This document shows, one piece after another, positions 1 through 64,000 of a stretch of DNA of 64,000 bases; the stretch's first letter is position 1; every line of letters begins with the position of its first letter. The DNA comes from a virus, in the IMG/VR virus record IMGVR_UViG_3300023174_000053, positions 64,001-128,000 of that record. One strand, 5' to 3'. The position numbers were made by a program, and so were the translations under genes. The notes under the pieces are model-generated. The model did no database searches, was not told where the DNA came from, and was given only the letters and a program-made list of their open reading frames with translations.

Positions 1-423
1 CTTAGCAAAATCACCCAATCCATAATAACGATTCGCAGATGTCCATTGAATCAAACCATAACCACCTGAGCAATTATAGTATGACGTTATACTACCACCT
101 TCACAAACACTAGATTGGAATGTTGATTCCTGTTTAATGTTGCCCATGATGGTAGCAAGGGCGTTTCTGTCTTTGATTCCAATATCTTGGAAGTAATCAA
201 GAGCATTTTGCTCTACATTTGAACACCCTTTACAAATTAACCTTTTCTCTTTTGGTTTTTCGGGAACAACCTCTTTGGTCGTTGTCTTGGTCTCAAACTC
301 CTTAATCACAGAAAATGGTGGCGGGGCACTCAATGGGGGAGGAGGAAATAAACCAGGCAATGTTGCCATATTGGTCGTAACCGCTGCCAAAAGGGGCAAG
401 GTTACTGTAAAGAAATTTTGCAT
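1..423 (-). CDS. Phage tail-lysozyme-like / cell wall hydrolase (runs off window edge)
   Basis: Manual translation from ATG at 423: MQNFFTVTLPLLAAVTT...ALATIMGNIKQES...GGYGLIQWT; GN-x-x-x-ES and G-x-G-L-x-QW are typical of the Phage_lysozyme2 family; hydrophobic N-terminus. Confidence 0.7.
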   Translation of the reverse strand, partial: MQNFFTVTLPLLAAVTTNMATLPGLFPPPPLSAPPPFSVIKEFETKTTTKEVVPEKPKEKRLICKGCSNVEQNALDYFQDIGIKDRNALATIMGNIKQESTFQSSVCEGGSITSYYNCSGGYGLIQWTSANRYYGLGDFAK

Positions 424-431
424 TTAAATTA

Positions 432-500
432 ATTGAACTCTACATCCGTATAAAAGGGGGGTACACCAAACCTCTCGGTAGGCACCTTCCACGGCTCTAA
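432..500 (-). ncRNA. Structured cis-regulatory RNA in the 5' leader, possibly PhotoRC-II-like
   Basis: GC-rich island in an AT-rich leader: AGAG-CCGUGGAAGG-UGCC-UACC-GAGA-GGU-UU-GGUG...CCUUUUAUACGG-AUGUAGAGUUC; nested stems with a GNRA tetraloop; the family name is from memory and unverified. Confidence 0.55.
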
Positions 501-592
501 TTTTCACGATCAAATTCTCATAATATTAAAACCTACTCATAATAGGAATCCAAAAATGGATTTTTACATTATATCAGAGTATTTAGAAATGG

Positions 593-787
593 TTAAAAAT
601 CTAAAAAGTTTCCACTGATATAATCAAGTGATAATACTTCAAGGTTTTCTTTTTGAATTACCCAATCACGGATTTCATCATAGATACATTTCGCATCTCT
701 TGCTCTACCATCTTCACACAAATCATGCATACGATTGATATGTTGTTGTATTGTATCATTACAGATTTTTTTGAGGTGAAGTTTCAT
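593..787 (-). CDS. Small hypothetical protein (MKLHLKKICND...)
   Basis: ORF track 593..856; ATG at 787 preferred because a sigma70 promoter lies at 828-856. Confidence 0.6.
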   Translation of the reverse strand: MKLHLKKICNDTIQQHINRMHDLCEDGRARDAKCIYDEIRDWVIQKENLEVLSLDYISGNFLDF

Positions 788-1205
788 AAAAGTAATCTTT
801 CCTAAAATACCTTGAAAGTATGTTAGAATTATAGTACTTTGGCACTCCACCGTCAAGTGCTTCCGTCAAAACGTTATTCAAAAACAACTGCCTTGTCTCT
901 TCATAGTTTGTCTTACCTAATGTCTTATGAAGAGATAAAATACTTCTTTTGAACTTATCTTTACCTAATAACTTAATATCATCTTTCAGTTCAGGACAAG
1001 AACCATAATAATTTTTCCAATCACTTTCTTGTTTTACTTTTCTTTTCTTTCCTTTTGGTGTTCTAAAAGACCAAAAGTATTTTCTTCCCAAATATTTTCT
1101 TTGAGTTTCTTCACAACTTATCAAATAAACAAATCCAAAATTCTCTTGAATATCTTCTGTCTCAAAAACTTTTCCTTGATATAACCAAGGGTTTTCATAA
1201 CTCAT
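759..1205 (-). CDS. GIY-YIG family endonuclease (conserved T4-like phage protein)
   Basis: GFVYLI...KYLGRK motif, YYGS, conserved E and YYN near C-terminus. Confidence 0.75.
   Translation of the reverse strand: MSYENPWLYQGKVFETEDIQENFGFVYLISCEETQRKYLGRKYFWSFRTPKGKKRKVKQESDWKNYYGSCPELKDDIKLLGKDKFKRSILSLHKTLGKTNYEETRQLFLNNVLTEALDGGVPKYYNSNILSRYFRKDYFYETSPQKNL
828..856 (-). promoter_or_regulatory. Sigma70-type early promoter
   Basis: TTGACG-17 nt-TATAAT inside the upstream endonuclease gene. Confidence 0.65.
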
Positions 1206-1234
1206 TCGGGCCCTTAATAATCTTCAAGTTATTT

Positions 1235-1273
1235 AGATATAACTTATCTTTCAACCCTAACAGAGTGATTATA
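1235..1273 (-). repeat. Copy 1 of a ~38-nt -10 box plus leader element (copy 2 at 33169-33206, + strand)
   Basis: TATAATCACTCTGTTAGGGTTGA(A)AGATAAGTTATATCT, identical apart from one A indel. Confidence 0.9.
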
Positions 1274-1296
1274 GTCATAAAAAAAGCACCTGTCAA
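1268..1296 (-). promoter_or_regulatory. Consensus sigma70 promoter
   Basis: TTGACA-17 nt-TATAAT; the -35 lies across the loop of a terminator hairpin. Confidence 0.8.
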
Positions 1297-1303
1297 GGTG
1301 CTT
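1279..1303 (-). terminator. Intrinsic terminator
   Basis: AAGCACCT-TGAC-AGGTGCTT followed by a T run. Confidence 0.75.
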
Positions 1304-1322
1304 AATAAATTGTAATATTATA

Positions 1323-3452
1323 TCAATCTTCGTCTTTTGGTTTAAATCTTCCAATTTCAGGCATTGAGTGTTGTTGCTTACCACCTCTCTTAGCAACACT
1401 TGTTCTTACACTATTGATATTATCAAATCTTTGAAGTTCTTTCATTCTTGCCTTTCTTTCCTTAGAACCAACATCAGTTCTTAGTGCTTGTAGTTGTCCC
1501 TCTTCATTATCAAGGAGTTTGCTTTCCTTTCTCTTCATTTTAGCAACAGGAAGAGGTTTCTTTTCTTCCATAATACTTTCAAACCAACCCTCACTCATAT
1601 TGTTGATAATCACATTTGCGTCATCAATTGTATTAGCAAAGTTATTTTCTAAAAGATATGATGCTACAAACTCGTATGCTTCATATGCCTCTCTATTGAG
1701 CATCTTTTTCTCTCTAGGGGTCAAAGCACTTCTTTGTGCTCCTCTTGCTGCCTGCTTTGCTTTTACCGTAGGGTCATTGGACTTATAAGCATATCCGTGA
1801 AGACCAGGATTTGAAGAAGTTGTATCACGGAAATCACCTCTTTGCTTTCTAGCAAGATTTTGTCTTGCATTTTGTTTTGCACTATCTCCATAAGTTGGTC
1901 TGTTTTCAAGTGCAGTTGCTCTATCAGCAGATTCTCCACCTTTTGTGTTTCTAGCAATCGTATTACGAATTGCAACCTCATCATAACCTCTCTTAGCCAT
2001 CGCAGTTGCTTCATTCGCAAGAACTTTCTTACGAATTGCTCCAGCAACTCTATTCCCTGCTTCTTTTGAACCATAACGTTTTGCAGCAGATGCAGCAATC
2101 TTCTTAAACATCAAACCTGGTTTGCCTTCGTCTCTTTCTTCAATATACTCAAGTTCTTCATAAATCTCAAACATATCATCCCAAGTATATCCACTTAGGT
2201 CATAACCTTCTTCAATAAGTTCATTTACCCAAAGTTCAACTTCTTCATTATAAGATTTGTTCTTCACCATAGCAATTGCTTTTGCTTTGGGAACACCAGA
2301 AGCAATCATTCTCGCAATTCTTACATCCGCAAAGTCATTATCACCATCTTCGTCTTGGTCTACTTTTTTCTTTGCTTCGTAGATTGAAGCATAAGCACCT
2401 GCAATTTCTCTAATTGTTTTTGCAGAAGGCCATTGATATGAAGAGGTTACATCTGACTTTTTGATGTCAAGTGCTTTTTTGAGCCTATCGGTTTCACCAG
2501 AAGAAGATGAAGAACCAGAACTTGAAGAAGATGAAGGAGTAGGAGTGCTTGGACCTCTATCATTATCAGCATTTACTCTTGCTGAAATCACATCCTTTCC
2601 TGCTTGTGGTGTTGAACTATTAGCAACCTTTCTTGCAAGTCCTGGATTAGAACGAGCCCAAGTATCCATAGGATTTGCTGAACTTGCTGCTGGTTTTGGT
2701 ACTGCAGAAGCAGCAGGTTTTACTGGTGCTGTAGGTGCTGCTGCTGGTTTTGCAGCTCCGCCAGAACTACTAGAACCACCAGAACCAGAACCAGAACCAC
2801 TTCCCGCAGAATATGCAGAAAGTCCAGTTGTTGAATGTACCGACGAAGAACCCGAAGTTGGTCTAGAACCAGGAGGGGCAGGTTTGCCTTGATCCATTCT
2901 TCCGAGATTTTTCTTACCTTGTGCAATTACTTGTGCAGTGCTACTTCCCATACCTTTTTGTGCAGCAGCATTTCCGCCACCAGCAGAATATGCTGATCTA
3001 TCAGCAGCAGATAGTCCAGAAACACCAGTAGAAGTTACTGATGATCCTTTTGGTGTTGTAGTTCCAAACTGTGGTTTTGTTGCTGCTGGTGGTTTTTGTA
3101 CTGGTGGTTTTTGTATACCAAATGCATTCCCGTATGCAGCAACATCATTTGCTCTATTTTGTGTTCTTTGACTTTGTTGTCTAGCAGAAGCAGCTGTTTG
3201 TTCTGCTCTTTTTTTATCACCAATTTGTTGAGACCTTTGCATAAATGTTTTTGCCGCAGCACTGTCACCAGAAGCCGCAGCTGCTCGTGACAATCCAGCA
3301 TTTCCACCTATTGAGGCAAAGGTATCTCTACCTTGTTGTGCTTGTTGAGCCTTTTGCACTCTATCAGCACTATAAGGTCCTTCATTCAACTGCTCTCCAC
3401 CATAAACACTTGAATATAACTCGTTCAATGCGTCTAAATCTTTTTTATTCAT
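1323..3452 (-). CDS. Low-complexity modular protein, probable internal head/virion protein
   Basis: 709 aa; Gly/Ser/Ala/Pro tracts, acidic helical modules, many L/I-x-E sites, late promoter upstream. Confidence 0.6.
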   Translation of the reverse strand: MNKKDLDALNELYSSVYGGEQLNEGPYSADRVQKAQQAQQGRDTFASIGGNAGLSRAAAASGDSAAAKTFMQRSQQIGDKKRAEQTAASARQQSQRTQNRANDVAAYGNAFGIQKPPVQKPPAATKPQFGTTTPKGSSVTSTGVSGLSAADRSAYSAGGGNAAAQKGMGSSTAQVIAQGKKNLGRMDQGKPAPPGSRPTSGSSSVHSTTGLSAYSAGSGSGSGSGGSSSSGGAAKPAAAPTAPVKPAASAVPKPAASSANPMDTWARSNPGLARKVANSSTPQAGKDVISARVNADNDRGPSTPTPSSSSSSGSSSSSGETDRLKKALDIKKSDVTSSYQWPSAKTIREIAGAYASIYEAKKKVDQDEDGDNDFADVRIARMIASGVPKAKAIAMVKNKSYNEEVELWVNELIEEGYDLSGYTWDDMFEIYEELEYIEERDEGKPGLMFKKIAASAAKRYGSKEAGNRVAGAIRKKVLANEATAMAKRGYDEVAIRNTIARNTKGGESADRATALENRPTYGDSAKQNARQNLARKQRGDFRDTTSSNPGLHGYAYKSNDPTVKAKQAARGAQRSALTPREKKMLNREAYEAYEFVASYLLENNFANTIDDANVIINNMSEGWFESIMEEKKPLPVAKMKRKESKLLDNEEGQLQALRTDVGSKERKARMKELQRFDNINSVRTSVAKRGGKQQHSMPEIGRFKPKDED

Positions 3453-3506
3453 CTTCTTAGGAGCAGTAAAAAGTACTTTTCTATATTTATTTAGTGTTTT
3501 TTAATA

Positions 3507-4847
3507 TCAATCAATAAACTGTTTCCAGTACTCATAAGAACTCATCTCTTCTCCCATATTCTTTCTTGCTTTTTTACGTGCTCTTTGTGTTTGTTTAGTA
3601 GTTTTTGGAGCAGCTGGTTTATCTCTTATTCCCGTTCTACCAGGCCTAAATGGTTTAGTTTCTGAACCAAGTCTAACAGGAACAATATCACCTTTTTTTG
3701 ATTTGCCTTTTATTTTTCTATCAGGTTTAGATTGAACTACTCGGGTAACAAATGCCCTTGTCCTAGAAGAAGGAGATTCGTTATGAGCTGCTTGGGCCAT
3801 ACTATGTGCCTGTGAAGGAATATCATCGTAAGTATCTATTGAGGATATTCTTTGGCCAGATTTTAATCTATTTTTTATAATAGAAGCAGCAGCTATTGCT
3901 TTTCTTTTTGGTCCAGAAATATTTCTAGGCATATTTCCAGTTAAATGTAGTTTTCCTCCTCCATGAGCACCTAATCCCAACATTCCAACATTTCTTAAAT
4001 GTTGTACCATCATTTGATTTCCACTTTTTGATTTATCATCATTATAATTACTCATTTGACCGCGAGCTGTGACCGCAGATGTTGGATTTATTCTTCTAGG
4101 ATTACTTCTTCTGTGTCCTGGTTGCACATGAGTTATAACAGCACGGTTACCTGAAGTGCCTCTAAGCATACCTGCATCATCAAATGACCCCTTTCCTTTA
4201 AAATCATAATGATGTCCTTTTGGTAATTTATGGTCTGCAAAATCGTGAGAACTAAGATTTTCCTTGGTTTCACCAGAAGGATTAACAACTTTAACTTTAG
4301 ATTTACTTGCCTTAAGAAATGCATCATCTAAATCTGAAAGTTTTACAGCTCTTGAAAGTTTTGCTTCTTCAATATACTCTTCAAGAATGACTGCTAAAAA
4401 TTCACTACTCATATGTTCAAACATATTTTCGGCAGTCTCATAATCTTCTGCGAATTCACTATCAACCAAAGTTTCAATTACATAATCATAAATGTTTTCT
4501 GTTTCTTCTTTTTGTGCTGCGTAATAAGCACCAAGTGCTCTCTTAATTCTTTGCTTCTTACTATCACCTTTGAAGGTTTTGCTCTTTGAATGGACGAAAT
4601 CACTGATTGTCGCACCAGCATCAGCACCTACATCAATCTTTTCATTTACTTCTACTTCTTCTTTTTTCACTGAAAGAAGTTTTGGTCCATTTAACTTCTT
4701 TTCTGCTGCTGCCTTTTCTCCAGGATTTGTAGTTCCTGCAGCAAGATTTGCAATTTTTGCTTTCCTTTTTGCTGCATTATGTCCTGAACCAATATCAAAA
4801 CTTACACCTTCACTGTAAATTCTTTTGAACTTAGAAATTCCAGACAT
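3507..4847 (-). CDS. Basic modular protein, probable internal head/virion protein
   Basis: ORF track; shares an acidic module with 1323..3452; TATAAATA late promoter at 4871-4878. Confidence 0.55.
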   Translation of the reverse strand: MSGISKFKRIYSEGVSFDIGSGHNAAKRKAKIANLAAGTTNPGEKAAAEKKLNGPKLLSVKKEEVEVNEKIDVGADAGATISDFVHSKSKTFKGDSKKQRIKRALGAYYAAQKEETENIYDYVIETLVDSEFAEDYETAENMFEHMSSEFLAVILEEYIEEAKLSRAVKLSDLDDAFLKASKSKVKVVNPSGETKENLSSHDFADHKLPKGHHYDFKGKGSFDDAGMLRGTSGNRAVITHVQPGHRRSNPRRINPTSAVTARGQMSNYNDDKSKSGNQMMVQHLRNVGMLGLGAHGGGKLHLTGNMPRNISGPKRKAIAAASIIKNRLKSGQRISSIDTYDDIPSQAHSMAQAAHNESPSSRTRAFVTRVVQSKPDRKIKGKSKKGDIVPVRLGSETKPFRPGRTGIRDKPAAPKTTKQTQRARKKARKNMGEEMSSYEYWKQFID

Positions 4848-4870
4848 ATGAGTAAGCAATACCTTCTTTT

Positions 4871-4878
4871 TATTTATA
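4871..4878 (-). promoter_or_regulatory. T4-type late promoter
   Basis: TATAAATA. Confidence 0.7.
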
Positions 4879-4880
4879 AT

Positions 4881-4903
4881 AAAAAGAGGGGTCGAAACCC
4901 CTC
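4881..4903 (-). terminator. Intrinsic terminator closing the nrdA-nrdB-endonuclease-deamidase unit
   Basis: GAGGGGT-TTCG-ACCCCTC-TTTTT (UUCG loop). Confidence 0.85.
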
Positions 4904-5318
4904 ATATTACATTTAATCCTGGTTTTAATACTTCATATTTTCCATTATTAAAAACAACCCCAGAATAATAGTTTTTACCATTAAACTCACAGAACATATT
5001 ATATTCTCTACTATCTTCAAATGGGGTTATATCTATTAAGTTTCCATAGGTATTTTTCCAGATACTATGGTATATCGCACACCCATAACTTTCATCATCA
5101 ATATCTGTGATTAAATAATAACCACTTATCTTTTTCCCCCCATAAGTATTTGTATAATGATTTACATTATTGTGGCAGTTTGCATCAGCGCATAAAGGTT
5201 TAACTACCACAGGAACTTTCAATAGAATAGAAGAAAAACTACAATACTCCTGAAGTTTTATTACACACTCATCTTCTGGTAGTGATATTCTAAATTTTCT
5301 CTTCAATACTCCATCCAT
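4902..5318 (-). CDS. Putative transglutaminase/papain-like Cys-His-Asp enzyme (candidate protein glutamine deamidase)
   Basis: NC48HNNV...YGG..ISGY...AIYH84SIW...GNLID96ITP: order and spacing of a C-H-D triad; overlaps the endonuclease 3' end by 29 nt. Confidence 0.6.
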   Translation of the reverse strand: MDGVLKRKFRISLPEDECVIKLQEYCSFSSILLKVPVVVKPLCADANCHNNVNHYTNTYGGKKISGYYLITDIDDESYGCAIYHSIWKNTYGNLIDITPFEDSREYNMFCEFNGKNYYSGVVFNNGKYEVLKPGLNVI

Positions 5319-5907
5319 TTGTTCTAGGTCCTTTTCTATTATACTTTATTGCGGCACTCATAGTCGCATATGAAATATTTTGAGATTTACAAAATTCTTT
5401 TAATCCTCCAATAATAACATATTCTTCATTTTCTGGAGAAATAATTTTCCAAGTTTTGGAATTTGAATTATCTTTTCCAAATTTTGGATGTATATTTTGA
5501 CTTATTTTGGTTTTTGTTTCTTGTGATAATTTAACTCCATATCTTGGATTATTTTTTCCTGCTACTTTTTCACTTATTCTTTTCTTTGCTTCTTCTGTGT
5601 GGGTTCTTCCACCAAAACCAGTAGTTTTTTGCCCTCCTGGTTTTCCATCACCACCAAGATTTTGATTTAATAAAACTCCGCCATCACACTCTCTTTTCCA
5701 AAGAGCGATATGTTTAATTTCCAAATCTATTGCTTCTTCTTTAGTTAATCCAGATTTAACTACATATCTCCTATGTCTTGGGGGAAGTATTTCTGCTCCA
5801 TTTCTTCTAGAATGTCTAGCATTAATTCTTCGTGGTTTTCCATATCCAACATAATATGGAGAACTAAAATCTTCCCTCAAATAGTAATAAAGAATATAGT
5901 TATTCAT
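5290..5907 (-). CDS. Free-standing GIY-YIG homing endonuclease with NUMOD3 repeats
   Basis: YILYYYLRED..PYYVGYG..RR, EA..LE..HI, GVLLNQNLGGDG, NUMOD3-like GRTHTEEAKKRISEK and GVKLSQETKTKISQ. Confidence 0.85.
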   Translation of the reverse strand: MNNYILYYYLREDFSSPYYVGYGKPRRINARHSRRNGAEILPPRHRRYVVKSGLTKEEAIDLEIKHIALWKRECDGGVLLNQNLGGDGKPGGQKTTGFGGRTHTEEAKKRISEKVAGKNNPRYGVKLSQETKTKISQNIHPKFGKDNSNSKTWKIISPENEEYVIIGGLKEFCKSQNISYATMSAAIKYNRKGPRTNGWSIEEKI

Positions 5908-5962
5908 TTTGAGACCGAACTTATCTATTATTATTTATATAATATATTAGTTCGGTCTTAAA
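5908..5962 (-). promoter_or_regulatory. Start-region-sequestering hairpin with a late promoter in its loop
   Basis: TTTAAGACCGAACT...TATAAATA...AGTTCGGTCTCAAA immediately before the ATG. Confidence 0.8.
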
Positions 5963-5967
5963 GTCAA

Positions 5968-7152
5968 TTAAAGTTGAAATCCAGCAAATGTGTCTTTTTC
6001 CACATCTTGTTTAATTCCACCAACCACATAGGACTGAACTTGTGTTTGTTGTGGTGCTACTTGAAGTCCCTTAGAACTAATCCAATGCTCCGTCCAAGGG
6101 AGTGGATTGTTTTTAGCAGCAATATCATAAAGTGGTTTAATACCAATAGACTTCATACGACGATTCGCAATCCACTCAACATAACTCCAAAGAAGTTTGT
6201 CGTTCAATCCAATCATTGAACCATCTTTGAACAAATATTCTGCCCACCTCTTTTCCTCATTTACACAATTCTCAAAAGCACCTTTTACCCATTCCTCTTC
6301 TTCCTTAGCAATTTGTTGCATTTCTGGATCATCTCCTTCACGCCATTTATTGAGGATGTTTTGAGTAATAACAAGGTGCTGATTTTCGTCTCTTGCGATG
6401 AGAGAGATAATTTTAGCGGATCCTTCCATAAGTTTGAGTTCACCAAACGCAAACGAGCAAGCGAAAGAGACATAGAATCTGATACCTTCGAGAATATTGA
6501 CATTTGCTACTGCACGATAGAGTTTTCTTTTGAGTTCATATCTTTCATCCTTTGCAGTTCCAGCACCTTCTTGTGCGTGAACCCAAAGATTTGAGTTTCC
6601 ATAATGTTGTGCGGAATTAATAAAGTCATCATAAGCACCAGTTACTGATGATGCCCGTTCAAGAATTTTTTCATTACTCAAAATAGAATCAAAAACTTCT
6701 GTGGGATCAGAGTAAACATTCTTAATAATGTATGTATAGGAACGACTATGAATCATTTCCATAAATTCCCAAACCTTCATACACGCTTCCAATTCAGGAA
6801 GAGAACAATAGGGAGTAAAAGCCATTCCGGGACCACGACCCTGAACTGAATCCAAAAGAATTTGATACTTCAAATTAGAAGTGAAGATGTGCTTTTGTTC
6901 TGGACGAAGAGTTTGATAATCCGCACGATCTTTCTGCAAAGAAACTTCTTCTGGTCTCCAGAAATATCCCAACTGCTGTTGAGTCAGTTTATCAAAGACT
7001 GGATACTTATAAGTATCATATCTTTGAACTCCAAGAGGAGCACCAAAAAACATAGGTTGCTTTTTGGCATCTACCTCTTGAGTATTAAATACGGTCATTC
7101 CTTCAATCATTTTTTCTTTCTCTGCAGTGGTTCTAAATTTTACAGGATTCAC
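5968..7152 (-). CDS. nrdB: Ribonucleotide reductase class Ia beta subunit
   Basis: FWRPEEV, DSVQGRGP, EMIHSRSY, LEGIRFY, RDENQH; the C-tail carries atypical QQTQVQSY; probable GTG start at 7152. Confidence 0.97.
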   Translation of the reverse strand: MNPVKFRTTAEKEKMIEGMTVFNTQEVDAKKQPMFFGAPLGVQRYDTYKYPVFDKLTQQQLGYFWRPEEVSLQKDRADYQTLRPEQKHIFTSNLKYQILLDSVQGRGPGMAFTPYCSLPELEACMKVWEFMEMIHSRSYTYIIKNVYSDPTEVFDSILSNEKILERASSVTGAYDDFINSAQHYGNSNLWVHAQEGAGTAKDERYELKRKLYRAVANVNILEGIRFYVSFACSFAFGELKLMEGSAKIISLIARDENQHLVITQNILNKWREGDDPEMQQIAKEEEEWVKGAFENCVNEEKRWAEYLFKDGSMIGLNDKLLWSYVEWIANRRMKSIGIKPLYDIAAKNNPLPWTEHWISSKGLQVAPQQTQVQSYVVGGIKQDVEKDTFAGFQL

Positions 7153-9430
7153 AATCTTCTTCTCCACCTTCTAAAAGTTCTTTAACTAAATCATCAATAC
7201 TTACTTTATCTTCCTTAACTTCATCAGTCTTATTATCATATGTATTTTGATAATATGCCGTCTTATGCCCCAGTTTAAAACAAGTAAGCATATCTTGTGC
7301 CATTACACTAACAGGAACTTCATTATTGGCATAATTCTCTGGATTATACGACCAGTTTCCAGAAATCGCTTGATCGAAGAATTTCTGCATAACTGCAACA
7401 ATATTAATATACCCACGATTGCTAGGCATATCCCAAAGCAACGTATAGTTGTTTTTAAGATGTTGATACTGTGGAACAATCTGTTTGAGAGGTCCTTTTT
7501 TAGATTTCTTAATTGATAAGAATCCACGAGGAGGTTCAATTCCATTAGTTGCATTTGAAACTACAGAACTTGATTCTGATGGCATTTGTGCTGTAAGAGT
7601 GGAGTGTCTCAATCCAAACTCTTTAATTGACTGTCTTAGTACTTCCCAATCGTGCTGAAGAGGAACAGAAGACACTTCATCTACATCTTTCTTGTAAGTA
7701 TCAATAGGAAGAATACCCTGCGAATATTTAGTACGATTGAAATATTCGCAAGCACCCTTTTCTTTAGCAACTTCATTTGATGCTTTGAGAAGAAAATATT
7801 GGAATGATTCAGACAATTGATGAACTGCATCCCAAGCCTCTTGAGTATCATAATTAAACCCAAGTTTAGCAAGATAATGTGCTAAACCAATATAACCAAC
7901 ACCCAAAGACCTACGTGCTTTAGTTCCAATCTCTGCAGCAACTATAGGATAGTTTTGATAATCAATCAATTCTTCCAAACCACGAACAGAAAGATTGCAA
8001 AGATCCTCAAACTCTTCATCTGATTTTACTTTACCGACATTAATAGCAGAAAGAATGCAAAGTGCAATCTCACCATTAGGGTCATCAATATGTTGAAGTG
8101 GGATTGTTGGAAGTGTAATCTCTTGGCAAAGATTACTCATTTCAACCTTATCAGTAAAGGATGAATGAGAATTACAATGGTCGATATTCATAATGTAAAT
8201 ACGACCTGTTTCAGCACGTTCTTTCAGGAGGTCCAAAAAGAGTTCTTGAGCTCCGATAGTCTTTCTAGGAATAGATTCATTTCGTTCTGCATCAACATAA
8301 AGATCGTCAAATCTATCAGTCCCAAAAGCATCATAAAGACCAGGAACTGCGTGTGGAGAGAAAAGTGAGATTTCTTCGTTTTTAATAAATCGTCCATAGA
8401 ACAGTTTAGAGATTTGGATACTGTAATCTAACTTACGAACACGATTATCCTCCGTACCCTTGTTGTTTTTTAAGACTAGAATGTCTTCGATTTCTTGATG
8501 CCAGATAGGAAAGTGGACTGTAGCAGAACCACCTCTGATGCCGTTTTGTGTGCAGCATCGCACAGTTGCCTCAAACTTTTTAAGGAAGGGGACCACACCT
8601 GTGTGCTGTACCTCTCCGCCTCTGATTTTAGAGTTGATGCCACGGATGCGACCTGCGTTGATGCCGATGCCTGCCCTTTGAGCAACATACCTCCCAATAG
8701 CCATATCACTACTGAAGATGCTATCGAGGGTGTCATCAACATCAACAAGAACACAACTTGCAAATTGACGAAGTGGTGTTCTAACTCCTGCCATAATGGG
8801 AGTTGGGATGTTGATTTTGTGTTTTGAGATTGCGTCATAATACCTCTTCACATATGAGAAACGTGTTTCTTTTGGATATCTAGCAAAAATAGTAGCAGCA
8901 ATCATCATATACATGAACTGTGGAGTTTCATATACTTGACCACTACTGCGATCTTGAACCAAATACTTATCAACTACTTGACGAAGACCAGCATAGGTGA
9001 AAAGATAATCTCTACTATGCTTGATATAACTACCAAGTCTATCAAGTTCTTCTTTCGTATAATTGGTCAAAATTTCTGGATCATAAACTCCAACATCTAC
9101 ACAACTATTAATGTGTTCGACAAAATCAGGATGATCTTGAACTCTTCCGTACAAAGATTTTCTTACAGAAAACAGAAGTAGTCTTGCTGCAACAAACTGA
9201 TAATTTGGATTATCCAAATCAATTAAATCAGAAGCAGAACGAATTAAAATCTCCTGAATTTCTGCTGTGGTGATTCCATCATAAAATTGAATACCAGATT
9301 GCATCTCTACCTGTGATGCAGAAACACCAGAGAGGTCTCTACATGCCTCCTCAACCATCAAGTGAAGTTTATTTAGATCAAGAGGTTCATTATCACCACT
9401 TCTCTTAACTACTTTTGTACCGTTGCTCAT
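7133..9430 (-). CDS. nrdA: Ribonucleotide reductase class Ia alpha subunit
   Basis: ATP-cone (VVKRSG), PTPIMAG, SCVL, SNLCQEI, AYYQNT, C-terminal CESC. Confidence 0.98.
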   Translation of the reverse strand: MSNGTKVVKRSGDNEPLDLNKLHLMVEEACRDLSGVSASQVEMQSGIQFYDGITTAEIQEILIRSASDLIDLDNPNYQFVAARLLLFSVRKSLYGRVQDHPDFVEHINSCVDVGVYDPEILTNYTKEELDRLGSYIKHSRDYLFTYAGLRQVVDKYLVQDRSSGQVYETPQFMYMMIAATIFARYPKETRFSYVKRYYDAISKHKINIPTPIMAGVRTPLRQFASCVLVDVDDTLDSIFSSDMAIGRYVAQRAGIGINAGRIRGINSKIRGGEVQHTGVVPFLKKFEATVRCCTQNGIRGGSATVHFPIWHQEIEDILVLKNNKGTEDNRVRKLDYSIQISKLFYGRFIKNEEISLFSPHAVPGLYDAFGTDRFDDLYVDAERNESIPRKTIGAQELFLDLLKERAETGRIYIMNIDHCNSHSSFTDKVEMSNLCQEITLPTIPLQHIDDPNGEIALCILSAINVGKVKSDEEFEDLCNLSVRGLEELIDYQNYPIVAAEIGTKARRSLGVGYIGLAHYLAKLGFNYDTQEAWDAVHQLSESFQYFLLKASNEVAKEKGACEYFNRTKYSQGILPIDTYKKDVDEVSSVPLQHDWEVLRQSIKEFGLRHSTLTAQMPSESSSVVSNATNGIEPPRGFLSIKKSKKGPLKQIVPQYQHLKNNYTLLWDMPSNRGYINIVAVMQKFFDQAISGNWSYNPENYANNEVPVSVMAQDMLTCFKLGHKTAYYQNTYDNKTDEVKEDKVSIDDLVKELLEGGEEDCESCKI

Positions 9431-10428
9431 ACTCGTTTCCATCCAATAAGTTTTGCTTTTGCTTCTAGTCCCATATAAGTATTTTCCTTGATGATTTTTG
9501 GGGCATCAATTCCTGATAGGATCATATCATTAATATCCTTTTCTTTCAAGTCATTTGGCCAAATGACAATTGGAAATCGCATTTGTATTGCTTTTTCCAT
9601 TCTATCAACAATTTGTTTATTCCGTTTTTCATTATCATATACCATTACAAAATCTGTTCCAAAGTTAGAAACAAAAAACATTTTGTCAATGTCTGCACCA
9701 ACCATAGCAATTGAATTATCTAAAAACATACTATCAAATGGTCCTTCAACAACATAAACAGTTTTATCGTAATCTGGTTTATCCAAATTGTAAATTTTTG
9801 GATGTGTATCATTAAGAATAATTGTAATGTATTTTACCTTTGAGTTTTTATTTAAACTACGACCTTGAAATCCAAATATTTCTCCTTTATTGATTAAAGG
9901 AATAATGATTCGTGGTTCGTCCTTTTCTACTTTATCAAATGTGTGTTTTTGAGTATTCGTCCATTCTTTAAACTTCTCACAGAAATACAATTCACGCAGA
10001 TAGTTGTTGGGTATCTTTCTATCTTCTAGGTATTTTCTTGCGGAGTGTTCTTTATTTAGTTCTGCGATAGTAGGTAGGTCAAATGCCTTTTTTGAAAAGT
10101 TTGGTTTCTCAAAATTAAACTCTGGGTTCTTTGTTTGTGATCCTCTTCCTGTTATTCCCTCTTTATATCTCTCCATTACATACTGGTCGTAAAGAACAGT
10201 ATCCATATCTTTTAGAAAGTTTGTAAAAGTTCTAGAAGTCCCACAATTATGACATTTGAAATTGTGATCATTCTTTAATTGGTAAATATACCCTCTTGTT
10301 TTACTCTTTGTCTTTTGACTATCACCACAGTAAGGACACCGAAAGTTATAAAGACCTTCTTTCTTCTTAGCAAACTTATCCAGTCGGGAAGAAACCAACC
10401 CGATATATTTGGAATCAACAAAACTCAT
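9427..10428 (-). CDS. DNA primase (gp61)
   Basis: Zn finger CPYCGD...CHNC; TOPRIM VVEGPFD, YDNE, KDIND. Confidence 0.95.
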   Translation of the reverse strand: MSFVDSKYIGLVSSRLDKFAKKKEGLYNFRCPYCGDSQKTKSKTRGYIYQLKNDHNFKCHNCGTSRTFTNFLKDMDTVLYDQYVMERYKEGITGRGSQTKNPEFNFEKPNFSKKAFDLPTIAELNKEHSARKYLEDRKIPNNYLRELYFCEKFKEWTNTQKHTFDKVEKDEPRIIIPLINKGEIFGFQGRSLNKNSKVKYITIILNDTHPKIYNLDKPDYDKTVYVVEGPFDSMFLDNSIAMVGADIDKMFFVSNFGTDFVMVYDNEKRNKQIVDRMEKAIQMRFPIVIWPNDLKEKDINDMILSGIDAPKIIKENTYMGLEAKAKLIGWKRV

Positions 10429-10440
10429 TACAAAAGAATA

Positions 10441-10833
10441 CTATTTCAGTCTCTCTATTCTACCGTTGTCTTGTGCTGGTGTCAAGATTTTTCCAAAGAA
10501 ATCTGCGTTTCTAACTACAAATGATAAGCAAAATACTATTCCAATACCTATCCAAACTTTCTTTTCTAATCCCTGCAACTTTGCCAATACCGCAGTATGG
10601 TCTTTATCCATTTTATCCTTTATCTGATCAATCTTCGTAAAGATTATATCTTCTATCTTTTCCCCATTATTAATCTTTTCTTCATGAACTACAAGCATTT
10701 TAGTTACATTTGCATTTACTTCACTTATCTTTTCAATCGCACTCTCAATACGTTGCATCAATTGCTCACTTGTATGGATTTTCTCCTCAAGGATTGCAAC
10801 CTTTGTTTCTATTGTTTGAGGGGGACTATACAT
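10441..10833 (-). CDS. Coiled-coil protein with a C-terminal transmembrane helix
   Basis: Heptad-like region followed by VWIGIGIVFCLSFVV. Confidence 0.6.
   Translation of the reverse strand: MYSPPQTIETKVAILEEKIHTSEQLMQRIESAIEKISEVNANVTKMLVVHEEKINNGEKIEDIIFTKIDQIKDKMDKDHTAVLAKLQGLEKKVWIGIGIVFCLSFVVRNADFFGKILTPAQDNGRIERLK
10457..10485 (-). promoter_or_regulatory. Sigma70-type promoter for primase/nrd
   Basis: TTGACA-17 nt-TAGAAT. Confidence 0.7.
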
Positions 10834-10841
10834 TGGATTGA

Positions 10842-11066
10842 TTATGGTTGTGGGTTTCTTCGTTGTAACCAATTTTTGCGGAATCCCGCTCCATATATGT
10901 ATTTATTCTTCTTTCTTACTGGGGGATTATCTGGTGGAAGACCCGCTATATTTATTTGACCTGGTGGGTTTGTAGAGTTTGTATGAGCAGCAGATACAGA
11001 CATTCCATCTTCAACAATATAATGCCTTACAATTGAAATAATTCTGTCTAGGGTAGATTCTTTCAT
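10842..11066 (-). CDS. Small conserved hypothetical protein
   Basis: ORF track; IAGLPPDNPPV motif; abuts the neighbouring gene. Confidence 0.6.
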   Translation of the reverse strand: MKESTLDRIISIVRHYIVEDGMSVSAAHTNSTNPPGQINIAGLPPDNPPVRKKNKYIYGAGFRKNWLQRRNPQP

Positions 11067-11437
11067 TAGATTAAATTAAGTTGTTCTAAACATTCTATAT
11101 CAATTGGAATATTATGAATTTTGGTTTTTGGAACTTCCGGCAATCTTCCAAGATAAACTACAAAAGTTTTTACAATACTCCAAAATTCACCATCTATTTT
11201 ATAAAACAATAAAGGTGTTGCTGCATCACCAAAAACATTATAAAGAATAATAAAATGATTAATCAAAAGGTGAGCGTTTAGCTCACCCGTTGTTTTATGT
11301 CTTTTCAATAATCTTTTTATCCACTTGAATCTTTTTAGGTCCTCATAAAAATCATCTTTGGTTGCAGCCTGTGGATTATCATAATGTTTAATAGCAAACA
11401 TCAAATAATTATCTTCATTCAACTCATCAAATCTCAT
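11066..11437 (-). CDS. Conserved T4-like phage hypothetical protein
   Basis: MRFDELNEDNY.MFAIKHY.NP...F.EDLKRFK.IKRL...LINH.IILYNVF. Confidence 0.75.
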   Translation of the reverse strand: MRFDELNEDNYLMFAIKHYDNPQAATKDDFYEDLKRFKWIKRLLKRHKTTGELNAHLLINHFIILYNVFGDAATPLLFYKIDGEFWSIVKTFVVYLGRLPEVPKTKIHNIPIDIECLEQLNLI

Positions 11438-11445
11438 ATTTTATT

Positions 11446-12474
11446 TTATCTAACAGTTAATGTGGTAGTTCCAAGTCCAACTCCAGAAGTTGTTCCGGCA
11501 CCAGCAACGTTGCGGAGAATAACGTCTCCAAATTGTGAGGTGAATGAACTGATTACTCCAACACCATTTGAACCATCGGTAATTACACCAACAAATCCAC
11601 TTGAAATATCAATAAACAATTTAGTAGCAACAGTTCTTGTGCTGAATGTAACAACAGTTCCAATACCAATCACAGATGAGACTGTAGATGCCGTTCCAAT
11701 TGTAACAAAGGTATCACCAACAGCAACTACTGATCTTGTTGTGATCGCAGTTCCCACAGTAATTGAACTTCCTGCCGAAACTCCAGTCAAACTACCAACA
11801 TAAATTACAGTAGAACCAGCAGCAACTGTGGTATTAATAGTAGTGCTTAAGAATGAAACGTTTGTGGTAAGACCTACACTTGGACTCGTAAACGCAAATG
11901 CTACTCTGTTTGTAATTTGACCGTTGAAACTTGTATATACTCCTGGTGATCCGTGAGTAGCAGCGTATCCCGCCCAAGCATATTGAGTGCCGGTGTTTGA
12001 TGCAGCATATCCAATAATTGATGTCGATTCATTATTATTGTTTGCGTCAAAAGTACGAATTTTAACTGTTGCTCCAGCACCAGCAAAAACAAGTTCATTA
12101 AACACAACGTGAACATAACCAGTAGTATTTGTAGCAATACCAGTAGTTGCTCCACCACCAACAGAAATTGGTGATGCTTGGTTGGGGTCTTCAAAGAACA
12201 CCGCAACTGGACCAGCAGTTCCAATACCAGCAGATTGACTATTAACACCAACATTAGTAGCATTCAATCCAGTAACATCAACCAAGATTTCGTCAAAATA
12301 ACGAGTAGAAATTCCAGAATTCTCTCTAGTCTTGTATCTTCTTTGAACCCAACCACGAACATCTGCAAAAGTATTCCAAGGACTTGTGTTACGATCAGTC
12401 TCAAGTTGGAATTTTGGAATAGCGTATTTGTTTGCCGCAGTTTCCGATGTTGTTGAAATACCCCAAAGTGCCAT
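11446..12474 (-). CDS. Virion structural protein (Thr/Gly/Val-rich, beta-rich)
   Basis: MALWG N-terminus, composition, late promoter upstream. Confidence 0.6.
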   Translation of the reverse strand: MALWGISTTSETAANKYAIPKFQLETDRNTSPWNTFADVRGWVQRRYKTRENSGISTRYFDEILVDVTGLNATNVGVNSQSAGIGTAGPVAVFFEDPNQASPISVGGGATTGIATNTTGYVHVVFNELVFAGAGATVKIRTFDANNNNESTSIIGYAASNTGTQYAWAGYAATHGSPGVYTSFNGQITNRVAFAFTSPSVGLTTNVSFLSTTINTTVAAGSTVIYVGSLTGVSAGSSITVGTAITTRSVVAVGDTFVTIGTASTVSSVIGIGTVVTFSTRTVATKLFIDISSGFVGVITDGSNGVGVISSFTSQFGDVILRNVAGAGTTSGVGLGTTTLTVR

Positions 12475-12511
12475 GTGATTTCTCGTTAATTTTTTTCCTA
12501 AACTTATTTAT

Positions 12512-12536
12512 AAAAACAGGGGAGTATCAAACTCCC
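12512..12536 (-). terminator. Probable intrinsic terminator next to a late promoter
   Basis: GGGGAGT-TTGAT-ACTCCCC-TGTTTTT then TATAAATA. Confidence 0.6.
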
Positions 12537-12562
12537 CAAAAATAATGGTCTTTAGTTATTTA

Positions 12563-14515
12563 TCAACAATTCCACTTTCTTAATGAAAGTGCTTTTCTTG
12601 TTGGTCTTCCTTTTTCATCTTTCATAGGACCAGGCATTCCACCCATACGGGCACAGAATGACTTTCTACGATTTGCTGCTTTACTACCTTTTTTAAGTTT
12701 TGATGGTTCTGTTGTAACCGCAAGTGAAAGATGAGACCCAGGATGCTCCCTACGATAAGAAGCAATACCTTTTTTGTTTAGTCCACCCTCGGGGTTCTTT
12801 CCTTCCTTACGTTGCCAAGCAGCACTTTCCTCTCCAATAATTCCCGAATTCAATTGAAAGTTTTTTTTCTTTTTTGCGTCTATTGCTTTTTTAATAATCA
12901 TCATCGCAAGAACTTTTTTCTTATCATCCTCACATCCACATTCTTCTGTTACATCTTTGTTCTTTTTCTTTTTCTTTTTCTTTGGTTTTTCAACATCGGC
13001 ATTCACTTGTTTCATTAGTTTCAAAACACCAGCAGTTCTATTTATTCTTTCACTTGGAGAAAGAGATGAAAAAGGTTCACGAGAATGCTGACGGAAAGTT
13101 TCATATTCATCATCATATCCTTCCGAAACAGGTTCAGTTTCACCAGACATATAATCAGCAACAGTATCAATATGATCTGCTGCTTTTGAGATTTTAGATT
13201 GAACCCAAGCAGGAAGTTGTTGATTTGGAGATTTTATTTTTTTACGAAGAGTTTTGACTGCTCTTTCCATCGTAGCAAGTTCATTATGAGCCATTCCACC
13301 TTCTTGGTCCTTTTCCTCTTTCATATTTGGATTGAGTTCAACTTTATTTTTACCACGCATTACATCAATAATTTTTTTCCTTTTTGCTTCTTTATCTTCA
13401 ACTTCAGCAACAAATTCTTCCCTTGAAAAAATTTTACCCACATTAGATAATGCCTTAGTATAAGCAGTTGCTGATGAATCATTAGAACTAATTGGTTCTT
13501 CACTACTACTTGAAGAACTTTGAGAGTTTGAACTATTGTCCCCATCACCCAATTTATTCTTAACTGTTTTTTTAATTACATTAGATACTTTAGACCCAAG
13601 ACCAGTTTCCCCAGCAGCTGCTGCTCTTCCTGCCCCAGAGGCAACAGATGCGGCCTCAGCAGCACCACCCGCTTCCAATGCAGCAAGAAGTGCTGGTAGG
13701 AACTCATGTAGATTTTCTATAGAGTTATTTTCTGAGAGTAGTTCTTCTCTCCAATCAAAATATTTTTCTTTGATCGTTGGTGGTTTGGGTGGTTTAGGTG
13801 CCTTGAGTGGTATAGGAGAAGAACGTTTTCCTTCGATTTCTGATGCTTCTTTCTTTGCCTTGTGTCTTGCTATACCATAATGAATTCCTGCTTTCGCAAC
13901 TCCACCAAAAAGAGACCCCACATTTCCAATTGCCTTTGTATAAGCAGTCGCATCACTATCTTTATATGAGATTGATTGTGGTTTACTAATACTAGAAAGA
14001 GCAGCACTCGCAGCTTTTCTTGGACTATCTTTAATGTCTTTTAATTGCTTCTTTTTTCTTTCTTCAGCATTTTTTTGAGCTTGATCTATAACCCACTTGG
14101 AATGTGCTCCTTTTCTTTTAGCTTCTTGTTCTCTTGTGGTTTGATGTCTTTCTCTTACTTTTACGTCTCTTTCTCGTAATTTTAGTTCTTCTGGGCTTAA
14201 TCTATTTCTTTTTTTCTGTTCTTTTGCTGAAACCTCACGAGTCTTTTTGTGTATATCGTAAGTCCTTTCTAATCTACCTGCCCTTTCTGGACCTGTTTCT
14301 TCTCCATCATCATCATATCCTGGAGCAATATATGTTTTATTAGATTGTCTAAATTGATTGGCTTTATTTCTATTTTTTTGATTTGGAGTTTTACCACTTC
14401 CTGGTAATTTTTCAGTTGGTTCATAATATCTTTCATAAACATCACAAAATTCATCCAAAGTATAATCTTTGTTTCTATCTCTTGCTTCAGCAATAATTTC
14501 GTTCCAAGGTCTCAT
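12563..14515 (-). CDS. Modular protein, probable internal head protein
   Basis: CTS-like N-terminus MRPWNEIIAEA; C-terminal AAWQRKEGKNPEGGLN...RRKSFCARM...LRKWNC module; LPAWVQSKI module. Confidence 0.65.
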   Translation of the reverse strand: MRPWNEIIAEARDRNKDYTLDEFCDVYERYYEPTEKLPGSGKTPNQKNRNKANQFRQSNKTYIAPGYDDDGEETGPERAGRLERTYDIHKKTREVSAKEQKKRNRLSPEELKLRERDVKVRERHQTTREQEAKRKGAHSKWVIDQAQKNAEERKKKQLKDIKDSPRKAASAALSSISKPQSISYKDSDATAYTKAIGNVGSLFGGVAKAGIHYGIARHKAKKEASEIEGKRSSPIPLKAPKPPKPPTIKEKYFDWREELLSENNSIENLHEFLPALLAALEAGGAAEAASVASGAGRAAAAGETGLGSKVSNVIKKTVKNKLGDGDNSSNSQSSSSSSEEPISSNDSSATAYTKALSNVGKIFSREEFVAEVEDKEAKRKKIIDVMRGKNKVELNPNMKEEKDQEGGMAHNELATMERAVKTLRKKIKSPNQQLPAWVQSKISKAADHIDTVADYMSGETEPVSEGYDDEYETFRQHSREPFSSLSPSERINRTAGVLKLMKQVNADVEKPKKKKKKKNKDVTEECGCEDDKKKVLAMMIIKKAIDAKKKKNFQLNSGIIGEESAAWQRKEGKNPEGGLNKKGIASYRREHPGSHLSLAVTTEPSKLKKGSKAANRRKSFCARMGGMPGPMKDEKGRPTRKALSLRKWNC

Positions 14516-14551
14516 TTTGCTTAGATACTTCTTTTCTTACTTGTATTTATC

Positions 14552-15610
14552 TTATTCGTAAAGTTCATGAACATCCTTCAACCAACTCTTAAACATCACA
14601 CCTTCTTTCGTTACACAAATTAAATGATTTGCTCCTCTACGAAGAATTCTTCCGACCAATCCACTATTTAAGTTTTCAACTAAAGAACCAACATCAAATA
14701 ATCCATTCTTCTTATAATTCCATCTCATTCCCTCATAATCCAATTCTGGGGCAATCTTCCAAATTTCAGTATCTTCAGTTACTTTCATTGAACGAGAAAC
14801 GGTATTGAACATTTCCTGTTTCTCTGCGGTATCCATATTTGCTGGAAGTCCAGTAGCAAATCTTTCATAATCTCCCATTGCTGCTGCTGTTCTCATCATC
14901 GCAGAAGAACCAGGACTTTCAACATCACTATCAGGGTCTTTCACACCAGATGGGACTACCTCAATATTATTAAACTGATATTGTTGTCCGTCTCCTTTGT
15001 GAACTAAACTTTGGAATTCTCCAAGTCTGTCTTGTCCCGTTACAATCACAACATCAGTATAACCATCATTATATACAGAACCCAAAACATCAAAAATAGT
15101 TTTTGTTTTATCACTATCTACAATATATTCCGCATACTCTGGGAACATAGATTGTAGATAAGAAATCTTTAATCCTGGATTGAGTGGATTTGTTGCTCCA
15201 TCTTCAATACGACTTGGATAAACTCTAAACTCAAATTTTCTTCGAGTTGCTTGTGAATATCCTGCCTTTAATAATGCTCCGTGATTTTTGGATGGAGGAT
15301 TGAATCTGCCAATCACAATCGCAACACCATTAACCTGCTCTGCTTCTGGTTGCTGTTGCTGTGTTGCTTGTCGTTGTGGTGCTGTTTGTTGCTGTTGTGC
15401 TCCTGCCTGTTTCTTTGCTCCTTGTTGCTGTTGAGCACCAGCACCACCTTGACCGAAATACTTTAACTTTCCACCTACAGTTTTTGCTACAAGATTTCCT
15501 TGATTATCATACCAATCACCATGACCATCTCCTTTAAGTCCGCGATTCTTTGCTTCAGTAGACGCAAGTGTTTCTACTGCTTCTTTGATAAATCTAGCAA
15601 AACTTTTCAT
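14552..15610 (-). CDS. Cytidylyltransferase-like (HIGH-superfamily) protein
   Basis: GRFNPP..NH, NPL....K, VTGQDR, SSA.MR.AA; CTS-like N-terminus MKSFARFIKEA. Confidence 0.8.
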   Translation of the reverse strand: MKSFARFIKEAVETLASTEAKNRGLKGDGHGDWYDNQGNLVAKTVGGKLKYFGQGGAGAQQQQGAKKQAGAQQQQTAPQRQATQQQQPEAEQVNGVAIVIGRFNPPSKNHGALLKAGYSQATRRKFEFRVYPSRIEDGATNPLNPGLKISYLQSMFPEYAEYIVDSDKTKTIFDVLGSVYNDGYTDVVIVTGQDRLGEFQSLVHKGDGQQYQFNNIEVVPSGVKDPDSDVESPGSSAMMRTAAAMGDYERFATGLPANMDTAEKQEMFNTVSRSMKVTEDTEIWKIAPELDYEGMRWNYKKNGLFDVGSLVENLNSGLVGRILRRGANHLICVTKEGVMFKSWLKDVHELYE

Positions 15611-15638
15611 TTATATTATATTTTTAGTTATTTATTCA

Positions 15639-16403
15639 CTAGAAACTACTATGAAGTAATTTCAAATCATTAGCATCATCTAATGAAAAATTACTTCTCG
15701 CAACACCATCACTTTTTAATGTTAATGTTGGTCTAAATGTTCCATTACTAGTACTTGATTTCCCCCTAATCACCAAACTAGCAGACGATGGAGCAAATCT
15801 TGGAATATCAATTGGAAGTTTTGAATTCAAACCCATTTTATCACTACCAAGAATATAAAATCCTTCATTTTTTATCTGTATATAATTAATACCCTTACTA
15901 TTATAATAAAATATAATTTTAGAAACAACATCTGGTCCAGATGCTATTGTTGTTTGTGGGAATGGATTTGAACTTCCAGTCTTTTCAGTTAAAAGTTTTT
16001 CGTAATATAAAATCTTAGCAAGATTTTGATTATTAACAATTTCTTGTAATTCAGTCGCAGACAACTTATTTCCTGGTAATCCCCAAGCTTGTTGTATTTT
16101 TCTATCTACATCATATTGCGAATAGAGATAATTATACAAACTAACTATTGATTGTGGTTCTGTTCCATCAAATTTTGCCACCCAAGAAGTTCCATTAAAA
16201 GTTATTGCCTTCTGTCCAAAGTCAGACTGTGTGGTTGTTTTTGCTTCAACCAAAAGTGCCTGCCCTGGATTAGTAGCAGAAGGTATAGTTAGGTCTGGAC
16301 CACTTCCAAATCCAGCATTTTTTGGAATATTTTTAAAAACTGATTTTAATTTATTCCTAAGGGTAATCTCATATTGTTTTCCTGCTAGTGCTGGATTAGA
16401 CAT
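15639..16403 (-). CDS. PD-(D/E)xK restriction-endonuclease-like protein
   Basis: G..YE, GPDL, VEAK, DFGQ motif order. Confidence 0.65.
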   Translation of the reverse strand: MSNPALAGKQYEITLRNKLKSVFKNIPKNAGFGSGPDLTIPSATNPGQALLVEAKTTTQSDFGQKAITFNGTSWVAKFDGTEPQSIVSLYNYLYSQYDVDRKIQQAWGLPGNKLSATELQEIVNNQNLAKILYYEKLLTEKTGSSNPFPQTTIASGPDVVSKIIFYYNSKGINYIQIKNEGFYILGSDKMGLNSKLPIDIPRFAPSSASLVIRGKSSTSNGTFRPTLTLKSDGVARSNFSLDDANDLKLLHSSF

Positions 16404-16450
16404 ACAAAAAATCCCATCTTTCTTATATTTAGAAAGAGGGGATATATTTT

Positions 16451-16606
16451 TTACAAATTTTTTATCTTTTTCTTAACCGATTCTGGTGTTGCTTTTACTC
16501 TATAAACGACATCATCTCTTCGGGAAAGTTCTGTAAGAATCTCAGCAGAAATATCCCAGAGTTCAGATGAGTGTCGGTGATTATAAGGCCAGGTTATTTC
16601 AGTCAT
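16451..16606 (-). CDS. Small hypothetical protein (51 aa, MTEITWPYNHRHSSELWD...)
   Basis: Manual translation; start overlaps the mazG stop. Confidence 0.55.
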   Translation of the reverse strand: MTEITWPYNHRHSSELWDISAEILTELSRRDDVVYRVKATPESVKKKIKNL

Positions 16607-17016
16607 CAGATGTCTCCATCTTCACGATTTTCACTATAGTATGCGTCAAAAAATCCTTCGGGATAACGCTTCATTAGTTTATCAATATTTGTCTGAATAA
16701 CTTCATCAAAAGAAACTTCAAGAGCAATACAAGCCTGGGCAACATACCACAGAGTATCACCAAGTTCCTTGATTAAGTGAGTGCGAGTCTCATCGTTCCA
16801 AGGTTTACCCTGAAATAGCATTTTCTTTACGATTTCCAAAAACTCACCACCTTCGGCATTAATGCCGACACCAGCAGTCAAAAGTCTTTCAATATTAGCA
16901 CCTTTCTCATCAAGTTCTACCATACGGTCAGAAAGAGCAAGAAAATCTTTGGATGCGTCACTCGTAACAGCATCTACAAAGTTTTGATATTTACCAAAAT
17001 CAATTCGTTGAGTCAT
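16606..17016 (-). CDS. mazG: MazG-like nucleotide pyrophosphohydrolase
   Basis: AEGGEFLEIVKK...ELGD.LWY...N.DKL..RYP. Confidence 0.92.
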   Translation of the reverse strand: MTQRIDFGKYQNFVDAVTSDASKDFLALSDRMVELDEKGANIERLLTAGVGINAEGGEFLEIVKKMLFQGKPWNDETRTHLIKELGDTLWYVAQACIALEVSFDEVIQTNIDKLMKRYPEGFFDAYYSENREDGDI

Positions 17017-17021
17017 ATTAG

Positions 17022-18398
17022 TTAAAATTTAAATCCTGAGAATTTGTCTGTTTTTTTGTCTTCTTCATAAGTATACTCTTCCTCTTGTCCAGAGTCAAGT
17101 ATATCTTTTTGAGCACTTTGTTCTACATCATAAAGACGCATTTTTGCTCTATCAATTCCAACTACAAATCTCTTATTCATAGTTGGGTCATTATATCTAT
17201 TCTTCAATTGTTTTACCATAATCTGTCCTAGTCCTTCCAACTCTTCTGTGCTAATAAGGGCAAACATAAGATCAGCAGTAGCAGGAAGACCAAAGGATTC
17301 ACTAGTATCAGTAAGGTCAGGATCAGAGCTAGAAAAACCACTACGAGTAGTCTGGGTAGCGGAAACAATTGGGACATTTGATTCAACTGCGAGACCACGG
17401 AGTTCTTCCGCAATTGCTTTAACATAAGAGTAAGAATTGACTGAAAAATTACTCTTATACCTTGAGGACCCACAAATATTAAGGTAGTCAATGAAAATAA
17501 TATCAGGTTTAAATGATTTCTTAAGAGAGAGTTCATTTAGAAGTGCCCTAAAGTGTCCTGCGTGTGCGGAAGCAGTTGGATACTCTTTGATAATCAAAGT
17601 TCCTTGTGTCTTCTTCGCAATATTATTTACTTTCGTATCAAACATCATTTTTGGTAATGTTTCGATATCTTTAATATTTACATTCAAAAGGTTTGCGTCA
17701 ATTCGTTCAGCAATTTTCTCTTCTGCCATTTCAAGCGTAATATACAATACGTTCCGTCCTTGGAGCAAGACGGAGCTAGCCACATGGCACATGAATAAAG
17801 ATTTCCCGACACCCGTACCAGCAAGTGCGATATTAAGAGTTTTGTTAGGGATACCCCCTTTGGTAATTTTGTTAAAATATTCCAAATCAAATGAGATTTT
17901 ATCTTCTTTTCTGTGATAAGAGTCATATCGTTCTTGGTAATCTTTTAGGTAATCGTGTCCAATGTGGCTATCAAATCCAATAGCAAGTGCTTCTTGTAAA
18001 ATTGTTGGAATGGAATCTCTAGACTTCTTTTCGTCTTGTCCATCAGCAATTTTGATACTTTCCATAAGAGCAAGATAGATTGCTCGGTCTTTACACCACT
18101 TTTCAGTAGTATCTACTAACCATTGTTTATCTGCTGGGTCATCATTAAGATTGGAAATATAATCACAAATAATTTTATAAGTATCCTCTGTGATATCAGT
18201 TCTTTTTTCTGTTTCAATCAAAAGAACTTCTTTTGTTGCGAGTTGTTCATAGGCAACAATAAACTTACAGATTTCTTCAAAAACTACTTTCTCGTGAAGG
18301 TTTTCAAAATATTCATTTTTAATAAAAGGTAATACTTTTCTACAATAATCATTATTGAAAAGTAAATTTCTCAAAATAGTAGTTTCGACTTTTTCCAT
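17022..18398 (-). CDS. Replicative DNA helicase (gp41)
   Basis: Walker A AGTGVGKS, IIKEYPT, FIDYLN, SESFGLPATAD, KQLKNRY. Confidence 0.97.
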   Translation of the reverse strand: MEKVETTILRNLLFNNDYCRKVLPFIKNEYFENLHEKVVFEEICKFIVAYEQLATKEVLLIETEKRTDITEDTYKIICDYISNLNDDPADKQWLVDTTEKWCKDRAIYLALMESIKIADGQDEKKSRDSIPTILQEALAIGFDSHIGHDYLKDYQERYDSYHRKEDKISFDLEYFNKITKGGIPNKTLNIALAGTGVGKSLFMCHVASSVLLQGRNVLYITLEMAEEKIAERIDANLLNVNIKDIETLPKMMFDTKVNNIAKKTQGTLIIKEYPTASAHAGHFRALLNELSLKKSFKPDIIFIDYLNICGSSRYKSNFSVNSYSYVKAIAEELRGLAVESNVPIVSATQTTRSGFSSSDPDLTDTSESFGLPATADLMFALISTEELEGLGQIMVKQLKNRYNDPTMNKRFVVGIDRAKMRLYDVEQSAQKDILDSGQEEEYTYEEDKKTDKFSGFKF

Positions 18399-18409
18399 TA
18401 CTCCTCTAA

Positions 18410-18964
18410 CTATGGATTTCGTTTGTGGTGAGGAGCATCGAATACAAAAGTAATTCTAACTTCATCACCAATATTTTCAGCACTATGGGGAAGTTTATTG
18501 TTAAACCAAAAGAAAGTTCCTGGTTCAACAATCATAGTTTCATCCCCTACACTATACCTGTATTTTCCCTGAATGGAAAGGTGGTATCTATCTTTTGTAA
18601 GATAATAAGTTCCCTCATCAATATGAGAACCTACTATTTCCCCAACAGGCAAAGAAAGAAAAGCACAACGACGTATTTTCTTAAAATATGTCTTTAAGAA
18701 TTTAAGAACTTCTGTGTGCTTTTCGTATGCGGGTGTTTGAATACAAATTTCAGTATCACCAACATATTGTCCTTCCTTTTCTATTCCACCCATTATCAAT
18801 TGAAGAACATCAACCGTAACAGTATATTTTGTTGGGTCAAGTTGTTCTATTTTTTTATCTTTGATATTTTTCTGTGAACCCCAATCTTCTGGGTGCTTCT
18901 TTATTTGTTCTAATATTTTAGATACATCAATTCCAGTTTTTATAACTCGAATATTTTTCATCAT
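18410..18964 (-). CDS. 2OG-Fe(II) oxygenase, Asp/Asn beta-hydroxylase family
   Basis: HID...RYHL...WFNNKLPH...RITFVFD (HxD...H...R). Confidence 0.8.
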
Positions 18965-19962
18965 CCATAACTAAACTCTTTTCTTGCGATTTCGTCAAGT
19001 GCTTGCATTACTTCTGGAGTAAAATACTTTTCTGGATTTTTCAGTATTTCTTTTGCGTAAAGTTTTTTACCATCCATTTCGTACCTACCAGCAACATTCT
19101 TCCACAACCCACCCAATTCTCCAAGTTCAAGCAAACCATAATACCTATCAAGACCACGCTCATCATAGAACAAACGAATTTCAACATCTTGATTTTCTTT
19201 ACTTAGACGCGACTTAGCAGTCTTTGCCTTGATAATGTTTCCAATGACTTCTGTTCCTTCCTTCTCCTTTTTCTTTGAGAGATGAATGATGGTAGAAGCA
19301 GCATACTTAAGACCACTACCACCACCCATTTCTTTTGTTGGAACATAAGCACCAATAACATCATAGGTGTGATTGGTTACAATCATAGGAATTTTTGCCT
19401 TTCCGAGTTTCAATGTAACCATACGGAATGCACCTTTAATGAGTTGAGATTTGGTCATGTCCCTAACTTCTTTGTCATTCAGGGCATCACTAATCTCTTT
19501 ACTGGTGGAAAGCATACCTAAAGAATCCAGAACAAACATACAAGGACTGCGTTCCCCTTCAGGTTTCTTTAGGTAAAGGTCAACTGCCTTTAGTGCCGTG
19601 CCACGAAATTCTTCAACTGTGACCACATTGACAACAACCACTCTACTTGTGTCGATACCTCTACTCTCCAGTAAGGATCGTGTGATTGCAGCCTCAGTAT
19701 CAAAATACAAGCAGTATCCAGTAGGATTATTATCAAGAAAATTTTTGACCACTGCCAAACTGAAAAAAGTTTTTCCTGTAGAACTTTCACCTGCGATTGC
19801 AGTGATTTTATTACCAGATACACCACCAAAGATACTCCCAGACACAAGAGCATTAAATATGTACGAACCCGTATCCACATAAGTTTCAGTCTCGTCAATA
19901 TCTGCTGCAAGTTGTGTGTATTCTCCACCAATCTCTTTTACAATGTCTTTAAGAAAATCCAT
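18961..19962 (-). CDS. uvsX: RecA-like recombinase UvsX
   Basis: [32 protein letters not shown]. Confidence 0.96.
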
Positions 19963-19964
19963 AG

Positions 19965-20087
19965 TTATTTACCTTTTTGATATTTGTAATTGAACCAATA
20001 GGCCCAAAGTTTATTATATAACTGTTTATTGCCTTTAACAGATTCTATAATATATTTACATTCTTCTTCTGTAATTGAAAGTTCCAT
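19965..20087 (-). CDS. Small hypothetical protein (40 aa, [10 protein letters not shown]...)
   Basis: Manual translation; TAATG coupling to the polymerase C-terminal part. Confidence 0.5.
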
Positions 20088-21196
20088 TATCCAAAAAATG
20101 ATTCAAGGTTTACTGTTTTTTCTACTTTCCAGTTAATTGCATCCAAAATTACTTTCATTGGTTCCAAAAATGCTTTACTGAATTGTAAGTCATAATCAAT
20201 ATATTTGTCTAGTCCAAATTCTTTTGGGAATTCTTGAATATAAGAAATAACATTCTCACGAATTGGATTTGGAAGTTTTAAATAGCAAAATTTAATCTTC
20301 TCACCATTTTGAATCTTTGCATATTTCTTATCCAATTTCTTTTCTTTAATTAGATGATTATAGAGAATTGCTCCTCTTGCGTGAATAGGAGTTCCTTTAC
20401 AATAAAGAGTTGATGAAGATTTATGTTTATCTACGTCATTAATTGAACGTGGAAATGAAATTTCTTCTGGGGGAAGTTCATTAAATGCTTTACGAAAATT
20501 ATCTATAAAAGAAATCATTTCGTCTTCTGTTTTAGTCATTACAATTTTAAGAGCATCCTTAATCTTTTGACGACAAGGAGCAGGAGTAGAAGATTTGACT
20601 GCTTCCAATCCCATAATTTTTAATTTAGGTTCATCATACCTAACACCCTCACTATCCCAAACATTCAGAATGTATCGTTTTTTGGCAGTCCAGATTCCAC
20701 GGTCGGCAATATTCTCCCGTTTCATCTGCATCTTCTGGTCGTATGCATTTACATAGTCTGCCAGTTCTTGGTAAGAACTCTCAATATATTTTTCAAATTC
20801 CACCTCACAGACCTTATCAAGGAACCCAACAATTTCCTCAGTAGTTTTTTCTCTTCCTTTGTATACAGTCTCGACAAAAGGACCCATATTAAGGTAGATA
20901 GAATCAGTATCAGAAGCAATAACATAATCAACATCATTTGTTTTAAGAATTTTGTTTAGGTATGAATTCATTTTACGTTCAATCCAACGAATGGAAACTT
21001 GCCCAGACATTGTAATTGCTTCAGCATTTGCTAGTTTATAATACCTGAAATACTGATTACCGATAGCACCATACAAACTATTAATTTGTATCTTTCTAGC
21101 CATTTGGTTATTTGTATATTTTGATATATTTTTTATGCAATTTTGACGAAGTTTTTTCAACTCATCTGATGATATTTTAGAATAATCAATTTCCAT
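20087..21196 (-). CDS. Family B DNA polymerase gp43, C-terminal part (second finger helix, palm, thumb)
   Basis: KIQINSLYG (motif B), SDTDS (motif C), KKRY. Confidence 0.95.
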   Translation of the reverse strand: MEIDYSKISSDELKKLRQNCIKNISKYTNNQMARKIQINSLYGAIGNQYFRYYKLANAEAITMSGQVSIRWIERKMNSYLNKILKTNDVDYVIASDTDSIYLNMGPFVETVYKGREKTTEEIVGFLDKVCEVEFEKYIESSYQELADYVNAYDQKMQMKRENIADRGIWTAKKRYILNVWDSEGVRYDEPKLKIMGLEAVKSSTPAPCRQKIKDALKIVMTKTEDEMISFIDNFRKAFNELPPEEISFPRSINDVDKHKSSSTLYCKGTPIHARGAILYNHLIKEKKLDKKYAKIQNGEKIKFCYLKLPNPIRENVISYIQEFPKEFGLDKYIDYDLQFSKAFLEPMKVILDAINWKVEKTVNLESFFG

Positions 21197-21860
21197 AATA
21201 TTTTTCCAAAGGAATACTTCTCCACATCAAAACTCTTGTTATATTTGAATTTTTTGCTCCATCTTTTCTGTAAAGATTTTGATTAGAAATCCAAATATTA
21301 AATTCTTTTTCACTCATAGAAATAAATTTTAATTTTGTATTTTTTCTAGTTTCTGATATTTTTTTTGATTTTTCTGGAGGACAAGGTAAAGATTTTCTAT
21401 TTTTGGGATACTCTATCTTCATTCCAATTTTTTTTTGTCTCATTTTTTCTATTCCATTTTTAATGACCTCATCATTAGCACCAAAATATTTTTTTCCCGA
21501 CATATCATTTCTTTTTTTACCTGTCCTAATTTTAGACAAACATTTTCTGGCAATTTCATATTGTCTAGATGTATATGTTCTTTCTTGCAAATCATTTGAA
21601 ACACACATCATAGCAAATGCAGACCCCATATTAAATGTTTTTCTATTTCTAATACCATATCTTTTCAAACATATTTTATAAAGTAACCAATGTGCTAAAA
21701 AATGTTCTCTTGCAGTCAAATAGACAATTCTATCATTTTTGCCATATATTGATATTGGAAAAATATGATGCCCCTCAAGATAAAGACCATCATAATTTTT
21801 TTTCCAATTTCGATTTTCTGTGAATTTGACTAATTTGCAATATATTTTTAAATAATTCAT
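21186..21860 (-). CDS. HNH homing endonuclease (MobE-like) inserted in gp43
   Basis: YLEGHHIFP...G.ND..VYLTAREHFLAHWLL; ATG at 21860. Confidence 0.88.
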   Translation of the reverse strand: MNYLKIYCKLVKFTENRNWKKNYDGLYLEGHHIFPISIYGKNDRIVYLTAREHFLAHWLLYKICLKRYGIRNRKTFNMGSAFAMMCVSNDLQERTYTSRQYEIARKCLSKIRTGKKRNDMSGKKYFGANDEVIKNGIEKMRQKKIGMKIEYPKNRKSLPCPPEKSKKISETRKNTKLKFISMSEKEFNIWISNQNLYRKDGAKNSNITRVLMWRSIPLEKYYGN

Positions 21861-21864
21861 ATTA

Positions 21865-21908
21865 GACTTCAATACACTTTATTATTTATATTATAAAGTA
21901 TTTAAGTC
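21865..21908 (-). promoter_or_regulatory. Hairpin with late promoter TATAAATA (21883-21890) in its loop
   Basis: GACTT.AATAC.TTTAT pairs imperfectly with ATAAA.GTATT.AAGTC just before the HNH start. Confidence 0.65.
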
Positions 21909-23366
21909 AATACCACGTTTTTTTAACTCATTTTCAATTTCTTCTAATTTTGATTTTTCTTTCAACATTTCCTTTTTGAAAAATTGTCGATCATTAAATA
22001 TATTCTCAACAAGTTCTGGAAATATCCCTCTTTTGGTTGTATCATACATACAACCATTAGCAGAAACACATTTACCTTCAATATTTTCTATAACAATTTC
22101 CTTGTTGAGTAATTTATCAACAGTTATTCCTGGATATTTTTCATCTAAAAGAGTTTCTGGAGAAATATTATATTGCATAATAAGAGAAGGATATAGAGAT
22201 GTTAAATCAAAACTCACAATCCAATCATACTTTCCAGGAATCGGTTCCTTGACATATGCCCCCGCAAATTTATCACTCTTTTCTGAACGGTCTTTAGGAG
22301 GAATAACAATATTCCTTTTCTTCAAGTAGTTATAAATGATTGCATCCCAAGTTCTTACCTGAAAGAACACATCATTAAAATTAACCTTAGCATCATAAGC
22401 CATCGTAAAACATAGTTCGATAAGTTTCATCTTATCTTCTAATTGGTCTACAAGTTCTACGTCTCGAATATTATAATCAATAAACTTCTGCCAATCTTTT
22501 GTATAAAAATCTTTAAAAGTCTCAAATTCAGAGTGGTCCAATTTCTTTTGACCTAGTTCCACATTCGCAATATGATCTAGACGATAAGATTCCTGTGCCT
22601 TATAAGTAAATTTCTTATAAAGGTCAAGGTAATCAATTACAGAAACCCCAGCAACTTCATAAGAGATTTGTTCTCTTCCTTTAATTACAAGTTCTTTTCT
22701 GCGAATATTTCCCCAAGGAGAAAGACGACGTGCTTCCTTTTCTCCGAGAATTCTATCAATTCTTCCAGCAATATAAGGAATATCATACAACTCACAGTTC
22801 CAACCTGTAATCACATCAGGAGTTTCTCTTTCCCAAAATGCGAGAAAGTGCTGAATCAAATCAATCTCATCCCTACACTCAACATACACAACGTCCTTAC
22901 GAGTATTAATATAAGGACGAGAAGCAAAACAAATAATATGCTTTGTTGAGTAGTTTTGTAGTGTGATTGCTAGAAGTTCTTCGGCACAATCAAATACATT
23001 TGGGAATCCATTCTCAGAAGCAACCTCAATGTCAATTGTTACGAGACGAATTTTTTTAATATCAAACTTAATCTCATCTTCTGGATATGTTTGAGAAATA
23101 TATTGTGCTTTGTAATTATCATTACCATAAACAGTAAATCCTTCTACATTTTCATATTTCTTCAAAAATTCCTTACAATCTGAAATCTTTCCAGGTTGAA
23201 TTGGTTCAACACTCGACCCATCAAGAGTTTTATACTTACTTTGTTTTTTAGAAGTCACATACAGAGTTGGTTGAAACTCTTCCTCTGACTGAAAATACCT
23301 ACCGTCTTCATAACCACGAACCAACATTTTATTAAATTTTTCATAGACGTTGGTATAAAATCTCAT
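21891..23366 (-). CDS. Family B DNA polymerase gp43, N-terminal part (exonuclease, motif A, first finger helix)
   Basis: DIEV, GWN...YD, YNIRD, SFDLTSLYP; terminates inside the fingers domain. Confidence 0.95.
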   Translation of the reverse strand: MRFYTNVYEKFNKMLVRGYEDGRYFQSEEEFQPTLYVTSKKQSKYKTLDGSSVEPIQPGKISDCKEFLKKYENVEGFTVYGNDNYKAQYISQTYPEDEIKFDIKKIRLVTIDIEVASENGFPNVFDCAEELLAITLQNYSTKHIICFASRPYINTRKDVVYVECRDEIDLIQHFLAFWERETPDVITGWNCELYDIPYIAGRIDRILGEKEARRLSPWGNIRRKELVIKGREQISYEVAGVSVIDYLDLYKKFTYKAQESYRLDHIANVELGQKKLDHSEFETFKDFYTKDWQKFIDYNIRDVELVDQLEDKMKLIELCFTMAYDAKVNFNDVFFQVRTWDAIIYNYLKKRNIVIPPKDRSEKSDKFAGAYVKEPIPGKYDWIVSFDLTSLYPSLIMQYNISPETLLDEKYPGITVDKLLNKEIVIENIEGKCVSANGCMYDTTKRGIFPELVENIFNDRQFFKKEMLKEKSKLEEIENELKKRGIDLNTL

Positions 23367-23686
23367 TTTGTAAGTTCAGTATATTCATTAAGTAGTTCTT
23401 TTGTGGGTTCAACGAGAGTTAAAATCTTATCCGAACTCATCATAATTTCTTTGTCATTTGTAATTCTATTCAACCAAGGGGAAAGACTTCCGTCATCGGA
23501 AATCAAATATGGTTTTATTAACCTACAATTTGGTTCTCCAAAATCAACTAATACTTCTTGAATTTCAGTGATTAAATTCAACTGATTCATTAAGATGAGA
23601 ACTTGAACTATCGGGTCCGACATCATCGGTTCTTCCGATGGTTCCCCCATCATTTGATCCACTGACATTGTAATTTCCTCTTCCAT
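23363..23686 (-). CDS. Small conserved hypothetical (Sm-like/beta-barrel) protein
   Basis: Resembles 23565..23990 (PY...PW...D...T.VEP). Confidence 0.65.
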   Translation of the reverse strand: MEEEITMSVDQMMGEPSEEPMMSDPIVQVLILMNQLNLITEIQEVLVDFGEPNCRLIKPYLISDDGSLSPWLNRITNDKEIMMSSDKILTLVEPTKELLNEYTELTK

Positions 23687-23990
23687 TCATTCTCTCCTCA
23701 TAAGATTTTTTTAAAGTTGCTGCTGGTTCTACAATTGTAACTACCCAATCTGGGTTAATCGCAATATCAGTATCATCGGACAAAGGAACCCAAGGATATA
23801 CTGAGATATTATATGCTCTCGTTTCTGGTTGCTCTGAATCTTCCATCAATACTTGTGGTTGAGTCAGTTTAACAACATAAGGATTAGAAAAAATATAAGA
23901 AACAATTTTATTTGTTTCTTCTGAAATTGCTTCTCTAATATCTGCGATTACATCTTCACCAGATTTTAATAATGCTAGTTTTACAGTCAT
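23565..23990 (-). CDS. Conserved hypothetical (Sm-like/beta-barrel) protein
   Basis: KLALLKSGEDVIAD...PW.PLS...DWVVTIVEP. Confidence 0.75.
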   Translation of the reverse strand: MTVKLALLKSGEDVIADIREAISEETNKIVSYIFSNPYVVKLTQPQVLMEDSEQPETRAYNISVYPWVPLSDDTDIAINPDWVVTIVEPAATLKKSYEERMNGRGNYNVSGSNDGGTIGRTDDVGPDSSSSHLNESVEFNH

Positions 23991-24011
23991 TTTATTCCCA
24001 TACCTGTTGTA

Positions 24012-24040
24012 ATTTTACCAAAAAAATAGGGGAGTGTCAA
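24012..24040 (-). promoter_or_regulatory. Sigma70-type promoter overlapping a terminator
   Basis: TTGACA-17 nt-TAAAAT. Confidence 0.7.
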
Positions 24041-24064
24041 ACTGGTTTGTGCCAGTTACTCCCC
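24020..24064 (-). terminator. Intrinsic terminator after hsp20
   Basis: GGGGAGT.AACTGG-loop-CCAGTT...ACTCCCC-TATTTTTTT. Confidence 0.7.
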
Positions 24065-24094
24065 TGCAGCGACGATAGTTTAACTCAATACTAT

Positions 24095-24538
24095 TTAGTT
24101 AAGTTGATAAACCTTTTTCTTTTGGTGTTCTGGAATAACTCTATTTAGTTTGATTGTGAGTAATCCATTCTCAAAGGAAACATCTTTAACTTCTACATCA
24201 TCAGATAAAGTCCAACTGCGGGTGAATGCCCTCTTTGCTAATCCTTGATGCAGATACTCATCATCAGTATCACTAACTTTCTTTGCTTCTATAAAGAGTT
24301 TATTCCATTCTGTAGTAACTTCAATATCTTCTCTCTTATATCCAGCAAGTGCGATTTCTAATCTAAATTCAACACTACTTTCTTTGACTAAATTGTATGG
24401 TGGATAGTTTGTGTGCGTATCAAACGCAGTATCAAACCTCTTAAACCACTCATCCATCCCAATACTATTCTTTTGAATTTCCAACAAATACTTTGCAGTT
24501 TGTGGTACTGTGAGCGTAAACGAATCTGTTCCAAACAT
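24095..24538 (-). CDS. hsp20: Small heat shock protein Hsp20
   Basis: NYPPYNL, EIALAG, H.GLA.R.F.R, ENGLL.I.L. Confidence 0.93.
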   Translation of the reverse strand: MFGTDSFTLTVPQTAKYLLEIQKNSIGMDEWFKRFDTAFDTHTNYPPYNLVKESSVEFRLEIALAGYKREDIEVTTEWNKLFIEAKKVSDTDDEYLHQGLAKRAFTRSWTLSDDVEVKDVSFENGLLTIKLNRVIPEHQKKKVYQLN

Positions 24539-24643
24539 AATAGACCTCCTTAAAGCGTCTGTAAGTGTATAATGTCCCCGAAGGCAACATCATTAGTATA
24601 TATCACAGAACATAAAAAAGGGAGTGTTGATCTCCTTACTTTC

Positions 24644-25087
24644 TTATTCGGTTTCTTCTTCCACCCGTTTTTTCTTCGCACCAATATTATATTTGGTTTC
24701 CAAAATCCATTCTGCTTTATCTTTATAAGCAAGAACTTTGATTTGATTTAATGGAGCAATATCAGTAATACCTTCTGGTTTGACGATTGTAATCAATCCC
24801 CAATCACCAAGAAGTTGAATGATACGATTGCGACGTTGTACGTCATTTACAGTAAGATTTGCGTGTTTGCCATCTAAAGCAAACAATTCTTTAAAATGTA
24901 CAAGATAGTATCTACCTTGCTTATGAAGAATATGGCAAGACTGATAAATTTTCTTTTCCTTACGAGATGCAACCCCAATACGAGTGAGTGTTTCACGAAC
25001 CTTCAAAAAATCATCAGGTTCATTCAAAATCACTTCAACCATTTGGTCTTGCGACCAAATCACAATAGGTTCATTTACAACACTCAT
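24644..25087 (-). CDS. regA: Translational repressor RegA
   Basis: DDFLKVRETLTRIGVAS, QSCHILHKQGRY..VHFKELF. Confidence 0.96.
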   Translation of the reverse strand: MSVVNEPIVIWSQDQMVEVILNEPDDFLKVRETLTRIGVASRKEKKIYQSCHILHKQGRYYLVHFKELFALDGKHANLTVNDVQRRNRIIQLLGDWGLITIVKPEGITDIAPLNQIKVLAYKDKAEWILETKYNIGAKKKRVEEETE

Positions 25088-25470
25088 TTTGTTCCTCCAG
25101 TTTCAAGTTTTGATTTAATAAAATCTAGTTGTGTTTTTGTCAGAATTCTCAAAGCTTGTTTTGCCTTCTCATTACTATAACCATAGTAAGATTTGACTAT
25201 TTCAAGGTCTTTAATTTTTTCTTGTTTTAACCAAGGAGAGAATCTCTTCTTTTTCCTAATTATATTTATAAAAAAATCATATTGAAGTTTCTTATCTAAT
25301 GAGGAGAACTTATTCATCTCATTTGCGTACATCAAACAATCAATATGTCCCGACAAACATCTGTTAATAATATAAGGAGCATACTCCTTTGTAGAGGATG
25401 GGTCTTCATCCATAATATTTTTTTTATTTTGATTGATTGAGTTCAACCAATCCTTCAGTTCAATTTTCAT
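25084..25470 (-). CDS. Clamp loader small subunit (gp62)
   Basis: LKDWLNSIN, PYIINR, KKRFSPW, YYGYSNEKA; start refined to ATG 25470. Confidence 0.9.
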   Translation of the reverse strand: MKIELKDWLNSINQNKKNIMDEDPSSTKEYAPYIINRCLSGHIDCLMYANEMNKFSSLDKKLQYDFFINIIRKKKRFSPWLKQEKIKDLEIVKSYYGYSNEKAKQALRILTKTQLDFIKSKLETGGTK

Positions 25471-25618
25471 TCGTATAAGTTGCTGGATGAAAATTACAAT
25501 ACTCATTAAACACAATCTTACATTCTTTGTTAGTAAGATTACAATGCTGTGCTGCTTTTGGAAGATTCCACTTAGCAACAAAAAGCATTTCCATTGCTTC
25601 TCTAGTTTCAGGTCTCAT
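25460..25618 (-). CDS. Small hypothetical protein (52 aa, MRPETREAMEMLF..KWNLPKAA)
   Basis: Manual translation; below the ORF-track cutoff. Confidence 0.6.
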   Translation of the reverse strand: MRPETREAMEMLFVAKWNLPKAAQHCNLTNKECKIVFNEYCNFHPATYTNEN

Positions 25619-25624
25619 TTGAAA

Positions 25625-26218
25625 TTACACTTCATCATTTTTTTTCTGTATATCAATGATACTGGGTTTAACATCTTTTTTTGGAGTATTTAAACGAGTA
25701 AATCCAGATTCTTCAATTTTTTTATACCAAGTATTACCAAAAAATTTAGTAGCAGATACTTTTTTTGGATTTACTCTTATACTTCCACCTTTATTTTTAC
25801 TTTGCCACTGCACATTTTTAGATTTGCCAGGAGGCAGTTTTATTAAAATATCTTTGGGGTCTTCAAATTCTACTTCTTCGCAACAAACATATACCAAAAA
25901 AGAACTACTCAATTGTTCATCAGTTGGAATTTTATCATAAGTATAAACATAATGTAATCCAAAACCCTCTCCTTCTCTAGGATGAACTTTTTTTTGGAGA
26001 AGTTTGGTTGCAGGGTCTTTAAGAATAATATTTCCACAATCATCCATCTCATATATTTTATTTTTACGATAACGTTGAGAAGGATGAGGGATGCTACACC
26101 AATGAACTCTAATATCACTACCGTCCTCTATCAATGCATCTTGCAATAGGTTAGCGCATGTACATGTTCCAACGTGTGGCGCAAATGCATCCTTAAAAAC
26201 ATACTTAATTTTTTTCAT
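25625..26218 (-). CDS. Hypothetical protein inserted after gp44
   Basis: ORF track; ATGA overlap with gp44 stop; flanked by 17-nt imperfect direct repeats. Confidence 0.6.
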   Translation of the reverse strand: MKKIKYVFKDAFAPHVGTCTCANLLQDALIEDGSDIRVHWCSIPHPSQRYRKNKIYEMDDCGNIILKDPATKLLQKKVHPREGEGFGLHYVYTYDKIPTDEQLSSSFLVYVCCEEVEFEDPKDILIKLPPGKSKNVQWQSKNKGGSIRVNPKKVSATKFFGNTWYKKIEESGFTRLNTPKKDVKPSIIDIQKKNDEV

Positions 26219-27162
26219 TTGAAAGAACACTCACACATAATTTCAGTTAATGCTGCTAAGAGGTTAATTTCTTGGTCAGCCACGAACGCACATTGGTATT
26301 GGTACTTAGCAACAATAAGAACGGCAGCAGGGATAGATTGGGGTGAAAGGCAATCATAACAGGCGTCATACACCCTGCGAAGAACGAGACCAGGGTCGTT
26401 GTCCAAGTTGGAGACCACCCACTTTCGGACTTCAGAAAAGTTTTTACTTTTAAGATGAGTAATAAGGTCATTTACAGCAACATCAGAAAAAGACGCAAGA
26501 ATACCACTATCTATTTCACCACTAACAGAGTACCTTTGGCACTCATTAAGAACTCTTCTCCAATCAGGGAAATGAGAATTTATCAGTTGGGCAAGTACTT
26601 TCGGATCATATTTGATACTTTCTTCATCCAAGATGTTTTGTAAACGCTTGAAGAAGGATCCTGCCAACTGGGCTTTTTCTTTTCCCTTGATTGAGAACTC
26701 AACAACTGCACATCTGGAGTGGAGGGGTTCGATGATTTTGTTTTTGTAGTTACAGGTGAAGATGAATCGGCAGTTGTTATAAAATGCCTCAATATTCGCC
26801 CGTAGTAAGAGTTGAACATCTGCGGTTGTGTTATCACTTTCATCCACAATAATGACTTTGTGTTTTCCATTTGCTTGAAGTGAAACGGTCGAAGCAAAGT
26901 TCTTTGCTTGGTTCCGTACCGTGTCCAAAAATCGTCCTTCATCAGATCCGTTGATAACATAATAATCTACTCCAAGTTCTTCACATAATGCTTTTGCTAC
27001 TGTTGTTTTTCCTACTCCTGGAGGTCCAGCAAGAAGAAGATTTGGTATTTCTCCCCTCTTAACAAAATCCAAAAATGTTTTCTTAATACCATCAGGAAGA
27101 ATACAATCCTCAATTTTACGAGGACGGTATTTTTCCACAAACAAAAAATCTTTACTCATCAA
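26215..27162 (-). CDS. Clamp loader large subunit (gp44)
   Basis: VEKYRP, GPPGVGKT, INGSD, IVDESD, SRC. Confidence 0.96.
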   Translation of the reverse strand: MMSKDFLFVEKYRPRKIEDCILPDGIKKTFLDFVKRGEIPNLLLAGPPGVGKTTVAKALCEELGVDYYVINGSDEGRFLDTVRNQAKNFASTVSLQANGKHKVIIVDESDNTTADVQLLLRANIEAFYNNCRFIFTCNYKNKIIEPLHSRCAVVEFSIKGKEKAQLAGSFFKRLQNILDEESIKYDPKVLAQLINSHFPDWRRVLNECQRYSVSGEIDSGILASFSDVAVNDLITHLKSKNFSEVRKWVVSNLDNDPGLVLRRVYDACYDCLSPQSIPAAVLIVAKYQYQCAFVADQEINLLAALTEIMCECSFK

Positions 27163-27608
27163 TAAACCTCATTTAATACATTCCAAATACTTCGTTGGTT
27201 TTTGCCCATAATATCAGCAATCTTTCTTTGAGACAATCCTTGCTCTGAAAGATTTTTAATTTTTTGCTTTACACCATCCTCCATTTGTAATCTTCCTTTT
27301 TTGGGTTCTGGTCTCCCCAAATGAGACCTTCTTGTGTTTTCTGAACGAGGTAACCACCTAAGATTTTCATTTTTATTATTTTTTTTATTTTCATCAATAT
27401 GGTCTATACACCAATCTTTACCTTTTGGTCTTGGTTCCCCCCAACATTCTACCACAAGTTGATGTAGTCTTTTTCCACGAACTACAACATAACCATCTCG
27501 TTTATCAACTCTTCCAATAGGTTTCACATTTAGAATTTTACCACAAGCACTAATATAAATGTCAGGATAAGTTTTTGATTGTTTGTAGGTAATTCCGTCG
27601 AGTTCCAT
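27159..27608 (-). CDS. HNH homing endonuclease with a C-terminal HTH
   Basis: LHQLV...IDHIDENKKNN..ENLRW....EN; LSQRKIADIMGKNQRSIWNVL. Confidence 0.88.
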   Translation of the reverse strand: MELDGITYKQSKTYPDIYISACGKILNVKPIGRVDKRDGYVVVRGKRLHQLVVECWGEPRPKGKDWCIDHIDENKKNNKNENLRWLPRSENTRRSHLGRPEPKKGRLQMEDGVKQKIKNLSEQGLSQRKIADIMGKNQRSIWNVLNEVY

Positions 27609-27629
27609 TAGAAAAGTTATAACTAATAT

Positions 27630-27669
27630 TATTTATATCCAAACTACACCAAATGTAGTTTGGATATAA
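27630..27669. promoter_or_regulatory. Perfect 16-bp inverted repeat overlapping a late promoter
   Basis: TTATATCCAAACTACA-CCAAA-TGTAGTTTGGATATAA; TATAAATA on the minus strand at 27630-27637. Confidence 0.75.
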
Positions 27670-27671
27670 TC

Positions 27672-27899
27672 TCAATCTCTATGGACTTTCATTTTATCAA
27701 TCACATAATTTGTTTGTGTGAGACCATTACTATCAGTAATCTCTGCTTTCGTCATATAGAAGATAAGAGTAGAACCTTCGGCAAGTTGTTCTTCAATACC
27801 TTCCATAGTTCCAAATTTTCCAGTTCTCATAGATTCTGGAATTGAGTTGAATGCGTCTTCAATTGTTTGTCGTTGTTCTTGTGTTAATTTAAAAGTCAT
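27672..27899 (-). CDS. Hypothetical protein
   Basis: ORF track; ATG at 27899. Confidence 0.55.
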   Translation of the reverse strand: MTFKLTQEQRQTIEDAFNSIPESMRTGKFGTMEGIEEQLAEGSTLIFYMTKAEITDSNGLTQTNYVIDKMKVHRD

Positions 27900-27901
27900 A
27901 G

Positions 27902-28429
27902 TTAAATCCAATCAGGTTTGCGAGAAGGCATACGAAGATAGTTGTCCGCAACCCAAGGTTTGGAGGCAATATACATTTTGTAGGCAGTGAATGTATCAAT
28001 ACTTTCATCAAGTTTGTATTCATCAGGCATTGCCCTTGTAAATTCTACCACATTTTTGTAGATAGAAATCTCCTTTCCACTTTTAGTAGCAAAGATATTC
28101 TCAGCAACTTCAAGTCCTTTCATACAGGCATGGTCTTTACCATAACGATGTCGATACTCATTACAAAGAGCATAACCGTGCCGAATTAACCAGGCAAGGT
28201 TTTCATAGTTCTCTGCTGCCCAAACAGTACAAGGATGATTTCGGAATGCTCCCTTCTCAGTACTATAAGGAGTTCCATCCTTTTTAGGAATAGTTCCCCA
28301 ATTATAGTACCACTTGGAGAAAATGACAGAGACCATCTGACAGGTCTCCAAAGGCATTTTCACTACGTGTTTGTCGGGAAGTGCTACGGCAGAAAGCACA
28401 GGACACTCATCGACGACAAAAATATTCAT
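27902..28429 (-). CDS. Pyrimidine-dimer DNA glycosylase (DenV)-like conserved phage protein
   Basis: MNIF......A..L.DKHVVKM.LE..Q, NHPCTVW, EY..RYGK.H. Confidence 0.7.
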   Translation of the reverse strand: MNIFVVDECPVLSAVALPDKHVVKMPLETCQMVSVIFSKWYYNWGTIPKKDGTPYSTEKGAFRNHPCTVWAAENYENLAWLIRHGYALCNEYRHRYGKDHACMKGLEVAENIFATKSGKEISIYKNVVEFTRAMPDEYKLDESIDTFTAYKMYIASKPWVADNYLRMPSRKPDWI

Positions 28430-28445
28430 AATATAAAGTTAAAAA

Positions 28446-29132
28446 TCAAGAAAAATTGGAGTCTGGTTCCAAAGTAATATAATAGGTCAAATTGTACCGT
28501 TCGTTCGTGAATTTAGACAGAAGTTTTTCTGACACAACCACATCATAAGAACCAGGAATAATCTTAATGTTTTCTACCTTGAAGTTGAAAGTAAATTCCT
28601 TATCGGTTTCACCAACAACGATAGAGTATTCGTTGGAAGTATCATTCTTCTTATCACGAACAACCAAACGAATTACACCTGCTTCACCAACAGCAGAAAG
28701 GTCTGGAAGTTGATAAACTGATGCTGCTTTGATAAGTTTATCGAGTTGTGAATGTTCTAGTTGAAAACAAACATCATTAGAAGGAAGTGTAATTTCTTTT
28801 TCTGGTGGTGATACAATTACTTCTGGATCAGCAAAGAAATACTTCACACGACGTTTTCCTTCACGGATAATAACGTGAGAATCATTTTCAAAATCAAGGT
28901 CAGGATCTTGGTGTAGTCCCAAACCATTTAGAAATTGGTTGAGGTCATAAATCGCAAAATCTTTTGTAAATTCTTCCTTGATTGTTGCTTCCGCAAGAAT
29001 ATTCTTCATCACAGAAATTGTGCGGAGTTTAGAACCTTCCTTAACCAGAATAGACTGGTTAATTGAAGAAAAGTTTTTTAGAATAGTAATAGTAGATTCG
29101 GAAAGTTTCATAGTTTGGGGTTTAATTTTCAC
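28446..29132 (-). CDS. Sliding clamp (gp45)
   Basis: MKLS..T..ILKNFSSINQS, FAIYDLNQFL, synteny. Confidence 0.95.
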   Translation of the reverse strand: MKIKPQTMKLSESTITILKNFSSINQSILVKEGSKLRTISVMKNILAEATIKEEFTKDFAIYDLNQFLNGLGLHQDPDLDFENDSHVIIREGKRRVKYFFADPEVIVSPPEKEITLPSNDVCFQLEHSQLDKLIKAASVYQLPDLSAVGEAGVIRLVVRDKKNDTSNEYSIVVGETDKEFTFNFKVENIKIIPGSYDVVVSEKLLSKFTNERYNLTYYITLEPDSNFS

Positions 29133-29539
29133 TTATTTTCAACGAGATTAAGATGATTAATCAAAAGAATAGTATAGTGTAGAACTTTAAACAAGTCAGC
29201 ACGAGGAGTTCCTTTTGTATCATAACGGTCAATATACTTGGTTACATTACCAGCACAAAATCCTTCACGACGATTGTGTTTAATCTTATCGAGAGTTTGT
29301 TCTGTTCCACCACCAGTCCTATCAACATAATGCTGACTGTAAGTACCAGCAATATATTGTTCAAGTTGTTTCAGGATTTGGTCTTCGTTGTATTTCCAGA
29401 AACCATTAGCATTTGTATTTTCAGTCATATTCATAGGAGTTTTTGTAACATCAATTAAACCAGTTATTTCATCAAGTTTTACTGTAAACTGATTGAAATT
29501 TCTTTCATCTTCAGGTCCAAACATAGTAAAGAAAGTCAT
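29129..29539 (-). CDS. Conserved hypothetical protein (DUF3310-like)
   Basis: TYSQHY...FC.GNV.KY..RY..KG....DL.K..HY. Confidence 0.65.
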   Translation of the reverse strand: MTFFTMFGPEDERNFNQFTVKLDEITGLIDVTKTPMNMTENTNANGFWKYNEDQILKQLEQYIAGTYSQHYVDRTGGGTEQTLDKIKHNRREGFCAGNVTKYIDRYDTKGTPRADLFKVLHYTILLINHLNLVENK

Positions 29540-29553
29540 AATAACCTTTACCA

Positions 29554-29582
29554 ATCATACCAAAAAACCAAAGGTCAGTCAA
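29554..29582 (-). promoter_or_regulatory. Sigma70-type promoter
   Basis: TTGACT-17 nt-TATGAT. Confidence 0.6.
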
Positions 29583-31293
29583 CCATTTTACTAAATCCCT
29601 TAACCTTATCAAACTTGATAACTCTATCAAATTTATCAATCAATTCGTCTGTCTTATGTGAAATCACAAATATATTAGTATCTTTTATTACATACTTAAT
29701 AATTCTTGTAAAATAATCTGTTCCCATAAAATCCAAAGAACTATCAAATACCTCATCCAAAATAAGAAGATTGGTATTGACTGAATTTTTCATTCTTGCG
29801 ATTTCTCTCCAAGTGAAAAGAATAGCAAGATTGATTCTCATTTTTTCTCCTTCACTAAAACTTTCATAGGTAAAATCTTCATGAATAGGAGATTTGATTT
29901 TTTCATTAAACTCTTCATCAAGGGTAAAATTAATATAAAAGTCCATCATTTGCAGATACTTATTAATCTGCTGGTTCATAAGAGGAAGATACTTCTTAAT
30001 AATTTTACCTTTAATACCACCATCTTTCATCAAGGAATGCGCGAAGTCAAAATAAGAAACATCTTCTTTATTCTTTGCTTTTTCGGTTTGAATTAAATCC
30101 AAAGTTTGTTCCAATTCAATTAATACTTTTCTTTCAGTATTTCTGTTTTTAATTTTGTTGGTAATGTCTTGAATTTCTTGGTCAAGGTCTCTTGATTGTT
30201 TATTAAGTTGGGAAATTTTAACATTGTTATTAGAAATTTCATTGTTTAAAGAACTAATCTCCTTTGAAACGACATTGAATTCACGTTCTCTTTTTTCCTC
30301 CTGTTGAATTGCTTCTTTCAATTCATTATAACCTTGTTGAAGTTCTTTTGCTTTGTTTTCAGATTCACTAACTTTATTTAATCTAAATTCTTCTTCAATA
30401 GTTTGAGTACAAGTAGGGCATACCGAATTATTATTAAAAAACTTATGCTGTTCTGTAATGCTTGATACTTTTTCTGAAATCTTACCCTTTAAATTGGAAA
30501 GTTGTTTCAGTTTCTTAGATGCGTCTAGAAGGTTCTCCAGTTGAGGTTGAAGAGTAGTTGATACTTCCTCTACCTTATGTACATTCTCTGCTGCTAATTG
30601 GTCAATATAAGTGGTAATAGAAGTGATTTTATCTTTTTTCTTTTCTATATTTTCTTTACCACTTTTCTCAATACTTTCAATAAACTCTTTTTGCATCTCG
30701 ACCTTTTCTTCAGTCATTGATTGCTTCAAAGAAAGTTCTTTAATTTTATCATTTGTATTTTTAATCCTATCTTTAATTACAGCATTCATCGCAGAAAAGA
30801 TTTTAATATCCAACAAATCTTCTACAACTTCTCTACGATTTGCCGTAGATAACTGCATAAAAGGTACAAAGGAAGCACTACCCAAAATTACAATTTGAGT
30901 AAATGACTTATAGTTTAATTTTAAAATATTATCTTCTAGTTGTTTTTGTTGGTCTGCCGATGATGCTGCTTGATTTTGTAAGATGCCATCAATCCAAATC
31001 TCAAAAATATTTGGTTTAATACCTCTTTTTATTTTGTATTCTTTTGTTCCAATACTAAAATCAATCTCAACCAAGCATTCTTTTTCGTTGGTCGAATTGA
31101 TTAATTGAGATTTATTGATTTTGCGAAATGCTTTATTGAATAGTCCAAAGCAAAGAGCATCAAGCATCGTGCTTTTGCCTGAACCATTCGCACCGACAAT
31201 TAATGTAGTTTGAGTATCTGTAAATTTTATCTCTGTTGCTTGATTTCCAGAAGAAAGAAAATTACGATATGCGATTTGTTTGAATAGTATCAT
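29575..31293 (-). CDS. Recombination endonuclease subunit gp46 (Rad50/SbcC-like)
   Basis: GANGSGKS, CPTC hook, FSEGE, LDEVFD. Confidence 0.96.
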   Translation of the reverse strand: MILFKQIAYRNFLSSGNQATEIKFTDTQTTLIVGANGSGKSTMLDALCFGLFNKAFRKINKSQLINSTNEKECLVEIDFSIGTKEYKIKRGIKPNIFEIWIDGILQNQAASSADQQKQLEDNILKLNYKSFTQIVILGSASFVPFMQLSTANRREVVEDLLDIKIFSAMNAVIKDRIKNTNDKIKELSLKQSMTEEKVEMQKEFIESIEKSGKENIEKKKDKITSITTYIDQLAAENVHKVEEVSTTLQPQLENLLDASKKLKQLSNLKGKISEKVSSITEQHKFFNNNSVCPTCTQTIEEEFRLNKVSESENKAKELQQGYNELKEAIQQEEKREREFNVVSKEISSLNNEISNNNVKISQLNKQSRDLDQEIQDITNKIKNRNTERKVLIELEQTLDLIQTEKAKNKEDVSYFDFAHSLMKDGGIKGKIIKKYLPLMNQQINKYLQMMDFYINFTLDEEFNEKIKSPIHEDFTYESFSEGEKMRINLAILFTWREIARMKNSVNTNLLILDEVFDSSLDFMGTDYFTRIIKYVIKDTNIFVISHKTDELIDKFDRVIKFDKVKGFSKMVD

Positions 31294-31552
31294 AATTTCT
31301 TGGTGGTATCACAAATTCATTTGGGGTAATTATAACATAATTATATCCATACATCTCACAAGTCTTTATCGCCATTTCATCATCAACTTCTATCACAGTC
31401 ATTTCTGGATAATCTTCCGCCATTAGAAGACCAGAATATCTTTCCGCATCATCTTCTTCTTCAAAAAAGTACAAAGCCTTTTCACCATGTTCATCAGCTA
31501 CTGCGTATGCCCCTTCTTCTTCTTTTTCTAAGATAGTGAGTAAAAACATCAT
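31262..31552 (-). CDS. Conserved hypothetical protein between gp47 and gp46
   Basis: GAYAV...LYFFEEEDDAERY. Confidence 0.7.
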   Translation of the reverse strand: MMFLLTILEKEEEGAYAVADEHGEKALYFFEEEDDAERYSGLLMAEDYPEMTVIEVDDEMAIKTCEMYGYNYVIITPNEFVIPPRNYDTIQTNRIS

Positions 31553-32592
31553 TCTACTTCCAGTGCTTCTTTATAAAATTCTCGTAAGAGTTTTTTAATA
31601 GTGTTCTTGTCTAGTTCAAATTCTGACTCTTCTACATATTTATCCAAAATACTTAATGTATCTTCTGTTGGAATTTCATCGCAATTTACATCTTCATCAT
31701 AGACATCAATATTCTCAATAATCTTAAGTTCTAATGGATTTACTTTAACTATTGCATCCACAAACTTATCAAACATCTTATAGTCATCTCGTTGACGAAC
31801 AACGATTTTAACCATTTTATCAGTCAAATAAGATGCGTCAAAATCTTTTGGATTATTATTTTCATAATAAACTCTCTCAAACATTGTATGAGGATTTTGA
31901 TAATAATCTAGTTTATAATCATCAGTATCGAAGATATGAAATCCTCTTTTATCATTCAAATCATTCCAAAACATTTGGTATGGATTTCCAAGATAAAAGA
32001 TTTTTCCATCATCACTACGAGTATGATAATGACCCGAATAAACTCTCTCAAACTTTTGAAATACTTTTTTATCTAGTCCTTCTTCATGAATGTGCCCTGG
32101 ATAAACCGAAAATCCATTCAGTTCAAGATGACCAAAAATAACTTTTGCTTCTGTGTTTTCAAGAAGTTCAAAAGTTTCTTTTTCATTATCAGTACATATC
32201 CAAGGAAGAAGAACTGTTTTCATTCCCTCAATAGTATATTCTGCTGGTTTAGACACTCTAACTACATTATAATATTGTTGGAGAAGTGTATCTATAGCAT
32301 TAATTTCATTACTGTTTTTATAATAAGCATCATGATTTCCCACAATATTATAAACAGTAATTCCTAAATCTTGAAATCTATCATAAACATTTTCCTTTGC
32401 CCAATCAAGAGCCCAGTAATCCACACCTTTACGATTATCAAAAGCATCACCCAAATGAATGACTGTTTTGATTTTGTTTTTCTTTAATGTAGGAAAAAAT
32501 ATTTCATCATAAAATTTAGCAAAATACTCGTGAAATGCTTTATTTGCTTTGCGGAAATTATAATGAGTGTCTGTAATTAAACCGATACGCAT
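31549..32592 (-). CDS. Recombination endonuclease subunit gp47 (Mre11/SbcD-like)
   Basis: DTH, GD.FD.R, GNHD, GHLE, SGHYH. Confidence 0.95.
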   Translation of the reverse strand: MRIGLITDTHYNFRKANKAFHEYFAKFYDEIFFPTLKKNKIKTVIHLGDAFDNRKGVDYWALDWAKENVYDRFQDLGITVYNIVGNHDAYYKNSNEINAIDTLLQQYYNVVRVSKPAEYTIEGMKTVLLPWICTDNEKETFELLENTEAKVIFGHLELNGFSVYPGHIHEEGLDKKVFQKFERVYSGHYHTRSDDGKIFYLGNPYQMFWNDLNDKRGFHIFDTDDYKLDYYQNPHTMFERVYYENNNPKDFDASYLTDKMVKIVVRQRDDYKMFDKFVDAIVKVNPLELKIIENIDVYDEDVNCDEIPTEDTLSILDKYVEESEFELDKNTIKKLLREFYKEALEVE

Positions 32593-32617
32593 AATGTATT
32601 TTAAAAGGAAGAATTAA

Positions 32618-33103
32618 TCATTGGTATTGTTTCATTTGAATGTTTTCTTTAATTGTATTGTAGTCAGAAGAATTGAATCCACTACCATCAACAGAAAATA
32701 CTTGATCAAAACCACTTTTTTCAAGAATCTTTTCTTTGATTTCCATCTGTCTTTTTTCTTTCTGAATACGACGCAGGAAAGCATAGTAAACAATTTGTGT
32801 AAAATACGCAAATGGATTTGTACGTTCTACATCAAAATTATTGATATACTGAACGCAATTTTCAATACCATCTGAAATCATATCTTCACGATACATATAA
32901 TTTACAAAGTTTGGACGATATGATAAATGAGTAGCAATTTTTAAAAAACAATCACCCAGATAATTAGGAATAATTGGATTGGGTAATCCCTTTTCCTTTG
33001 CTGAATTCACTTTAATTTTATAATTAATCAACGCATCGTGAAAATCTTTATTATTTACATAATGTGGATTTTTCTTTACTTTATTCATTTTTGAATTTAA
33101 CAT
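32618..33103 (-). CDS. Late transcription sigma factor gp55
   Basis: HYVNN, FLKIA..LS..PNF.NY, DMI.DGIENC, NPFAYFTQI. Confidence 0.95.
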   Translation of the reverse strand: MLNSKMNKVKKNPHYVNNKDFHDALINYKIKVNSAKEKGLPNPIIPNYLGDCFLKIATHLSYRPNFVNYMYREDMISDGIENCVQYINNFDVERTNPFAYFTQIVYYAFLRRIQKEKRQMEIKEKILEKSGFDQVFSVDGSGFNSSDYNTIKENIQMKQYQ

Positions 33104-33122
33104 AAATTGATTACTTTTCCTT

Positions 33123-33174
33123 ATTATAACACACAATAGCAATAGTTGACAACTATAAAGAATGTGTCTATAAT
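33123..33174. promoter_or_regulatory. Back-to-back sigma70 promoters sharing the palindrome TAGTTGACAACTA
   Basis: + strand TTGACA(33146)-17 nt-TATAAT(33169); - strand TTGTCA-18 nt-TATAAT with extended TG toward gp55. Confidence 0.7.
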
Positions 33175-33206
33175 CACTCTGTTAGGGTTGAAGATAAGTT
33201 ATATCT
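33169..33206 (+). repeat. Copy 2 of the ~38-nt -10 box plus leader element
   Basis: Matches the reverse complement of 1235-1273 with one indel. Confidence 0.9.
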
Positions 33207-33596
33207 TTAAATAGATTTGTAAAGTTTCTCTAAAGATATTCTGGCATCAGCAATCGAGGACAAATAACCCATTTTAGAAGTGAGTTCACTTTTATTGGAT
33301 TTTTTACTCCTTTCTCTAACAAACTTTTGATGCATTTTGATTAAATCTTCATCCGTTATTTCAGTCATCGTTATAACTTTTTCCATATCCATTACAAACA
33401 TACTATCATCAGCAAACTTTATCCAAGGACTTACTTTGATAGTTGATATTCCAAGTTGACGAATTGTTACGGTTTCCATAGTAATTGGATTATCTAAAAT
33501 TAAAACAATCCTATCGTCTTCGTCACAAGGACAAACTTTAGAAAGTATTTCCTCACCTGATATTAATTTAATGATAGCATAAAAATCTTCTTCCAT
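33207..33596 (-). CDS. Conserved hypothetical (Sm-like/beta-barrel) protein
   Basis: IKLISGEEI..KV...L.NPI...PW.KF..D. Confidence 0.75.
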   Translation of the reverse strand: MEEDFYAIIKLISGEEILSKVCPCDEDDRIVLILDNPITMETVTIRQLGISTIKVSPWIKFADDSMFVMDMEKVITMTEITDEDLIKMHQKFVRERSKKSNKSELTSKMGYLSSIADARISLEKLYKSI

Positions 33597-35060
33597 TTAT
33601 TTTTTAAAGTCTAGTTGTATAATTTCATAATTAAATTTTTCTTCATTGTAAATTTTAATTCTTTCGATTAAATGATTTAAAGTATAATTCTTTTTTGATT
33701 TGTAAGTAATGTCGTCTGCAATATCGTAAAGAACTGCTTTATTTTTGTTTTCTCCTTTTCGGAGAACTCTACCGATAGATTGTAAATTTCTTACTCTTGA
33801 TTTACTTGGACTAGCAAAGATAATATTATGGAGATTTTTAATATTAATACCAGTACTAAATGTTCCGTATGAAGCAACGATAATTGAATCGTTTTCTTTT
33901 TCGGTAATTTCTCTTACCTTTTCTCTTTCTTCAGCATCCACACCACCGTAGACAAAAAATATTTTTCTATCTTTTGCTGCTGAACTATTTATCATCTCAT
34001 ACAAAGGTTGCCCGTGAGTTTCAACACGACTATAAAGAATTAAAGTATTACCCTTCAAATCCAAAGATAAGTTTTTAATAAAATTATTTCTCTTGTCGTG
34101 GGTAATCAAATACTGAATTTCTTCTTCGTATTCATCAAACTGATGTTCGTTATGTTTTAATAAAAGAACTTTGATTTGTAGTTTTGATAGATAACCTTTT
34201 TCAATAAGTTCCTGTGTCTGCGTAACCTTGTATGAGGGACCGAATAAACCCTCCAGAACCCACTTGTGAGTTTGCGAACCATCCAAAGTACCAGTGAACC
34301 CAAAACGATACTTTGTATTGTCCATCTTTGTCATAATACCAACCAAAGATTTAGACTTAAATTGGTGTGCTTCATCCCCAATCACCACATCAAATTTCTC
34401 AAAGAATGTTCTTGGTAAGTTGTAAATACTCTGCCAGGTTGTAATGACTACATTTTTATTTGTAGATTTTTCTTTACCAGAGTAAATCTTATGGCAATAT
34501 TCTTCGGCATTCCACCCATAATCCTCAAAGTCTTTATACATTTGTTCTACTAATGAAGTAGTAGGAACAATTAGTAAAATATTATGTTCCTTTTCTACAA
34601 AGTATCTAACGATTGAGTAAATCATCAAAGACTTACCAGAAGCAGTTGGAGAAATTAAAAGCTTACGATTATACCTGAGAGCATCATACACAGCATCTAC
34701 TTGATAGTCTCTTGGTTCGTGCCTTGATATACTCTTCATATAATCAGAGACACCTTCCACCGAAATCATTTCATTCTCCTCAAATGGAGAACCATAAAAC
34801 TTATTATCTTTGAACTCTACCGTATATTCACAGTTTTTTGCCCAAGCAACTAGTTTATCCAAAAGACCAACATATAGTTCACCAGTATGATTACTATAAA
34901 GTCTTATTTTTCCATCCCAATATTTGCTCCTATACTGGGGCATAAATTTTGCTCCAGGGACATCAAAAGTAAAATGCTCAGATAACTCTTGATGAATATG
35001 TGGTTCTGTTTCGACTTTTAAATAAATCTCGTTCTTTTTTTGTATAATAATATTAGCCAT
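33597..35060 (-). CDS. uvsW: DNA helicase UvsW
   Basis: PRDYQ, SPTASGKS, DEAH, TGT, QSIGR.LR. Confidence 0.96.
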   Translation of the reverse strand: MANIIIQKKNEIYLKVETEPHIHQELSEHFTFDVPGAKFMPQYRSKYWDGKIRLYSNHTGELYVGLLDKLVAWAKNCEYTVEFKDNKFYGSPFEENEMISVEGVSDYMKSISRHEPRDYQVDAVYDALRYNRKLLISPTASGKSLMIYSIVRYFVEKEHNILLIVPTTSLVEQMYKDFEDYGWNAEEYCHKIYSGKEKSTNKNVVITTWQSIYNLPRTFFEKFDVVIGDEAHQFKSKSLVGIMTKMDNTKYRFGFTGTLDGSQTHKWVLEGLFGPSYKVTQTQELIEKGYLSKLQIKVLLLKHNEHQFDEYEEEIQYLITHDKRNNFIKNLSLDLKGNTLILYSRVETHGQPLYEMINSSAAKDRKIFFVYGGVDAEEREKVREITEKENDSIIVASYGTFSTGINIKNLHNIIFASPSKSRVRNLQSIGRVLRKGENKNKAVLYDIADDITYKSKKNYTLNHLIERIKIYNEEKFNYEIIQLDFKK

Positions 35061-35481
35061 ATCCTGCTGCAAATCTCATGTATTCAATCGCATTCTTTAT
35101 TTGATAAGTTCTATTTAAGATTGTTTTTAATATACTTTCCAAATAACTAAGCATCGTTTGGTAATAGTCTATTTTGGATACTATTTTAATTAAGTCTTTA
35201 TCAGCATCCATATACTTATCTATATCCGGTTTCAAAACCTTATGGTCAAATGGTTTTTCTTTATATACTTCTGGTTCTGCTTTACCAGAGTAATACATCC
35301 ATTTTTCTTTTTTTAAAATCTTATATTTGTTTTCTTCTAGTTTTCGAAGAAGAAGAATATTGTTATAAAGTTTATAATATTTTGCATGAAGAGCAGGTAT
35401 TTTGATAGACTCATCGTGTAAATTATCTTGGTCTATAATTGAATCCTTTTCCCATAATAATTGTATTTCATCAAGGTTCAT
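35053..35481 (-). CDS. uvsY: Recombination mediator UvsY
   Basis: W.KDS.ID, IP.LHAKY, YYSGKA, R.YQIKNAIE. Confidence 0.92.
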   Translation of the reverse strand: MNLDEIQLLWEKDSIIDQDNLHDESIKIPALHAKYYKLYNNILLLRKLEENKYKILKKEKWMYYSGKAEPEVYKEKPFDHKVLKPDIDKYMDADKDLIKIVSKIDYYQTMLSYLESILKTILNRTYQIKNAIEYMRFAAGYG

Positions 35482-35485
35482 AGTT

Positions 35486-36028
35486 TCAATAAGTTGTTAT
35501 ATCATATAAAGTATACTTGAAGTTTACCTGTGCTGTTACATATTGAACGTCAGTATTGGTAGCATCAAAATTAATTGTAGAAAGTGATGTTGGAAATAAA
35601 CCTTTAAAACTAACTGATGCTACTGGATTGTAATTGCTGTTGTAAATGATTAAACTTCCATCAGATTGACCCGAAGATGCGTTTTGAACTCCTGGATTGT
35701 ATGGGTCTTGATTGAGAAATTCTTGGTATTCCCCAACGTTCTCTGGGTATCCAAGACCTCTTATCCAATTATGAACTTGAAGATAATTTTCTAAATTTTC
35801 ATCAACAAAAAATTTTAAATTAAAATCATCATAAGTTATCTTATCACCAGGAATTGGAATATCTTTCAAATAAGTAGGTTGAATTGCTACACCAAGATTA
35901 ATTCCAGGTATTTCTGCGGAATTAGAAAAGAAATCAATTTTTGGATACTTTGCTAATACAAACTTAAAACCTAATGGAGATAGGTAGTTTTTGTTTCCAA
36001 TTTGATTTGATAACGAGGGTGAAGCCAT
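35486..36028 (-). CDS. Tail tube terminator / tail completion protein (gp3)
   Basis: NYLSP.GFKF, IPG, VDENLENY, LFP.SL; synteny. Confidence 0.9.
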   Translation of the reverse strand: MASPSLSNQIGNKNYLSPLGFKFVLAKYPKIDFFSNSAEIPGINLGVAIQPTYLKDIPIPGDKITYDDFNLKFFVDENLENYLQVHNWIRGLGYPENVGEYQEFLNQDPYNPGVQNASSGQSDGSLIIYNSNYNPVASVSFKGLFPTSLSTINFDATNTDVQYVTAQVNFKYTLYDITTY

Positions 36029-36050
36029 TTTTATTTTTATTTATAGGCAT

Positions 36051-36074
36051 AAAAAAAGGGTCCTTTCGGACCCC
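36051..36074 (-). terminator. Intrinsic terminator after the major capsid gene
   Basis: GGGTCC-GAAA-GGACCC-TTTTTTT. Confidence 0.85.
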
Positions 36075-36094
36075 AAGAAAAATGTGAAAGAAAC

Positions 36095-37528
36095 TCACAT
36101 AAGGTTAGAAACCTGTACTCTTCTGTAGTAACGGTTTGAGTTGGTCGAAATTTGACCAAGACCTTGTGTTTTACCTTCTGCAAATGGGTTAGCAACAAGA
36201 CCATAACGGGTCTTAAAGCCAATTTTTGGTTGGAAGGTGTTCTCACCAACGGCACGAACCATTTGGAGAGGAACATAAGGACAATAGAAGAGACCTGCAT
36301 CATAAGGGGAAGAACCCTTATAACCGACAACATAGTACTGACCACCAGTTGCACCAGTTGCTGGGTTACCAGCACCACCCGAATATGGGTCGATATAAAC
36401 TTTATACTTACCGTTAAGAACACCAGCAAAAGTATTGCCAGTATCGTCTACGTTAAGGTTTGCATTGAGTGCAGGGGTGTAGTCAAGAAGACCAGCCATC
36501 GAAAGTGCAGAAGCAACATCCGAAGAACACATGATGATGTTGCCTTTTCCTCTACGAGTTCTTTGTGCGATTGCGTTAGCATCACGCTCGATTTGGAAGA
36601 TAAGACCTTTGAATTTCTCAACCGACCAACGACCGTTGGAATCAACGTCAAGGTCAAAAGTACCAGCAGTAGCAGTGTTGAACTGAGCACCAGCTTCAGC
36701 AGTCTTGTAGATGGTACGAATAACTTCACGGTTGATTTCAGCAAGAATCTCAGTTGAGAGAATGTTTGCCAATTCCGCTTCAGCATTCAGACCATGAATT
36801 GCCTTGAGGTCTTGTGCGAGCTCTAATGAATACTCAGCCTTGAGTGCTCTTGACTTTGCAGTAACGGTGACTTTCTCGATTGAGAATGCCATTTCGTTGA
36901 AACTTTCAGAACCTGATGCACCAAGTCTTTCTGCATCATAGGTAGCCATACCACCACCTACGTTGTAGGAAGTACCAGCAGTACCAACAGCATTCAGAAG
37001 ACCGGGGTTGCTACCAGTTTGTGAAGCAGTAGTACCGAAACCTACGTTTGCTTCAATAGTAGGATCAACAGCATACTGGGTTTGAGTTCCCTTTCTTCCA
37101 GAGAACTGAGTATCAACTTCATCGAAGAATGCTTCAGCACCTGATTGACTGGTATAACGTGAACGCATTGCGAAGATGAGTCCTGTGGGACCGTTCATTG
37201 GTTGAACACCTGCGAGGTCATATGCGACCAAGTTAGGCATTGAACGACGGATTAAGCTGATTAGAACAGGGTCGAAACCTGCAACTGGACCAGCTGCTGC
37301 GTTTCCACTAGCACCATATCCACCACCAAAACCAGCACTACTAGTAGTTGAACCACTATATGATGCTTCGCCAAGGAATTCTCTTTCCTCACGAAGGAAT
37401 TTCTCTTGATTCTCCAGGAGAACTGCGGTTACCATTCTACGATGTGAATCTTTGATTCCATCAAGTCCCTGATAGTCAAGGAGTGGTGCCCACTTCTCCT
37501 GCAGATGTTCTGCGTTGAACATTTGCAT
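36095..37528 (-). CDS. Major capsid protein (gp23)
   Basis: KWAPLL, LLENQE, GVQPM.GPTGLIFAMR, ELAQDLKAIHG, YCPYVPL. Confidence 0.99.
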   Translation of the reverse strand: MQMFNAEHLQEKWAPLLDYQGLDGIKDSHRRMVTAVLLENQEKFLREEREFLGEASYSGSTTSSAGFGGGYGASGNAAAGPVAGFDPVLISLIRRSMPNLVAYDLAGVQPMNGPTGLIFAMRSRYTSQSGAEAFFDEVDTQFSGRKGTQTQYAVDPTIEANVGFGTTASQTGSNPGLLNAVGTAGTSYNVGGGMATYDAERLGASGSESFNEMAFSIEKVTVTAKSRALKAEYSLELAQDLKAIHGLNAEAELANILSTEILAEINREVIRTIYKTAEAGAQFNTATAGTFDLDVDSNGRWSVEKFKGLIFQIERDANAIAQRTRRGKGNIIMCSSDVASALSMAGLLDYTPALNANLNVDDTGNTFAGVLNGKYKVYIDPYSGGAGNPATGATGGQYYVVGYKGSSPYDAGLFYCPYVPLQMVRAVGENTFQPKIGFKTRYGLVANPFAEGKTQGLGQISTNSNRYYRRVQVSNLM

Positions 37529-37577
37529 TTGTTTTACCTCTTTAAAAAATTTTAGTTTGATTGTTATAATTTAAAAA

Positions 37578-38798
37578 TCACTTTTTAGAAACTCTTTGGA
37601 GTGCATCGAGATAATATGACATCGAACCAGATACTGGTTGCGAATAATCAGTTTCTTCTGCAATGTAATCCGAGTTGTCTCTTTGAGTACCAGCGTTTCT
37701 GGGGAAATAAGATTCCCTTAATGTTACCAGTTTCTCACGATAGCTACCTTCACTATCAAACTCAACATTTTCTGCAAGAGAAGCGAGTTTATCCTTCTGA
37801 GAAAGTGCGAGACCCTCAGAAACTTCGGCAAAGATTACTTCAGTAACCGACTCTGCTAATCTTCTATTCAGAGCAACATTCCTATGAATCTGCTCATTGA
37901 GTTTGGACTCCATATCATCAAGTTTTTCTACCATACTCTCAAGTACATCATATCTATCTTCAGGGATTGTTACATAATGATCTTCAAAAAGACCCTTCAT
38001 TCCTTGAAGGAATGATTCAGTCATTTCAGTCTTAAGTCCTTGCTCTACTTCGAGAGCATTTTCTTGTAACCATTCTTCTGAAACATACTCAAGGTATGCA
38101 TCAAGACGGTCAGTTAATTCTTCTCTAATTACTTCTACTTCTTCGGCAAGCTTTTGCTCATATTGATAAGCAATTGCTTCTTCGATTTGTTCGGTTCTAG
38201 CATTCAAAGCAGCTTCGAAAACTGTTTTTGCTTTTACCTTGAAATCTTCGGAGAGTTCTTCACCAGAAAGAAGTGCATTTACGTCCTCTTCGATTTCTTC
38301 TTCGATTTGGGCAAATGCCTCTTTCATTGCTTTTTCTTTTTCGTCCTCTTCATCATCTTCTTCACTATCTTCATCTTCACCTTCTTCGTCATCCTCATCA
38401 TCTTCCTCATCTTTTTTGGAAGACTTTTTCTTTGCTTCGGAAACTACTTCATCTTCATCATACTCATCTTCGTCATCAATGAGTTCTTCTTCCTCATCTT
38501 CTTCGACTGATTCCTTAGCAAGGGACTTCATAGCATCTGCTGCTTTTGCGCCCTTATTTACAACATTCTTAACTTGCTTAAGAGTTGCGCCAGGAGTTGA
38601 AAGTTTTGCAGAATCATCATCTGGTTTGTAGTTTTCTGGAGTTGGTCCTCCAAGATCTTCCCAACTACCAGTTTGACCATCAGGAATGCCTGTGGTTAAC
38701 TTCTGCATTGGTTCTGCTGCTTTTGCTCCCGCATTCACAGCAGTTTTAGATTGTTTAGTGCCTGTTTCCATTTCTTGTAAGTTTTTGCCACGGGACAT
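37578..38798 (-). CDS. Prohead core scaffold protein (gp22)
   Basis: Acidic coiled coil, LSEDFK.KAKTVFEAA, YL.YV.EEW. Confidence 0.93.
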   Translation of the reverse strand: MSRGKNLQEMETGTKQSKTAVNAGAKAAEPMQKLTTGIPDGQTGSWEDLGGPTPENYKPDDDSAKLSTPGATLKQVKNVVNKGAKAADAMKSLAKESVEEDEEEELIDDEDEYDEDEVVSEAKKKSSKKDEEDDEDDEEGEDEDSEEDDEEDEKEKAMKEAFAQIEEEIEEDVNALLSGEELSEDFKVKAKTVFEAALNARTEQIEEAIAYQYEQKLAEEVEVIREELTDRLDAYLEYVSEEWLQENALEVEQGLKTEMTESFLQGMKGLFEDHYVTIPEDRYDVLESMVEKLDDMESKLNEQIHRNVALNRRLAESVTEVIFAEVSEGLALSQKDKLASLAENVEFDSEGSYREKLVTLRESYFPRNAGTQRDNSDYIAEETDYSQPVSGSMSYYLDALQRVSKK

Positions 38799-38847
38799 TT
38801 TAGATCTCTCCGATTAACCTATTGTTTAATCTGTATTTATTTATAAT

Positions 38848-39498
38848 TTAAAGATTTGATAAAAAGTTCTGGAACAGATCAACTTTCTGTTCTTCCAAAC
38901 GTTTTTGATCTACTAATGTGTTTATTTTTCTCTTTGCTGCTTTTGCGGCTCTTTCGCGGAGAATTCCACCTTCCCAACACCACTCCTTTCCTTCCATAAT
39001 TCCATTTACAAAAGCATCAGGAGCAGAAGGATCAGCAACAAGATCTGCTGCTGTTGCCAACATAAAATCTTCACCAACTACTGAATAACCTTCATTAGTT
39101 GGAATTAATGAACCAACACCACGAGAAGAAACTCCCAACATCACACCTTCACCGAGAAGAGATTCTGCAATTTTTCCCATAGGAGTGGAAAGAATTTTTG
39201 CTCTTCCTTTAAAATTATCTCCAACTCTCTCTAAACAAACAATTTTATGAGAAACTCTATCAAGGTTTAAAGAAGGACCATCAGGGTGACCTAGTTCTCC
39301 AAGAGCACGACCTTTTTGAATATAATTTTCATTATATCTTTTGACTTCTCTTTCGAGAGTTCTCATTTCATAGAGACGCTTGTTTCTGTTTGGTTTATTT
39401 GCTTGAAGAAAAATACCTTCAATAAAAAGAGACTTTTTACCGTTGGTTTCTTCGACAATAACCTTAACCTTTTCGATTTCTTCTGTGATGAGTTTCAT
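38848..39498 (-). CDS. Prohead protease (gp21)
   Basis: MKLITE, NRNKR.Y, ALGELGHP, VSH, GVSSRG.GS, D.VADPSAP. Confidence 0.96.
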   Translation of the reverse strand: MKLITEEIEKVKVIVEETNGKKSLFIEGIFLQANKPNRNKRLYEMRTLEREVKRYNENYIQKGRALGELGHPDGPSLNLDRVSHKIVCLERVGDNFKGRAKILSTPMGKIAESLLGEGVMLGVSSRGVGSLIPTNEGYSVVGEDFMLATAADLVADPSAPDAFVNGIMEGKEWCWEGGILRERAAKAAKRKINTLVDQKRLEEQKVDLFQNFLSNL

Positions 39499-39502
39499 TG
39501 GA

Positions 39503-40054
39503 TTAACCACCTGCGATTTGAATTTCTGTGATGTGGAGTTTTCCACTTGCTCCATAAGCAGCAACTTTTGTTGTTCTTCTCAAAACACCAGTAGGAGTAG
39601 TTACTGGACCTTGACTTGAAGTATTCCAAGTAAGAGTGATAACTCTATTAAATCCACCTGTTCCAGCACTGTTTGATGCATTTACTGAAGCAACAGTTGC
39701 TGCTGTTGTGTTGATGCCCGATGGAACAACACCAGTAAGTTCAACAATATCACCGGCAGAAAAATCAGAGAAAGTACCTTCTGGTAAAGTTACAATAGTA
39801 GTAGTACCAGTAGTAACACCAACAATAGTTTGAGTAGTTGGTGTATCTCTTAATATAAGTTCAGTTCCTGCTTTAACAAAAATGCTAGCATTTGTAGTAG
39901 TACTAATTGTTGGAGTTGGAGCAACCTCAACATAAGCATCTTGTTCTGGAACAATTCTCAAAAAACCAGACCTCAAAGCAATTGGATTGCTGGTTACTGC
40001 TGCACCAGTCATCGTCAATGGCGTAATCTTTTGTACAATCTTATATACGGACAT
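39503..40054 (-). CDS. Hypothetical virion protein
   Basis: Thr-rich beta protein just upstream of gp21; late promoter-like CTAAATA. Confidence 0.6.
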   Translation of the reverse strand: MSVYKIVQKITPLTMTGAAVTSNPIALRSGFLRIVPEQDAYVEVAPTPTISTTTNASIFVKAGTELILRDTPTTQTIVGVTTGTTTIVTLPEGTFSDFSAGDIVELTGVVPSGINTTAATVASVNASNSAGTGGFNRVITLTWNTSSQGPVTTPTGVLRRTTKVAAYGASGKLHITEIQIAGG

Positions 40055-40132
40055 TGTAATAATTAGACTATATTAGTTATTTAGTATTTCTTACAAGTTC
40101 TCAATAACATTCATAGAAGTAATTATTACTAT

Positions 40133-40909
40133 TTACGATAATTCCTTACAAGTAAAAGCAAACCAAACATCTAATTTTGTTGAATTATCAACTCTTTTCA
40201 TACAAAGTGTAAGCATATTTGGAGATGCTCCACCATGCATAGTTGATGGTCCTTCATCACCTGAAGTATTTTTTCCAATAATAACTCCACTATGTCTCAT
40301 AACAGAACTATTTTGTGTGAAGGTATTTCCCGTATTAGTACTATACTTATCTTGATATACTCTATATTGTAATTTTGTTCCTAATGAATTCCAAGCAGGA
40401 ATTGCTGCTCCAGCAATATTAATATCACCCTCATACCATTCATAAATGATAGTGCTTTGATTGGCGTTATTATTTCCAATTTCATATTCTGTAATTTCTG
40501 CCAAATCTGATATAGTAGTTCCAGAACTATTTACTCTAATACTCATTACGGGTCTCATTGTATCATCCATAGTCCAACCACGATTTGTATTTGTTGCGTG
40601 ATTGTTAAATGAATATAAACTGCCTTCAGGTTGTTTGACAACTATAATATTATTAAAAGTTGATATACCTACTGGAAGGTATGGTGTTGTTAGAATTCCT
40701 GATGTTCCAACTTCTGTAAGATGTACATGATTTGGATTTTGTGGAGAACTTGTGACTGATACTGTGGTTCCAACATTTACATTACCAGTAATCGTAATAT
40801 TGGAAGAACCCAACGATACTGGAAATGGATTGGAAAAACTTACTACTGTATTTCCTGCCCCAGTAAAAACTACGGATTGTGCTGGTTGGGGAAGTGGATT
40901 ATAAGACAT
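40133..40909 (-). CDS. Hypothetical virion/structural protein
   Basis: ORF track; NPFPVS motif; head-gene cluster. Confidence 0.55.
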   Translation of the reverse strand: MSYNPLPQPAQSVVFTGAGNTVVSFSNPFPVSLGSSNITITGNVNVGTTVSVTSSPQNPNHVHLTEVGTSGILTTPYLPVGISTFNNIIVVKQPEGSLYSFNNHATNTNRGWTMDDTMRPVMSIRVNSSGTTISDLAEITEYEIGNNNANQSTIIYEWYEGDINIAGAAIPAWNSLGTKLQYRVYQDKYSTNTGNTFTQNSSVMRHSGVIIGKNTSGDEGPSTMHGGASPNMLTLCMKRVDNSTKLDVWFAFTCKELS

Positions 40910-40910
40910 A

Positions 40911-41909
40911 TTAGATTAAGAACCAATTTGAACCGTTATAAAAATATGTTAGTGATTGATGATTGATAGACATAATCACAGAAGTATCGTTTTCTACACT
41001 TTTACCAATACCTGATTGAACTGTAATACTATATGTAGATATATTATTTCCCTCATCTTTGACGATGATTTTTTTTCCAGTATTTGGAGATGTTGGAAGA
41101 ACTATTGTTACAGGAACACTAGCATTGACACCAATATAATCATCATTATCGGTTGCCTGATAATAAGTTGTGACTCCACTAATAGAAACAATACTTGTAA
41201 TACCAACAGCGTTTGGATTTACAAACTCCGCTTTATTGGTGGTTGAGTTCCATTGTAGAAACTTACCATCATACGCACTTGGATTTGTCTTAATTCCTAC
41301 AAGTCCATCAAGATATCTAAAACGATATTCTCCCCCACCACCAACTGTTGATAGTTGTTGTTGAATACGAGAAAGGAAAAGTTTATAATGTTTCTTTAAA
41401 TCGTCAAGTGTTGCGAACTTTTGGTCTAATGGAGTTAATGGGTCATTTTGTTGCTTAACATCACTTGGTTCGGCAAGAAGACCTAATGATTTTTCAATCA
41501 GGTCTTCTTTGGGTTCTTCTAATTCTTCTTTATATTCGTCCAAAACCTCAAGAACTTCATCCAAAGAATTTTCAATTACTTCTTCAATTACTTGTTCTTG
41601 TTTTTTTGGTGTCTCTGAATATAACCAATCCTCAAATGCCTTGACTGTTTTTTGTTCTTGTACCTTTTTCTTTTTCTTTGGAGTAATCTCTTCTGTTAAA
41701 GCAGACAAAAAAAGTTCATCAAAAGAATTCCCAACAAGAGTTTCTTTTTTTTCTTTAATAACTTTTTTTCCAGTACTTATCGTTGAAAAAAAGTCATCAA
41801 CAGCATCTCCTACTGTCTCATCAAGTTCTTTTTTTCTTTTTTGTTTTCCCGCACTTATTGCGGTAAAAAAATCAGATAATTCCTTGGAACCTACTCCAAA
41901 GTCATTCAC
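40911..41909 (-). CDS. Hypothetical protein: acidic N-terminal region plus C-terminal fibre/baseplate-like beta domain
   Basis: DPLTPLDQKF...RIQQQLST.GGGGE; TIVLP..P..G....VKDE. Confidence 0.6.
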   Translation of the reverse strand: MNDFGVGSKELSDFFTAISAGKQKRKKELDETVGDAVDDFFSTISTGKKVIKEKKETLVGNSFDELFLSALTEEITPKKKKKVQEQKTVKAFEDWLYSETPKKQEQVIEEVIENSLDEVLEVLDEYKEELEEPKEDLIEKSLGLLAEPSDVKQQNDPLTPLDQKFATLDDLKKHYKLFLSRIQQQLSTVGGGGEYRFRYLDGLVGIKTNPSAYDGKFLQWNSTTNKAEFVNPNAVGITSIVSISGVTTYYQATDNDDYIGVNASVPVTIVLPTSPNTGKKIIVKDEGNNISTYSITVQSGIGKSVENDTSVIMSINHQSLTYFYNGSNWFLI

Positions 41910-41912
41910 TTA

Positions 41913-42065
41913 TCAATCCTCAACATCACCAAAGAGACTTGCGGCAACTTCTGGTCTTACGGCATTAACATTTTCTGCTGATTTAGCAAAAAGAATTTCT
42001 TTAATCTTATCGCTGATATCCGTAGGGGACTCATCAGCTAAAATCATATCCATTAAATCATCCAT
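41913..42065 (-). CDS. Small acidic protein downstream of portal (prohead core gp67-position)
   Basis: Manual translation MDDLMDMILADESPTDISDKIKEILFAKSAE...; late promoter upstream. Confidence 0.6.
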   Translation of the reverse strand: MDDLMDMILADESPTDISDKIKEILFAKSAENVNAVRPEVAASLFGDVED

Positions 42066-42092
42066 AGTTATAATAAGTTTAACTGAAAATAT

Positions 42093-43775
42093 TTATAATT
42101 CCCCAGCAGACCCTAATTCAACACCTGCTTGTTTATCAGTTAATCCTGGTTCTTGGGGCATTGCTCCAAGTTGGTTTTGACTTGGGTCTTGTGGAGCACC
42201 AACAGCACCTGGAGCACCCATTGGGTTCATCATTGCTGCTGGGTCTGGAATAGTTCCATCTTTAATTTCTTTTTTCATTTGTGCGTTAATTTCTTTGATT
42301 TCACTATCAGTTTGACCAAGAATTGTTCTTCTTACATAATCTGCGGAGAAATAACGACCAAGATATGGATCCATCGCAGCAACAACACCTAATTTATCAT
42401 TCATCAATTCATTTTTCTTTAAATCAGAAAAATGATTATCATAAACATAATCAAACTGAATGTGGTCTGATAATGATTCCCAATCTTCTAATGATACAAT
42501 ATTTTTGAGAATTAATTGAGTTTTAAGTAAATCAATAAAAATCTGAGAAAATCTCTTTCTCAATCTTCCAACAAAACGAGTGAATTTAAGTTCATCTCTT
42601 AGAATTTCTGACGAACGACCAAGATTAAATCCACCTTCTGCGGCAAGTCTTGTTGGTGGAACACCTAAAGAATCATAAAGTTTCTTTTGGAAATACTCAA
42701 TATCAGCAAGTTCTCCAAGATTTTGTCCACCAGGAAGTGTAGTGATTTCAGTTCCTCTACCACCTTCTCTTCTTGGTAGCCAGAAGTCCTCAAGCATCGC
42801 CATATGCTTTCTATCATCTTTAATCTCACCAGTGCTTGCATCATATACAAGTTTGTTTCTATAACGGTTCATAACATCACGCAGGTACTGCTCTGCTTTA
42901 ATCTTGGGAAGATTACCAACGTCAATATAGAAAATTCTTCTTTCTGGTGCTCTGGATAGTCTATAAATCACAAGACTATCCTCAATCATTCTTAATTGAT
43001 TGAGTGCCTTGATTGCCTTGTGAAGGAATGAAAGAACTGTTTGCTTGTTTCTATCTACAAGACCAGATGTAACATATACAATCGCATCCTTTGCGATTTT
43101 TACATTATTTACATCTGATACTCTATACGTAGCATTTTGTGATGACCCAACATTTGGATCATACATATAATATTCTTCTACTTCTTGGTTGCTAAAATCA
43201 ACTTGATTTTTTCCATTTACAATATTTCTATATTGAGAACCAAAAGCATCTTTATTGTCTTTTTTGAGTTTTCTTATATACTTAATTTTTAAAGCATCAA
43301 TATATCTTACTTCCTTGATTCCATCTGATGGTTTGCTGAAATCAATTACTTTATGGTAATAAATTCTTCCATCAACATACCAATTCCTAAAAATCTCGTG
43401 GCACTTCTTATCGAAGTCCATAACTTCTTTCAGATACTTAAACTCTTCTCTGATAATCTCTTTTAGTTTATCAGAAGCAGGAAGATTTGAAAGGTCTATC
43501 TCTACTGGAGAATCATTTAAGTCTGATACAATTGCTTCATTTATAACATCCTCAATCGCACTATCGCATTCTGGGTGTAAAGACATCTCACGATATCTTC
43601 TGATTAAATCTGCTTCACTCTTATAAACACCCTCAATGTCTACATATTGGCCATAAAAACCACTTGAAATATAAAAATCTGATTTGTCTTCATCATTTTT
43701 TGGAATGGGGGAAACAATCTTTTTGGACTGCTTCTCCCTATTATCTTCAAATTTAAAACCAAACAGTTTTGCCAT
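42093..43775 (-). CDS. Portal vertex protein (gp20)
   Basis: FRNWYVDGR, RAPERRIFYIDVGNLP, EDFWLPRREGGRGTEI. Confidence 0.98.
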   Translation of the reverse strand: MAKLFGFKFEDNREKQSKKIVSPIPKNDEDKSDFYISSGFYGQYVDIEGVYKSEADLIRRYREMSLHPECDSAIEDVINEAIVSDLNDSPVEIDLSNLPASDKLKEIIREEFKYLKEVMDFDKKCHEIFRNWYVDGRIYYHKVIDFSKPSDGIKEVRYIDALKIKYIRKLKKDNKDAFGSQYRNIVNGKNQVDFSNQEVEEYYMYDPNVGSSQNATYRVSDVNNVKIAKDAIVYVTSGLVDRNKQTVLSFLHKAIKALNQLRMIEDSLVIYRLSRAPERRIFYIDVGNLPKIKAEQYLRDVMNRYRNKLVYDASTGEIKDDRKHMAMLEDFWLPRREGGRGTEITTLPGGQNLGELADIEYFQKKLYDSLGVPPTRLAAEGGFNLGRSSEILRDELKFTRFVGRLRKRFSQIFIDLLKTQLILKNIVSLEDWESLSDHIQFDYVYDNHFSDLKKNELMNDKLGVVAAMDPYLGRYFSADYVRRTILGQTDSEIKEINAQMKKEIKDGTIPDPAAMMNPMGAPGAVGAPQDPSQNQLGAMPQEPGLTDKQAGVELGSAGEL

Positions 43776-43822
43776 AGTAACGTTATTGTCCTTATTCTAC
43801 TATTTAGTTCCCCAACAAAACA

Positions 43823-44473
43823 TTAAAATTCTTCTTGATCACCTGAACCAAGAATAGTTTTATTATTTCCATCAAGAGCATCCCACCATTGAACTTGAAG
43901 GTCTACTGTAAATTCTTCAATAGTATCTGCTTGATCATAAGAAAGATCAATCGCACTAATGGAAGTTGGGAATGTTCCATAAAATTCATAAGCTTTGAGG
44001 ACTTTTATATCCTTTCCTGATGTAAGATCACCACTAATTTCTGCTTTACCAAGTTGATAAACTTTCATATTTCTTTGGTAATTAACAGGATTCAACTCTC
44101 CCGAATTGTCTTCGTGCTTATTCATATAATTCATCCACTTTTCAAAAGCATTTCTAATTTTGAAGTCAGTATCATTAATTACTGTAATTGTCCAAGGATC
44201 AAATGTTCTATCACCAGCAATCTTGAGATTTCTTCCTCTAAAAGGAATATCAATTACGTTAATTGTTGAAGCAGGTAATTGTGCTGATTTAATTAAAAAT
44301 CTAGTTACATCCTCAAGAACATTTCCACCAAATCCCAAATTAAGATTGGTGGGAAAGGTAATTTCACATTCAAAGAGGTTAGGTCTTGCTCCACCTCCAG
44401 AAATTCTATTCTTGAAGTCGTTTAGAGTTCTAGATCCAGGTGATACTGGACCACCAGTAAATTGATTAGCCAT
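43823..44473 (-). CDS. Tail tube protein (gp19)
   Basis: GARPNLF, FRGR..KIAGDRTF..W, IEEF.V. Confidence 0.95.
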   Translation of the reverse strand: MANQFTGGPVSPGSRTLNDFKNRISGGGARPNLFECEITFPTNLNLGFGGNVLEDVTRFLIKSAQLPASTINVIDIPFRGRNLKIAGDRTFDPWTITVINDTDFKIRNAFEKWMNYMNKHEDNSGELNPVNYQRNMKVYQLGKAEISGDLTSGKDIKVLKAYEFYGTFPTSISAIDLSYDQADTIEEFTVDLQVQWWDALDGNNKTILGSGDQEEF

Positions 44474-44491
44474 TGTTTTTTACCTCGTTAA

Positions 44492-46867
44492 TTAAACAGT
44501 ACCGATAATTTCTTCAAAACTAACTCCTGTGCGAGTAGCAACAAAAGTCAATCCGATAAAGTTGATTGTTCTTGCGGGTTTGATGTAGATATCAGCTTTG
44601 AACTGATTTCCATCAATAACATCAGGTGTGTTGTTTGACTCATCGCAGACAACAACGAAATCAGTAATACCTCGTTTTGACTTCACATCACGGAGATAAG
44701 GTTCAACGATATTGATAAAGTTTGCTCTGGTGATTGTATCATTAAACTCAAAGAGTTGTGCTCTTGCTGCACTTTCAATTGATGATTCAAGTGTGAGGAA
44801 TAAACGACGAACGTTAATTCTATCAAAAGCTGAGACATATGAAAGAGCAGTCCTATCACCAAATAGAATAATACCAGCACCAGGAGAGAAGATGATTGGA
44901 TTAATTCTATTAGGATAAAGAATATCTCTTTGTGCTTGTGAAGGATTGTAAGCAAGTTTAACTGCGTTATTGAGTGCTCCTCTGCTCGCACCAGCAGGTG
45001 AGAACCAAGGATACTGATTGATTGATGTTCTAGCCATCAATCCAGCAACGTCAGCATTACAAGCAACATATCTGAACTGATTGTTAAATCTATCATAAAT
45101 GTACTTATAACCAGTATCAAATACTGCATAAGATGATGAATTTAATGGGCCAAAGAAATTAAAAATATTATTAGTTTGAGTATCAGAGTTTGCTATATTA
45201 ACAACACCGTCTTTATGTGGTGAAATGGTAGCAACACAGTCCTTACGAACATCTGCGATTGCGATTAATTCATTTGCCTTTGCTTGTGATTCTTGAATTG
45301 TAGTACCACCAGAAGGACCACCAATCAAAAAGTCAATTTTGTATTCTGCTGGATTTGTGAAGTTTCTGTAAGCACTAATTACATCTGATAAACCAACTGA
45401 ATAACCACCAACACTACTAACTCCAGAATAATCTTTACCACCAGTTAAATTGTAGATAGATGCTCCAATACAATTGAATGTATTGCTTTGTGCTGCTAGA
45501 CCCCACGTAGTATTAGATGCTGATGCGACACCCGATACTGTTGAGAACTTTGTTTTATTTCCAGTTGGAGCAAGTCCAGGGAAAATATATTGTGAATTAT
45601 TAGCAATAATATCTTTATAGTAATTTGCTTCTGCTGGAGAAATCTTCGCATCAAATGCTTTGGATAGATTTGTATATTTTTCTAAAATATTTCCAGCAGT
45701 ACCAGTTACTGCTCCAGTATCATCAACAACAACGACGTGAAGTTCATCATTTCTTCCACTTCTTTCGGAAGCATATTGAGATGTTCTTGGTCTTGGTGCG
45801 ATATTTTTCCAATAAACAGTAGCATTCGTTAATCCTAATGTTTGTTCATTATACCAATCAGATGCTGTTGCCGTGCGACCACTAGATGCAATACCAAGAA
45901 CCGCAAGTTCTACTGTTCCTGATGCTGCTGCTGCTGTACTTATACCAATTGAATTTGCAGTAGATCCAAGTCCAACATAAGTTGTATCTACTGGAATAAA
46001 AGAGTTACCTCCAGATACTTCAACAATAAACTGACCCGTAGCAATACCAGTGGGAACAGTACTGACATTTATTGATGTCGAACCACTAGAAATTGTACCT
46101 GTAAATCTTGCAGTTGAGGTTTCTATTTTAACAAAAGCACCACTATTGTCTATAATTCTAATAGTTTGATCGTTAGTAAAAGCACTTACACTTCCTTCCG
46201 AATAAGAAGTTTCAGTAAATATACTTGAACCAGAACCAGTTTTTGCAGTAATTTTTACATCAATTGAACCAGCATTAACTTTGGTAATAATACCTTTAAG
46301 AGTTCCTGATTCTGTTGTTGTTGTTCCAATACCAGCAACTGATTGAGAGAAAGCAGCAGTAACAGCATATCCAACTGCATTAGTCAATCCAGCAGTTCCA
46401 ATTGCAATTCTTTGGTCTGCTGCGGCATCAATAACACAAACCTTCAAGTTATTTGCCCAAGAACCTGGGTTTCTAGCAGCCCAAGCCCAATCAGTAGCAG
46501 TGGTATAACTATTATTATAATTTTCAGTTGATTTAATTTTAACTGTAGTTCCTGCGGTAGAACCAATCCCAGTAGAATTTGCGTTGTTTAATGCTGTTCC
46601 ATCACATCTTACAACTCTCAAAATACCACCGTAAGAAAGATATGAAGAAGCACCTAACCAATATTCATATTGTGCGTCTGAAGAAATTGGTTTTCCAAAT
46701 GTATTGAGTAAATCATTCTCTGTTTCAATTAAAATAGGAACATTGACTGGACCCTTTTGGAAAGGACCAGCAATAGCTCCAACTTGATTGTTTGCTGCGG
46801 TAATTCCACCAACAGTCAAATCAACTTCTCTTATTCTGACTCCTGGTGATACTAAATTTAACGCCAT
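44492..46867 (-). CDS. Tail sheath protein (gp18)
   Basis: SPGV...EVDLT, PWFSPAG..RG, RINVRRLF, IKP.R.INFI. Confidence 0.97.
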   Translation of the reverse strand: MALNLVSPGVRIREVDLTVGGITAANNQVGAIAGPFQKGPVNVPILIETENDLLNTFGKPISSDAQYEYWLGASSYLSYGGILRVVRCDGTALNNANSTGIGSTAGTTVKIKSTENYNNSYTTATDWAWAARNPGSWANNLKVCVIDAAADQRIAIGTAGLTNAVGYAVTAAFSQSVAGIGTTTTESGTLKGIITKVNAGSIDVKITAKTGSGSSIFTETSYSEGSVSAFTNDQTIRIIDNSGAFVKIETSTARFTGTISSGSTSINVSTVPTGIATGQFIVEVSGGNSFIPVDTTYVGLGSTANSIGISTAAAASGTVELAVLGIASSGRTATASDWYNEQTLGLTNATVYWKNIAPRPRTSQYASERSGRNDELHVVVVDDTGAVTGTAGNILEKYTNLSKAFDAKISPAEANYYKDIIANNSQYIFPGLAPTGNKTKFSTVSGVASASNTTWGLAAQSNTFNCIGASIYNLTGGKDYSGVSSVGGYSVGLSDVISAYRNFTNPAEYKIDFLIGGPSGGTTIQESQAKANELIAIADVRKDCVATISPHKDGVVNIANSDTQTNNIFNFFGPLNSSSYAVFDTGYKYIYDRFNNQFRYVACNADVAGLMARTSINQYPWFSPAGASRGALNNAVKLAYNPSQAQRDILYPNRINPIIFSPGAGIILFGDRTALSYVSAFDRINVRRLFLTLESSIESAARAQLFEFNDTITRANFINIVEPYLRDVKSKRGITDFVVVCDESNNTPDVIDGNQFKADIYIKPARTINFIGLTFVATRTGVSFEEIIGTV

Positions 46868-46952
46868 CTGTTTCCCCTCGTGAAGAAGTTCATTTTGCCT
46901 AAAAGTATTTATAAATTGTTATTCTTCAAATGGGGAAACAATACGTGAACAA

Positions 46953-47186
46953 TTACCAGTCTGGGTATTGAGAATCTATAGATTTTTGTGATTGTTTTTT
47001 TCTACTATTGATAATTCTATTCACAGTACATTCTTTACATTCATATGAATAAGCAGAGGGGAATCCTCTTCTATTTTTTCTAGTCAAATAAAAATCATTT
47101 AGTAAATCTTTTTTTATTTTACAAGTTCTACATTTTCTTTCTTTGAAGAGTAAATTATCCAATTCAAGTTCTTCTTCAAACTTCAT
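46953..47186 (-). CDS. Small Zn-finger protein
   Basis: CRTC...FY...YECKEC; ends YPDW. Confidence 0.65.
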   Translation of the reverse strand: MKFEEELELDNLLFKERKCRTCKIKKDLLNDFYLTRKNRRGFPSAYSYECKECTVNRIINSRKKQSQKSIDSQYPDW

Positions 47187-48835
47187 TATTGATATTCCCA
47201 CATAAAAGATCTATCCCCATACTCATCCAAATGCCACCTATCACCGTCATTATCAACAAATGATGTATCATCACTCAATCCATCAGACATAAAACCAAAT
47301 GGAGCCATATCTTGTTCGATTTGATCTTTTTGGTCTTCGTATATTCTTTTACGAACATCATTATCAGTCATCTCCTTGAAATAATCCTGAACGACTAACC
47401 AAGCAAAAATCACAAGACACATCGCAAGGTCATCATTACATCCTTCTTCTGCTTCAAATGATTGACTTTTTTGAATAAAAGTTGTTAGTTCACTAATAAT
47501 ATCATAATCTTTAATGACTAACTTATCATCTTCAATAATTGTTTTTAGGTTAGAGCATCCAACTTTTTTAACTGTTTTGGACATTTTAATTCCAAGTTGA
47601 GTTTTCTTACCAGAAAAACCCTGACCAACCATTTGACCTGCTCTTCCTCTCATTGAACACATCAAAATATTATCATATTCCAAATCATAATGAAGAATAC
47701 TTGAAACTTGCTCTCCGATATCATTTACTTCGGCAAGAACAAATGCTTTGTTGTATGCTTTTGCTATATCGTGAATGATATTTGGAAAAAGCATAGGTTT
47801 AATTTCATTGTTTCGATATTTTGCGACTACCTTGTATGGGAATTGACTAATATCAAATACAATAAAAGCAGAGTAATCATTACTCATTCCACGAGATACG
47901 TCCACAGTCATTAGATATGTGTGTTTTTCGATTGGATCTTCATAGACATCCATTCCTTTGCTTCTATTAAGTGGATCATCATAAACCATCATTCTAAGTT
48001 TTGATGGAGTAATCAAAGTATCAACAGACCCCAAGAATTCACACTCAAACTCTTGTGTAAACTGTCGTTCAGAAGTATTCGCAATAGTTTGTCGTTTCCA
48101 CTCTGCGTCCCTTCCAGGCACCGCAGACCAATGAACTTCTAGTGGAATATAACCATTCTTTCCTCTTTCCGCATCGTGCCAGAGTTTATAAAACATATTC
48201 ATCCCATTTGGAGTTGAGATGATAATAACTTTTGTACTCGTTCCTGAAGAAATGGTAGGATATACAGAAGAGAAAAACTGTTCTGCGATGTGATTTGGAA
48301 TGAACGCAAATTCATCCAAGAAAATAATATTGAAAGAGTTTCCTCGAACAGCAGATGATGATGTGGATGCTGCTACAATTTTGGATCCATTTTCAAGTTC
48401 CAAAGAACCTTTATTCCAAGAACCAACACCTTGCTGTAACCACTTTGGTAAATTTTCATAAGACAGTTGTAATCTACCTAAAAGTTCTCTTGCTGTTTCT
48501 GCTTTGTTTGCTAGAATTGCAATTCTTATATTATCATTGAATAAAGCATAATGAAGAAGATAAGAAACAACAGTAGTAGATTTTCCTGTCTGTCTTGGAA
48601 GTTTTGCGATATTAAATCTATTTTGATGAAAGTTTGTAATTAGTTCTTCTTGGAAATCATACATATCAAACGGAACCAATCCGTGATCCAAAGAAACAAT
48701 TTTCACATAATTTTTTGCAAAATGAATTGGGTCACTTTTGCATTTTAAGTATTCTTGAATTTGGTCTGTAGTAAATTCAATTTGGACGTTTTCCGCTTTT
48801 AAGTTTGGATTGCCCTTATAATGTTTATCAATCAT
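47186..48835 (-). CDS. Terminase large subunit (gp17)
   Basis: RQTGKST, FLDEFAF, STPNG, DVSRG..DYS, DDL.M. Confidence 0.98.
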   Translation of the reverse strand: MIDKHYKGNPNLKAENVQIEFTTDQIQEYLKCKSDPIHFAKNYVKIVSLDHGLVPFDMYDFQEELITNFHQNRFNIAKLPRQTGKSTTVVSYLLHYALFNDNIRIAILANKAETARELLGRLQLSYENLPKWLQQGVGSWNKGSLELENGSKIVAASTSSSAVRGNSFNIIFLDEFAFIPNHIAEQFFSSVYPTISSGTSTKVIIISTPNGMNMFYKLWHDAERGKNGYIPLEVHWSAVPGRDAEWKRQTIANTSERQFTQEFECEFLGSVDTLITPSKLRMMVYDDPLNRSKGMDVYEDPIEKHTYLMTVDVSRGMSNDYSAFIVFDISQFPYKVVAKYRNNEIKPMLFPNIIHDIAKAYNKAFVLAEVNDIGEQVSSILHYDLEYDNILMCSMRGRAGQMVGQGFSGKKTQLGIKMSKTVKKVGCSNLKTIIEDDKLVIKDYDIISELTTFIQKSQSFEAEEGCNDDLAMCLVIFAWLVVQDYFKEMTDNDVRKRIYEDQKDQIEQDMAPFGFMSDGLSDDTSFVDNDGDRWHLDEYGDRSFMWEYQ

Positions 48836-49014
48836 AAATTAATAGCCATACTTGCGACTGTTTCTTGTTGTTTGAAATAAAGTTTTACATAAGATTTTGA
48901 TATATTCTTCAAAAGTTCTACATCATCGCAAGAATCAATTTCCCTAGAAATTTTTTCATATTCAAAAATCTTAGAAAGATTATCTAATTTAATATCATTT
49001 GGATCCATTTTCAT
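48832..49014 (-). CDS. Small hypothetical protein
   Basis: ORF track; overlaps both neighbours. Confidence 0.6.
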   Translation of the reverse strand: MKMDPNDIKLDNLSKIFEYEKISREIDSCDDVELLKNISKSYVKLYFKQQETVASMAINL

Positions 49015-50311
49015 TTCCTGTGAATAGTAAAGGTTTTGTTGGGTCTTTTACGGATGGATTGTATGATAAAACAATCGCACCAGGATATATTTTTCTTACT
49101 TCAAAAGTGACCTGATCTTTTGGAGGTCTAGCAAATTGCGGGAAAAACATTTGAGCTGAAATATATTTTCCTCTCCAATTTAACAGAATACTATAAGTAG
49201 ATCCACGAGACTGTATCCGTGTATATATTTCTTGAATATTTTTTAAATTTTTCATCTTTTTATAATTATATTTTTCTTTCATATGGGATGAAAAAATATT
49301 ATGAATTATTTCCTTTGTATGATCGTGTGGTTCTACGGCAAAAGAATATGCTCTCCAAAATTCAGGTCCATGTTTACATACGTGCATATGTTCCATTTTT
49401 TTACATTTTGGGCAATACCTTTCTTCTCCTCCATAAATGGGAGTGTCCCATTCATACGCAAGAGCATCAGTACTTTCCGATTTCGTTCCCCAACTATCGG
49501 CACCGACTTTGCGACATTTGACAAGTGCTCCAGAAGCATATGCAGAAGGCCAAACTTTATATCTTGATTTTACTTTTTTATAGCAAGCGTCTTTTTCACC
49601 AGCAGATTCATTTGTGGCAACCATTTTTGCCTTACCTTTTCTATCTGGATTTGGGTCTTCTCTTCTTTTTCTTCTTGCTGCTGTGTCTTCTTCCTCATCT
49701 GACATATTTGCAGCCATTTTTGATGAACCACATTTTGGTTTAGTAGTTTGTCCTGGTTGACGGGCACAAGGAGCACCAGCAAACTTTCCACCAATTTGAG
49801 TCCATCCTTTTACTTTTTTTCCTGTTTTTGGATTTGTTCCACTTGATTTCGCAAACCAATCATGGAGAGATTCATCTCCAGATGCAGTTTCTTCACTAAC
49901 ACCTTTCATTCTTTCTGGTTTAATTAAATCAATAATTTCTAAAAATGTATTTCCGTTTGCATCTTCAATCGTAACTGTTTCCTTTACATCTTTGAACTTT
50001 TTGTGTTCTTTTTTCGCACTTGCTTCCATTTTTTTGAGACGAGTATAATAATCTGGTATTTCATCGAGATGCTGAAGAGAAATATAAGTTGCTAATGTTT
50101 TATTTTTTGTATGTTCGTGCTCAATAGGAATTCCCATCTTAAGTTGTTTTTCAATAAAAGACACTTCTAAACGGTGCTTTGTCGCAATTGCTTCAACCGT
50201 TTTGTGTGGTTTTACTTTAGGGCACTTTGCTTTTCCGTGAGTGGGACAATCCATTCCTTTTGGACTTCCATTACAACTTGCCTCTAAAATAAATTCCTGA
50301 AAAGTTTTCAT
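48995..50311 (-). CDS. Modular internal head protein with a T4-type capsid targeting sequence
   Basis: MKTFQEFILEA; modules G..IEHEHT...HLDEIPDYY, L..WF...GW.Q, DACY.KVK.RY.VWPSAYASG. Confidence 0.7.
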   Translation of the reverse strand: MKTFQEFILEASCNGSPKGMDCPTHGKAKCPKVKPHKTVEAIATKHRLEVSFIEKQLKMGIPIEHEHTKNKTLATYISLQHLDEIPDYYTRLKKMEASAKKEHKKFKDVKETVTIEDANGNTFLEIIDLIKPERMKGVSEETASGDESLHDWFAKSSGTNPKTGKKVKGWTQIGGKFAGAPCARQPGQTTKPKCGSSKMAANMSDEEEDTAARRKRREDPNPDRKGKAKMVATNESAGEKDACYKKVKSRYKVWPSAYASGALVKCRKVGADSWGTKSESTDALAYEWDTPIYGGEERYCPKCKKMEHMHVCKHGPEFWRAYSFAVEPHDHTKEIIHNIFSSHMKEKYNYKKMKNLKNIQEIYTRIQSRGSTYSILLNWRGKYISAQMFFPQFARPPKDQVTFEVRKIYPGAIVLSYNPSVKDPTKPLLFTGNENGSK

Positions 50312-50325
50312 TAGAAATTTTTTAA

Positions 50326-50748
50326 TTATTTAGAGTCCATTAGACCTTTCTTCAATAATTTTTGAAGGTCTGCTGTGGAACCAATAAAAACAGAATTATT
50401 AACGGTAGAAGGACCTCTATTGTCTTCTTCTTTCAGTTTCTTCATCTTGTGTTGTAGATCAATCAACTTATCAGTCACATCACCAACATTTTTAATTAAC
50501 TGACCTGCTACTTCATATGCTCTTGGACTATCACTTTGTTGTGCTAAATCCATAATACTATCAATTGCTTCTTGTCCTTTTTCAATTAGTGAATATAGAT
50601 TTCCTCTTGTATATTCATAATCCTTATCACTCTCTTCCCCAGAAGTCGGTCTTGCTATTGCTTCTTTTGATTTTTTTACAATCTCTTTTGATACAGAAGT
50701 TGCTTCTATCTCTAATGCTTCATCTATATTTTCGAATTTACTTTTCAT
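50326..50748 (-). CDS. Terminase small subunit (gp16)
   Basis: DYEY.R.NL, PRAYEV, VFIGST.DL. Confidence 0.93.
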   Translation of the reverse strand: MKSKFENIDEALEIEATSVSKEIVKKSKEAIARPTSGEESDKDYEYTRGNLYSLIEKGQEAIDSIMDLAQQSDSPRAYEVAGQLIKNVGDVTDKLIDLQHKMKKLKEEDNRGPSTVNNSVFIGSTADLQKLLKKGLMDSK

Positions 50749-51803
50749 AATGATACATCAATCCCCTTTGTTGTACTGTAAACTTTACCATCACCAAAAT
50801 CAAAACGAGATTCACTAAATCCAAAATCATCGTCCATTTCAACTAATTCATTATCTGCTGTTGTAATTACATCAATTGAATCACCTTCATTGTGAGATTC
50901 AATTGATGTACCGTCTTGTCCTCTTAATACAGTTAAAATATTTCCAGAAATATTTTTGATATACATTTCCTCATTACTAATCATAATATAAGAATTATTA
51001 ACCAAGGATACAGCACTTGAAACATTAAATGCAGTTACTTTATCATCAATATTTTCAGCAAGTGTTGTGGTGTTGTCGTTATTGTAATCCTTAATTGCTC
51101 TTGGAGTAGCAGTATATCTCAATTGTCTTGATGCATTCTTTGTATCTGTATTTGTATAATAATCAACTTGGACTTTTTTGATTATTCCATCTGTACTGTC
51201 TGGAATTGGACCAAACAGATATGTTTTTGCTGTAAAGTTTAAAGTATATACCAAAGCTCTTCTTTCTTTGTAATCACTTTCATAATTATCTTCCATACTA
51301 ATTCCTTCCAAAATTACAGGAACATCCTTTTTTTCACCTATTGATGAAATCAAATTGATTGTTAATGAAAAACTTGGTTGAAATGCTGGAAGAATTTGTT
51401 CTACAATTTGAAGCATATCATCATTCAACTTAGTCATAATACTAAGTTGAAAACCAATATTATAAGGAACAGGCATAAAAACTTTAACTTGTTCTGTTCT
51501 ATCGGTAGTTTTTATTGCCTTGAATGTTTGCATAGCAGAAACTTTTCTGCTGCTATCATATTTCAAACTCGTCATCTCAAAAGACATTCGAGGAAGAGTC
51601 ATCGCAACTCTTTTTCTCAAATCTGGTTTTTGTTCTACTCTTGCTAAAAACTTTTGAATTGGACCATAAGCAATAGGAACTTTTATAAAACTATAATCAG
51701 TACCATCCTGCTCCTCGTGCTTAATGTACACTTCATTAAAAAGTGTACCAAAAGCAATGATGGTTTTTCTGATTATTTCATTGTAACTATAAGTTCCTAA
51801 CAT
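50745..51803 (-). CDS. Tail sheath stabiliser / completion protein (gp15)
   Basis: FGTLFN, VPIAYGP, LPRMSFE, QIVEQILP.F.P. Confidence 0.93.
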   Translation of the reverse strand: MLGTYSYNEIIRKTIIAFGTLFNEVYIKHEEQDGTDYSFIKVPIAYGPIQKFLARVEQKPDLRKRVAMTLPRMSFEMTSLKYDSSRKVSAMQTFKAIKTTDRTEQVKVFMPVPYNIGFQLSIMTKLNDDMLQIVEQILPAFQPSFSLTINLISSIGEKKDVPVILEGISMEDNYESDYKERRALVYTLNFTAKTYLFGPIPDSTDGIIKKVQVDYYTNTDTKNASRQLRYTATPRAIKDYNNDNTTTLAENIDDKVTAFNVSSAVSLVNNSYIMISNEEMYIKNISGNILTVLRGQDGTSIESHNEGDSIDVITTADNELVEMDDDFGFSESRFDFGDGKVYSTTKGIDVSL

Positions 51804-51825
51804 AACAATAGAGTTTATTAATTAT

Positions 51826-53205
51826 TTAGTAATTACCAAACGGGTTCTTCTGCGAAAAGTCAACAATACCATCTGCTTCATCTTCAATTTCAATATTTTC
51901 AGAATAGGGGTCATATTCATCAAATGTATTGATTGAATATACTTTATGTGTTGCTGCTGCACCAACTATCAGTTCACCATTAGCAAAGTTTCCACCAACT
52001 ATTGAAACTTTAAGTACTCTAGTATCCGCATCCCAATCTTTTACATATCCAGTAGTTCCAGTCGAAACACCTCTAACTGATTCATTAAACTCAAAATTAC
52101 CAGTAGATATTCCAATAGGACTTGTAAGTGTAATTGTTGGGTTAACAGTATATCCAGCACCAGCATTAGTGTAACGAATTGCTGTTACAATTCCAGTAAC
52201 TGTTAAGACTGCTTCTGCTGCTGCGTTTACTCCTCCAGCAGGAGCAGTAGATATAGAAACAATAGGAGCAGATGAATATTGACTTCCGCCAGAAGTAATA
52301 TTTACAATTCCCAAAGTTCTAGAAGCAAGAACAGCAGTAGCAATTCCACCAGAACCAGATTGACCTACAATTGTAACTGATGGTATTTGTGTATAACCAG
52401 CACCAGGATTAACCACAAGAATTCTACTAATCGAATCTCCAGTTCTTCCTGTTTTGCTAGTCATAATAGCAACTGCAGTAGCATCTGTTCCTCCTACTGG
52501 TGCTTTTGTGATTTGAATAGTTGGTGTAGACAGATATCCAGTTCCATCATTAATCAAATCAATATATTGGACTGATTTGTTTAATGTAGAAGCAATAGAA
52601 ACCGTAGCAGTTGCTCTGATTGCAGTATCTTTAACCATATTAATGGTTTGGATATAACCAAAATCTTGAACTGACCTATCAACTTCATCGATTCCAGTAT
52701 CAATAAGTTCATCTTCGTATCTGAAGATTTCACATCTCAGTTCATAAACATAAAGATTGTTTAACTGATAAAATGGAACTTTTCCTTCAACATATTTGAT
52801 TTCAAAAAGACCATTATCAATTGGAAGATAAATTAAATCTCCCTCTTGTGGTCTTGTGGCAACTTTAATATCTGGATCATCCAATATAAATGGAGATATA
52901 AAATCTTCGTATCTTTCCTTTGAAATGATAAGAGTTAGTTCATCACTTGTTTTCACACCAAATTTTGATAAAATATCTCCTTGTCCCCCAAATCCATTAA
53001 AATTTGAAATATATGCTTCAATTCTAAAACTATCATCAAATTTTGATACTAAAACTTCTTTAATAATAGTTTTTTCATTAATTAACTGTCTGGGCATATA
53101 AACAACATCTTGCCCATACATTTTTAGTTGTTCATTAATTAAATCCTGAACAAGTCTTTGTTCACTGGAAGAACCTCCCAGAAAATAGGGATTTAGTGGT
53201 GCCAT
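51826..53205 (-). CDS. Neck protein (gp14) with inserted beta-repeat region
   Basis: NPYF, EQRL.QDL..E, RP.EGDLIY.P, FEIKYVE, NPFG. Confidence 0.92.
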   Translation of the reverse strand: MAPLNPYFLGGSSSEQRLVQDLINEQLKMYGQDVVYMPRQLINEKTIIKEVLVSKFDDSFRIEAYISNFNGFGGQGDILSKFGVKTSDELTLIISKERYEDFISPFILDDPDIKVATRPQEGDLIYLPIDNGLFEIKYVEGKVPFYQLNNLYVYELRCEIFRYEDELIDTGIDEVDRSVQDFGYIQTINMVKDTAIRATATVSIASTLNKSVQYIDLINDGTGYLSTPTIQITKAPVGGTDATAVAIMTSKTGRTGDSISRILVVNPGAGYTQIPSVTIVGQSGSGGIATAVLASRTLGIVNITSGGSQYSSAPIVSISTAPAGGVNAAAEAVLTVTGIVTAIRYTNAGAGYTVNPTITLTSPIGISTGNFEFNESVRGVSTGTTGYVKDWDADTRVLKVSIVGGNFANGELIVGAAATHKVYSINTFDEYDPYSENIEIEDEADGIVDFSQKNPFGNY

Positions 53206-54020
53206 TATCCTATCATATCCATTGGAGGTAATTCGTATTCTGTCTTGAGTTCTCTTTCAAGTTCTTCAATTTCTCTAATCGCATCATTTAATATTCTTTC
53301 ACCATTCATCGTAATTCCACCAGGAAGTTGAACTCCATTAAACTTAATTAAATTCTGTCCCCATTGTCTTTTGATAATTGCTGTTAAATATCTTTTCAAC
53401 CACCAATCGTTATATACAGCAGAAAAATCTGATGGGTCTACAATTCGAATACAATCAACAATAATATAACTATTTTCATTTACCATTGCCCAGTCTATAT
53501 CCAAATATAGTCTGTGTTGCTTTTTGTTAAATCTCAATTGAACATCTGGAGTTATTAATCTACTAATATCTTCCAAATGTGTTTTTACCATTGCATAATT
53601 CAATAAATCAAGAGCACCATAATAATACAAATCATTCAAAAATATTTGATATTTGATATTAAATAAACCAGATGATATAGTATTTGCATCTGATTTGAAT
53701 ACGTTATTTACTCCAATAATTGTATCTGGAAGTTGAATAAAATTAGTTGTTTCTTGATAAGATACCGTTGTAATTCCAACAGAAGAATTACCAGTTGAAC
53801 TTGTAATACCTGTTCTTACTATAGTTTTTTCATCTGGAAGAAGTTTGTGCTTTAAATATACTCTTGCTGCACCATCATAATGCCTTTCATTAAAAAATTG
53901 AATAGCATCATCCACCAAATCGTCAATTTGATCGTCATCGACATTGACTTCTAAAACAGGATATCCAAGTTTTCGCAAACAATAATCAATTAATCCCTGA
54001 CGACTTGATGGTTGAGACAT
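53205..54020 (-). CDS. Neck protein (gp13)
   Basis: YCLR.LG.PV..VNV, QWGQNL.KF.G.QLPGG...NG. Confidence 0.94.
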   Translation of the reverse strand: MSQPSSRQGLIDYCLRKLGYPVLEVNVDDDQIDDLVDDAIQFFNERHYDGAARVYLKHKLLPDEKTIVRTGITSSTGNSSVGITTVSYQETTNFIQLPDTIIGVNNVFKSDANTISSGLFNIKYQIFLNDLYYYGALDLLNYAMVKTHLEDISRLITPDVQLRFNKKQHRLYLDIDWAMVNENSYIIVDCIRIVDPSDFSAVYNDWWLKRYLTAIIKRQWGQNLIKFNGVQLPGGITMNGERILNDAIREIEELERELKTEYELPPMDMIG

Positions 54021-54047
54021 TATTTAATTGAAAACTCTAATTATTTA

Positions 54048-54275
54048 TCAGTATGTACCGCCATCAATAAATGGATATGGGTTCCATTCTTCTGTTGCTG
54101 AATTGTAAACAAGCACTGAATTATTTGGAATTCCAGCAGAAGCATTAATGTCATCTAAATCAGAAAGTTTCATTTTTAAATTTGCAACAGCAGAAACTAC
54201 CCTGTTTGCGTTATCAGCACCAAGTCTTACTTTTATTAAATTGTCTGAATTAGTTCTTACTCTAATGTCTGACAT
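54048..54275 (-). CDS. Small virion protein
   Basis: L.DL.D....G....VLVYN...W; ends DGGTY. Confidence 0.6.
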   Translation of the reverse strand: MSDIRVRTNSDNLIKVRLGADNANRVVSAVANLKMKLSDLDDINASAGIPNNSVLVYNSATEEWNPYPFIDGGTY

Positions 54276-54280
54276 TGTTT

Positions 54281-54619
54281 TTATGCAGTGGTAATTCCAG
54301 CAGTAACTAAGGCACTTCCTTCAACAACTCTTGTCTTTGCTGTTCCACTATTCAATAATATATCATAACAATATCTTCCTGGTCTTAAAGATGATGTGAT
54401 AGTTGAACCTAAAGAAATTTTAACTCTTCCGTCAGGTCTATTGGGAAAAGAAACTGTAAAAGCAGCAGAAGTGTTTAATGATGCTGGTGATTTTTTTAAT
54501 TTTGCATATCCAGTATATCCAGTCAAATTCAGTGGAGTGTTTGCTGTTGATTCGAGAAAAAATGTCTGATTAAAATCAGCACCTCCTGGAATTGTTATAT
54601 TAGCTACATATATTGCCAT
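54281..54619 (-). CDS. Small virion structural protein (Ig-like/BppU-like)
   Basis: GADF..T, LNLTGY, G.V.ISL....T..L.PGRY.YD, RVVEG. Confidence 0.7.
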   Translation of the reverse strand: MAIYVANITIPGGADFNQTFFLESTANTPLNLTGYTGYAKLKKSPASLNTSAAFTVSFPNRPDGRVKISLGSTITSSLRPGRYCYDILLNSGTAKTRVVEGSALVTAGITTA

Positions 54620-54652
54620 TATGATAACTAGATAAAATCTTTCCTAATATAT

Positions 54653-54853
54653 TTAGGATTTGTTTTCTAATAGTTTTGCGAGTAATAATTTTATCTCAGT
54701 CAATTCAGTTTTTAAATTTTCAATCTCACCTTTTTCATTCAATGTAGAGTTTTTAGCTCTCAAATATTCTTGATATTCATAATCATTACAATTTACGATT
54801 GCATTTGATTTTTCATCACGATATAATCCTTTATGCCCTTCTACTGGTATCAT
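54653..54853 (-). CDS. Small conserved hypothetical protein
   Basis: VEGH..LYRD..S.AIVN plus C-terminal coiled coil. Confidence 0.7.
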   Translation of the reverse strand: MIPVEGHKGLYRDEKSNAIVNCNDYEYQEYLRAKNSTLNEKGEIENLKTELTEIKLLLAKLLENKS

Positions 54854-57800
54854 ATTGATGCAATTGCTCTTAGGTCTCTAATAAGTGGAACATATGATTG
54901 ATTTGTTCCAGTCATAATAATTTTAATTTGGAATCCATTGAATGGAGTTATATTTTTACCAGTAAATTCATAATTACCAAAATCATTTAAAGTATTTGAT
55001 GCTTGGACAAATCTATCAGACCTTCCATTATTTTTTGAAGAACTGATTACATTTCCATTCTCATCAAGATTATCATACCCTGGGAAAAATTCATATAACT
55101 GTTGTGAATCTGGGGTATCATTTCTAAGCAATCTATACATAACTCTAATATCATTTGATGAGTGTCTATACGCATCAAAGAGAACTTTTAAACTATCTGC
55201 TGATTTTTGTAGTTTTACAAGTTTTGAAACATAAATTGCTGCGTTTGGATCACCACTTAATTGATTAACTCTTGGTTCTAAAACAAAATCAGAAACAGGA
55301 TTATTAATTCTATTCATTGTTGTGATAATATTTACTCTATGTAAATCAATCATTGGGGATACTTTTCTATCACCTGTTGATAGTAGAAGTTCCATAGTAA
55401 ATGATCTATTTCCTGGTAAAGTAGTTAAATTTGAAAGTTCATTTACTTTGGAATAAATTGCAGAGGTTTCACTTAGTTGATTGGTAGAATTTAAAGATAT
55501 ATCCTCAAATCCTCTATTTGCAAATGAGATTTCATTTCCATTCACACTTGTTCCAGTTGTTGTTCTAATTTTTGCTCCAATTGATGTTGTTTCTGGTAAT
55601 AATGTTTGTATGTTTGGTCTAATACTATTAAATGTAATATTTTGTGTTGCTTTTGGTCCATTAAAAGATCCAACAGTTGGTGTTGATGAATATGTACCAC
55701 CAGACTTAGTTTGTTTGAAGAACAGTTCTGTCCCAGAACTTCTAACAAGACCTGATTTTGATTGATCTATCTTTATGTGGTAAGAATCAAGTTCAATTGG
55801 ATATTTTACCAAATCAACATCTGTAAATTTATGAGTTTTATTAATTCTTCTAAGTGAAACTCCATTAAACTCATATTTAAATACAGACGCATTTGCTAAA
55901 TGTATTGTTGGAACTGTATTATCAATTCCTCTTGTGATACCAGTTAACGTATTTCCATTAGTTCCTGTGTATGCAATAATTTCATTATCAATAATAACAT
56001 ATCCAATATTACTATTTGAACCAGGAACAGCAAGATTTTCAAAGGTTGCTAAAGTACCAATAGAATTTAGTGTAATATCACTAGTAGAAGTAGAAGAATA
56101 GTCAGCAGTTAGTTTTACAGGAGCAATATCAGATTCAATGCCACTTAACGTAACTTGATTAATTGGAGAATACATTCCGTGATTTTGATGATTGACTTTG
56201 AAGTGCAATCCATCAGTAATATTATTGGTACTAGTTACTGTTGCTCCTGATATTTCTGTTCCATTATTGGTGATTGTATAACCAGATGTTGTATTTACTT
56301 TTCCTTGAATATTATCAACAATAATAGAATTAACTGCTGAAATAATTCCAACATTATTTGGAATAGTTAAAATAAGATTTTTTCCAAGATTACTTGTATC
56401 TGTAGAACTTACAGTTAATGTGTCTCCAGCAGCATATCCAGTTCCACCATCAGTGATAGTCGCAGCAACTGCTACACCAGAGGAAACTGAAAGATTTACC
56501 TTTGCATTTTTCCCAAATCCTGTTAATGTTATTAAATTTATATTTGAATATGTCGTTAGAGCACTTGTAAATCCAGAACCAACATTTGTTAATGTTAATG
56601 TTGAACCAATTCCAACTGCACCAACCTTAGATACAAGATTTGAAATAAAATTAGTATTAGAGGTTTGACTAATTGTATTTCCAACGGATAATAAATTCTG
56701 ATTTGCAACAGATAAACTATTTCCCAAACCAATTAATGCTGAGTTTGAATAAGCATTTAGTGGATTTTTTCTCAATGTTACAATTTGATTGTTACCAATA
56801 TTCAAATCTGGATTATAGAATCTAAATGATGCTGGTGAAGTTACAAAGTCTGCTCTATATAAGGTAAACTTCAAATCTTCTAAATCAGATGCAGTCCAAG
56901 TTGATCCATTTTGTGATTTAAATAATGCTCCAAGAGTTGGTTGTTTAGAAACAATAATTTTTTGAGAATCTGGTTTATTTACAGTTGATATATCTGTTTC
57001 TCCCATTCTTGAAATCCATACATTATATGAATCGGAAGAAGAGAGCAATACAATTGAATAACCAGAACCAACTTTTTCCAAATAAACTGGAGATGGAAAA
57101 GTAAATGTAGTTGCGACAGTACCATCTTCTGATGTTTTAACATCTTTTGGATGTAAGTCCACCTGAGAAAATGGTAAAATTGTTTGCGTTGGAAGACCAG
57201 TTTGCATCGTTCTAATTTGAAATCTTACTGGAATTCCCTTAGTATCTTTTGTTTTAAAGAAAATGTCACATTTTGTAATATAAACTCCATTAGTATCAGC
57301 AACTTCAAATGATTGTGCTAATGGATCTACCCATCTAGTTGATTCTGATGTTGTTGTTGTGGAAGTATTGGATGAAACTAAATTAGTTTCAGATGAAGTA
57401 AATGTTCGTGCATCTGTTTGAGGAATTCTCTCAACATTTGCGTTTCTGATCCTAAGTGTAGAATTTTCAACATTATCCAAAGTTCCAGCAGAAGTGAAAT
57501 TGACTTCTGCTGTAGTTTCGTCTGAAGTAACGACTGTAGTATTTGTTGAACTTGATGTTAAAACAAAAGTTTTTGTTCCAGTTCTAAACGATGGAGTTGA
57601 TGGAATTGTTGGATCAGGAATAAACAATGAACCAATATAAACTCCAGATTCATCTGCAACCAATCTCATATCAGAGATGATTGCAATTGCTCCACTTGTT
57701 TGCCCAACTAATTGCATACTTTTTGTAATACTACCATAAAAACCAGATGAGACTTGCATTTCTAAACTTGCCGTATCAACATTTAATATTGTAGTTGTTG

Positions 57801-60800
57801 ATGAGTACGAACTAGATAAAGAATTTTCTGGTAAATATGGATTTATTGAAAATGTTTCTGTTGGTGAATTATATGGACCATATTTATGATTTTGTGTTGC
57901 AAGTCTAAATCTAATACTTTTTGATCCTAAAGATCCAACTACTGTTTCTCCAGCAGTAAAAGTTCCACTAGACATTGAAACTTCAATTAATTTTGGTATA
58001 ACATATGAAGTCATATCAACATTATCAAAAAATGCATAAACTCTTGAGGATGGTTTCAATGCCTTAGAAATAATTTCAATATTTCTAGATCTCATTGTTG
58101 TTATAATTTCTCTAGAAACAATTTTATCTCCAAGATTTTTTGAATCAAATCTTTCTTTAACACCAAATTGAATTCCTTGCCTGGATTGTTTTGTTGCTGT
58201 AGTGACTGTTTGATTTTTAAATTCTATAAAATCACTTACAGTTGTTGTTGTATCAGTTACCTGTCTTCTGCCTCCACCTGGATCAAAAGTTGTTGTGGAA
58301 CTTGTACTTCCAGTTTGTAATCTACCCAAAGATGGACCATTAAAGGTGTTGGTTCCAGTCCAAGTAGTTTCCCAAGCATTCCAATCAATTGGAGAAAGAC
58401 CAGTATTGCTATCTACACCAAGTTGTTGTATTGTTGTATTATAATTACCTTCAATGTCATCAATTCTTTCGGATCTTCTTGTTTCATTCCAAGTATCACT
58501 TGATGGATTTAATTGAATTGAACCAATCCAGTTAATTACATTAAATGGATTTACATTTTCACTTCTTGTAGCAAATTGATTTTTTACATATTCAACCTCA
58601 GAATAATTTAAACAAACAACATCTCCAATTCTTTTTATATTTGGTGAACCCAAATCACTAACAAAACGCAAATCAGCATCTGGATTTGATGTTTGTCCAA
58701 TTCCAATAACTGCTTCAGATCCTAAAAGTAAATCTATAGAAGTTGTATAATGGGTTGGTTTCAATATCCCATTAGCAGTATCGATACTTGCTTTATAGTC
58801 CCTATTTGTTATTTCTCCACCATTATAGGATCTAAAATTATCAACAAAGAAACCACATTTAAATCTATCTAATTTTGTTGTGGTGTCTCTTATTGTTAAA
58901 TTTTGAGTATCTGTTTCCAGTAAAGATAGTGACGTATAATATTCAACATTTGAAAGTCTATCTTCCAATCTGGAGATATCTTTCATTGTATATCGTTTGT
59001 GTTGCACTAAAGATGTTGATGCATCTTCTGAATTATTTAAATAAGCAGGTAAACGAATTGTTGCTATTTCTAAACAAGAATCTAAACCATTTGGAAGTTT
59101 TGGTTGGAGTGATGGAACCCCCTTGTTTACAATAAATGAACCTTCTTTTGTTAAGAATAATTTATCAATTCTTGGTAAATAATAATCATAAGATAAATTT
59201 ATTGCTTTATTTTGTGCAAAGATATTTTGTGTAGAATTTTGTCCAGTAAATAATCTTGATTCATACTCAAATGGTGATTTTGTACCAGAATATGGAGAAA
59301 CTCTTGGTCTTAAATCAATAACATCACTCAGAGATATTCCGTCAACTGATGATATATCATCTCCATATCTATCTTTATCATAAGAATTTACTCCAACAAA
59401 ATCACCAGCATCAGATGAATCAATTGTATAATTATTGTAAATAATTGTAATCTGTTTTGTTGGTGCAGCAACCTGTGGTTTTCTGATAAGTCTTGAAAAA
59501 TCAAGGTATTCTGATCTTTGCCCTTCATCTAAAATAAAGTTAGTTCTAATATTTTTATCACCAACTTGAATTGAGTCAACAGTTCCAGAAATTTGAGATT
59601 CTTCAAACGTAACTTTTTCACCAACAGAAAAAATATTTTCATTTAGATAAACAAATTTCACTTCATTTGTTCCATCATTTGATACTAAACTTGCAACTGC
59701 TCCAGTATCTTTACCAACTATTCTCTCTCCTTTAATTGAATTTAAAATATTTGAATTCAATCCAATTATTGTGATTGCTGGCAATATTGGAGTCGTTGAA
59801 GAAGATGACTCAAAAACCCCAATAACTGATTCTACGTCTGGAACATTTAATGAAATCTCATCATCTTCAACTCTTAAACCATAAACAGTACTAGTAGTTA
59901 ATCCATTTATAGACGTAGAAATACCAGAAGAAGTTTTGTTGATTGTTAGACTAGAGCATCTATTATATGACTTTTTACGAGTTTTTGTGTTTATTTTTTT
60001 AAGAGTAGCAGTCAATATTGCTGCACCATTGCCAGTAATATTTTGAATTGATATAGTTCTTCCACTTGGAACTAATTTTTGATTGTCTAATGCTACTACA
60101 GTTCCATCATTATAGGCCAAATTATAATCTTCTTCATCAAACGGTTCAAATGTTAATGAAGTGTCTGTTTCTAATGTATTACTATATGCGTTGTTTGCTA
60201 TAGTAATATTATAAGATTTTTTGAATACTACATCAGAACCAGTTAAATCTAAATTTGAAACTTTTGAGTTATTTAAACGTGCGTATAAAAATGCATTTTT
60301 TGTATTTAAAACATTTAAAGATACTACTTTGAAGTCATTTACAGTAATTGTTGAACTTGGAAGAGCACCAGAACAAACACCAGAAACAGAAGTCGTTGCT
60401 ACAATAGTTAAAGACTTTGAAGATCCACTAACAACAGAAACTTTGTTATAAGTAGGTACACTTTCTCCTTGCTTTGTATATGATACAATATCACCTACAT
60501 TAATTCCAACGTAAAAGTTTTGATTGGAAGTTGTTACTGTGGAAATTCCACTACCACCAGATGTGATGGTAAATTGAGTTCCTGGTTCCGCAACAGATAA
60601 TGTTTTTGATAAAATTGGATCAGCAGTAAAAGTTCCTACACCAGATACAGATTCATTTGCAACTATTTGATGAACATCGGATAAGGAATAATCTTTTGCA
60701 GATGCAATTGTGCGAGAAACATCTAAACCGTTAATTTTGATCTGCTCGTTTGTTATAAATGAACCAGAAACTTGATATAAGGTTAAAGTAGTAGATGCCG

Positions 60801-62295
60801 ATGCATTACTAATCAAATAACCTTTAGCACCACTATTTTTTCCTTCAATGTATGCTGGAGCAGTTTGTGTTAAAGCAGTATTGATCGTTAATACTGTATA
60901 TGTTTGAATATCATAGAGAGAACTTTCAAATTGAGTTGAAGCATTTGAATATGCTGCATTTTTTAATTTTAAATCATAAAGTCTAGCAACTCCAATCTTT
61001 GTTCCAGAAGAAACCCCAACAGTTGATGTTCTATCACTATAAAGACTCACTTGTGTTGTTAAACCAACACCAATAGAACTACGAACATTATTTAATAATA
61101 TTTGTCTTCCAACATTAAATGGAATTGATGCATTCTCTGCTCGTTCTGTTGTTCTTGGTTTTTCTATATCTACAATAGTATTACTAATCGTTTCAATCTC
61201 ATATCCACGAACATAAGCTTTTCCTGGACTTATTGAAATACAAGCAAGATCTTTTGATGGAGTATTTCCTTGTTTAGTTTTTTGATTGGAATAATAAACT
61301 CCATTATTTCCAATTCTATCATTTAATGATTCTTTTACTTGAATATCAAAAGGTCTTACATAATAATCACCAGATTCATCATAAGTTCTTCTTGCTAACT
61401 CATCTTTAATTAAATTATAATCAGTCTTATCTACAAATTTAGTCAATCCACCATTTTCTACTCGCAGCAATTCTACAAAATCCTGATCATTGAAGTCATC
61501 AATTTCTTTTTTGATTAAAGTTGTAGAGATTTTTAATCTATCAGCACCTGGAGCAGCATAATTTGAAAATCCTTGAGCATTATCAAATAAATCATTATAA
61601 TTATTTGTTGCTACAGCAATTTCCTCATCGATCAAAAGACCAACACGATATGTTGGAGTGTTTGCGTATTGGTCTAAAATTGCTACTTGTTTTGGAACAG
61701 TAATGAAAAATCCACGAACAAAATACACACCTTCTTCAATTTTTGCTGCTGATCCTTTACCAACAGAACCAGAAATAATTGAAGTTGCAAAAGATGTGTT
61801 TGTTCTAATTGAAGATAATGTATAATCAACATTTTCTAATGAAATTAAATTTTCACCATCAACAAAAGTTTTACTTGTGAAATTTGTATCACTAGAACTC
61901 TTATATTTTACATATAATGTATAGTTATTTTTTTCTGATTGTGTATTTGTAATATAATTTTCTACTACCGCAGTAACCCCACTTGTTTCCCCTTTTATAC
62001 TTTTACCTACAAACTTATCAATATATGCTGATACGGGAATTCCCAAATGTGTATCATCAATTTGTACATAACTATATTCCGAATCATATCCAATTTGACC
62101 TGGAATGACCATAGAACCTTCTTTGAAGAAGTGTTTCCCAAACTTTTCAACTTGATTTTGTAAAATTGATTGAAGAGTTGTTAATTCCCTTGCTTGAATT
62201 GGAGTTCCTGGTTTAAATAAAACTCTTTGATAACTTTTTTTGTCATCAAAGTCATCAAAGTATGGAGATACGTTTAGGTTAGTATTCTGTGGCAT
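54850..62295 (-). CDS. Large virion structural protein (VrlC-like)
   Basis: 2481 aa; NLNVSPYFDDF, VLFKPG..IQARELT..QS, APGADR, LARRT.DESG.Y, GFFVDNF, DPLAQSF. Confidence 0.88.
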   Translation of the reverse strand: MPQNTNLNVSPYFDDFDDKKSYQRVLFKPGTPIQARELTTLQSILQNQVEKFGKHFFKEGSMVIPGQIGYDSEYSYVQIDDTHLGIPVSAYIDKFVGKSIKGETSGVTAVVENYITNTQSEKNNYTLYVKYKSSSDTNFTSKTFVDGENLISLENVDYTLSSIRTNTSFATSIISGSVGKGSAAKIEEGVYFVRGFFITVPKQVAILDQYANTPTYRVGLLIDEEIAVATNNYNDLFDNAQGFSNYAAPGADRLKISTTLIKKEIDDFNDQDFVELLRVENGGLTKFVDKTDYNLIKDELARRTYDESGDYYVRPFDIQVKESLNDRIGNNGVYYSNQKTKQGNTPSKDLACISISPGKAYVRGYEIETISNTIVDIEKPRTTERAENASIPFNVGRQILLNNVRSSIGVGLTTQVSLYSDRTSTVGVSSGTKIGVARLYDLKLKNAAYSNASTQFESSLYDIQTYTVLTINTALTQTAPAYIEGKNSGAKGYLISNASASTTLTLYQVSGSFITNEQIKINGLDVSRTIASAKDYSLSDVHQIVANESVSGVGTFTADPILSKTLSVAEPGTQFTITSGGSGISTVTTSNQNFYVGINVGDIVSYTKQGESVPTYNKVSVVSGSSKSLTIVATTSVSGVCSGALPSSTITVNDFKVVSLNVLNTKNAFLYARLNNSKVSNLDLTGSDVVFKKSYNITIANNAYSNTLETDTSLTFEPFDEEDYNLAYNDGTVVALDNQKLVPSGRTISIQNITGNGAAILTATLKKINTKTRKKSYNRCSSLTINKTSSGISTSINGLTTSTVYGLRVEDDEISLNVPDVESVIGVFESSSSTTPILPAITIIGLNSNILNSIKGERIVGKDTGAVASLVSNDGTNEVKFVYLNENIFSVGEKVTFEESQISGTVDSIQVGDKNIRTNFILDEGQRSEYLDFSRLIRKPQVAAPTKQITIIYNNYTIDSSDAGDFVGVNSYDKDRYGDDISSVDGISLSDVIDLRPRVSPYSGTKSPFEYESRLFTGQNSTQNIFAQNKAINLSYDYYLPRIDKLFLTKEGSFIVNKGVPSLQPKLPNGLDSCLEIATIRLPAYLNNSEDASTSLVQHKRYTMKDISRLEDRLSNVEYYTSLSLLETDTQNLTIRDTTTKLDRFKCGFFVDNFRSYNGGEITNRDYKASIDTANGILKPTHYTTSIDLLLGSEAVIGIGQTSNPDADLRFVSDLGSPNIKRIGDVVCLNYSEVEYVKNQFATRSENVNPFNVINWIGSIQLNPSSDTWNETRRSERIDDIEGNYNTTIQQLGVDSNTGLSPIDWNAWETTWTGTNTFNGPSLGRLQTGSTSSTTTFDPGGGRRQVTDTTTTVSDFIEFKNQTVTTATKQSRQGIQFGVKERFDSKNLGDKIVSREIITTMRSRNIEIISKALKPSSRVYAFFDNVDMTSYVIPKLIEVSMSSGTFTAGETVVGSLGSKSIRFRLATQNHKYGPYNSPTETFSINPYLPENSLSSSYSSTTTILNVDTASLEMQVSSGFYGSITKSMQLVGQTSGAIAIISDMRLVADESGVYIGSLFIPDPTIPSTPSFRTGTKTFVLTSSSTNTTVVTSDETTAEVNFTSAGTLDNVENSTLRIRNANVERIPQTDARTFTSSETNLVSSNTSTTTTSESTRWVDPLAQSFEVADTNGVYITKCDIFFKTKDTKGIPVRFQIRTMQTGLPTQTILPFSQVDLHPKDVKTSEDGTVATTFTFPSPVYLEKVGSGYSIVLLSSSDSYNVWISRMGETDISTVNKPDSQKIIVSKQPTLGALFKSQNGSTWTASDLEDLKFTLYRADFVTSPASFRFYNPDLNIGNNQIVTLRKNPLNAYSNSALIGLGNSLSVANQNLLSVGNTISQTSNTNFISNLVSKVGAVGIGSTLTLTNVGSGFTSALTTYSNINLITLTGFGKNAKVNLSVSSGVAVAATITDGGTGYAAGDTLTVSSTDTSNLGKNLILTIPNNVGIISAVNSIIVDNIQGKVNTTSGYTITNNGTEISGATVTSTNNITDGLHFKVNHQNHGMYSPINQVTLSGIESDIAPVKLTADYSSTSTSDITLNSIGTLATFENLAVPGSNSNIGYVIIDNEIIAYTGTNGNTLTGITRGIDNTVPTIHLANASVFKYEFNGVSLRRINKTHKFTDVDLVKYPIELDSYHIKIDQSKSGLVRSSGTELFFKQTKSGGTYSSTPTVGSFNGPKATQNITFNSIRPNIQTLLPETTSIGAKIRTTTGTSVNGNEISFANRGFEDISLNSTNQLSETSAIYSKVNELSNLTTLPGNRSFTMELLLSTGDRKVSPMIDLHRVNIITTMNRINNPVSDFVLEPRVNQLSGDPNAAIYVSKLVKLQKSADSLKVLFDAYRHSSNDIRVMYRLLRNDTPDSQQLYEFFPGYDNLDENGNVISSSKNNGRSDRFVQASNTLNDFGNYEFTGKNITPFNGFQIKIIMTGTNQSYVPLIRDLRAIASI

Positions 62296-62301
62296 TTTTC
62301 T

Positions 62302-63858
62302 TTAGAACTCCAAAACGATTTTAATATCTTCTTTTTGACTTGCTGACCTTGGTATTGGTGGTCTGTTGTCAATATAAATGATTTCACCAGACTTTTTGTT
62401 GTATTCTGCAGATGCAATACCAGCAACAAAGTTGCTTCCCAGTTGATATGTCCTACTATTTATTACAGTACTAATACCAGTAAATGAAGTATCAATACTC
62501 AGTGGTGTTCCAGAAGCAGCACCATTTATTACTAAAGATGAACCAGTAGAACTAAAGTTATTAATTTTATATCCAACACCAACTGTTGCTAGTCCAACTG
62601 GTTGATAATATTTCAAAACACCTGTTACATTGTTCCAAGAAGCAACAAATCCAATTGCAGTAGTTCCAGCACTAATTGTTTGAGTTATTTTTGAATCAAC
62701 TGCATAAGTTGTTAATGTAGTAGCAGCACCAGTTAATTTTAATGCTTTCAAAGCACTTACTTCTGCTGTGGCCAATGGTTCAACATCACTTGTTGTTTTT
62801 GTTGGATTTTTGATAATTCCAATTCTAGCAAAATCATTTCCAATAATAGTATCAGGGTTTGTCTCATCAGTATTATAACGAGAATAAACTAAAACTCTAT
62901 AAGCACCTAGTTCTCTGTAGATATCATACCCATGACCTCCCTTTGGTGGAATAATTACATCAAATTTGGCAATAGTTCCAGTATTTGATAGTGTGTCTGA
63001 AATTCCTGGTGCTCCTGGTTCAAATTGAATAATTCCTTTGGTATATCCAGTTCCACCATCAGTCACATAAGCATCCGAAACTTTTCCAAAAGAATCAACA
63101 ACAACAGTTGCTTTTCCTCCAGTTCCATCACCAAGAATTGGAATATTTGCAAATGTTTTTGAGATTGGGGCATACCCAGAACCTCTATTGGTTATGGTTA
63201 AAATTTGAACCTTTCCGTTGATGGCATTATTTTTAGTTGAAATACTTTCACCGACTGTTCCCCAATCTTCTGGAACTGGAATGAATTCAATAGAATCAAA
63301 TTTTACAATTTCGGATGGTTTGATGGTGTAAAGATATTTCCAAATATAACCATCACCACTCGTTCCTGCAGGTCTTGGTTCTAAATCTACAAAATCTGGT
63401 TGATCTACTGATGGTTTTCCTTTTGTATTTTCTGGATCTGTTCCATTTTGTAAACAAATATAAACTCTCAAATCTTCATTAATTACATAATAGTTTGCAT
63501 CATACAATGATGGGGAGTTTGTAATTGGGGATAAATTGTAAATTGTATAATCATGTCTATACATTTCATAAGTAGTACCACTTCCCCAAGTGTTTTTTCT
63601 TACCATTCTTCTTACGTCACTTCCAGTGACTTTTTTCATAGAAATGATAGTTTCTTTTATTTCATCTTCTTCTTTAAATCCATCCAATGGAGGTAATCCT
63701 TCACCCCAAGACGATGATCCATTTGCTTGAGAATTTAAAGCATTTGGTTGCCCTATAAAAGTATAATAAGTATTGAATGTATTTCCAACACCAACAAGAC
63801 TTTTTGTAAAAGTCTCAGCATTCATTATTCTAAATTGATCTGATATAATTGCAGACAT
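62302..63858 (-). CDS. Baseplate wedge subunit (gp8)
   Basis: MSAII..QFR..NA, W..G..Y.MY, VY.CL.N, DGY.WKYLY, SGEIIYIDNR. Confidence 0.92.
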   Translation of the reverse strand: MSAIISDQFRIMNAETFTKSLVGVGNTFNTYYTFIGQPNALNSQANGSSSWGEGLPPLDGFKEEDEIKETIISMKKVTGSDVRRMVRKNTWGSGTTYEMYRHDYTIYNLSPITNSPSLYDANYYVINEDLRVYICLQNGTDPENTKGKPSVDQPDFVDLEPRPAGTSGDGYIWKYLYTIKPSEIVKFDSIEFIPVPEDWGTVGESISTKNNAINGKVQILTITNRGSGYAPISKTFANIPILGDGTGGKATVVVDSFGKVSDAYVTDGGTGYTKGIIQFEPGAPGISDTLSNTGTIAKFDVIIPPKGGHGYDIYRELGAYRVLVYSRYNTDETNPDTIIGNDFARIGIIKNPTKTTSDVEPLATAEVSALKALKLTGAATTLTTYAVDSKITQTISAGTTAIGFVASWNNVTGVLKYYQPVGLATVGVGYKINNFSSTGSSLVINGAASGTPLSIDTSFTGISTVINSRTYQLGSNFVAGIASAEYNKKSGEIIYIDNRPPIPRSASQKEDIKIVLEF

Positions 63859-63888
63859 TTTAATCGTATACTTTTTTTCTATTTATTA

Positions 63889-64000
63889 CTAAATCAAACC
63901 ACGAGTTCTATAAACTTCTGCTGCTGTAGATAGTCCAGTCAATCCATTATTTGTATTTACAACAAAGTCTTTTGGATTTTCTCTTGCTCTATTTTGATAA
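63889..64000 (-). CDS. 3' end of probable baseplate wedge initiator (gp7), partial
   Basis: ...GLTGLSTAAEVYRTRGLI* directly upstream of gp8; synteny. Confidence 0.55.
   Translation of the reverse strand, partial: YQNRARENPKDFVVNTNNGLTGLSTAAEVYRTRGLI

Follow-up and report, generated by a model that had tools for sequence, protein, structure and literature searches.

The nrdA-nrdB locus and its downstream genes

The window analysed is a 64,000-nucleotide stretch of DNA from an uncultured cyanophage. All features described here lie on its minus strand, where nrdA, nrdB, an endonuclease gene and a gene that we call CHD form one unit. The nrdA gene (7133..9442) is an open reading frame that encodes the alpha subunit of a class Ia ribonucleotide reductase (RNR), and cyanophage relatives annotate it as nrdA. 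The nrdB gene (5968..7167) encodes the beta subunit (Pfam Ribonuc_red_sm, 2.5e-54) and is the sole nrdB of the 171-kb virus record, which was checked as a whole. The radical-transfer tail of NrdB is recoded. It reads APQQTQVQSY at 6028..6057, exactly as the first-pass annotation had described, with CAA, CAA and CAG at positions 350, 352 and 354 where relatives carry GAA or GAG. Tail residues are numbered here as in E. coli NrdB, the reference tail of which is APQEVEVSSY. The tail peptide begins GLQVAPQQTQVQSY, and its key codons are Q350 at 6046-6048, Q352 at 6040-6042, Q354 at 6034-6036 and Y356 at 6028-6030. Of the residues that mark a class Ia tail, Y356 is present and E350 is absent. Reassignment of the CAA and CAG codons, or RNA editing, was rejected as unparsimonious because the invariant neighbour Q349 uses the same codons.

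The endonuclease gene (5290..5907) starts 60 nt downstream of nrdB and matches phrog_314, a homing endonuclease family. Its product comprises a GIY-YIG-like domain, NUMOD3 and a C-terminal DNA-binding domain. Pfam detects NUMOD3 alone (1.5e-12), and residues 1-100 have no Pfam match even at an E-value of 10. The GIY-YIG motifs were located by alignment, in which Y7, Y19, G21 and E63 are invariant with respect to canonical GIY-YIG relatives and the Arg column is near-conserved; fused relatives of the protein match LEM-3_GIY-YIG. The predicted structure follows a β-β-α-β-α order (pLDDT 66), and a Foldseek search with this model recovered the DNA-binding half only, with I-HmuI and I-TevI as the best PDB matches. 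Judged from its sequence, the protein is a free-standing homing endonuclease with GIY-YIG motifs and modular DNA binding, in agreement with the earlier proposal that such a gene follows nrdB. An intergenic hairpin (5902..5968; -18.7 kcal/mol, z -4.9) surrounds the start codon of this gene. The apical part of the hairpin contains the late-promoter-like sequence TATAAATA at 5932-5939. Both the arms and this sequence are kept in 23 distinct relatives, among which compensatory changes occur.

The endonuclease gene overlaps by 29 nt with a 138-codon open reading frame (4902..5318) that encodes CHD, a putative NrdB-tail Gln deamidase named after its Cys48, His84 and Asp96 and belonging to no described family. 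The C48 codon is located at 5175-5177. The unit is closed by an intrinsic terminator (4886..4903) with a 7-bp stem, in which 5 pairs are GC, and a T-run behind it; the terminator begins inside the stop codon of the CHD gene. It is strong and, as claimed beforehand for the cassette, single.

The CHD family and its predicted fold

We collected homologues of CHD and grouped the family into 139 clusters at 50% identity. Both the coordinates of the open reading frame and the C48/H84/D96 pattern noticed in the first-pass annotation hold. The three residues are the sole invariant columns among 45 CHD homologues, down to 20% identity, and the pattern is thus not a product of chance. Among the 139 cluster representatives, the Cys is found in 137, the His in 136 and the Asp in 134, the exceptions being mostly fragments. 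Metal binding by C48, H49, H84 and D96 was considered and set aside; H49 is replaced by Phe or Tyr in 20 of the 139 representatives. The most distant members of the family are not adjacent to nrdB, and distant members at two loci (L573 and L574) have integrases as neighbours.

Searches with CHD returned little. It has no Pfam match at E-values up to 10, the CheD family included, its only PHROGs match is a family of unknown function, and the single match of a profile search in PDB sequences is due to chance. In the ESM Atlas, the matches were clusters without a name and a YunG lead too weak to rise above the noise level. No real homologue was detected by tblastn in 50,697 deposited phage genomes, and CHD is therefore not known from any cultured isolate of that collection. 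Our literature search found no paper describing a system that combines a Gln tail with CHD.

The AlphaFold2 model of CHD has a pLDDT of 92.9. In this model C48 starts a helix (residues 48-59), H84 lies in a strand (75-88) and D96 in another (94-96). The Cys is thus placed at the N-terminal end of a helix, and the His and the Asp follow on strands further along the chain. Transglutaminase/papain-like Cys-His-Asp hydrolases, among which protein-glutaminase belongs, have the same order of residues and a Cys at the same place, and their chemistry suits a Gln amide. CHD, the core of which spans about 90 residues, is far smaller than they are and has no significant sequence, profile or structure similarity to them. 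With the model as query, Foldseek returned no PDB entry below an E-value of 0.18, and hhalign of the CHD family against the Transglut_core alignment (14 genomic instances) gave a probability of 0.3%, i.e. no similarity. Weak fold matches were observed with PeiW, TglA, staphopain C and PeiP (VIA Z 3.0-3.3) and with LapG and NAT (VIA Z 2.6-2.7), of which PeiW, PeiP, LapG and NAT are Cys-His-Asp enzymes; glyoxalase-type modules reach a VIA Z of 3.9, no lower than the values of the thiol enzymes. The Cys-His-Asp order claimed for CHD is therefore borne out, whereas the papain- or transglutaminase-like fold read into it is weakly supported by the model.

Co-occurrence of Gln-coded tails and CHD

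A DNA-pattern scan of viral nrdB loci found CHD just downstream of the gene in 111 of the 111 Gln-tail loci with enough flank, and in none of the 93 Glu-tail loci scanned. The strict co-occurrence that had been put forward for checking is thus observed. Metagenome and genome scans added 75 further Gln tails with CHD. The 80 closest NrdB loci include 77 with APQETEVESY-like tails and no cassette, and three with Gln tails, all with the cassette. Conversely, 80 CHD loci were retrieved, and each one with its upstream flank present sits just after nrdB. Among the surveyed loci no Gln tail without CHD was seen, apart from one ambiguous contig (L484) in which the endonuclease is followed by unrelated sequence and which looks chimeric. 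CHD loci with a fully Glu tail number two, and those with E350 but Q352 number 16. A Gln-coded tail is invariably accompanied by CHD: several hundred phage contigs show the recoding only where the mobile CHD cassette lies next to it. NrdB thus has Gln precisely where its orthologues have a functional Glu, and CHD is linked to the Gln state. CHD homologues that are 42-50% identical or more distant directly follow very different nrdB genes, all of them with Q350, and in several cases no endonuclease is present. The endonuclease is consequently not the constant partner that had been assumed: although it follows nrdB in the window, the Gln tail and CHD also persist without it, or with CHD fused to it.

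Outside the tail, the RNR of Gln-type phages is unchanged. When aligned to E. coli NrdB, all 64 of 64 Gln-type NrdB sequences keep the metal ligands D84, E115, H118, E204, E238 and H241 together with Y122, and they likewise keep W48, E52 and Y356. The C-terminal residues by which beta binds alpha are intact. On the NrdA side, C225, C439, C462, Y730, Y731, K154 and S647 are conserved in these phages. A compensating column was sought in both alpha and beta, and none was found. E350 and Y356 of the beta tail are described as essential for turnover in PMC8463856, and E350 touches K154 and S647 of alpha (PMC8463856; PMC11482829). In E. coli, according to PMC11482829, substitution of E350 disrupts radical transfer, and the Gln-tailed NrdB might on this ground be a dead enzyme or a decoy in a phage that takes its dNTPs from another source. 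The record contains this nrdB only, however, and the cofactor and pathway residues, with their NrdA partners, are kept across deep divergence, which makes such an explanation highly improbable.

On a tree of the NrdB core, which shows at least 40 state changes, the Gln tail and CHD switch together about 40 times. Among 13 independent pairs that fall on supported branches, the two traits changed in the same direction in 12 and in opposite directions in none (p ~5e-4). Gln-type and Glu-type members of a pair are up to 99% identical in the NrdB core, and within the 54 nt around the tail the only bases that separate the two classes are the recoded ones. Mismatches become twice as dense over the final 100 nt of nrdB, which marks a co-conversion tract, and such tracts span the tail and the cassette. 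Behind the cassette, the old nrdB 3' end survives as a fossil. In three loci with fusion-type elements (L185, L211 and L252), this fossil reads ETEI[ST]SY and starts at codon 349/350, whereas QQTQI[ST]SY is found in the live copy upstream. Over about 70 nt, the fossil of L211 differs from the live copy by two G to C changes and one wobble base only. L185 further shows a change of codon family in the serine codons next to the Gln codons, a pattern that resembles recoding of the DNA itself. The ancestral NrdB tail was of the Glu type. The position of these fossils, right behind the cassette, supports the view of a mobile cassette that brings its own recoded nrdB 3' end.

Since the genes are adjacent, physical linkage alone yields part of the co-occurrence. 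The Gln residues could simply stay in an RNR lineage that tolerates them, with the G to C changes forming an immune allele and CHD a passenger or accessory linked by its proximity of 0.1-0.7 kb. The adjacency of nrdB and cassette, and the co-conversion tracts that include both, are in keeping with this. In many phages, moreover, CHD is fused to the GIY-YIG/NUMOD3 endonuclease, which could point to a role of CHD in the nuclease's own work, and neither Q349 nor E350 is universal in other class I subclasses (PMC8463856). We nevertheless regard tolerance as unlikely. Positions 350 and 352 are Glu in all CHD-less relatives sampled, and never drift to Gln there even though Gln is one base away and wobble positions are saturated. 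CHD with an intact triad persists with Q350 in lineages without the endonuclease. Recombination does break inside the tail, giving the E350/Q352 forms, but never parts the Gln tail from CHD. Finally, K154 and S647 of alpha are the same as in Glu-type phages.

The fossils also bear on a reading in which CHD deamidates the tail to the benefit of its host, as a pro-enzyme switch that times RNR activation rather than as a selfish device for immunity and addiction, and in which the endonucleases are later squatters. CHD-only arrangements occur in diverse phages, and at least five unrelated GIY-YIG nuclease domains are found in the endonuclease slot among phages, so that endonucleases turn over and CHD stays, which speaks for such a switch. 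The fossils, however, show the Gln end arriving with an endonuclease-bearing element, with the junction at codon 349/350, and the serine codon-family switch beside the Gln codons of L185 has the appearance of DNA-level recoding. Most phages of the same clades thrive with Glu tails and without CHD. A host-beneficial switch thus appears quite unlikely.

A candidate recoding and restoration mechanism

The reading that we prefer, and rate as slightly more probable than its negation, is that the cassette swaps the end of nrdB for an endonuclease-immune, Gln-coded copy and that CHD deamidates the encoded Gln to Glu. A mobile cassette at the nrdB 3' end would have put its own copy in place of the gene end, with Glu codons 350, 352 and 354 changed to Gln codons by G to C substitutions. 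The GIY-YIG endonuclease would home into the Glu-coded site of naive phages; the fossil junctions at codon 349/350 and the co-conversion tract are indirect evidence for such site-specific cleavage of the allele without the element. Glu codons allow no synonymous change of their first base, and a Gln-coded copy would thereby be immune. CHD, as a putative Cys-His-Asp thiol enzyme, would then hydrolyse the side-chain amides of the tail Gln residues after translation and restore Glu. RNR activity would in that case depend on CHD, and this dependence would explain why CHD persists with the Gln tail where the endonuclease is gone. In its more general form, namely that a homing element recodes essential Glu codons of RNR, carries the deamidase that restores them and so makes an essential enzyme depend on a parasite, the proposal falls somewhat short of an even chance in our estimation.

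CHD might also act on the Gln tail by another chemistry, regulating RNR by cross-linking the tail to a Lys such as K154 of alpha, or by cleaving it. Cys-His-Asp thiol enzymes include transglutaminases, isopeptidases and proteases as well, and the weak fold matches of CHD are of these kinds. A covalent link would stall RNR, however, because the beta tail binds and leaves alpha at every turnover (PMC8463856). Cleavage is argued against by the intact Y356 and C-terminal alpha-binding residues. Gln moreover replaces Glu one for one, the non-essential position 354 included, which fits restoration of Glu and not linkage. We therefore consider cross-linking or cleavage very unlikely.

Deamidation of an encoded Gln to the Glu that is needed has parallels. 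The Pup protein of Actinobacteria is encoded with Gln and is deamidated to Glu by Dop, and related organisms encode Glu directly. The likeness to the proposal for NrdB is that the gene specifies Gln although the active protein requires Glu, and that a deamidase is devoted to this conversion. Dop, unlike CHD, is an ATP-dependent enzyme with a glutamine-synthetase-like fold and no Cys-His-Asp triad; it acts on a C-terminal residue and is linked to neither a mobile element nor a nuclease. CheD and CheB deamidate encoded Gln residues of chemoreceptors at sites that work as Glu, and CheD is a thiol deamidase. In that case, however, the substrate serves in signalling and the residue edited is not an essential catalytic one, and none of the components is selfish or mobile. 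Inteins and group I introns of RNR genes resemble the proposed cassette in being selfish, in invading conserved sites and in having their damage undone after transcription or translation. They excise themselves, whereas CHD would edit side chains in trans.

If the proposed mechanism is true, NrdB would be the first essential metabolic enzyme to need side-chain editing by the gene of a mobile element, and CHD would represent a new family of small protein deamidases. Recoding followed by restoration would be a new answer to the problem of homing at invariant catalytic codons while sparing the element's own host gene, and a third repair route for selfish DNA in an invaded gene, after introns and inteins. 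Annotation of viromes would be affected too, as Gln-tailed NrdB would otherwise be called inactive. Remote members of the same Cys-His-Asp superfamily, found in other mobile settings, may do likewise for other proteins.

Free-standing homing endonucleases reportedly occur in the RNR genes of T4-like phages (mobE, seg, I-TevIII). Immunity in the known cases comes from silent or tolerated polymorphism, whereas here it is essential Glu codons that differ, and the element adds an enzyme gene and a replacement gene end. The two arrangements are otherwise alike: the endonuclease gene lies beside nrdB, the flank is co-converted and the resident allele differs at the target, which is a putative one here. 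They also share the hairpin at the endonuclease start codon with its late-promoter-like TATAAATA.

The RNR locus and its downstream cassette

The window belongs to a 171-kb uncultured virus record that is 89% complete, and its RNR genes have their nearest counterparts in T4-like Synechococcus and Prochlorococcus myoviruses. The minus strand carries nrdA (7133-9442), nrdB (5968-7167), which is the sole nrdB of the record, a gene for a 205-aa endonuclease (5290-5907), and a 138-aa ORF (4902-5318) that overlaps the endonuclease gene by 29 nt and encodes the Cys48-His84-Asp96 protein CHD. A single strong terminator (4886-4903, minus strand) ends this nrdA-nrdB-endonuclease-CHD unit. The NrdB tail reads APQQTQVQSY (6028-6057) versus APQEVEVSSY in E. 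coli, which places Gln at positions 350, 352 and 354 (E. coli numbering). The first-pass annotation had described this tail followed by the endonuclease, the overlapping ORF and one terminator, and all of its coordinates were found again. Downstream of the cassette formed by the endonuclease and CHD genes, a 709-aa ORF (1323-3452, minus strand) contains long Ser/Gly/Ala/Pro-rich low-complexity stretches, and a 450-aa ORF (3507-4859, minus strand) gave no family match.

The start codon of the endonuclease lies inside a hairpin between nrdB and the endonuclease gene (5902-5968, minus strand), whose apical portion contains TATAAATA (5932-5939). The hairpin is conserved, with compensatory changes in its arms among 23 relatives, and resembles the late-promoter and start-site-sequestering control of T4 homing endonuclease genes. 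Pfam detects only the DNA-binding module NUMOD3 in the endonuclease, which PHROGs labels as a homing endonuclease. An alignment with other endonucleases occupying the same slot shows no variation at the GIY Tyr, at Tyr and Gly of the YIG motif (Tyr-x-Gly) or at the catalytic Glu. In this slot, GIY-YIG nuclease domains of at least five different kinds are each joined to one common C-terminal DNA-binding module. The endonuclease model matches I-HmuI and I-TevI best, in their DNA-binding parts. A working analogy for the cassette is offered by free-standing endonucleases of the T4 type found in RNR genes.

The Gln tail is strictly and asymmetrically linked to CHD

Among the 80 closest IMG/VR NrdB loci, 77 have Glu tails resembling APQETEVESY and no cassette, and 3 have Gln tails, all three with the endonuclease and CHD. 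Of the 101 CHD relatives found, we examined 80 at the locus level. CHD lies just 3' of nrdB in every one with upstream flank, and the adjoining tails are mostly APQQTQVQSY, with some APQETQVQSY and two fully Glu-type. A DNA pattern for Gln tails (Q-x-A-P-Q-Q-[ST]-[QE]-[IV]-x-x-Y) matched 118 viral contigs. As the first-pass annotation had predicted, a CHD-family ORF follows nrdB directly on the same strand in all those with enough downstream sequence (111/111); the remaining 7, which have no CHD match, end within 490 nt. The matching Glu pattern was found on 119 contigs, and CHD was absent from all 93 with at least 1.3 kb downstream. The companion prediction, that Glu tails lack the gene, held for the scanned contigs. 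At the two fully Glu-type loci (L104, APQETEVESY; L095, APQETEQETY), endonuclease and CHD are intact; these could be revertants, recombinants or assembly chimeras.

Metagenome and genome collections yielded 75 further Gln tails with CHD, and one more Gln-tail contig stops within the first CHD residues. Locus L484 has a Gln tail and is ambiguous, its endonuclease passing into unrelated sequence; it is probably a chimera. Among 185,579 species genomes there was one match, on a phage-like contig that encodes DnaB, nrdAB, CHD and gp25. This contig was binned into a Flavobacteriaceae MAG whose own nrdB lies elsewhere. A repeated gut-metagenome element (many of L419-L534), which has no relation to nrdB, gave chance matches to the DNA pattern in a non-coding frame (reading QDAPQQCQMPDY) and was filtered out. 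CHD with Glu350 was seen and a Gln tail without CHD was not, as expected if Gln needs CHD and Glu does not. A less probable reading of these co-occurrences is that Gln is tolerated and CHD is a passenger.

Gln tail and CHD are not confined to one lineage. On an NrdB-core tree built with the tail excluded, the Gln state underwent at least 40 changes and CHD presence underwent 39. Supported branches gave 13 independent pairs; the two traits shifted together in 12 of these and in opposite directions in 0 (p ~5e-4). Core identity is 99% in some Gln/Glu pairs. Divergent CHD homologues (P0003, P0006, P0007, P0031, P0036, P0008) lie directly 3' of very different nrdB genes, every one of which encodes Q350. 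Three arrangements occur: nrdB-endonuclease-CHD, as in the window; nrdB with a CHD-GIY-YIG-NUMOD3 fusion behind it; and nrdB-CHD without endonuclease. In a phage with the order nrdB-CHD-glutaredoxin (L403-L405), nrdA is split over three ORFs with Hint/intein signatures, so its RNR operon contains a second kind of selfish element.

A mobile cassette, an ancestral Glu tail and an otherwise unchanged RNR

In the closest pair of loci, L186 and L017, homology extends across nrdB, is interrupted by ~1.06 kb comprising the endonuclease and CHD genes, and returns where the final 34 nt of nrdB are repeated, in a copy identical to the Glu-type genome. Such a fossil, the last 11 nrdB codons, lies 3' of the cassette in 24 distinct cassettes of the window's separate-ORF type. 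The window has no nrdB fossil behind its cassette because the terminator is directly 3' of CHD. In 20 close pairs, mismatches increase from ~5 to ~12-13 per 50 nt within the final 100 nt of nrdB, and the increase sets in at the tail codons.

Three fusion-type loci (L185, L211, L252) carry a Glu-type fossil, from E350 to the stop, directly behind the CHD-endonuclease ORF. The fossil reads ETEISSY or ETEITSY versus QQTQISSY or QQTQITSY in the live upstream copy; the Glu tail is therefore ancestral in these genomes. The fossil begins at codon 349/350; the element brought a recoded nrdB end with its junction on the recoded codons. Over ~70 nt, fossil and live copy of L211 differ only at one wobble base and by the two G->C changes. 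The two serine codons that flank the recoded codons in L185 have switched codon family as well. These loci are natural before-and-after records of recoding inside one genome.

Two tail residues, E350 and Y356, are indispensable for turnover (PMC8463856). K154 and S647 of alpha, with bound waters, are the contacts through which E350 positions the tail, and E350 substitution disrupts radical transfer (PMC11482829). A dead Gln-type NrdB is accordingly one alternative, an unlikely one in view of the retention of W48, E52, the six metal ligands, Y122 and Y356 in 64/64 Gln-type sequences. In NrdA, Gln-type phages also retain C225, C439, C462, Y730 and Y731, together with S647 (32/32) and K154 (29/30 aligned at that column). 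No other column of the NrdA or NrdB alignments tracks the tail type; the E350-carboxylate pocket of alpha is therefore not adapted to an amide.

Proposed repair mechanism and the CHD family

CHD would turn the tail Gln residues into Glu by amide hydrolysis, the endonuclease may recognise the site in its Glu-coded form, and the element's own nrdB copy would be shielded by the G->C changes. We consider this complete model moderately probable. Immunity would lie in the G->C changes because Thr, Val, Ile and Ser codons can alter silently, which is impossible at the first base of a Glu codon. Escape at that base would require another amino acid, and a repair enzyme carried by the element could reverse the substitution. 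Around the tail, 77 Gln-type and 140 Glu-type sequences are equally variable at wobble positions, and no base separates the classes except the first positions of the recoded codons. Pup/Dop and CheD/CheB, in which Gln is encoded and Glu is functional, are working analogies, as are inteins and introns, which are selfish yet restore the product of the gene they occupy. The Gln tail might instead be a non-selfish pro-enzyme switch. A search of the accessible literature returned no paper linking RNR, deamidation and homing endonucleases.

CHD matches no Pfam family. A full HMMER search gave 139 clusters at 50% identity; in 45 members no column is invariant except C48, H84 and D96, which are kept in nearly all 139, and the variable H49 argues against a metal site. 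In the confident AF2 model (pLDDT 92.9), C48 lies at the first turn of a helix and the strands that follow it bear H84 and D96, the same triad placement as in papain- and transglutaminase-like thiol enzymes. The papain-like fold proposed at first pass agrees with this position of C48 and less well with the structure search, in which PeiW, TglA, staphopain C and PeiP reached only Z 3.0-3.3, and LapG and NAT 2.6-2.7; scores for glyoxalase-type modules were equal or higher, and hhalign found no match to Transglut_core. CHD might instead perform other chemistry on the tail Gln. The most distant members (L573, L574, L572; ~210 aa) keep the triad and none adjoins nrdB; the neighbours of two are a phage integrase and an unknown protein of 372-441 aa. 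The nrdB-linked CHD is therefore one branch of a wider, undescribed superfamily.

Follow-up and report, generated by a model that had tools for sequence, protein, structure and literature searches.

What does a 138-residue Cys-His-Asp protein do behind a homing endonuclease gene, and why does the ribonucleotide reductase gene just ahead of both encode glutamine where the E. coli enzyme has an essential glutamate? The locus lies in the window, the 64,000-nt stretch analyzed here (positions 64,001 to 128,000 of IMG/VR record IMGVR_UViG_3300023174_000053), whose source record is a 171-kb T4-like cyanomyovirus. On the minus strand, nrdA, nrdB, the endonuclease, ORF138, and a terminator-like hairpin follow one another in that order. 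The explanation that we favor, with belief and doubt evenly matched, is a mobile "recode-and-repair" cassette, in which ORF138 would be a protein-glutamine deamidase that restores glutamate in an NrdB tail recoded to escape the endonuclease.

ORF138 and its predicted fold

The features on which the argument draws are the following.

7133..9442, minus strand: nrdA, large subunit; equivalents of K154 and S647, which contact E350 of the beta tail in E. coli, are kept
5968..7167, minus strand: nrdB, class Ia ribonucleotide reductase small subunit, 399 aa; diiron ligands and radical Tyr (Y122) are kept
6028..6048, minus strand: recoded NrdB tail, putative substrate site, placed by alignment to E. 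coli beta
6046-6048, minus strand: Q374 (E. coli E350 position)
6040-6042, minus strand: Q376 (E. coli E352 position)
6034-6036, minus strand: Q378 (354 position)
6028-6030, minus strand: Y380 (E. coli Y356, the radical-relay Tyr)
5290..5907, minus strand: free-standing homing endonuclease, 205 aa; GIY-YIG-type N-terminus (by motif reading), NUMOD3, and a C-terminal DNA-binding part
4902..5318, minus strand: ORF138, 138 aa, Cys-His-Asp protein of no described family, putative protein-glutamine deamidase
5175-5177, minus strand: C48 codon of ORF138
5067-5069, minus strand: H84 codon of ORF138
5031-5033, minus strand: D96 codon of ORF138
4876..4903, minus strand: intrinsic terminator-like hairpin with a 7-bp GC-rich stem, TTCG loop, and T-run, closing the nrdA-nrdB-endonuclease-ORF138 unit

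ORF138 starts with ATG and shares 29 nt (5290-5318) with the endonuclease ORF, and its TGA (4904-4902) covers the first two stem bases of the hairpin; the sequence-only reading had described both the overlap and the run of the stop codon into a UUCG terminator correctly. The terminator scan placed stem, loop, and T-run at 4903-4886 and found 4 terminator-like sites against 0.7 expected from shuffles. ORF138 is present in a single copy in the 171-kb record. It is a real gene, because it has close homologues in aquatic metagenomes (n = 123), a dN/dS of ∼0.2 against 20 orthologues, and a C/H/D triad that is intact in 87 of 87 orthologous copies. An exhaustive search returned 139 representatives at E ≤ 0.001, whose common core spans residues 35-112.

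Across 67 diverse relatives, C48 and H84 are invariant (67/67 each) and D96 is kept in 66, so that the conservation on which the sequence-only reading had staked its proposal is found; N51 (64/67) and T98 (65/67) are nearly as constant. Beyond the close clade, the other cysteines (C18, C26, C43, and C80) vary in this alignment, which argues against a metal cluster, and a Zn or Fe-S site was rejected on these grounds. We also rejected ORF138 as a frameshifted C-terminal part of the endonuclease, since NUMOD3 and a C-terminal DNA-binding part are already present in the endonuclease and ORF138 has a conserved start of its own and occurs alone elsewhere, and as an ordinary backbone gene beside an endonuclease landing site, since it is missing from all cultured relatives.

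In an AlphaFold2 model built with the family alignment (pLDDT 93), helix 48-59 begins with C48, and two consecutive strands, 78-88 and 94-96, hold H84 and D96, respectively. With its Cys opening a helix and its His and Asp on strands that follow one another, the modeled layout is papain/transglutaminase-like. The triad is spaced by 36 residues from Cys to His and 12 from His to Asp, which we take to resemble arylamine N-acetyltransferases and LapG-type proteases. Judged from the model, ORF138 would work like a papain/transglutaminase-like enzyme, and we claim no membership in that superfamily. The earlier label "transglutaminase-like" thus holds for the triad, its spacing, and the model topology, and finds no counterpart in Pfam, in PDB sequences, or in a convincing fold match.

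Pfam returned no matches to ORF138 at E values up to 1, and no enzyme family and no member of the papain/transglutaminase clan for the 67 relatives; a search of the whole phage record for PF01841 (Transglut_core) was equally empty. The best hit of the ORF138 profile among PDB sequences (E 0.15) was an unrelated DNA-polymerase-derived chain, and a Hint/intein-like reading prompted by this match was set aside. Foldseek matched nothing in the PDB. VIA-align gave weak matches over residues ∼38-117 with Z at most 3.7: TglA (Z 3.6, rmsd 2.9, 74 aligned), PeiW (Z 3.1, rmsd 3.2, 73 aligned; PeiP was also among the matches), staphopain C (Z 3.1, rmsd 2.4, 65 aligned), LapG (Z 2.7), and NAT (Z 2.6). These transglutaminase/papain-like matches tie with glyoxalase-type beta-alpha-beta-beta-beta folds (Z 3.0-3.7), and glyoxalase-type matches with Z no higher than 3 were all that a second VIA pass returned. 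In BFVD, a GIY-YIG fusion protein ranks first by fold, and YunG-like clusters of the Protein Atlas by features scored 0.85-0.88, below the trustworthy level. PHROG 37148 is the sole library family that matches ORF138 (E 2.3e-6, residues 18-104); it is without annotation, and only the first half of its 210-position profile aligns to ORF138.

Occurrence of the domain and mobility of the cassette

In the close clade, the order nrdB, endonuclease, ORF138 always holds, in three long metagenomic contigs and ∼80 viral contigs. Every sampled phage homologue, apart from relatives fused to SEC-C, lies directly downstream of nrdB, in several architectures. More remote homologues (41-48% identity) directly overlap the end of nrdB, and no endonuclease separates the two. 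Other lineages have the domain fused into the first protein encoded after nrdB, at the N-terminus of a GIY-YIG/NUMOD3 protein or at the C-terminus of a DUF723 protein. A search aimed at longer, fused homologues returned a single protein; the fusions were recovered through the search for representatives and the inspection of contigs. Homologues are thus tightly linked to both endonucleases and nrd genes, the second point on which the sequence-only reading had rested its case.

The cassette is missing from 221 cultured cyanophage records with nrdA-nrdB and is found at the same site in ∼80 uncultured relatives. Presence and absence of the ORF138 domain changed 17 times on the NrdB tree. Among the 55 unique domains recovered by the Gln-tail scan described below, a GIY-YIG endonuclease is fused to 29 and encoded separately in the locus of 24, and for two none was detected. 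The proposal that endonuclease and ORF138 form a mobile unit with an enzymatic passenger is supported: 53 of the 55 domains are fused or adjacent to a GIY-YIG endonuclease, and cultured cyanophages lack both genes.

The endonuclease of the window matches NUMOD3 in Pfam (47.7 bits) and PHROG 314, "homing endonuclease"; its N-terminal 100 residues have no Pfam match of their own. Over its full length, it is 39% identical to the endonuclease of locus L015, a LEM-3_GIY-YIG + NUMOD3 protein. The nuclease itself can be exchanged, as loci whose ORF138 is 93-97% and whose NrdB is 95-96% identical to those of the window carry an endonuclease that is just 39% identical. In L015-L019, the swapped endonuclease has 248 aa (LEM-3_GIY-YIG/NUMOD3) against 205 aa in the window, and some loci match the window endonuclease in its C-terminal half only (52-58% identity).

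With a nuclease so regularly at hand, ORF138 might help the endonuclease at the DNA level, in target choice, regulation, or repair, and the glutamines would then be tolerated immunity polymorphisms that call for no protein repair. The association in 53 of the 55 unique domains, the fusions to GIY-YIG/NUMOD3 or DUF723 nuclease-type modules, and the GIY-YIG fusion protein at the top of the BFVD matches would all fit such an accessory. We nonetheless consider this improbable. The invariant triad on a helix/strand scaffold suggests catalysis on a carbonyl substrate and not DNA binding, and an immunity that tolerates wobble would not need Gln specifically. In some lineages (L369, L373, and L252), the domain follows a Gln-tail nrdB and the 2.8-4.6 kb of sequence downstream yielded no endonuclease, and ORF138 and NrdB copies of 97% and 96% identity flank endonucleases that are 39% identical, which indicates that the domain follows nrdB and not a particular nuclease. 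For the recode-and-repair cassette, the near-constant presence of an endonuclease, in three gene arrangements, suggests that the recoding serves the endonuclease.

A separate subfamily combines the same Cys-His-Asp domain with a C-terminal SEC-C motif and occurs away from nrdB, in bacteria and gut phages. In the human gut phage contig MT836086 (L317:4875-5459), the fused gene is flanked by genes for a Y-family polymerase (IMS/IMS_C) and a YolD-like protein, with an HTH/IrrE-type pair upstream, and in L316:795-1394 it follows a PC4-like gene. The SEC-C-fused subfamily might target a different client protein, and its position away from nrdB implies that the fold is not dedicated to NrdB.

Other insertions were observed around these loci. 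A second free-standing endonuclease gene of the window (759-1205, minus strand) encodes a SegE-type GIY-YIG domain (173 bits) and lies 3.7 kb downstream of the cassette in the same variable region; copies of it recur in related loci, with varying position and orientation. Between the cassette and this SegE-like gene, two large low-complexity ORFs of 450 and 709 aa (1323-4859, minus strand) encode Ser/Gly/Ala/Pro-rich and charged segments without Pfam families, and the 450-aa ORF has relatives of 45-62% identity in a few related loci only. In L007:835-4144, nrdA is cut into pieces of 484 and 346 aa by a 253-aa ORF without Pfam match, like the "genes-in-pieces" reductase described for Aeromonas phage Aeh1. 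L001:2677-4126 holds an extra GIY-YIG/NUMOD3/NUMOD1 endonuclease and two small ORFs between nrdA and nrdB, on top of the cassette after nrdB.

Glutamine in the NrdB tail

The NrdB tail of the window reads Q-Q-T-Q-V-Q-S-Y, against Q-E-V-E-V-S-S-Y in E. coli and Q-E-T-E-V-E-S-Y in cassette-less phages. Turnover of E. coli class Ia ribonucleotide reductase requires two residues of the beta tail, E350 and Y356, the former of which positions the tail in alpha (PMC8463856, PMC9248007, PMC11482829); there, E350 hydrogen-bonds K154 and is also contacted by S647 (PMC11482829). Q349/E350 are not universal across reductase subclasses (PMC8463856), so Gln might be tolerated in these NrdBs.

A triad opposite a glutamine substrate would also suit a true transglutaminase that links a tail Gln to the K154 equivalent of NrdA, or to another protein, and so tethers or regulates the holoenzyme; the hydrogen bond between beta E350 and alpha K154 in E. 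coli (PMC11482829) and the retention of this Lys in the window NrdA fit such a link. For product to be released, the beta tail has to withdraw from the active site of alpha (PMC8463856), so that turnover is expected to suffer from a covalent tether, and the essential carboxylate would still be missing after cross-linking. We hold this explanation to be very improbable.

We examined the association between cassette and tail in 313 loci, 160 of which were fetched by NrdB queries and hence blind to ORF138. The domain was detected by HMM on six-frame ORFs, absence was scored only where at least 1300 nt were available downstream, and counts refer to unique NrdB C-terminal halves (68 with the domain and 115 without). 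Gln occupied position 350 in 48/68 NrdBs with the domain and 0/115 without (Fisher 2e-28), position 352 in 65/68 vs 14/115, and position 354 in 56/68 vs 0/115. In some 30% of cassette-bearing NrdBs (20/68), position 350 is still Glu and recoding is confined to 352/354; as positions 352 and 354 have no documented essential role, repair of E350 is not the whole story. Two have a fully Glu-type tail despite the cassette. These are L029 and L039, with tails Q-E-T-E-Q-E-T-Y and Q-E-T-E-V-E-S-Y, and they may be recombinants between tail and cassette, which lie about 70-140 nt apart. A few cassette-less tails with Gln at 352 and Glu at 350 (Q-E-T-Q-I-E-T-Y and Q-E-T-Q-I-S-S-Y) are seen in L236-L250, L255, and L301. 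Gln at 352 alone is thus tolerated without the domain, whereas Gln at 350 is never seen without it.

Shared ancestry was addressed with a tree of 174 NrdB sequences from which the last 40 residues, containing the tail columns, had been left out, using 11 independent presence/absence pairs on supported branches. Q350 tracked presence in 7.6 pairs on average and ran opposite in 0 (median p 0.008), and Q352 tracked presence in 10.2 pairs and ran opposite in 0.1 (p 0.002).

At the nucleotide level, association with the cassette is strongest, among 1230 nrdB alignment columns, for the first bases of the three codons (differences of 0.96, 0.96, and 0.67). The linked changes, located 64-78 nt ahead of the stop codon of nrdB, are G->C at the first codon position (Glu -> Gln). 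We rejected a broad co-conversion tract, as differentiation along nrdB between carriers and non-carriers stays at ∼0.05-0.15 and rises only in the three-codon window. Carriers use both CAA and CAG where non-carriers use GAA and GAG, indicating that Gln is maintained at the amino-acid level.

The reverse test, again blind to ORF138, searched viral contigs for any DNA that encodes Q-V-x-P-Q-Q-T-Q-[VI]-x-x-Y. It returned 80 loci, all of them NrdB tails (80/80) and some of them from another large phage group, whose NrdB is of a different type, and the domain lay downstream in 73/73 loci with enough sequence, with no locus lacking it. The three-way genomic association and its phylogenetic independence are established by these tests, and chance or shared ancestry alone is a very unlikely source of the link between domain and Gln tail. 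The check suggested by the sequence-only reading, for E->Q changes at a neighboring essential gene, was therefore positive for the phage's own NrdB tail.

That reading had also offered a fallback, in which ORF138 is a general effector (a deamidase, protease, or acyltransferase) acting on host or rival proteins unrelated to NrdB and hitch-hiking in the endonuclease cassette. The SEC-C-fused relatives in other contexts do suggest further uses of the fold, but an effector of this kind leaves unexplained both the absence of Gln 350 from all 115 NrdBs without the domain and the presence of the domain after all 73 assessable Gln tails, across several architectures and independent lineages. The data point instead to the phage's own NrdB tail, and we consider the effector highly doubtful.

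The main rival would make ORF138 a weapon. As a cysteine protease or modifier, it would act on the Glu-rich tail (Q-E-T-E-V-E-S-Y) of co-infecting cassette-less phages, from which the carrier escapes by Gln recoding; together with the endonuclease, it would attack the rival nrdB both as DNA and as protein. The same covariation of domain and Gln tail is predicted, and papain-like Cys-His-Asp triads are most often those of peptidases. Recoding is, moreover, less frequent at the essential 350 (48/68) than at 352 (65/68) and 354 (56/68), as would follow if the point of recoding is escape and a change at 350 is costly. Yet most carriers, and the fused-form clade almost without exception, have E350 recoded, which should inactivate their own reductase unless it is repaired (PMC8463856, PMC9248007). 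The replacement is also near-exclusively Gln, which fits a reversible amide better than simple escape. Finally, prediction of a complex between ORF138 and the last 60 residues of its own, Gln-type NrdB passed, if weakly, at 0.43 against 0.00 for the best control, and lends weak support to the favored explanation as well. The pass mark was reached by 58/80 solved complexes and 2/110 mismatched pairs, and passes at 0.60 or under comprised just 7/80 solved complexes and both of the mismatches that passed; runs agreed in at least 41% of contacts, with a partner pLDDT of at least 37. On this evidence, we regard a weapon as unlikely.

The proposed cassette and known systems

Under the recode-and-repair proposal, ORF138 would be a minimal Cys-His-Asp enzyme acting on the C-terminal tail of its own phage's NrdB. 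It would hydrolyze the side-chain amide of the encoded Q374, and probably those of Q376 and Q378 too, and thereby regenerate the glutamates needed for radical transfer to NrdA. Deamidation is the simplest chemistry linking a Cys-His-Asp enzyme to a peptidyl-Gln where Glu is needed; we infer this chemistry, NrdB as its substrate, and the Glu-coding tail as the target of the endonuclease. ORF138 would travel together with the GIY-YIG homing endonuclease, whose insertion site lies directly behind nrdB. The three G->C changes are, on sequence grounds, candidate immunity polymorphisms that most likely make the carrier nrdB a poor endonuclease target, and ORF138 would undo the cost of the recoding at the protein level. 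The complete cycle, in which the endonuclease spreads by cutting Glu-tail nrdB, carriers with Gln codons are immune, the cassette deamidase restores Glu, and the phage comes to depend on the cassette, is possible, although for the cycle as a whole doubt somewhat outweighs belief.

If true, the cassette would add a third means by which homing elements conceal their cost, the other two being introns and inteins, and ORF138 would be the first known enzyme to restore a catalytic residue of ribonucleotide reductase after translation. Homing endonucleases would not be confined to targets with silent or tolerated immunity changes, as even an essential residue could be recoded if a protein-fixing enzyme came along; the element would be addictive to its host, and its enzymatic "passenger" would be explained. 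Minimal Cys-His-Asp enzymes would also emerge as a family that is widespread in aquatic phages yet unannotated, with SEC-C-fused kin in bacteria and gut phages.

T4-like phages are known for free-standing homing endonucleases at the nrd locus, for seg genes, and for "intronless homing". T4 mobE is likewise a free-standing endonuclease gene beside nrdB, and a cassette of the window type is also presence/absence polymorphic among related phages. MobE nicks the nrdB of phages without mobE, and its own genome is spared via polymorphisms (PMC2790892). In contrast to mobE and the seg genes, the endonuclease here is accompanied by or fused to a conserved Cys-His-Asp protein, and the linked polymorphisms are non-synonymous Glu-to-Gln changes both at an essential residue and next to it.

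Glutamine deamidases and protein-glutaminases with Cys-His-Asp triads include Cif/CHBP, OspI, the PMT C3 domain, and the Chryseobacterium protein-glutaminase. Enzymes of the Cif/CHBP type share with ORF138 the triad order, in which a Cys that opens a helix is followed by His and Asp on consecutive strands, and convert peptidyl-Gln to Glu, as is proposed for the ORF138 substrate. ORF138 differs in having no sequence match or convincing structural match to them and a core of only ∼110 residues, and in its putative role, which would be to restore an enzyme of its own phage rather than to inactivate a host protein.

A genome-encoded Gln that a dedicated enzyme deamidates to the working Glu is familiar from chemoreceptors and CheB/CheD. 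The parallel to ORF138 lies in the encoded Gln and its proposed post-translational conversion to Glu; CheB/CheD differ in having unrelated folds and a regulatory purpose, with no mobile element or essential catalytic residue involved.

Self-splicing introns and inteins with homing endonucleases have their cost removed after the DNA level, so that the interrupted essential gene is still productive, and nrd genes are classic sites of both. There, the correction is a splicing of RNA or protein, whereas in the cassette described here it would be the hydrolysis of side chains by a trans-acting enzyme.

Follow-up and report, generated by a model that had tools for sequence, protein, structure and literature searches.

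A glutamine-recoded NrdB tail is linked to a homing-endonuclease cassette with an undescribed protein family in a T4-like cyanomyovirus and its relatives

The nrdB gene of a T4-like cyanomyovirus encoded glutamine at three positions of its C-terminal tail where close relatives encode glutamate. This allele was strictly linked to a cassette situated directly after nrdB, comprising a homing endonuclease and a 138-amino-acid open reading frame (orf138), with which it moves among diverged nrdB backgrounds. The virus was represented by the window, the whole stretch of 64,000 nucleotides that was analysed (positions 64,001 to 128,000 of IMG/VR record IMGVR_UViG_3300023174_000053). Its best match among GenBank phages was Synechococcus phage DSL-LC03, with 82% nucleotide identity over nrdB, and the runs containing the stretch were freshwater and lake metagenomes. 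The best explanation treats the Gln-x-Gln-x-Gln tail as the allele of a selfish cassette, with proposed endonuclease resistance of its codons and proposed action of orf138 on its protein; to this explanation as a whole we give close to an even chance. A sequence-only reading of the same DNA had singled out the three substitutions; its interpretation as a whole was partly supported, and it overlooked that the Gln allele is part of a mobile cassette with a homing endonuclease. The features concerned, in coordinates of the window, are as follows.

7133 to 9442, minus strand: nrdA, class Ia ribonucleotide reductase large subunit, 769 amino acids (Pfam ATP-cone, lgN and lgC domains)
5968 to 7167, minus strand: nrdB, class Ia ribonucleotide reductase small subunit, 399 amino acids (Pfam PF00268, E 2.5e-54)
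6028 to 6051, minus strand: recoded motif QQTQVQSY in the nrdB tail; putative core of the endonuclease target site
6031 to 6033, minus strand: Ser355 codon TCC (AGT in the two nearest relatives), a synonymous three-base switch
4904 to 5971, minus strand: cassette insertion, about 1,065 bp, flanked by the stop codon of nrdB and the terminator of that gene
5290 to 5907, minus strand: free-standing homing-endonuclease gene, 205 amino acids, with a GIY-YIG-like N-terminal domain, NUMOD3 and a C-terminal DNA-binding region
4902 to 5318, minus strand: orf138, 138 amino acids, undescribed family with Cys48-His84-Asp96; candidate enzyme acting on the NrdB tail
4886 to 4903, minus strand: intrinsic terminator, consisting of the hairpin GAGGGGTTTCGACCCCTC and a run of T, directly 3' of nrdB in cassette-free relatives

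On the minus strand nrdA was followed by nrdB; an RNA run (X15) covered only positions 6221 to 7040 within the latter. NrdB of the window aligned end to end with Escherichia coli NrdB (E 4e-121), with tails of equal length. The equivalents of W48, D84, E115, H118, Y122, E204, E238, H241 and Y356 were conserved, the di-iron ligands and the radical tyrosine of class Ia NrdB all being identical. The protein is still plainly an NrdB, and its departure from the family lies in the encoded tail (...LQVAPQQTQVQSYVVGG...), which includes APQQTQVQSY. In E. coli numbering the motif reads Q349, E350Q, T351, E352Q, V353, Gln at 354, S355 and Y356, with Q374, Q376, Q378 and Y380 of the window aligned to E. 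coli E350, E352, S354 and Y356. As a class Ia tail it therefore possessed Y356 (Y380) and lacked the essential Glu350 (Gln, Q374). The sequence-only reading had rightly considered the rest of NrdB canonical and had placed the changes beside the radical-relay tyrosine, where they proved to lie at the E350 position and near Y356.

In the class Ia enzyme of E. coli, E350 is described as essential for turnover (PMC8463856); it forms hydrogen bonds with the large-subunit residues K154 and S647 and holds the tail in place for radical transfer, a process that substitution of E350 is described as disrupting (PMC8463856, PMC11482829). The tail in the window resembled that of the E. coli beta subunit in length, register, Y356, Q349 and the large-subunit residues K154, S647, Y730 and Y731, and differed from it in having Gln at position 350. 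K154 (K159 in the window), S647, K648, Y730 and Y731 of NrdA were conserved in phages of both tail types, and in the NrdA alignment no column covaried strongly with tail type (largest frequency difference 0.52). Compensation in NrdA was rejected, since K154 and S647 were unchanged and no column tracked the tail. A need for Glu at 350 in phage class Ia enzymes would be an extrapolation from E. coli.

At the nucleotide level, the minus-strand codons from 6051 to 6028 were CAA CAA ACA CAA GTT CAG TCC TAT (QQTQVQSY). The nearest cassette-free relative (L174, 93.5% nucleotide identity over nrdB) had CAA GAA ACG GAA GTT GAG AGT TAT (QETEVESY). The comparison bore out the three clustered first-position G to C changes noticed earlier, at 6048, 6042 and 6036, and showed in the same motif a synonymous change of ACG to ACA and a full switch of the Ser codon from AGT to TCC. 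The 30-nucleotide bin containing the motif held seven differences from L174, against about one per 30 nucleotides in the rest of nrdB. The Ser switch points to sequence replacement, or a change at the level of DNA without a change of protein, in the lineage of the window; both Ser codon families were found across all relatives, and the Ser355 position did not discriminate generally. The consensus QETEVESY given in the sequence-only reading was right: APQETEVESY occurred in 80 of the 120 closest database homologues, among which QQTQVQ was present in several diverged members and the intermediate QETQVQ in others.

The cassette was delimited by comparison with genomes that lack it. Homology of the window with L174 and L175 ended at 5972 and restarted at 4903, and contigs with the empty-site form in runs X4 and X8 joined 4904/4907 to 5972, skipping 1064-1067 nucleotides. 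Empty-site and filled-site forms occurred together in the same lake samples. As the terminator follows the cassette, the insertion belongs to the transcription unit of nrdAB; the promoter-like site that precedes the endonuclease gene, 3' of nrdB, was no better than those in shuffled sequence. The start region of orf138 overlapped the 3' end of the endonuclease gene.

The endonuclease matched NUMOD3 (PF07460, E 1.5e-12), a DNA-binding region of the I-TevI type, and was assigned to phrog_314, annotated 'homing endonuclease'; a match to the group I intron endonuclease family TIGR01453 (E 6e-8) was below the family cut-off. Its C-terminal half was 36% identical to a LEM-3-type GIY-YIG endonuclease recognised by Pfam, and the window endonuclease itself had no Pfam match to GIY-YIG. 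Aligned by hhalign with LEM-3-type GIY-YIG, the N-terminus had YVGYG...R...E...N in register, at a probability of only 17% (E 0.0015), so that the domain can be called GIY-YIG-like on its motifs only. The dN/dS of the gene was 0.13, and in the 80 IMG/VR loci found through the endonuclease it was always located 59-71 bp 3' of nrdB. It was present or absent among close relatives at this fixed site, with a variant target sequence in carriers, as is characteristic of homing endonucleases.

Among cyanophage relatives, all 48 endonuclease carriers had a non-canonical motif and none had canonical QETEVESY, which was present in 69 of 76 non-carriers, the other 7 being non-canonical (Fisher p 3e-27). 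In an nrdB-core tree from which the tail was excluded, endonuclease presence changed at least 22 times and the motif followed every time, with independent pairs agreeing 10:0. Discrimination was confined to the six-codon motif; carriers and non-carriers shared both the segment upstream of it and the 19 residues that follow Y356. Because both flanks were shared, simple hitch-hiking within a long co-conversion tract was rejected. The only strongly discriminating nucleotides were 6048, 6042 and 6036, all G in 69/69 canonical cassette-free relatives and non-G in 74%, 98% and 100%, respectively, of carriers of both endonuclease and orf138. Carriers of the endonuclease alone, which belong to a shorter subfamily (172 amino acids), differed instead at 6039, giving V353I or V353Q, and the C-terminal DNA-binding regions differed between the Gln-type (205 amino acids) and non-Gln-type (172 amino acids) cassettes. 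Between the same genome pairs, dS was 0.57-0.59 for the cassette and 1.40 for the nrdB core, which fits horizontal spread of the cassette. The link between allele and cassette is, as we judge it, secure.

Ribonucleotide reductase genes are favoured targets of free-standing homing endonucleases (PMC3653736). The cassette resembled those of T4-like phages (the seg genes, mobE between nrdA and nrdB, and SegF with its 'intronless homing') and F-CphI at cyanophage psbA, in which a nuclease gene likewise lies beside a conserved gene, is present or absent among close relatives, is accompanied by a variant target in carriers, and co-converts flanking markers. In contrast to the known seg and mob elements, the putatively resistant allele here alters catalytically important residues and not wobble bases, and the cassette always brings an additional Cys-His-Asp protein. 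In two loci (L181 and L182) an orf138-like ORF had fused to its end the displaced nrdB tail, which kept the original, canonical QETEKESY; this indicates an ancestral break and junction at the motif in that lineage; a displaced tail fused in the same way was also kept in L151 and L269. These loci recall the 'gene hybrids' of fungal mitochondria, in which endonuclease ORFs carry a replacement 3' end. The window differed from such hybrids, as no second or displaced copy of the nrdB tail was found in it (homology with L174 resumes at the terminator), the cassette followed the stop codon, and only the motif differed from the sister genome.

The Gln tail tracked orf138 and not just the nuclease. IMG/VR was scanned with the NrdB tail pattern Q-x-A-P-Q-Q-x-[E/Q]-x-x-x-Y-x-x-G and with its Glu-type equivalent. 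Each locus was counted once, provided that at least 1.2 kb of sequence lay downstream, and both sets spanned 43-95% identity to NrdB of the window. An ORF of the orf138 family was located downstream in 78/78 Gln-350 loci and 0/152 Glu-350 loci, so that Gln relatives without a linked candidate gene, which would have spoken against the earlier idea of an enzyme tied to these residues, were absent. On a tree of 257 NrdB cores there were at least 43 state changes, and 19/19 independent supported pairs agreed (p 3.8e-6). Among prokaryotes, surveyed with one genome for each of 185,579 species, the Gln-350 tail had a single match, which adjoined an orf138-like gene. Distant orf138 members (36-50% identity) were also found directly after nrdB, each beside a tail with Gln at 350 and/or 352: QQTQIE in L176 and L179, QQSEIQ in L177, QTQID in L180, QETQKQ in L181 and QQTEVQ in L410.

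The link held across varied arrangements of the nuclease. In 37 loci it was encoded separately, between nrdB and orf138; in 31/78 a GIY-YIG/NUMOD3 nuclease was fused behind the orf138 domain; and in L410 the domain was fused to a different nuclease, with DUF723 repeats and a Vsr-like motif. Four loci (L230, L234, L269 and L280) had an intact orf138 and no nuclease within 3 kb. There were 0 cases of a Gln tail with a nuclease and no orf138, and the 13 loci with an endonuclease but without orf138 never showed E to Q. One orf138 carrier, L140, had no Gln in the motif (QETEIT).

The product of orf138 is a previously undescribed protein family with no clear known fold. It had no match in Pfam or NCBIfam and no informative PHROG, and 99 family members gave no consistent Pfam or NCBIfam match. 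A search of 1.84 billion representatives returned 139 representative homologues, in which C48 and H84 were each present in 136/136 and D96 in 132/137 (97%); N51, G60, G61, G66, T98 and P99 were, like D96, nearly invariant. The Cys-His-Asp set was intact in 85-86 of 86 nrdB-linked ORFs of the family, and dN/dS was 0.15. An AF2 model built on a deep alignment reached a pLDDT of 90.3 (37 with a shallow alignment); its helix 48-59 began with Cys48, and neighbouring strands (78-88 and 94-96) bore His84 and Asp96. Papain-like and transglutaminase-like enzymes, a number of which deamidate Gln in proteins, have as their hallmark a Cys-His-Asp set with Cys at a helix N-terminus, and the predicted model of orf138 shows both this order and this placement. 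The likeness to such enzymes, including OspI, Cif and protein-glutaminase, lies in these features; orf138 had no family-level sequence match to them and its structural rows reached only Z 2.4-3.2: TglA at 3.2, PeiW at 2.6 and staphopain at 2.4, all over residues 38-117 of the core, with equally scoring rows for glyoxalase-like structures. The best Z against a solved structure in the VIA search was 3.7, which is not convincing; a Foldseek search of the PDB with the model gave no match, and the ESM Atlas gave unnamed clusters and one SEC-C cluster only. Among viral models the best structural match was a fusion of an orf138 domain and a nuclease. A YfaE-like ferredoxin was considered for orf138 and rejected, as just one Cys was invariant.

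More distant members of the family occurred in bacterial contigs, away from nrdB; distant relatives carried DUF723 or SEC-C zinc motifs, or adjoined an IS110 transposase. Searching 50,697 GenBank phage records by tblastn with orf138, P0135 and P0143 gave no convincing match, and therefore the system is known, in the collections searched, only from uncultured phages. An IMG/VR locus search with P0125 and P0129 found nothing.

We postulate that in cassette-free genomes the conserved E350 to S355 codons are the site of recognition or cleavage by the endonuclease, and that a first-base G to C change in GAA or GAG would make the carrier's own copy resistant. That the Gln codons are an endonuclease-resistant target site is well supported by the sequence comparisons and, in our estimation, likely. 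The three changed G were exactly those separating carriers from non-carriers, which makes a DNA-level cause, putatively endonuclease resistance, the best-supported part of the explanation. At the first base of GAA or GAG, G to A gives Lys and G to T a stop codon; the three transversions would be identical because only G to C there yields a conservative residue.

The co-inherited orf138 product may act on the NrdB tail after translation, so that Gln at E350 would be tolerated, and its likeliest action would be hydrolysis of the Gln amides back to Glu, Gln being the one residue that a hydrolase converts to Glu. We think it possible, though somewhat short of an even chance, that orf138 makes the Gln tail workable post-translationally, most probably by deamidation to Glu. 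Such a role is our best single, if tentative, explanation of an association that is perfect and independent of the nuclease. With such an arrangement fixed, loss of orf138 would no longer be possible, even for phages that lose the nuclease. The cassette would then be a 'recode-and-repair' selfish element, by which Glu codons are rewritten to Gln, Glu is restored by a dedicated Cys-His-Asp protein-glutamine deamidase, and the phage becomes dependent on the element; this fuller scenario we regard as plausible but rather less than evenly likely. Dependence of the phage is suggested because orf138 was kept even where the nuclease was lost.

There are analogies for Gln encoded where Glu is needed, with a dedicated enzyme encoded nearby: methylation-site Gln of chemoreceptors is deamidated by CheB or CheD, and the C-terminal Gln of Pup by Dop. 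CheD, CheB and Dop differ from the present case in having no sequence or fold relationship to orf138, and recoding here would serve a selfish DNA element. Several observations count against repair of the tail by orf138. A deamidase would need to leave intact the conserved Q349, which adjoins position 350; in about 40% of loci the orf138 domain occurs as a nuclease fusion; L140 carries orf138 without Gln; and fold searches gave orf138 no similarity to known deamidases.

If repair proves true, a mobile element that alters non-wobble positions of its target by way of post-translational editing of a host protein would be new, as would this route to genome 'addiction' to a selfish element and the family of site-specific protein-glutamine deamidases. 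If it fails, the family would still be a new accessory domain of homing endonucleases, and the phages would provide natural E350Q variants for studies of the ribonucleotide reductase mechanism. In either case, Gln at 350 is encoded in dozens of phage nrdB lineages that are conserved and long-lived, so either some class Ia enzymes do not require E350 or Glu is regained post-translationally, and the strict, phylogenetically replicated link provides orf138 as a concrete candidate protein family.

The main rival, which we consider unlikely though far from negligible, is that the allele provides immunity only: the Gln codons would shield nrdB, the Gln tail would work as it is, and orf138 would be a nuclease accessory and not an enzyme that modifies protein: a DNA-level homing module, with for example a targeting or regulatory function, or a second nuclease that would contact, among other bases, the G of the Glu codons. 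The nuclease fusions and the distant relatives in bacterial mobile-element contexts equally allow such a DNA-level role. In its favour are the 31/78 loci with GIY-YIG/NUMOD3 fusions and the other nuclease in L410, the fusion that was the best structural match among viral models, the relatives with DUF723 or SEC-C zinc motifs or near an IS110 transposase, the lack of similarity between orf138 and known deamidases, and Q349, which stays Gln. However, the invariant Cys-His-Asp set with Cys at a helix N-terminus is unlike DNA-binding modules, and the endonucleases already have NUMOD3 and C-terminal DNA-binding regions of their own, which differ between the 205- and 172-amino-acid types. Immunity alone also sits poorly with the four nuclease-free loci that keep orf138 intact and the zero cases of a Gln tail and nuclease without it, and with a residue that is essential in E. 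coli while its large-subunit partners are unchanged here.

Alternatively, orf138 might act on protein but not in repair, either as a cysteine peptidase that clips the Glu-type tails of co-infecting cassette-free phages, or as a transglutaminase-like enzyme that cross-links tail Gln to Lys of NrdA; we think either quite improbable. In the peptidase version the Gln tail would be the resistant form. Both would draw on the same association of orf138 with Gln, on the Cys-His-Asp set and on the weak structural rows for staphopain (Z 2.4), PeiW (Z 2.6) and TglA (Z 3.2) over core residues 38-117, but both require a tail with Gln in place of E350 to function natively. A covalent link between subunits would moreover, going by published work on E. 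coli, block the dissociation that turnover needs (PMC8463856).

Restoration of Glu before or during translation, by C to G editing of RNA or by a Glu-charged tRNA reading CAA and CAG, is very improbable, as Q349 and all other Gln codons would be hit too and the link to orf138 would be left unexplained. Glu-tRNA(Gln) does arise as a transient intermediate in hosts that use the indirect route to Gln-tRNA, but no C to G editing system is known in bacteria or phages.

Sequencing or assembly error, or a decaying pseudogene, was refuted: contigs of X4 (2018, depth about 102) and X6 (2019), from independent lake studies and taken as assembled contigs rather than raw reads, were identical to the window over 5939 to 6196; the Gln-type motif recurred, with synonymous CAA/CAG variation, in more than 80 distinct contigs; and the ORF was intact with all catalytic residues and a core dN/dS of 0.064. 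The earlier view that the changes reflect neither error nor general decay thus stood, and the same pattern was found in independent genomes.

The cassette, an insert of about 1,065 bp carrying a homing-endonuclease gene and orf138 immediately 3' of the nrdB stop codon, appears to be a live presence/absence polymorphism in natural populations. Cassette-free and cassette-bearing forms of window 4904..5972 occurred together in two lake metagenome runs (X4 and X8), the cassette-free form being a joint that omits 1064-1067 nt; depth in X4 was ~41 for the cassette-free form versus ~102 for the cassette-bearing form. At related loci in other contigs, the orf138-like ORF carried, at its 3' terminus, a displaced second version of the C-terminal tail of NrdB:

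L181:3001-3411, and also L182, orf138-like ORF with displaced NrdB tail copy
L151:4545-5045, orf138-like ORF with displaced NrdB tail copy
L269, orf138-like ORF with displaced NrdB tail copy

At L181, the displaced copy kept the canonical QETEKESY, and the working nrdB upstream encoded QETQKQSY. We interpret a displaced tail in this position as the mark of a cassette that arrived with its own replacement tail.

The nuclease accompanying orf138 varied. One locus had a composite gene directly 3' of an nrdB with the tail SPQQTEVQSY:

L410:2501-4117, 538-aa protein

This protein combined DUF723 zinc-finger repeats, a Vsr/DUF559-like nuclease motif and, at its C-terminus, an orf138-like domain, which is here accompanied by a second nuclease type. 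At L230, L234, L269 and L280, an intact, free-standing orf138-like gene came after a Gln-tail nrdB and preceded glutaredoxin-like (CPYC) genes, with no nuclease recognisable within 3 kb.

Three further features lay around nrdB in the window or in a close relative without the cassette (L175):

3507..4859, minus strand, 450-aa ORF 3' of the cassette
5939..5967, minus strand, promoter-like site TTGACT-17-TATTAT (10/12 matches) in the 60-bp nrdB-endonuclease spacer
L175:8502-8951, SegE-type GIY-YIG gene ~3 kb downstream of nrdB

The 450-aa ORF had no family match, and its similarity to the corresponding ORFs of cassette-free relatives (486 aa in L174, 381 aa in L175) was no more than patchy. Shuffled sequence gave matches as good as the promoter-like site equally often. 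The presence of the SegE-type gene shows that these genomes harbour further homing endonucleases.

Among genomes of 185,579 species, the sole Gln-350 NrdB-tail match was a Flavobacteriaceae MAG contig (L423), where the tail-bearing stop-to-stop frame spanned just 60 codons and an orf138-like ORF came next; possible explanations are a prophage, contamination by a phage contig, or a split gene. A distant member of the orf138 family was found in a bacterial-looking contig:

L412:2501-3040, P0184 (E 6e-6)

Its neighbours were an HTH protein and an IS110 transposase, and nrdB was not nearby. Other distant members, in Bacteroidota, bore SEC-C motifs, and the wider orf138 superfamily may have other substrates.
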